3,453 nucleotides of DNA, from assembly GCA_000004985.1 (NCBI GenBank), contig GG739226.1. The stretch is one strand, 5' to 3'. Below are positions 1 through 3,453 of this stretch, piece by piece (positions within the stretch are counted from its first letter, which is position 1; the number at the start of each line of letters is the position of its first letter). The DNA is from Naegleria gruberi. Lineage: Eukaryota. The notes beneath the pieces were generated by a model that was given only the letters and a program-made list of their open reading frames with translations, did not search any database and had not been told where the DNA came from. Both the position numbers and the translations under genes were made by a program.

Positions 1-103
1 GTTGGGTTGACTAAGAATTGGTTATTTACTCGCCCAAATTAAATTTCCAAATCATGTAACTTTCCCATGTATTAGTAAATATCAAATTAATAATAAATTT
101 CAC

Positions 104-129
104 TTTTTTTTTAATTTTTTATATAAGGC
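104..129. promoter_or_regulatory. Poly(dA:dT) tract (T9 AA T6) followed directly by the consensus TATA element TATATAAG.
   Basis: The sequence 104-129 is tttttttttaattttttatataagg. A second TATATAAA lies at 216-223 and a T7 run at 144-150. In yeast promoters these are typical nucleosome-depleted-region and TATA signals. The orientation and target gene cannot be determined from this window. Most likely they serve a gene beyond the left edge. Confidence 0.3.
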
Positions 130-349
130 AGTCCTTAACACTCTTTTTTTCCCTTAATTCTAAATAACTCTTGGATCAGATGACGAAACCTGAATTTTTT
201 GAATAATTATGGATATATATAAATAATGACAATGCTACTAACTGTAATTGACATGTTTTATTATTTGCGAATAAACTTGAAACAAATCTATTCAAAGATT
301 TGCTAATTTGTTAGTTGAAATTACAAAATCAAACAATGAAACTTGATCT

Positions 350-527
350 GGTAACATATATAAATGCACACATCGAGTGGGGAAAGTTTCATGAAATAAT
401 AATGTGAAATTTGATCTTGGGAATGAAATCGTTAAGAACAAGTAGATTAAAGCCAACAACAAATGGAATAGCCTATTTTATTCAATTCATATTAGAACAA
501 TTTTAGAATGTTACTGTGTTATTGAGC
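350..527 (-). terminator. 3' UTR and probable polyadenylation region of gene 1.
   Basis: On the minus strand, AATAAAAT (from +472-483) lies about 50 nt downstream of the TAA. TTTATATATG (from +355-364) is a yeast-type TATATA efficiency element about 170 nt downstream. No ORF occurs here. Confidence 0.4.
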
Positions 528-1157
528 TTAATATAATTTAGACTTCAAATGTAACATTTCCATCATCTTTTGCAAGCCTTTGGATTGAATTTCTTGTAGA
601 CGAGGATAGTTACGAGAGTTGTGAATGACAGATTCAAATCGAGCCATCAAAACTTGAACTCTATTCAACAACGCCTCATTGGAAGAGTAATGACGAAGTG
701 TTTTGGTTGAGACAAAACTTATGACATCTCCATCGGATAGTCTATCACCAACTTCGTAGTTACGTCTAATCTCCTTGATAGTAGTTAGACCCCAATGTTT
801 ACCAGTGAAATCCTCATCAGCGGATTCCTCATCAAGGTCTTCATCAAGTTGATTAGCTTGTTGCAGAATAGGAGGAACAGCTTCAAGATGCTTTATTCTC
901 TCACCCAAAGAAGTGATGGCGTTGAAAATAGCATCAAGGTTCTTTTCAGAACCAGCTTGGTTGTTATCCAAGGTTTTGCTTGTTGGGTCAACCACAGAGG
1001 GGAGTGAAGCTGAGCTACCATTGTCAGTTACTAGGATGTAACCTGACTTGTAGGTAGAAGTTGAAGATTTGCTTACTGAAACTCTTTGACGAATGTTGGA
1101 GATATTCGCTTTGCTTGGTGTTTGAACCATTTCAATATACTTAATTTTTTTGAGCAT
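528..1157 (-). CDS. Small hydrophilic protein of unknown function, paralog A of a tandem family. It is 209 aa from the first ATG (MLKKIKYIEMVQTPS…) and 199 aa if translation starts at the conserved internal ATG at 1130 (MVQTPSKANIS…). It has a Ser/Thr-rich N-terminal half, an acidic stretch (DEDLDEESADEDF) and a C-terminal approx. 85-aa extension that the paralog lacks. Stop is TAA at 528-530.
   Basis: This is the longest ORF in the window. The track's listed start at 1172 is a TTG, which is not used in eukaryotes. The first ATG is at 1155-1157 with a poor -3 T context. The second in-frame ATG at 1128-1130 has a gaaATGG context and aligns with the start of gene 2. Codon usage is yeast-optimal (GGT 7 of 9 Gly, AGA, TTG, TCT, CAA). 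The overlapping +strand ORF 795..1007 is an antisense shadow. Protein- and DNA-level homology to gene 2 supports that this is a real gene. Confidence 0.75.
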   Translation of the reverse strand: MLKKIKYIEMVQTPSKANISNIRQRVSVSKSSTSTYKSGYILVTDNGSSASLPSVVDPTSKTLDNNQAGSEKNLDAIFNAITSLGERIKHLEAVPPILQQANQLDEDLDEESADEDFTGKHWGLTTIKEIRRNYEVGDRLSDGDVISFVSTKTLRHYSSNEALLNRVQVLMARFESVIHNSRNYPRLQEIQSKGLQKMMEMLHLKSKLY

Positions 1158-1290
1158 AAAATTATTTATCAACTCAATTTTATTGTTTACAATTTGTCGA
1201 AATGCTAACGTTGCATCGTTCCTCGCAACTCTACATTATTGAATCTTCTGTAGCCTTGTTGATTGTTGGATTGATAAGTATTACCTTGTC
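1131..1290 (-). promoter_or_regulatory. 5' leader and proximal promoter block of gene 1, homologous to the block upstream of gene 2.
   Basis: On the minus strand the block reads …attgtaaacaataaaattgagttgataaataatttt ATGCTCAAAAAAATTAAGTATATTGAA ATGG. This matches gene 2's upstream …attgtaaacttaataaaatataagttgagtatttttcc ATGCTCAAAAAATTATCACA ATGG. Further upstream, the +strand sequence cgttcctcgcaactctacattattgaatcttc…gataagtatta matches cacttcgctcagaattagacattttgaa…gttcttc…cgatgtatta. No TATA consensus is visible in this block. Confidence 0.6.
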
Positions 1291-1465
1291 CTTGGTTGAA
1301 GTTGTTGTAGTTGTAGCCAGCTTGTCTAGTATTGTATCTAGTGAGGAACTTACGAAAATTAAGGGTTCTGCTAGCCCATTTGCTGACTTTTTCAATAGTT
1401 TCTGTGTTTGAATGGGCATTAAAAATGACTTTGAAGCAGCTGAAAACTTCTCTAACAGCTACAAA
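1208..1465 (-). other. An 86-codon stop-to-stop open frame with no start codon. It encodes a Q/N/Y/G-rich, prion-like peptide: …FVAVREVFSCFKVIFNAHSNTETIEKVSKWASRTLNFRKFLTRYNTRQAGYNYNNFNQGQGNTYQSNNQQGYRRFNNVELRGTMQR*. It may be a 5'-truncated gene relic, an unrecognised exon, or an emerging ORF.
   Basis: The frame runs from TGA at 1466-1468 to TAG at 1205-1207 on the minus strand. Its only in-frame ATG is three codons before the stop. Codons are strongly yeast-optimal: CAA 5 vs CAG 0, AAC 6 vs AAT 4, TAC 3 vs TAT 1, all five Arg as AGA, and TTC. The listed 62-aa minus ORF (1231..1419, with rare codons CCC/GGG/CTA/ATA) and the 69-aa +strand hydrophobic ORF (1202..1411) are other frames of the same DNA. 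The homologous stretch upstream of gene 2 has stops in all frames. Confidence 0.3.
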
Positions 1466-1535
1466 TCAGGAGGTTCACTTAACCAAATCACCTCCAAACA
1501 ACAAGAGAAGACGATTAAATCTGCTGAAAAAGTAA

Positions 1536-1624
1536 AAACAGCAGAAGATTAGATTTAACTCAGAAATATTCTAAATAAATTCAAATCCTTGAAGAATAAG
1601 TGGTAAATCAAGAATATCACTCTC
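1536..1624 (-). terminator. 3' UTR and probable 3'-end formation region of gene 2.
   Basis: The region immediately downstream of the TGA is AT-rich, with TATTTAGAATATTT on the minus strand. It retains coding-like similarity (GATTTGAAT) to the C-terminal extension that is still coding in gene 1. That fits gene 2 being truncated by a premature stop. Confidence 0.3.
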
Positions 1625-2029
1625 TCAAACGCTTGCAGATTTCAATGACTCACCAAACATTCTTTGGTAAGAGTCGATGATGTGGTTTTTAAACCAATCA
1701 TCTAGTTCATCAGCAACTCTTGCTCTTTTACCAGAAACCTCTTCAGATGGGTTGGACTCAAACAATTCCATCGAAGAAGCGAGAGCAGAAGCACCTTGTG
1801 AACCCACCTTGGCGTTGTTTGAGTCTTTGCCAGGTGATATCTTTTGTTGATTGTTCTTCTTGTTCTTCTTTGTGTCTTGAACAGGAGGAGGTGAAGGCAT
1901 AGCAGAACCATCAGAAGAATTTGAGGTGGAAGGAGTTAAAACAATGACTCGTTGCTCGCTACCTGCAGAAGGTGAGCTAAGGTCTTTCGTTTTCTTGTTG
2001 TTCTTTGGTGTAGTTGGTGTTGGGGCCAT
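1625..2029 (-). CDS. Small protein of 134 aa, paralog B of the same family. It begins MAPTPTTPKNNKKTKD…, has an S/T-P-rich and K/N-rich low-complexity N-terminal two-thirds with NLS-like basic clusters, and ends …KRARVADELDDWFKNHIIDSYQRMFGESLKSASV. Stop is TGA at 1625-1627. It is C-terminally truncated relative to gene 1.
   Basis: The ORF has an ATG at 2027-2029 and an in-frame upstream stop at 2060-2062. Codon usage is yeast-preferred (AAG, AAC, CAA, GGT, TCT, AGA). Several segments align with gene 1: MAPTPTTPK/MVQTPSKA; SDGSAMPSPPPVQDTKK/GSSASLPSVVDPTSK; DSNNAKVGSQ/DNNQAGSE; ADELDDWFKNH/ADEDFTGKHWG; IDSYQRMFGESLKSASV/IKEIRRNYEVGDRLSDGDV. The shadow ORFs 1702..1911(-) and 1720..1902(+) overlap it. 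Confidence 0.72.
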   Translation of the reverse strand: MAPTPTTPKNNKKTKDLSSPSAGSEQRVIVLTPSTSNSSDGSAMPSPPPVQDTKKNKKNNQQKISPGKDSNNAKVGSQGASALASSMELFESNPSEEVSGKRARVADELDDWFKNHIIDSYQRMFGESLKSASV

Positions 2030-2187
2030 TGTGATAATTTTTTGAGCATGGAAAAATACTCAACTTATATTTTATTAAGTTTACAATGAAAACAAGTCCA
2101 TTCTTCACTTCGCTCAGAATTAGACATTTTGAAAAATGTTCTTCATTAACCAAATTAACTCCTGTTCGATGTATTAGGAAGAAATGT
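2030..2187 (-). promoter_or_regulatory. 5' leader and proximal promoter block of gene 2. It contains a conserved uATG at 2049..2047 and a weak TATA-like AATATAAG about 40 nt upstream of the ATG.
   Basis: Homology to 1131..1290 is described in that feature. The upstream ATGCTC… opens a 38-codon uORF that is out of frame with the main start and overlaps it. The block ends inside the left arm of the 19-bp inverted repeat. Confidence 0.6.
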
Positions 2188-2216
2188 AGATTCTCAAACA
2201 TTTCTTCCTAATACAT
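2169..2216. repeat. Perfect 19-bp inverted repeat (hairpin) in the gene 2 upstream region. The arms are atgtattaggaagaaatgt (2169-2187) and acatttcttcctaatacat (2198-2216), separated by a 10-nt loop agattctcaa. It lies about 140-190 bp upstream of the gene 2 ATG.
   Basis: The base-by-base reverse complement matches 19 of 19 positions. The left arm corresponds to the gene 1 region gataagtattacc, which is only weakly similar, so the palindrome is specific to the gene 2 copy. Confidence 0.9.
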
Positions 2217-2255
2217 ATCCTCCAGTAAGCAATTGCCCAGACGTTTCACTGTTTG

Positions 2256-2273
2256 GTACATTAGGAAGATTTG
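2256..2273 (+). repeat. Third copy of the hairpin-arm motif: gtacATTAGGAAGAtttg.
   Basis: The 10-nt core ATTAGGAAGA is identical to 2173-2182 and to the reverse complement of 2204-2213. That gives three copies within about 105 bp in the gene 2 promoter. Confidence 0.8.
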
Positions 2274-2485
2274 TTGAGAAAGGCTAAACAAATGAACATT
2301 ATTATTGGTAAGAAGAGAAAGAATGAGAAGACTTTGATATAAGGATTTGGTAAAAACAATACAAAAATTATGCACTCGAGTGGCATTGTTAGGTAAAGAT
2401 ATACATTTCTTTTGTATTATCAAACTTTCTTGAACTACAAAACAAAATTAAAACAGTACAACTCAAAAAAGTACTTACAAAATTG

Positions 2486-2510
2486 TATTTCAAATATTTC
2501 AAATATTTCA
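2486..2510. repeat. Short tandem repeat with a 9-bp unit: tatttcaaa × 2.8.
   Basis: The sequence is tatttcaaa tatttcaaa tatttca, within an AT-rich spacer. Confidence 0.7.
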
Positions 2511-2714
2511 CACACATGAAATTCAATACAATGCACGTATTGATTGATCATGTTGATTATTGTTAATTTGTTTTTTTTGTATGATTAAAATGAAAGTCTT
2601 GTTATTTCTATTTATTCCATTTCGTTTGTTCATTTGTTGCCTATTATATTACATCAAATCACAAATCTCATTCACAATAAATCAAGTTGTTTTTTATTTG
2701 GAGAAATTGAATTC

Positions 2715-2850
2715 ACCATGATCGGATTTGGTGAAAAATGAGGTTGACTGAAACTTACAAAGTTAGGACCAGACATTAATGGAAGGTGTTTTGTGTGAAA
2801 GTGGATGGAGGAACTTGATGTTGAAGTATCATTATGTCACTCATCAAATT
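2715..2850 (-). pseudogene. Degenerate relic of a third family member (internal fragment, frame destroyed).
   Basis: This interval is a local GC-richer island (about 60% AT, against about 78% in its flanks). Its minus strand aligns to the internal coding DNA of gene 1. One match is gttcctccatcc…caaaac against GTTCCTCCTATTCTGCAACAAGCTAAT (V-P-P…Q…N). Another is ggtcctaactttgtaag against GGTCTAACTACTATCAAG (GLTTIK). A third is gtaagtttcagtcaacc…ccgatcat against ATAAGTTTTGTCTCAACC…TTCGTCAT. There are two deletions (the acidic stretch and about 45 nt) and several in-frame stops. Its position is about one repeat period (roughly 0.9-1 kb) beyond gene 2. Confidence 0.4.
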
Positions 2851-3453
2851 GCATGTGGATAGGAGTGAATTGAACTCATAAATGTCCTGAAATACATGTT
2901 CCTTTTCTATAATTACAAATTACATTAGTTTGATTCGTAAAAATTTCAAAACATTAAATGAGTTCAGAACCAAACCTACACCTCTGGTTAGAATTACTAG
3001 TTAGAAATATTAAATTGAGAGAATATTACTAGGAATCTATCTTCTTCTAATGAATATTTCTTATCCCTTATTTATTGAATATAATAGTAAAGTATCACAA
3101 ATATTAAAAGTAAAATATCCAATAGTGAAAATTACAGTAAAAGATAATAATCTGGTAGAGAATGGATAAATGACATGCTATTCGTGATGTTTCAGTGAGA
3201 GACAATGTCTACATCATGAGAAAAACAATAAAAACATGAAAATATCACCATTATTTTCACAAATTATGCTACAAGACTCTAAATTATAAATTTAATAACA
3301 TAATAAGCATTATGAATTGTTGTTTGATTTGTAATTGAGCTATGAATTCACTCTGGTAGCATCAAATATCGGAACTTGGTAAATTGACAACATGACGAAA
3401 ATCTGATATTAAATATGATGTTTATTATCTATTTAAATAGTACTAAAAGATAT

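What the first reader, a model, noticed from the sequence alone, without database searches (positions are those of the whole stretch)
528..2187. Two adjacent minus-strand genes are diverged tandem paralogs that share a conserved leader containing an upstream ATG
The two proteins align at their N-termini and in a short C-terminal block. In addition, the roughly 130-150 bp immediately upstream of each start is clearly homologous at the DNA level. Both carry the element ATGCTCAAAAAA(A)TTA, then 8-14 nt, then ATGG. In gene 1 this upstream ATG is in frame and would add MLKKIKYIE to the protein. In gene 2 it is out of frame and opens a 38-codon uORF that overlaps the main start. An ATG conserved in a leader despite a frame change suggests selection on the nucleotide element, such as a core promoter or initiator or a translational-control uORF, rather than on the peptide. 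The family has no domain I recognise. It is S/T-P-rich with basic NLS-like clusters and an acidic patch, and looks like a lineage-specific small nuclear phosphoprotein.
Basis: seen in the sequence. Interest (0 to 1): 0.55.

Follow-up and report, generated by a model that had tools for sequence, protein, structure and literature searches.

The report
Two decayed DIRS-like retrotransposon 5' ends
The two "paralogous genes with a shared leader" are broken front ends of two related tyrosine-recombinase (DIRS1-like) retrotransposons lying head to tail in the amoeba Naegleria gruberi, and the shared leader is the elements' conserved 5' terminal region, so this is ordinary mobile-element debris.

Summary
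The sequence observation is largely real. Both minus-strand ORFs are preceded by a homologous leader that contains ATGCTCAAAAAA(A)TTA. The upstream ATG is in frame in gene 1 and out of frame in gene 2.

The interpretation as fungal tandem-paralog nuclear phosphoproteins is wrong. The DNA is from Naegleria gruberi.

- **Gene 1** is a 3'-truncated copy of the roughly 340-aa first ORF (gag-like) of a multi-copy DIRS1-like retrotransposon, here called family A. In a related contig this ORF is followed by ORFs for reverse transcriptase with a Dam-like methyltransferase domain and for a tyrosine recombinase.
- **Gene 2** is the N-terminal piece of the ORF1 of a second, related family B. In this copy it has a roughly 216-nt deletion and a roughly 150-nt inverted segment, and it is cut off by the 5' end of element A.
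- **The leaders** are the 97-105-nt 5' terminal regions of the elements. Both start with TGT. Across four copies from two families and two organisms they share the invariant blocks ATTGTAAA, TTGAGT and ATGCTCAAAAAA, and they are more conserved than ORF1.

The distance from the upstream ATG to the main ATG is 27, 22, 20 and 20 nt, so the frame is not conserved. Selection therefore acts on a DNA/RNA element. A TATA-like box plus initiator, or a terminal hairpin, is the most likely function, but this is inferred and untested. Novelty is low.

The parts
2030..2126 (-). Element B (DIRS1-like family B) 5' terminal region, the leader of 'gene 2'. It begins with TGTCTAATT at 2126.
   Evidence: Homology to the independent copy L002 starts exactly at window 2126 = L002 185 (blastn 1752-2126 vs L002 185-547, E 6.6e-33). 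The leader is 81% identical to L002 against 63% for the adjoining ORF1.
2035..2049 (-). Conserved element ATGCTCAAAAAATTA of element B. The upstream ATG is at 2049-2047, 20 nt before the main ATG and out of frame.
   Evidence: It is invariant in four leaders.
2058..2087 (-). Conserved blocks of leader B: ATTGTAAAC (2087-2079), AATAAAAT (2076-2069) and TTGAGT (2063-2058).
   Evidence: Four-leader alignment and coordinates. TTGAGT is complementary to GCTCAA in the 15-mer.
1936..2049 (-). 37-codon ORF opened by the upstream ATG of element B, overlapping the ORF1 start. It is probably incidental.
   Evidence: The frame and length of this ORF are not conserved in L001 or L002.
1625..2029 (-). 'Gene 2': the N-terminal fragment of family B ORF1 (gag-like). 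It ends at a stop created by a roughly 216-nt deletion plus frameshift at about 1625-1643.
   Evidence: It is 96% identical to N. gruberi P0008 and P0011, which continue for 70 or more residues where the window has SASV*. L005 positions 283-518 have no counterpart in the window.
1550..1624 (-). Family B ORF1 middle fragment (ESDILDLPLILQGFEFI*NISELNL).
   Evidence: tblastx window 1624-1547 vs L005 518-595. It matches P0008 residues about 170-195.
1397..1549 (+). Segment of family B ORF1 (MGIKNDFEAAENF...KVKTAED) that is inverted in this copy. Boundaries are accurate to about +/-3 nt.
   Evidence: blastn and tblastx match L005 587-739 on the opposite strand to the flanking pieces. P0008 and P0011 carry it in direct orientation. 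Re-inverting it restores a collinear frame.
1236..1396 (-). Family B ORF1 C-terminal fragment (TETIEKVSKWASRT...QQGYRRFNN). It is cut about 16 codons before the ORF1 stop by the 5' end of element A.
   Evidence: tblastx window 1384-1235 vs L005 761-910. L005 ORF1 continues with ...GYRKFNNQQGPNRDSNNNNTNK*.
1131..1235 (-). Element A (DIRS1-like family A) 5' terminal region, the leader of 'gene 1'. It begins with TGTAGAGTTGCG at 1235; the boundary could be up to 5 nt further out, at 1240.
   Evidence: blastn window 539-1240 vs L001 632-1332, 77.5% identity, E 2.8e-164. The sequences upstream of TGT are unrelated. The leader is 89% identical against 75% for ORF1.
1142..1157 (-). Conserved element ATGCTCAAAAAAATTA of element A. 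The upstream ATG is at 1157-1155, 27 nt before the main ATG and in frame in this copy only.
1172..1193 (-). Conserved blocks of leader A: ATTGTAAAC (1193-1185), AATAAAAT (1184-1177) and TTGAGT (1177-1172).
528..1130 (-). 'Gene 1' (NAEGRDRAFT_49699): the first roughly 198 codons of the roughly 340-aa family A ORF1 (gag-like). Homology to full-length copies ends at about 536-539, and the last 2 codons and the stop are foreign.
   Evidence: It is 100% identical to P0001 and 96% identical to the 341-aa P0002, which continues after ...MLHLKSKL. The blastn end point is 539. AAGTCTAAATTA lies at 545-534.

Best explanation
The region holds the 5' portions of two related DIRS1-like (tyrosine-recombinase) retrotransposons of Naegleria gruberi, both on the minus strand.

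**Element B (2126 to 1236).** It consists of its 97-nt 5' terminal region plus a rearranged ORF1. The ORF1 has a roughly 216-nt deletion and a roughly 150-nt inversion.

**Element A (1235 to about 536).** Its 5' end abuts B near the end of B's ORF1. Element A consists of its 105-nt 5' terminal region plus the first 60% of its ORF1.

Neither copy retains the reverse transcriptase or recombinase genes, so both are dead fragments.

**The shared leader.** It is the homologous 5' terminal region of the two families. This is the part of such elements that carries the promoter and the cis-signals for replication, and it is therefore held more constant than the fast-evolving gag-like ORF1.

**The ATG in ATGCTCAAAAAA(A)TTA.** It is incidental to a nucleotide element at the inner edge of that terminal region. 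My preferred, inferred reading (about 45%) is a core promoter:
- AATAAA(A/G)T sits 33-34 nt upstream of the A of CTCA in three of the four leaders, with the spacing of a TATA box and an initiator.
- In Dictyostelium DIRS-1, transcription starts at the inner end of the left terminal repeat.
- On this reading the upstream ATG is not even in the mRNA.

A second reading (about 20%) is a short hairpin, TTGAGT...GCTCAA, used in replication.
For: **Organism and gene 1**
- Gene 1 is 100% identical to an N. gruberi predicted protein. Paralogues of 339-344 aa are 71-96% identical.

**Family A is DIRS1-like**
- In contig L001 the ORF1 homologue (71% aa identity) is followed by an ORF with RVT_1 (E 2.5e-25) and a Dam-like domain (E 1e-4).
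- An overlapping, stop-free frame ends in a Phage_integrase domain (E 5e-5).

**Family B is DIRS1-like**
- Gene 2 hits P0008 and P0011 of N. gruberi at 96% identity.
- A family B-like ORF1 in L005 is 57% identical to P0008. It is followed by ORFs with RVT_1 (E 1.9e-23), Dam-like and Phage_integrase (E 1.4e-6) domains.

**The two families are related**
- The pol ORFs of L001 and L005 are 54% identical over 632 aa.
- ORF1 of A against B gives Smith-Waterman z = 8.4 and hhalign E = 5e-4.

**Boundaries and rearrangements**.

**Leader homology and conservation**
- Homology.
- The leader is more conserved than ORF1: 89% against 75% in family A, and 81% against 63% in family B.
- The frame of the upstream ATG varies, with distances of 27, 22, 20 and 20 nt.
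- Read directly from the sequences, the upstream ATG has a weak context (pyrimidine at -3, C at +4). The main ATG has G at +4 in all four leaders and A at -3 in three of the four.

**Literature**
- The DIRS-1 transcription start lies at the inner end of the left repeat, and the repeat acts as a promoter (PMC7192593, PMC4482531).
- N. gruberi is already reported to carry 7 DIRS1-like copies in 6 families (PMC3266345).
Against: - No RT or YR coding sequence is present in the window itself. Assignment to DIRS1-like families rests on homology of ORF1 and leader to other loci.
- The DNA of the N. gruberi paralogues could not be fetched.
- The family-defining inverted terminal repeats and internal complementary region were not seen, because every related contig ends 21-95 nt after the recombinase stop.
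- The promoter/initiator reading has no transcript evidence.
- One of the four leaders (L002) has the AATAAAAT box 45-46 nt upstream rather than 33 nt.
- Whether element A inserted into B or the two were joined by a later rearrangement is unknown. No family B sequence resumes beyond the truncated end of A.
Confidence: 0.9

Rival explanations
1. The conserved blocks form a replication or recombination signal, not a promoter. TTGAGT and GCTCAA, the latter inside ATGCTCAAAAAA, would be the arms of a short hairpin at the inner edge of the terminal repeat. Such a hairpin could, for example, self-prime reverse transcription when present in the inverted right-hand copy, or mark the repeat boundary for the recombinase.
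For: - The two invariant blocks are complementary in all four leaders, and the loop length varies between the leaders.
- A fifth, leader-like sequence in L008 has TTGAGC...GCTCAA, a G.U to G-C change.
- In L008 the similarity ends exactly at ATGCTCAAA, as expected for the boundary of a repeat unit.
- A hairpin near the 3' end of DIRS-1 RNA has been proposed as a primer (PMC7192593).
Against: - The stem has only 6 bp, with no two-sided compensatory change.
- Folding energies of the leaders are not unusual (z -1.5 to -2.0).
- The complementarity was noticed post hoc among a few blocks.
- No right-hand terminal copy was recovered to show the hairpin there.
Confidence: 0.2
2. The upstream ATG is a functional translational-control uORF, or an alternative start, that tunes ORF1 (gag-like) expression from the element's mRNA.
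For: - The ATG is invariant in four leaders and lies 20-27 nt upstream of the main ATG.
- In three of the four leaders it opens an ORF that overlaps the main start.
Against: - The frame, length and peptide are not conserved. One leader is in frame (9 added residues). The other three are out of frame, with a roughly 14-codon uORF read by hand in L001, a 37-codon ORF in the window's element B, and a longer one in L002.
- The context of the upstream ATG is weak (Y at -3, C at +4), whereas the main ATG has G at +4.
- The nine bases after the ATG are also invariant, which a bare uATG would not need.
- If transcription starts at CTCA, the ATG is not in the mRNA.
Confidence: 0.1
3. This is the first reader's view: two tandemly duplicated host genes encoding a lineage-specific small nuclear phosphoprotein with a shared promoter or leader.
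For: - The two ORFs are adjacent, on the same strand and distantly homologous, with homologous leaders.
- Gene 1 is annotated as a predicted protein in N. gruberi.
Against: - Both ORFs are truncated or rearranged versions of roughly 300-340-aa ORFs that are multi-copy at 96% identity.
- In other loci those ORFs are immediately followed by RT-MT and YR ORFs.
- Gene 2 carries a deletion, an in-frame stop and an inverted segment.
- Homology between the two units starts exactly at element 5' ends that are also defined by independent copies.
- The organism is not a fungus.
Confidence: 0.03

Closest known systems
DIRS1-like retrotransposons (DIRS order; prototype Dictyostelium discoideum DIRS-1), already reported in Naegleria gruberi (7 copies, 6 families; Piednoel et al. 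2011, PMC3266345)
   Same: - ORF1 (gag-like, no recognisable domain) is followed by RT/RNase H with a Dam-like methyltransferase domain, and by a tyrosine recombinase.
- The recombinase reading frame overlaps the RT ORF for about 1.8 kb without stops (L001, L003).
- There is a short non-coding 5' terminal region directly before ORF1.
- Copies cluster and interrupt one another, as DIRS-1 does.
- In DIRS-1 the left repeat is the promoter, and transcription starts at its inner end (PMC7192593, PMC4482531).
   Different: - The window holds only dead 5' fragments.
- The 5' terminal region here is about 100 nt, against about 330 nt in DIRS-1.
- Inverted terminal repeats and the internal complementary region could not be verified. 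One locus hints at an inverted copy after the recombinase gene (L006) and another at a direct copy (L008).
PAT-like / Ngaro elements (tyrosine-recombinase retrotransposons with split direct repeats)
   Same: - They have the same enzymatic repertoire. PAT-like elements also carry the methyltransferase domain.
- A direct, leader-like copy after the recombinase coding region in L008 would fit an A1...B1-A2-B2 layout.
   Different: - No B1/B2 direct repeats flank the copy in L008.
- Piednoel et al. classed the N. gruberi elements as DIRS1-like rather than PAT-like on protein similarity (PMC3266345).
- The evidence comes from a single decayed locus.
TATA box plus initiator core promoters of retroelement terminal repeats (for example, LTR promoters)
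   Same: - An A/T-rich AATAAA(A/G)T box lies 33-34 nt upstream of a conserved CTCA(A)n element.
- Both are located in the terminal repeat just upstream of gag.
   Different: - No transcription start has been mapped, and I found no description of Naegleria core-promoter consensus in the literature search.
- The spacing differs in one of the four leaders.

Membership tests
DIRS1-like retrotransposon | Reverse transcriptase/RNase H ORF downstream of ORF1 | tested here: met
   The feature is not in the window, where both copies are truncated. It is present in the loci that carry the homologous ORF1s: L001 has RVT_1 at E 2.5e-25, and L005 has RVT_1 at E 1.9e-23 plus RVT_3 (RNase H-like) at E 7e-3.
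DIRS1-like retrotransposon | Tyrosine recombinase instead of a DDE integrase | tested here: met
   Phage_integrase hits in L001 frame 0 (E 5e-5, below the gathering score) and in L005 (E 1.4e-6, 28.6 bits against a 27.1 cutoff). The GHSLRIGA (HxxR) motif and C-terminal RY motif are present in homologues P0013-P0022.
DIRS1-like retrotransposon | Methyltransferase (Dam-like) domain C-terminal to RT/RH; this distinguishes DIRS1 and PAT from Ngaro and VIPER | tested here: met
   PF05869 Dam hits at the same position in three loci (E 1e-4, 6e-4, 2e-5). All are below Pfam's gathering score. The support is consistent but weak.
DIRS1-like retrotransposon | Long overlap of the recombinase ORF with the RT ORF | tested here: met
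   L001 frame 0 is stop-free from 1794 to the contig end while the RT ORF runs 1675-3612. In L003, ORF 1033-3645 overlaps ORF 917-2845. L005, L006 and L007 show only a 4-nt overlap.
DIRS1-like retrotransposon | Inverted terminal repeats plus internal complementary region | tested here: inconclusive
   - No contig reaches the 3' terminus.
- The L006 tail has an inverted leader-like stretch (score 38, reached by 1 of 1000 shuffles, 24 comparisons made).
- No inverted copy of either leader is present in the window.
DIRS1-like retrotransposon | The window sequences belong to such elements (homology of ORF1 and leader) | tested here: met
   - Family A: window 539-1240 against L001, 77.5% nt identity, E 2.8e-164.
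- Family B: window against L002, E 6.6e-33, plus collinear tblastx hits to L005 ORF1.
- P0008 is 96% identical to gene 2.
PAT-like / Ngaro (split direct repeats) | A1 ... B1-A2-B2 direct repeats | tested here: inconclusive
   A direct leader-like copy follows the recombinase coding region in L008 (score 39 against 20.9 +/- 2.6). No flanking B repeats were found, and the locus is decayed.
LTR retrotransposon (Ty3/gypsy, Ty1/copia) | Long direct terminal repeats and a DDE integrase | tested here: not met
   No integrase (rve) hit was found; a tyrosine recombinase is present instead. The C-terminus of the family A recombinase (P0013) is not encoded by a leader-A-like sequence.
uORF-regulated gene (conserved peptide uORF) | Conserved uORF frame, length or peptide | tested here: not met
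   The distance to the main ATG is 27, 22, 20 and 20 nt. The upstream ATG is in frame in one leader and out of frame in three, and the peptides differ after MLKK.

The most novel reading that the evidence does not exclude
Naegleria DIRS-like elements may have an unusually short terminal repeat unit of about 90-100 nt, running from TGT to ATGCTCA. Its inner edge would be a conserved hairpin or initiator module, TTGAGT-loop-GCTCAAAAAA, shared across families whose gag-like ORF1s are only about 20% identical. The unit may occur both inverted (L006) and direct (L008) after the recombinase gene. That would be a terminal architecture intermediate between DIRS1-like (ITR plus ICR) and PAT-like (split direct repeat) elements. 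The module would serve both as the transcription start and as a replication signal.
Probability: 0.15. Interest if true: 0.35.

Novelty: already known. Interest (0 to 1): 0.15.

Why it matters
**Annotation.** NAEGRDRAFT_49699 and its relatives (P0002, P0004, P0005, P0007, P0008, P0011) are "predicted proteins" in the N. gruberi proteome. They are in fact gag-like ORF1s, or fragments of them, of DIRS1-like retrotransposons and should be masked as repeats.

**Mobile-element biology.** The roughly 100-nt terminal region with invariant blocks shared by two families gives a compact candidate promoter and replication signal for a tyrosine-recombinase retrotransposon. The host has few characterised promoters, so the region could be useful as a small promoter for Naegleria transfection if it proves active.

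No new biological principle is indicated.

Tried and rejected
- **Pfam on both window ORFs and on two intervening small ORFs.** Only sub-threshold noise was found.
- **Word-index protein search with gene 2.** It found nothing. This was a false negative, because the exhaustive HMMER search later found P0008 at 96% identity.
- **First profile-profile comparison (A2 against A3).** It was uninformative because the family B profile lost its C-terminal half. It was repeated with L005 and L003 ORF1s added.
- **Fetching N. gruberi DNA for P0001, P0002, P0005, P0008 and P0010.** None is on record.
- **Scan of JGI metagenome contigs for the composite leader pattern.** It gave 0 hits.
- **Attempts to reach 3' termini through recombinase homologues (L003-L008).** All contigs end just after the recombinase gene or are rearranged.
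- **LTR model, with the leader as a copy of the recombinase 3' end.** Rejected for family A, because the P0013 C-terminus does not match the leader translation.
- **Conserved RNA structure of the whole leader.** Rejected: z-scores are -1.5 to -2.0 and only a 6-bp invariant stem is shared.
- **tRNA and Rfam scans of the window.** Nothing was found.
- **Early guesses from the sequence alone, dropped once the organism and homologues were known.** These were a yeast Forkhead site or PAC/RRPE motifs, a linear killer-plasmid promoter, and a Trichomonas-type initiator.
Full report
**1. What is in the window**

The window is 32% G+C. On the minus strand there are two ORFs.
- "Gene 1" has its ATG at 1130 and its stop at 528 (200 aa).
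- "Gene 2" has its ATG at 2029 and its stop at 1625 (134 aa).

Each is preceded by ATGCTCAAAAAA(A)TTA, at 1157-1142 and 2049-2035. The 12-mer occurs exactly twice in the window, against 0.10 expected.

The upstream ATG of gene 1 is in frame (27 nt upstream) and adds MLKKIKYIE. That of gene 2 is 20 nt upstream and out of frame, and opens a 37-codon ORF (1936-2049) across the main ATG. The spacers between the element and ATGG are 11 and 5 nt, not 8-14 nt.

The leaders align well above chance. The local score is 48 against 17.8 +/- 2.9 for shuffles, with none of 2000 shuffles reaching it. Only about 57 nt are strongly alike, and the homology ends about 100 nt upstream of each ATG. The two window proteins themselves are not significantly similar (BLASTP E = 0.42).

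**2. Identity of gene 1**

Gene 1 is 100% identical to a Naegleria gruberi predicted protein, NAEGRDRAFT_49699. It has N. gruberi paralogues of 341 and 344 aa (96% and 77% identity) and a 339-aa relative (71%) in an ENA metagenome contig. The full-length proteins continue for about 140 residues beyond ...MLHLKSKL, so the window copy is truncated at about 536-539.

In contig L001 the 339-aa ORF has three notable neighbours.
- It is preceded by the same leader.
- It is followed by an ORF with RVT_1 (E 2.5e-25) and a Dam-like methyltransferase domain (E 1e-4).
- A second frame stays stop-free across the RT ORF and ends in a Phage_integrase domain with GHSLRIGA.

This is the architecture of DIRS1-like retrotransposons. 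These elements were already reported in N. gruberi, with 7 copies in 6 families (PMC3266345). I call this family A.

Window 539-1240 matches L001 632-1332 at 77.5% nt identity (E 2.8e-164). Upstream of TGTAGAGTTGCG (window 1235) the two loci are unrelated. That point is therefore the element's 5' end.

**3. Identity of gene 2**

A word-index search found nothing. The exhaustive HMMER search found N. gruberi P0008 (96% identity) and two metagenomic relatives. P0008 and its cluster mate P0011 are further N. gruberi copies.

They differ from the window copy in two ways.
- They continue after ...MFGESLK with about 71 residues that the window lacks.
- They carry MGIKNGFEAAENF...KVKA on the same strand, whereas the window encodes it on the plus strand (1412-1552).

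A Logan contig (L005) carries a family B-like ORF1 that is 57% identical to P0008. It is followed by RT (RVT_1 E 1.9e-23, Dam-like E 6e-4) and a tyrosine recombinase (Phage_integrase E 1.4e-6). Gene 2 is therefore the N-terminal piece of the ORF1 of a second DIRS1-like family, B.

Against L005, the window shows four collinear pieces.
- 1690-1643 matches L005 236-283.
- 1624-1547 matches L005 518-595.
- 1394-1546 matches L005 587-739, on the opposite strand.
- 1384-1235 matches L005 761-910.

This amounts to a deletion of about 216 nt, which together with a small frameshift creates gene 2's stop, and an inversion of about 150 nt. Re-inverting 1397-1549 restores a collinear reading frame.

ORF1 of B is cut after ...GYRRFNN, about 16 codons before its end, exactly where element A begins. 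An independent family B copy (L002) shares homology with the window from TGTCTAATT (window 2126 = L002 185) onward, which defines B's 5' end.

**4. Relationship of the two families**

The pol ORFs of L001 (A) and L005 (B-like) are 54% identical over 632 aa.

The ORF1s are far more diverged.
- BLASTP of P0008 against P0002 gives a collinear 280-residue alignment at 23% identity, E 0.083.
- Smith-Waterman gives 90 against 38.8 +/- 6.1 for shuffles, z = 8.4.
- hhalign of the two small family alignments gives E 5e-4 over 139 columns.

It is wrong in the sense of a tandem gene duplication. The two units are separate element copies, each starting at its own 5' terminus, and the downstream one interrupts the upstream one.

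**5. The leader**

I aligned four leaders: A from the window, A from L001, B from the window and B from L002. The invariant features, in order, are:
- the terminal TGT;
- ATTGTAAA;
- (A/G)TTGAGT, preceded by AATAAA(A/G)T;
- ATGCTCAAAAAA;
- a variable spacer;
- ATGG.

Within each family the leader is more conserved than the adjoining ORF1: 89% against 75% in A, and 81% against 63% in B. The upstream ATG lies 27, 22, 20 and 20 nt from the main ATG, so it is in frame once and out of frame three times. It has a pyrimidine at -3 and C at +4. The main ATG has G at +4 in all four leaders and A at -3 in three.

**6. How the leader probably works (inferred)**

In Dictyostelium DIRS-1 the left terminal repeat is the promoter. 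Transcription starts at its inner end, so the mRNA lacks most of that repeat. The missing ends are rebuilt from the internal complementary region (PMC7192593). Both terminal repeats have promoter activity (PMC4482531).

In the Naegleria leaders the 15-mer sits at the inner edge of the roughly 100-nt terminal region. AATAAA(A/G)T lies 33-34 nt upstream of the A of CTCA in three of the four leaders and 45-46 nt upstream in L002. This spacing fits a TATA box and an initiator. On this reading the ATG lies just upstream of the transcription start and is never translated, which would explain the indifference to frame. I give this about 45%.

A second reading (about 20%) starts from the observation that TTGAGT and GCTCAA are complementary in all four leaders, with a loop of varying length. 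A leader-like sequence in L008 has TTGAGC/GCTCAA. In L008 the similarity ends exactly at ATGCTCAAA, as if this were the inner boundary of a repeat unit. The stem has only 6 bp, lacks two-sided covariation, and the leaders do not fold unusually well.

A genuine regulatory uORF gets about 10%.

**7. What could not be settled**

The defining inverted terminal repeats and internal complementary region were not seen. Contigs L003-L007 stop 21-95 nt after the recombinase gene, probably because assemblies break at repeats.

Two observations point in different directions.
- L006 is family B-like and comes from the same sample as L002. It has an inverted leader-like stretch starting about 20 nt after the recombinase stop (score 38, reached by 1 of 1000 shuffles, 24 comparisons made).
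- L008 has a direct leader-like copy.

N. gruberi genomic DNA for the paralogues was not retrievable, and a metagenome scan for the leader pattern found nothing.

**8. Verdict**

The locus is a pair of dead 5' fragments of known-type DIRS1-like retrotransposons in a species where such elements are already reported. Novelty is low and interest about 0.15. The practical value lies in repeat annotation of several N. gruberi "predicted proteins", and in a compact candidate promoter and terminal signal for these elements.

Noticed in passing
window 2169-2216 and 2249-2277: A perfect 19-nt inverted repeat, ATGTATTAGGAAGAAATGT / ACATTTCTTCCTAATACAT, with a 10-nt loop. A third, direct copy (76% identical) lies 87 nt away. 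The repeat sits 43 nt outside the 5' end of element B and is absent from the flank of the independent copy L002, so it is not part of the element. It may be a small hairpin element or the terminus of another transposon.
   Followed up: partly
window ~1397-1549: A roughly 150-nt segment of element B's ORF1 is inverted relative to P0008, P0011 and L005. The breakpoints carry a short inverted repeat, TTCTG(C)TGTTT / AAACACAGAA, which suggests inversion by recombination or template switching between short inverted repeats.
   Followed up: yes
L008 825-915: A leader-like sequence in direct orientation lies within or after the decayed recombinase C-terminal coding region of an N. fowleri-like element. 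It begins with TGT and ends exactly at ATGCTCAAA, and no ORF1 follows. The score is 39 against 20.9 +/- 2.6 for shuffles.
   Followed up: partly
L006 2728-2779: An inverted leader-like stretch, ATAACTCA...CTTTTATGATATTGGTTTTGCAATG, starts about 20 nt after the recombinase stop of a family B-like element, and the contig ends inside it. It is a possible right inverted terminal repeat.
   Followed up: partly
L005 3722-3759, L006 2707-2735, L007 1700-1720: A conserved motif, (CTCGGAAC)YTTACCCATTWGT, lies directly after the recombinase stop codon in three diverged elements. It is a candidate internal complementary region or other cis-element.
   Followed up: no
L003 1-117 vs L001 ~300-417: The sequence flanking the L001 element on its 5' side reappears, reverse-complemented, at the start of L003, next to a different 5'-truncated DIRS-like copy from the same sample. 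This may be a rearrangement, a repeated target or an assembly chimera.
   Followed up: no
L001 1794-4436; L003 1033-3645: The recombinase reading frame stays free of stop codons for about 1.8 kb while it overlaps the RT ORF in another frame. The DNA is AT-rich. This is the long ORF overlap described for some DIRS1-like elements.
   Followed up: partly
N. gruberi proteins P0002, P0004, P0007, P0008 (all listed with a longest contig of 196,593 nt): Family A and family B ORF1 copies appear to share another scaffold. This suggests clustering of these elements, as is known for DIRS-1 in Dictyostelium. It was not verifiable without the DNA.
   Followed up: no
window 2485-2519: A short tandem repeat of ATTTCAAAT (about 3 copies) lies in the AT-rich flank.
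   Followed up: no
tool behaviour: The word-index protein search returned no hit for gene 2, although a 96%-identical N. gruberi protein (P0008) is in the same collection. A negative from that tool should not be read as absence.
   Followed up: yes

What the first reader, a model, noticed from the sequence alone, without database searches (positions are those of the whole stretch)
1208..1465. A start-less 86-codon open frame with optimal codons encodes a Q/N/Y-rich prion-like peptide between the paralogs
The frame runs 258 nt stop-to-stop on the minus strand, which is long for 70% AT DNA. It has strongly preferred yeast codons (all Gln as CAA, all Arg as AGA, AAC over AAT, TAC over TAT). That is unlikely for non-coding sequence. 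It has no usable ATG, and its 3' end overlaps the region that is promoter-homologous in the gene 2 copy. Possible explanations are a 5'-truncated relic of an older gene cut by the duplication breakpoint, an exon of a spliced transcript, a frameshifted small gene, or a proto-gene. The upstream 62-aa ORF beginning ATGCCC at 1419 lies in another frame, and a single frameshift would join it to this frame.
Basis: seen in the sequence. Interest (0 to 1): 0.5.

Follow-up and report, generated by a model that had tools for sequence, protein, structure and literature searches.

The report
Broken retrotransposon gag-like gene tail
The start-less open frame is the leftover 3' end of a decayed DIRS-like retrotransposon gene in the amoeba Naegleria gruberi (not yeast), cut off from its start by a small inversion, so it is an ordinary mobile-element relic rather than a new gene.

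Summary
The 86-codon stop-to-stop frame at 1208-1465 (minus strand) exists as described. The organism is Naegleria gruberi, not a yeast, and the window is a whole 3453-nt scaffold.

Codons 22-77 match the C-terminus of an intact 361-aa protein, P0012 residues 281-342 (75% identity, E 9e-19). P0012 is ORF1, the gag-position gene, of a DIRS-like retrotransposon (locus L003). In L003 a reverse-transcriptase ORF follows ORF1, then a putative tyrosine-recombinase ORF that matches only weakly there.

'Gene 2' (2029-1625) is the 5' part of the same ORF1. This copy carries:
- a 214-nt deletion;
- a 2-nt deletion;
- two nonsense codons;
- a 146-bp inversion (1401-1546).

The first 21 codons of the frame are the inverted piece read antisense. 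The last 9 codons lie in the 5' leader of a second DIRS-like element, whose ORF1 is 'gene 1' and which abuts at 1234-1240.

The Q/N/Y tail is the genuine low-complexity tail of the parent ORF1. Its CAA/AAC codons come from CAA/AAC/ACA-rich DNA that lacks stops in several frames.

Frame length alone is not significant: 0.5-0.9 such frames are expected per random window. The annotated model NAEGRDRAFT_54904 is a chimera that reads this region in a different frame.

Verdict: an ordinary transposon pseudogene fragment, of low interest.

The parts
1208..1465 (-). The reported 86-codon stop-to-stop frame. It is a composite of three pieces of different origin, listed below.
1405..1465 (-). Codons 1-21 (FVAVREVFSCFKVIFNAHSNT). 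This is the antisense reading of the inverted ORF1 segment. It is open by chance and has no sense homology.
   Evidence: The BLASTP match to P0012 starts at codon 22.
1234..1404 (-). Codons 22-77. This is the authentic 3' part of family-2 ORF1 (ETIEKVSKWASRT...RYNTRQAGYNYNNFNQGQGNTYQSNNQQGYRRFNN). It corresponds to L003 880-1068 and P0012 aa 281-342, and includes the Q/N/Y-rich tail (1235-1330).
   Evidence: blastn (81% with two in-frame indels of 21 and 3 nt); BLASTP (75% identity, E 9e-19)
1208..1233 (-). Last 9 codons (VELRGTMQR) plus the stop. They lie in the 5' leader of the adjoining family-1 DIRS-like element and are not part of the family-2 ORF1.
   Evidence: Identity to L001 starts at GTAGAGTTGCGAGG. 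The P0005 N-terminus is encoded here in another frame.
1401..1546 (+). Inverted 146-bp segment of ORF1 (codons ~233-281, CV*MGIKNDFEAAENFS...AEKVKTAE), now on the plus strand. It carries a TGA at 1409-1411 where L003 has CGA (Arg).
   Evidence: tblastn (82%, E 3e-22, plus strand); blastn to L003 739-884, 96%, plus/plus; blastn to L002 840-1003, plus/plus
1547..1642 (-). ORF1 codons ~202-232 (ICKRLRE/SDILDLPLILQGFEFI*NISELNL). It has a 2-nt deletion in the (TC)n run at 1620-1626 and an in-frame TAG at 1573-1571.
1640..1642 (-). Junction of a 214-nt internal deletion relative to L003 (about 432-645), with 3 nt of microhomology. It creates the premature TGA at 1627-1625 that ends 'gene 2'.
   Evidence: HSP coordinates
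1625..2029 (-). 'Gene 2', the 5' part of family-2 ORF1. Codons 1-130 are 98% identical to L003. The remainder is a frameshifted read-through.
2030..2128 (-). 5' leader of the family-2 element. Homology to L002 ends at about 2123-2128.
528..1240 (-). 5' fragment of a family-1 DIRS-like element. It comprises the leader (1131-~1236) plus ORF1 codons 1-199 ('gene 1', 1130-528). Homology to L001 stops at ~539, where the fragment is truncated.
1285..1337 (-). 53-nt mini-exon of the annotated chimeric model NAEGRDRAFT_54904. It is read in frame -1 (DTILDKLATTTTTSTKDK), not in the Q/N/Y frame.
   Evidence: exact reconstruction

Best explanation
The frame is a dead remnant of ORF1, the gag-position gene, of a DIRS-like tyrosine-recombinase retrotransposon of Naegleria gruberi, called 'family 2' here.

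In intact copies ORF1 is 361 codons long. It ends in an Asn/Gln/Tyr/Gly-rich low-complexity tail that overlaps the start of the reverse-transcriptase frame.

In this scaffold the copy has decayed in five ways:
1. A 214-nt deletion plus a 2-nt microsatellite slip removed 72 codons. Between the two lesions the parental frame is shifted, and the retained frame meets the stop that ends 'gene 2'.
2. One sense codon became TAG.
3. A 146-bp internal piece was inverted. It carries a TGA where L003 has CGA.
4. The element is cut 19 codons before the ORF1 stop.
5. At that cut the 5' end of a different DIRS-like element ('family 1', whose truncated ORF1 is 'gene 1') adjoins.

The 86-codon frame is therefore a composite. 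It has 21 codons of antisense reading of the inverted piece, 56 codons of true ORF1 3' end and tail, and 9 codons of the neighbour's leader.

I infer that it stays open for three reasons. The lesions sum to multiples of three. The tail DNA is CAA/AAC/ACA-rich and has no stops in several frames. The copy is young, 93-98% identical to an intact element outside the tail.

Nothing indicates that it is translated here. In intact elements the tail presumably acts as the nucleic-acid-binding or assembly end of the Gag-like protein. That last point is inferred, not shown.
For: Organism and scaffold:
- Gene 1 is 100% identical to N. gruberi NAEGRDRAFT_49699.
- P0014 (NAEGRDRAFT_54904, on a contig of 3453 nt) is reproduced exactly from window exons.

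Parent gene:
- P0012 is an intact 361-aa ORF1. The finding's codons 22-77 align to P0012 281-342 at 75% identity, E 9e-19.
- At DNA level, window 1234-1404(-) matches L003 1068-880.

Collinear map of the same ORF1 across the window:
- 2070-1640(-) matches L003 1-431 at 98%.
- 1642-1546(-) matches L003 643-741 at 93%.
- 1401-1546(+) matches L003 739-884 at 96%, in opposite orientation.
- tblastn of P0008 gives the same result.
- The inversion is absent from L003, from L002 and from the protein models P0008, P0009, P0010 and P0012. It is therefore private to this copy.

Element class:
- L003 ORF2 matches RVT_1 at 4.6e-21, and L001 at 2.5e-25.
- L001 also has Dam-like (1.1e-4) and Phage_integrase (3.2e-4) hits.
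- The L002 third ORF matches Phage_integrase at 3e-5.
- A profile of the three third ORFs hits XerA at E 0.019.
- The three-ORF layout with pol/YR overlap matches the DIRS1 description in PMC3266345.
- That paper also lists degenerate DIRS1-like copies in N. gruberi.

Junction with family 1:
- L001 identity starts at GTAGAGTTGCGAGG, at window 1234-1240.

Stop-poor low complexity:
- The 1235-1330 tail has no stops in 3 of 6 frames. CAA, AAC and ACA make up 27 of its 94 trinucleotides.
Against: - No expression data could be consulted, so translation of the relic, for example through a spliced transcript, is not excluded.
- The tail has no detectable homologs outside the ~95%-identical element. 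A search of 1.84 billion representatives gave 0 hits.
- The N-rich tail frame of the 56%-identical relative L002 is not significantly similar (BLASTP E 27). In L002 that frame is also out of frame with ORF1.
- Constraint on the tail as protein is therefore not demonstrated.
- The tyrosine-recombinase and methyltransferase matches are below Pfam gathering scores.
- Terminal repeats were not examined.
- The 146-bp inversion rests on a single assembled scaffold.
Confidence: 0.92

Rival explanations
1. The frame is the second exon of a spliced host transcript. Exon 1 would be gene 2 up to ...SYQRMF (2029-1654). An intron from GTGAGT at 1653 to TTTGTAG at 1459 would join in phase and give a 209-aa protein ending in the Q/N/Y tail.
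For: A GT...AG intron of 195 nt keeps frame -3 exactly. The annotated model uses the same donor at 1653.
Against: Intact family members read through this 'donor' as Gly-Glu-Ser codons in a continuous 361-codon ORF. The frame continuity follows from lesion lengths (214+2 nt deleted, a ~147-nt inverted block). The first 21 exon-2 codons would be antisense nonsense. The only annotated model picks another acceptor and another frame. No protein with this junction exists in 5.8 billion sequences.
Confidence: 0.04
2. The frame is a chance open frame in AT-rich, low-complexity non-coding spacer with no coding history.
For: Frames of >=86 codons are expected 0.5-0.9 times per random window. Four frames are open in this stretch. 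Codons 1-21 and 78-86 are indeed open by chance.
Against: Codons 22-77 match, in frame, the C-terminus of an intact ORF1 at 75% identity, E 9e-19. Both indels relative to L003 are multiples of three.
Confidence: 0.03
3. The frame is a proto-gene or an independent small Q/N-rich 'prion-like' gene that has lost or not yet gained a start codon, or a frameshifted small gene starting at ATGCCC (1419).
For: The composition is Q/N/Y-rich. The 62-aa ATG ORF overlaps in frame -1.
Against: The ATGCCC start lies inside the inverted segment read antisense. Frame -1 is the homolog of the upstream extension of the RT frame of L003 (70% identity). The Q/N frame derives from a pre-existing 361-aa ORF. No independent homologs were found.
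Confidence: 0.01

Closest known systems
DIRS1-like tyrosine-recombinase retrotransposons (DIRS order; reference element DIRS-1 of Dictyostelium discoideum), specifically their ORF1 / putative GAG
   Same: The intact relatives (L001, L002, L003) have a first ORF with no known domain. It is followed by an RT-containing pol with a Dam-like methyltransferase region. An ORF whose 3' end resembles a tyrosine recombinase overlaps pol extensively. This matches the description in PMC3266345. Copies sit next to or inside each other, and many are degenerate, as reported for N. gruberi.
   Different: ORF1 of the Naegleria elements has no detectable sequence similarity to any Pfam family. Its N/Q/Y/G-rich tail overlaps the start of the RT frame. 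ITRs and ICRs were not identified here. The YR and MT matches are sub-threshold.
Processed or decayed transposon ORFs mis-annotated as host genes (chimeric ab initio gene models)
   Same: NAEGRDRAFT_54904 joins two unrelated retroelement ORF1 fragments through a 53-nt mini-exon and two predicted introns that bridge the lesions. P0013, P0008 and P0009 are further models of truncated copies.
   Different: None of substance. This is the usual artefact.
Q/N-rich prion-like domains (e.g. yeast Sup35/Rnq1-type)
   Same: Composition only. N+Q make up about half of the 33-residue tail, with interspersed Tyr and Gly.
   Different: The tail is 33 aa here and ~60 aa in the intact parent. It is part of a transposon Gag-like protein in an AT-rich protist, and no prion predictor or assay was applied. 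In this window it has no start codon and is disconnected from its gene.

Membership tests
DIRS1-like retrotransposon (parent element of the relic) | Reverse transcriptase domain in the pol ORF | tested here: met
   RVT_1 at E 4.6e-21 (75.9 bits, cutoff 29.6) in L003 889-2808. RVT_1 at 2.5e-25 in L001. RVT_1 is on record for the L002 ORF2.
DIRS1-like retrotransposon (parent element of the relic) | Tyrosine recombinase instead of a DDE integrase | tested here: inconclusive
   Phage_integrase scores are 24.3 bits (E 3e-5, L002), 21 bits (E 3.2e-4, L001) and 11.5 bits (L003). All are below the 27.1-bit cutoff. The profile hits PDB XerA at E 0.019. The matches are consistent but sub-threshold. These Pfam scans listed no rve/DDE integrase family.
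DIRS1-like retrotransposon (parent element of the relic) | Methyltransferase-like domain downstream of RT/RH | tested here: inconclusive
   Dam PF05869 scores 22.4 bits (E 1.1e-4, L001) and 14.6 bits (L003). The cutoff is 28.1 bits.
DIRS1-like retrotransposon (parent element of the relic) | Three ORFs with a gag-position ORF1 and extensive pol/YR overlap | tested here: met
   L001 has ORF1 at 738-1757, the RT frame at 1675-3612 and an overlapping 881-codon frame at 1794-4436 ending in the YR match. L003 has a 576-codon frame over the RT ORF.
DIRS1-like retrotransposon (parent element of the relic) | Inverted terminal repeats and internal complementary regions | not tested
   None of the three reference contigs was shown to hold a complete element. 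L003 and L001 are cut at a contig end, and the window holds only 5' fragments.
Functional protein-coding gene at 1208-1465 | Start codon and uninterrupted colinearity with the intact homolog | tested here: not met
   There is no ATG before codon 84. The upstream part of the ORF is inverted, deleted and stop-interrupted.
Prion-like (Q/N-rich) domain | Long Q/N-rich, low-charge region scored by a prion-composition model, or demonstrated aggregation | not testable with these tools
   Only composition was counted. No PLAAC-type predictor or assay was available.

The most novel reading that the evidence does not exclude
The N/Q/Y/G-rich, Arg/Phe-punctuated tail of ORF1 may be a functional, condensate-forming or prion-like nucleic-acid-binding module of the Gag-like protein in Naegleria DIRS-like elements. 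It is encoded in overlap with the start of the RT frame. The window's copy would be only a dead witness of it. A remoter possibility is that the relic is exapted through the in-phase 1653/1459 splice into a 209-aa host protein.
Probability: 0.07. Interest if true: 0.4.

Novelty: new member of a known kind. Interest (0 to 1): 0.12.

Why it matters
For the genome scan, this resolves an apparent orphan 'prion-like' frame as transposon debris. It also flags NAEGRDRAFT_54904 as a chimeric mis-annotation built from two retroelement fragments, and the related models P0008, P0009 and P0013 as built on truncated element copies.

It incidentally gives usable reference copies of two Naegleria DIRS-like families (L001; L002 and L003). 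Their presence in N. gruberi had been called uncertain because of degeneracy (PMC3266345).

It also provides a clean small example of a microhomology-flanked 146-bp inversion.

It opens no broader biological question.

Tried and rejected
- **Yeast premise.** Rejected, which identifies Naegleria gruberi.
- **Pfam on all candidate peptides in the spacer.** Nothing reached a cutoff.
- **My own early idea that the frame is exon 2 of gene 2.** A 1653/1459 intron is in phase. I rejected it as the main explanation once intact homologs showed a continuous ORF and an inversion.
- **Plus-strand ORFs 1202-1411 and 1412-1552.** They share a frame and are split by one TGA, so I considered them as a real plus-strand gene. 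I rejected this. 1412-1552 is the inverted ORF1 piece. 1202-1411 is the antisense of the tail, which is Val/Leu-rich because GTT/TTG complement AAC/CAA.
- **Exhaustive representative search with the 65-aa homologous part.** 0 hits.
- **JGI metagenome scan with P0008.** Nothing.
- **Exact-protein look-ups of the N. gruberi models P0001, P0002, P0008 and P0009.** Not on record, so no N. gruberi paralog DNA could be read. ENA contigs L001-L003 served instead.
- **Family-1 versus family-2 ORF1 homology.** Not significant by BLASTP (E 24) or hhalign (E 0.14). Only the leaders align.
- **Tail of L002 versus tail of P0012.** Not significant.
- **tRNA and Rfam scans of the window.** Nothing.

Full report
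**Observation**

The minus-strand frame from 1465 to 1208 is open for 86 codons, bounded by TGA (1468-1466) and TAG (1207-1205). It translates to FVAVREVFSCFKVIFNAHSNTETIEKVSKWASRTLNFRKFLTRYNTRQAGYNYNNFNQGQGNTYQSNNQQGYRRFNNVELRGTMQR. Its only Met is codon 84.

- Gln is 7/7 CAA.
- Tyr is 4 TAC to 1 TAT.
- Arg is 6 AGA, 2 CGT and 1 CGA.
- Asn is 7 AAT to 6 AAC.

Length alone is not remarkable. Markov simulations with the window's dinucleotide composition give 0.5-0.9 open frames of >=86 codons per 3453 nt. The probability is about 0.06 for a 494-nt spacer of the local composition. The same stretch is also open for 83, 75 and 72 codons in three other frames.

**Source organism**

The window is not yeast. 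The 200-aa product of 'gene 1' (1130-528, minus) is 100% identical to Naegleria gruberi NAEGRDRAFT_49699. A cluster look-up found NAEGRDRAFT_54904 (P0014, 346 aa) on a contig of exactly 3453 nt. I reproduced P0014 exactly by joining window exons 2029-1654, 1337-1285 and 1139-528 on the minus strand. The window is therefore an entire small N. gruberi scaffold.

**What the flanking 'paralogs' are**

Gene 1 has ~340-aa relatives in N. gruberi and in an ENA metagenome contig, L001. In L001 this ORF (738-1757) is followed by:
- a 645-codon frame with a reverse transcriptase domain (RVT_1, E 2.5e-25) and a Dam-like region;
- an overlapping 881-codon frame whose 3' end matches Phage_integrase.

Gene 2 has relatives P0008 and P0009 (N. 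gruberi), P0010 (ENA contig L002) and P0012 (ENA contig L003). In L002 and L003 this ORF is again followed by an RT ORF (RVT_1 on record for L002; E 4.6e-21 in L003). A third ORF follows with sub-threshold tyrosine-recombinase similarity (Phage_integrase E 3e-5 in L002; PDB XerA E 0.019 for the three-sequence profile).

The layout matches the published description of DIRS1-like retrotransposons (PMC3266345):
- a gag-position ORF1;
- a pol with RT and a methyltransferase-like part;
- a YR ORF that overlaps pol and carries its catalytic part at the non-overlapping 3' end.

That paper also lists a handful of degenerate DIRS1-like copies in N. gruberi. DIRS elements are also tabulated in N. lovaniensis (PMC6125883).

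The two window ORFs are thus ORF1s of two DIRS-like families. Their proteins are not significantly similar. Their 5' leaders do align (ATTGTAAAC...AATAAAAT...ATGCTCAAAAAA...ATGG).

**The frame itself**

L003 carries an intact 361-codon family-2 ORF1 (P0012). It ends ...AEKVKAAETIEKVNKWASRTPNFRKFPTRYDNRQAGYNYNNNNNHNNNFNQGQGNSYQSNNQGFRRFNNAHQASGTASNSSNSNNNNK. Codons 22-77 of the finding align to P0012 residues 281-342 with 75% identity, E 9e-19. The Q/N/Y-rich peptide is therefore the genuine C-terminal tail of this ORF1.

The blastn map of the window on L003 is as follows:

| Window | Strand | L003 | Identity |
|---|---|---|---|
| 2070-1640 | minus | 1-431 | 98% |
| 1642-1546 | minus | 643-741 | 93%, with a 2-nt gap in a (TC)n run |
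| 1401-1546 | plus | 739-884 | 96% |
| 1404-1234 | minus | 880-1068 | 81% including in-frame indels of 21 and 3 nt |

Relative to an intact element the window copy therefore has:
- a 214-nt deletion with 3 nt of junctional microhomology;
- a 2-nt slip;
- a 146-bp inversion with 3-5 nt of microhomology and 3 extra nt at the junctions.

tblastn of P0008 gives the same picture. It also shows two nonsense codons, at positions that are Gln and Arg in P0008. One is TAG at 1573-1571. The other is TGA at 1409-1411, inside the inverted piece, where L003 has CGA. The inversion is absent from L003 and L002 and from all protein models, so it is private to this copy.

**Three-part composition of the frame**

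- Codons 1-21 (1465-1405) are the inverted piece read antisense.
- Codons 22-77 (1404-1234) are the real ORF1 3' end.
- Codons 78-86 (VELRGTMQR, 1233-1208) lie in the 5' leader of the family-1 element.

Identity to L001 begins precisely at (AT)GTAGAGTTGCGAGGAACGATGCAACG, at window 1234-1240. Upstream of that point L001 and the window are unrelated. The same leader is read in another frame as the N-terminus of model P0005.

The family-2 element is thus cut 19 codons before its ORF1 stop. The cut falls at the ATG that opens the RT frame in L003 (1066-1068). A 5' fragment of a family-1 element follows, and it is itself truncated at ~539.

**Why the frame looks coding**

- It was coding.
- The copy is young, 93-98% identical to L003 outside the tail.
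- The deletions sum to 216 nt, and the inverted block occupies a multiple of three. Gene 2, the tail and the antisense stretch therefore all fall in frame -3.
- The tail DNA is A/C-rich. CAA, AAC and ACA make up 27 of its 94 trinucleotides, and three of six frames are stop-free.

This also explains the open plus-strand Val/Leu-rich frame. It explains the 62-aa 'ATGCCC' ORF as well. That frame (-1) is homologous to the Thr-rich upstream extension of the L003 RT frame (70% identity), and its ATG lies in the inverted segment.

**Rivals**

*Spliced exon.* A 195-nt GT...AG intron (1653-1459) would join gene 2 to the frame in phase. Intact copies read through that 'donor' as Gly-Glu-Ser codons. The first 21 codons would be antisense nonsense. 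The annotated model chooses a different acceptor and frame. No protein with such a junction exists.

*Pure chance.* This is refuted for the central 56 codons.

*Proto-gene or independent small gene.* These readings are contradicted by descent from a 361-aa ORF and by the absence of independent homologs.

**Limits**

- I could not read N. gruberi paralog DNA. The look-ups failed.
- I could not consult expression data or check the raw reads behind the inversion.
- Protein-level constraint on the tail is not shown. The 56%-identical relative L002 has an N-rich frame ending NNNNK* like P0012. That frame is out of frame with its ORF1 and is not significantly similar.
- The YR and MT assignments are sub-threshold, and the terminal repeats were not examined.

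**Verdict**

The finding is real as a sequence feature, but it is ordinary. It is the decayed 3' end of a DIRS-like retrotransposon ORF1, disconnected from its start by an inversion and abutted by another element. Interest is low. The useful by-products are the correction of a chimeric gene model and reference copies of two Naegleria DIRS-like families.

Noticed in passing
window 528-2029 (minus); exons 2029-1654, 1337-1285, 1139-528: The annotated N. gruberi gene NAEGRDRAFT_54904 (P0014, 346 aa) is a chimera of two retroelement ORF1 fragments. It joins them through a 53-nt mini-exon and two predicted introns (316 and 145 nt) that bridge the lesions.
   Followed up: yes
window 1401-1546: A 146-bp inversion relative to intact copies, with 3-5 nt inverted microhomology (TCT/AGA, CAGAA/TTCTG) and 3 extra nt at the junctions. 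The mechanism is unknown. Candidates are template switching, break repair or recombinase action.
   Followed up: partly
window 2169-2187 / 2198-2216, and 2249-2277: A perfect 19-bp inverted repeat (ATGTATTAGGAAGAAATGT / ACATTTCTTCCTAATACAT, 10-nt loop) lies about 40 nt outside the family-2 leader end. A third related copy is 87 nt away. It could be part of an element terminus or an insertion target.
   Followed up: no
L003 889-1127 and 1066-1068; window 1234-1240: In the intact element the ORF1 tail overlaps the upstream open part of the RT frame (Thr-rich). The first ATG of the RT frame coincides with the point where the window switches from family-2 to family-1 sequence. The family-1 leader also begins with ATG.
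   Followed up: partly
L003 1173-2903; L001 1794-4436: Very long alternative open frames (576 and 881 codons) lie over the RT ORF. The L001 frame ends in the tyrosine-recombinase match, which is the pol/YR overlap typical of DIRS1. The metagenome gene caller annotated the L003 alternative frame instead of the RT frame.
   Followed up: partly
L002 1000-1185: In the 56%-identical relative, ORF1 and the RT ORF share one frame and are separated by two TAA codons. An N-rich frame ending NNNNK* (as in P0012) lies in another frame. This could be a frameshift mutation, an assembly error or recoding.
   Followed up: no
window 528-540 (minus), and the N. gruberi 461,873-nt scaffold: The family-1 ORF1 is truncated at codon ~199 (…LKSKLY*). 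The identical 200-aa product is also annotated on a large scaffold (NAEGRDRAFT_49699), next to another family-1 model (NAEGRDRAFT_68512). The window may be an allelic or duplicated copy of that locus.
   Followed up: no
proteins P0008, P0009, P0013 (N. gruberi): Other family-2 ORF1 copies are cut at different points of the 3' region. P0008 and P0009 are cut after TRYD, and P0013 after KSAEK. All are annotated as 'predicted proteins', and P0013 is fused to unrelated sequence.
   Followed up: no
window 2485-2519: A short 9-nt tandem repeat (ATTTCAAAT x ~3) lies within a palindromic stretch in the AT-rich flank.
   Followed up: no
L001 131-685: A 184-codon open frame with an acidic Ser/Asp-rich stretch runs into the family-1 element's 5' end. 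It is unrelated to the window. It may be the host gene or sequence into which that copy inserted.
   Followed up: no

What the first reader, a model, noticed from the sequence alone, without database searches (positions are those of the whole stretch)
2169..2273. A perfect 19-bp palindromic hairpin and a triplicated ATTAGGAAGA motif occur only in the gene 2 promoter
The inverted repeat has 19 of 19 matched positions and a 10-nt loop. A third, direct copy of the arm core lies 70 bp away. The gene 1 promoter is homologous up to this point but lacks the palindrome, so it arose by local inverted duplication after the gene duplication. Three closely spaced copies of a 10-mer about 140-245 bp upstream of an ATG look like clustered transcription-factor sites. 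The core resembles, with one mismatch, the TTAGGG-type sites bound by Tbf1-like Myb factors, but this is only a resemblance. Alternatively the hairpin could be an RNA-level structure or a fragile/cruciform site. Either way it is a candidate for regulatory divergence between the paralogs.
Basis: seen in the sequence. Interest (0 to 1): 0.55.

Follow-up and report, generated by a model that had tools for sequence, protein, structure and literature searches.

The report
Young palindrome beside decayed DIRS retrotransposons
The perfect 19-bp hairpin is real, but it lies in non-coding DNA just outside a broken mobile element of the amoeba Naegleria gruberi and is most likely a recent DNA-copying accident, not a switch for a gene.

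Summary
There is a 19/19 inverted repeat (2169-2187 / 2198-2216) with a 10-nt spacer; the longest hairpin in 300 shuffles was 13 bp. A third ATTAGGAAGA sits at 2260 (chance within 100 bp about 0.08%).

The framing does not hold. The window is Naegleria gruberi, not a fungus. "Gene 1" and "gene 2" are not locally duplicated paralogs. They are ORF1 remnants of two related families of DIRS-like retrotransposons (RT/methyltransferase plus tyrosine recombinase). Gene 1 is a 5' fragment cut at codon 200. Gene 2 is 98% identical over 130 residues to a 330-aa N. gruberi ORF1, but carries a deletion of about 71 codons, stop codons and an in-place inversion of about 145 bp. The gene 1 element abuts its 3' side.

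The shared "promoter" is the elements' conserved 5' terminal region. It ends at 2126, so the palindrome lies 43 bp outside the element. No related locus shares that flank.

Copy C matches arm A on its 5' side and the reverse-complemented spacer on its 3' side. One replication template switch explains this, which makes the palindrome a young mutational product. No test supports a regulatory, recombinase-site or small-RNA role. The N. gruberi genome itself could not be searched.

The parts
2169..2187 (+). Palindrome arm A (ATGTATTAGGAAGAAATGT), holding ATTAGGAAGA at 2173-2182
   Evidence: (I3)
2188..2197 (+). 10-nt spacer AGATTCTCAA. Its reverse complement TTGAGAATCT matches the sequence that follows the arm in copy C (TGAGAA).
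2198..2216 (+). Palindrome arm B, the perfect reverse complement of arm A. Inferred to be the newly made copy.
   Evidence: (I3)
2249..2283 (+). Copy C, an older diverged copy of the unit 'CTGTTYG - arm - TGAGAA'. Its arm is 14/19 identical to A. Its 5' flank is 6/7 identical to A's flank. Its 3' side matches the minus-strand reading of arm B plus spacer. It serves as a proxy for the state before the event.
   Evidence: (D3, I20)
2030..2126 (-). Conserved 5' terminal region (5'UTR) of a type-2 DIRS-like retrotransposon. The element's 5' end is at about 2126 (TGTCTAATTCTGAGCG...). This is the part that is homologous to the gene 1 upstream region.
   Evidence: homology with L003 ends at 2126 and with L002 at 2123
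1625..2029 (-). 'Gene 2', the N-terminal 130 codons of type-2 ORF1 (98% identical to N. gruberi P0011 residues 1-130), followed by an out-of-frame deletion junction and a stop codon.
1550..1624 (-). Continuation of type-2 ORF1 after the deletion of about 71 codons (about P0011 208-231), with an in-frame stop.
1400..1546 (+). Segment of type-2 ORF1 (P0011 237-281) that lies on the opposite strand, an in-place inversion of about 145 bp.
   Evidence: (tblastx: window + 1394-1546 matches L002 + 851-1003, while the rest of ORF1 matches in minus orientation)
1239..1402 (-). 3' part of type-2 ORF1 (P0011 281-304, then a low-complexity tail), running up to the type-1 junction.
1131..1238 (-). 5' terminal region of the type-1 DIRS-like element (ATGTAGAGTTGCGAGGAACGATGCAACG...). 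The same 5' junction is seen at three independent sites.
528..1130 (-). 'Gene 1', type-1 ORF1 truncated after codon 200 of about 340. Homology to the full element ends at 539.

Best explanation
The palindrome is a young, probably functionless product of a replication template switch (a local inverted duplication). It lies in non-coding DNA 43 bp outside the 5' end of a rearranged DIRS-like retrotransposon copy in Naegleria gruberi.

Shown: 'gene 1' and 'gene 2' are ORF1 remnants of two related retrotransposon families that carry RT, a methyltransferase-like domain and a tyrosine recombinase. Their common 'promoter' is the conserved 5' terminal region of these elements. The palindrome is not part of that region and is absent from related loci.

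Inferred: a short unit 'CTGTTYG - arm - TTGAGAA...' was first duplicated about 87 bp apart, giving copy C and a proto-A. Later, in proto-A, the polymerase copied L-arm, switched to the complementary strand, and copied back across spacer plus arm. It then returned downstream. This turns L-arm-spacer'-R into L-arm-rc(spacer')-rc(arm)-R. One such event explains three things at once: the perfect 19/19 arms, the 19-nt gain, and the spacer being inverted relative to copy C. The ~145-bp in-place inversion 620 bp away in the same element copy is a second rearrangement of a kind that template switching or recombination can produce.
For: Organism and element identity:
- Gene 1 is 100% identical to an N. 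gruberi predicted protein and belongs to a multi-copy family with 340-aa members.
- L001 carries ORF1, then an RT ORF, then a Phage_integrase-like region.
- L002 has the same layout with a gene-2-type ORF1.
- RVT_1 scores E 1e-20 to 1e-25. Dam-like and Phage_integrase hits appear in both families, below the Pfam cut-offs.

Gene 2 is a decayed copy:
- It is 98% identical to P0011 over residues 1-130, then deleted, interrupted by stops and partly inverted.

Element boundaries:
- The type-1 5' end at 1238 is defined by three independent junctions.
- The type-2 5' end at 2126 is defined by L002 and L003, and it aligns with the type-1 end.

The flank is unshared:
- The 2127-2330 flank shows no similarity above shuffles to the flanks of L001-L004.
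- Those flanks hold no comparable palindromes.
- The palindrome is absent from JGI metagenomes.

The palindrome is non-random and young:
- 19 bp against a maximum of 13 in shuffles.
- A/B are 19/19 identical, A/C 14/19.

Spacer-inversion signature:
- C's 5' flank matches A's (6/7 over CTGTTCG/CTGTTTG; 7/12 in the 12-nt comparison). C's 3' side matches the reverse complement of the spacer (TGAGAA).

Mechanism is established elsewhere:
- Template switching between inverted-repeat arms homogenises the arms and inverts the spacer (PMC8604942 abstract).
- It also creates perfect hairpins (PMC5453318, PMC8794818).
Against: There is only one locus and no orthologous or ancestral sequence. The pre-event state is inferred from a diverged paralogous copy through short matches (a 6/7 flank and a 6-mer), and the wider reverse-complement alignment is only modestly significant (28 of 3000 shuffles reach it). 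The five A/C mismatches all fall outside the central 10-mer, which could hint at constraint on ATTAGGAAGA. Perfect arms could also be kept by selection rather than reflect youth. The N. gruberi genome could not be searched, so this segment may be repeated elsewhere.
Confidence: 0.55

Rival explanations
1. The segment 2127-2330, palindrome included, belongs to another repeat that has not been characterised. Candidates are an N. gruberi-specific extension or terminal repeat of a DIRS-like element, the 3' end of a neighbouring element copy, or a small foldback or MITE-like element.
For: The window is a nest of transposon fragments, and DIRS-type elements cluster and insert into one another (PMC3266345, PMC7192593). 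The 3' ends of these Naegleria elements were not available because L001 and L002 end inside the recombinase ORF. Gene 2 is 98% identical to a paralog whose flank could not be read.
Against: The flank shows no similarity to any part of L001-L004 at DNA or protein level. The window holds no inverted or direct copy of the 5' terminal region, as ITRs or split direct repeats would require. Homology among three type-2 copies and three type-1 junctions stops at the same aligned position. Arms of 19 bp separated by 10 nt leave no room for an element body.
Confidence: 0.15
2. The inverted arms plus the third copy form a binding or recombination site (FRT-like: two inverted elements and a third one) for the tyrosine recombinase of the adjacent DIRS-like elements. 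Such a site could mark an insertion hot-spot or mediate inversions.
For: The site is 43 bp from the 5' end of a recombinase-encoding element. The same element copy carries a 145-bp inversion. The spacer appears flipped relative to copy C. From general knowledge, FRT has two inverted 13-bp elements plus a third.
Against: The site is not at the element/flank junction. The 19-bp arms and 10-nt spacer fall outside the usual 11-13 bp arms and 6-8 bp spacer. The third copy is 47 nt from the nearer arm and 71 nt from arm A, not adjacent. Five other junctions (the window's type-1 junction, L001, L002, L003, L004) have no palindrome or shared motif nearby. The arms do not resemble the element termini by gapless comparison of the sequences.
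Confidence: 0.06
3. One reading: a cluster of transcription-factor sites (Tbf1 or Myb-like) in the promoter of gene 2, causing regulatory divergence from gene 1.
For: Three exact copies of a 10-mer within 100 bp are non-random. The 10-mer core is the best conserved part of copy C.
Against: Gene 2 is a truncated, deleted and inverted retrotransposon ORF1 with no intact product. The conserved region upstream of ORF1 is internal to the element and ends at 2126. The motif is absent upstream of related ORF1s. The organism is not a fungus. TTAGGA lacks the third G of TTAGGG. Two of the three copies follow automatically from one inverted duplication.
Confidence: 0.06
4. The hairpin is transcribed and acts as an RNA structure, for example a precursor of a small RNA that silences transposons.
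For: As RNA the 181-nt region folds with z = -4.0, and the 19-bp stem dominates the fold. Weak Rfam hits to miRNA precursor models cover the hairpin. Template switching is known to create new miRNA hairpins (10.1101/2023.04.19.537475).
Against: The Rfam scores of 24-26 bits are far below the gathering scores of 70-92, so they reflect a generic hairpin. A 19-bp stem is short for Dicer processing. There is no evidence of transcription and no conservation.
Confidence: 0.04

Closest known systems
Perfect inverted repeats made by short-range replication template switching (Löytynoja & Goldman 2017, PMC5453318; PMC8794818; inverted-repeat arm homogenisation and spacer inversion in yeast, PMC8604942)
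   Same: The arms are perfect, the inverted copy is short and local, the spacer is inverted relative to a related copy, and one event explains a cluster of differences. The setting is non-coding.
   Different: No ancestral or outgroup sequence is available here, so the four switch points are inferred from a paralogous copy only. The event created a new 19-nt arm; it did not merely perfect an existing near-palindrome.
DIRS1-like tyrosine-recombinase retrotransposons (Dictyostelium DIRS-1; survey including N. gruberi in Piednoël et al. 2011, PMC3266345)
   Same: The surrounding 'genes' are ORF1s of elements with RT, a Dam-like methyltransferase region and a tyrosine recombinase. The copies are degenerate and nested, as that survey reported for N. 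gruberi copies (many frameshifts and indels).
   Different: The palindrome itself lies outside the element. The defining terminal repeats and internal complementary region could not be examined because the 3' ends are missing.
FRT/loxP-type tyrosine-recombinase target sites
   Same: Two inverted arms surround an asymmetric spacer and there is an additional arm copy. A recombinase-encoding element sits next to them.
   Different: Arm and spacer lengths differ (19/10 against about 13/8). The third copy is distant, the site is not at a junction, and it does not recur at other insertions.
Tbf1/TRF Myb sites on TTAGGG
   Same: They share the pentamer TTAGG.
   Different: The sixth base is A, not G. 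The organism is a heterolobosean, not a fungus. No matrix scan was possible.

Membership tests
DIRS-like (tyrosine recombinase) retrotransposon - context genes | Reverse transcriptase domain downstream of a gag-like ORF1 | tested here: met
   RVT_1 scores E 2.5e-25 in L001 and 8.9e-20 in L002, directly downstream of homologues of gene 1 and gene 2. The window itself holds only ORF1 fragments.
DIRS-like (tyrosine recombinase) retrotransposon - context genes | Tyrosine recombinase instead of a DDE integrase | tested here: inconclusive
   Phage_integrase hits of 23.5 and 24.3 bits (E 3e-5 to 5e-5) appear in both families at the same position. They fall below Pfam's 27.1-bit cut-off, and both contigs end inside the domain.
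DIRS-like (tyrosine recombinase) retrotransposon - context genes | Methyltransferase-like domain after RT/RNase H (DIRS1/PAT groups) | tested here: inconclusive
   Dam (PF05869) scores 22-23 bits (E about 1e-4) in both RT ORFs at residues 509-609, below the 28.1-bit cut-off.
DIRS-like (tyrosine recombinase) retrotransposon - context genes | Inverted terminal repeats plus an internal complementary region, or split direct repeats | not testable with these tools
   No related locus reaches the 3' end, and the N. gruberi genome could not be fetched.
DIRS-like element - is the palindrome part of it? | The sequence is shared by other copies of the element | tested here: not met
   Homology with L003 and L002 ends at 2126 and 2123. 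The flank scores no better than shuffles against all four loci. The motif is absent upstream of their ORF1s.
Template-switch-generated palindrome | Perfect complementarity of the arms, far beyond chance | tested here: met
   19/19 observed against a maximum of 13 in 300 shuffles.
Template-switch-generated palindrome | The derived state equals the ancestral state with a segment replaced by the reverse complement of a neighbouring segment | tested here: inconclusive
   Only paralogous copy C is available as a proxy. Its 5' flank matches A (6/7) and its 3' side matches the reverse complement of the spacer (TGAGAA). No orthologous sequence exists to confirm this.
FRT/lox-type recombinase site | Inverted arms of about 11-13 bp around a 6-8 bp spacer, located at the recombination junction | tested here: not met
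   The arms are 19 bp and the spacer 10 nt. The site is 43 bp from the element end.
FRT/lox-type recombinase site | Recurrence at independent insertion sites | tested here: not met
   There is no palindrome or shared motif at five other junctions.
Tbf1/TTAGGG Myb site | TTAGGG core and a significant match to a factor matrix | tested here: not met
   The sequence reads TTAGGA. No matrix library was available, so no scan was run.
Known RNA family (miRNA or other hairpin) | A score at or above the Rfam gathering threshold | tested here: not met
   The best hits score 24-26 bits against thresholds of 70-92. No tRNA was found.

The most novel reading that the evidence does not exclude
The palindrome plus its third arm copy is a natural recognition or recombination site, or an insertion hot-spot, for the tyrosine recombinase of the Naegleria DIRS-like elements. 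On this reading the flipped 10-nt spacer and the 145-bp in-place inversion in the adjacent element copy are footprints of that enzyme acting on genomic DNA. It would be the first target site defined for a eukaryotic tyrosine-recombinase retrotransposon.
Probability: 0.04. Interest if true: 0.7.

Novelty: new member of a known kind. Interest (0 to 1): 0.2.

Why it matters
The palindrome by itself matters little. It is one more example of how replication errors create perfect hairpins in neutral DNA. The reinterpretation is the useful part. What looked like two paralogous genes with diverging promoters is a nest of two DIRS-like retrotransposon families in Naegleria gruberi. Their 5' terminal regions are strikingly conserved, and the copies are young but heavily rearranged. 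If the palindrome or the nearby inversion were ever tied to the element's tyrosine recombinase, that would give a handle on how these poorly understood elements choose and rearrange their targets.

Tried and rejected
- **Gene duplication:** gene 1 against gene 2 gave BLASTP E 0.42 and hhalign probability 0.2%. Only full-length family members show distant homology. A local duplication is rejected.
- **Fetching N. gruberi paralogous loci by exact protein:** six look-ups found nothing on record.
- **Strict palindrome pattern in JGI metagenomes:** 0 hits.
- **Conserved type-2 5'UTR 24-mer in JGI metagenomes:** 0 hits.
- **Type-1 ORF1 (gag-like) profile in viral contigs:** no confirmed relatives.
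- **Head-to-head inverted copy of the element's 5' region upstream of the palindrome:** the alignment score equals the shuffle mean, so this is rejected.
- **Flanks 1-538 and 2127-3453 as decayed RT or recombinase sequence:** tblastx found nothing below E 0.01.
- **Extension of the type-2 homology into the palindrome flank in L001-L004:** not above shuffles.
- **13-nt match between the palindrome arm and the L001 recombinase ORF (4123-4135):** E 0.55, consistent with chance.
- **tRNA and Rfam scans:** nothing meaningful.
- **Possible intron in gene 2 (GTGAGT at 1653-1648 with a CAG acceptor near 1524), checked by eye on the sequence:** it adds only about 20 codons before a stop and is not supported by homologues.
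- **Pfam on the window ORFs:** only sub-threshold noise.

Full report
**1. Observation**

The window contains a perfect inverted repeat. The arms are 2169-2187 (ATGTATTAGGAAGAAATGT) and 2198-2216, and the spacer is the 10-nt AGATTCTCAA (I3). As single-stranded DNA it folds at -17.6 kcal/mol, with z = -9.7. In 300 dinucleotide-preserving shuffles of the window, the longest perfect hairpin with a 3-30 nt loop was 13 bp, against 19 observed.

ATTAGGAAGA occurs at 2173(+), 2203(-) and 2260(+), and nowhere else even with one mismatch. With the palindrome held fixed, a further exact copy arises anywhere in 1.5% of shuffles and within 100 bp in 0.08%.

**2. What surrounds it**

The window is not fungal. 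The 200-aa ORF at 528-1130(-), called 'gene 1', is 100% identical to a predicted protein of Naegleria gruberi. It belongs to a multi-copy family whose full-length members are 339-344 aa.

- **Gene 1 belongs to a retrotransposon.** A metagenomic contig, L001, carries a 339-aa homologue. It is followed by a 645-codon ORF with RVT_1 (E 2.5e-25) and a sub-threshold Dam-like region, and then by a sub-threshold Phage_integrase-like region.
- **Gene 1 is a truncated fragment.** Window 1240→539 on the minus strand aligns with L001 632-1332 at 77.5% identity (E 6e-165) and then stops. Gene 1 is therefore the 5' fragment (5'UTR plus 200 codons) of a DIRS-like tyrosine-recombinase retrotransposon.
- **Its 5' end is well defined.** The end (ATGTAGAGTTGCG..., window 1238) is fixed by three independent junctions with unrelated flanks: the window, L001 and L004.

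'Gene 2' (1625-2029, minus strand, 134 aa) had no hit in the word-indexed protein search. An exhaustive phmmer search and then a profile search found a family of N. gruberi and metagenomic proteins.

- **Gene 2 is also a retrotransposon ORF1.** In contig L002 a member of the family is ORF1 of an element with the same architecture: RVT_1 at E 8.9e-20, plus Dam-like and Phage_integrase-like regions.
- **The two families are related but distinct.** Their RTs are 55% identical. Their full-length ORF1s are only about 20% identical (E 1e-8). The two window ORFs show no detectable similarity to each other.
- **The window's type-2 copy is young but wrecked.**
  - Residues 1-130 are 98% identical to P0011.
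  - About 71 codons are then missing.
  - P0011 208-224 follows on the minus strand, with an in-frame stop after it.
  - P0011 237-281 lies on the plus strand at 1412-1546. This is confirmed by tblastx orientation against L002.
  - P0011 281-304 is again on the minus strand.
- **The inverted segment.** The part at about 1400-1546 is an in-place inversion of about 145 bp.
- **The type-1 fragment abuts this copy at 1238/1239.** In L004, a type-1 5' end that is 99% identical to the window's abuts a different position of another type-2-family ORF1. This is nested insertion, a pattern typical of DIRS elements (PMC3266345, PMC7192593).

**3. The 'homologous promoter'**

An alignment of six 5' regions shows a conserved 5' terminal segment of about 100 nt. 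The six are the window type 1, the window type 2, and L001 to L004. ATGCTCAAAAAA is invariant in all six, and a 29-mer is identical among the three type-2 copies that include that segment (window, L002, L003).

Homology of the window with L003 and L002 ends at 2126 and 2123. That position aligns with the type-1 5' end, and both ends begin with (A)TGT. The palindrome therefore lies 43-90 bp outside the element and the third copy about 134 bp outside.

The flank 2127-2330 shows no similarity above shuffles to the flanks of L001-L004. Those flanks hold no comparable palindromes and no ATTAGGAAGA (the single hit lies inside the L001 recombinase ORF and is consistent with chance). The flanks 1-538 and 2127-3453 show no trace of RT or recombinase coding sequence. 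There is no tRNA or known RNA family.

**4. How the palindrome arose**

Arms A and B are 19/19 identical, while A and copy C are 14/19 identical, so the A/B event is younger.

Copy C (2249-2283) is chimeric with respect to the present palindrome. Its 5' flank matches that of A (CTGTTCG against CTGTTTG). After the arm it reads TGAGAA, which matches the minus-strand spacer TTGAGAATCT and not the plus-strand AGATTCTCAA. C therefore looks like the state before the event, L-arm-spacer'.

A single template switch converts L-arm-spacer'-R into the observed L-arm-rc(spacer')-rc(arm)-R. In that switch the polymerase copies back over spacer' and arm on the complementary strand and then returns downstream.

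Template switching between inverted-repeat arms is documented to homogenise the arms and invert the spacer (PMC8604942). It is also documented to create perfect hairpins (PMC5453318, PMC8794818).

This step is inference. The supporting matches are short, and the wider reverse-complement alignment reaches only p of about 0.009.

**5. Function**

Gene 2 is a pseudogene-like retrotransposon remnant, and the conserved upstream region is internal to the element. The palindrome is unshared flank DNA. I therefore consider it most likely a neutral, recent mutational product (confidence about 0.55).

The rivals are:

- part of an uncharacterised repeat (0.15), which cannot be excluded because the N. 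gruberi genome was out of reach;
- an FRT-like site for the element's recombinase (0.06);
- a transcription-factor cluster, as first proposed (0.06);
- a hairpin RNA (0.04).

**6. Comparison and novelty**

DIRS1-like sequences in N. gruberi were already reported, with many frameshifts and indels (PMC3266345). Template-switch palindromes are an established kind. This is a new instance of known kinds, and its interest is low.

**7. Limits**

There is no orthologous sequence, no genome-wide copy count, no expression data and no transcription-factor matrix scan. Both metagenome scans found nothing.

Noticed in passing
window 1400-1546: About 145 bp of the type-2 ORF1 (P0011 residues 237-281) lies on the opposite strand from the rest of that ORF. 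This is an in-place inversion inside a copy that is otherwise 98% identical to its paralog at the N-terminus. An out-of-frame deletion of about 71 codons lies just upstream of it.
   Followed up: partly
window 1238/1239 and L004 ~659: The 5' end of the type-1 element (99% identical between the two loci) abuts ORF1 of a type-2-family element at two different positions. This suggests repeated insertion of one DIRS-like family into another.
   Followed up: partly
L001 1758-4436 and L002 1177-3879: The reading frame that ends in the tyrosine-recombinase domain is free of stops across the entire 645-codon RT/methyltransferase ORF, giving 893 and 901 open codons. This occurs in 36-38% GC DNA and in two families whose RTs are only 55% identical. 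The overlapping open frame therefore appears to be maintained. From memory, DIRS-1 has overlapping ORFs, so this may be a known feature of the group.
   Followed up: no
window 2030-2126 and 1131-1238; L001-L004 5' regions: The 5' terminal region is very strongly conserved across families. ATGCTCAAAAAA lies 10-20 nt before the ORF1 ATG and is invariant in six copies. The 29-mer GTGAAGAATGGACTTGTTTTCATTGTAAA is identical in three type-2 copies that are otherwise 69-81% identical. This probably reflects a promoter or a replication signal of the elements.
   Followed up: partly
window 1208-1229 (minus strand): The type-1 5' end holds a small hairpin, GTTGC-N10-GCAAC, with a 10-nt loop like the large palindrome. 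The same sequence is present in L001 and L004, and the N-terminus of the P0005 gene model matches its translation.
   Followed up: no
window 2482-2527: There is a 9-bp tandem repeat (ATTTCAAAT, about 2.7 copies), overlapped by an imperfect palindrome, in the AT-rich non-coding stretch (D5, D8, I2).
   Followed up: no
window 2274-3453 and 1-538: There is more than 1.2 kb of 23-33% GC sequence with no ORF above about 70 codons on one side of the transposon nest, and about 0.5 kb on the other. From general knowledge, such long stretches are unusual for the gene-dense N. gruberi genome. This may be a repeat-rich, gene-poor region.
   Followed up: no
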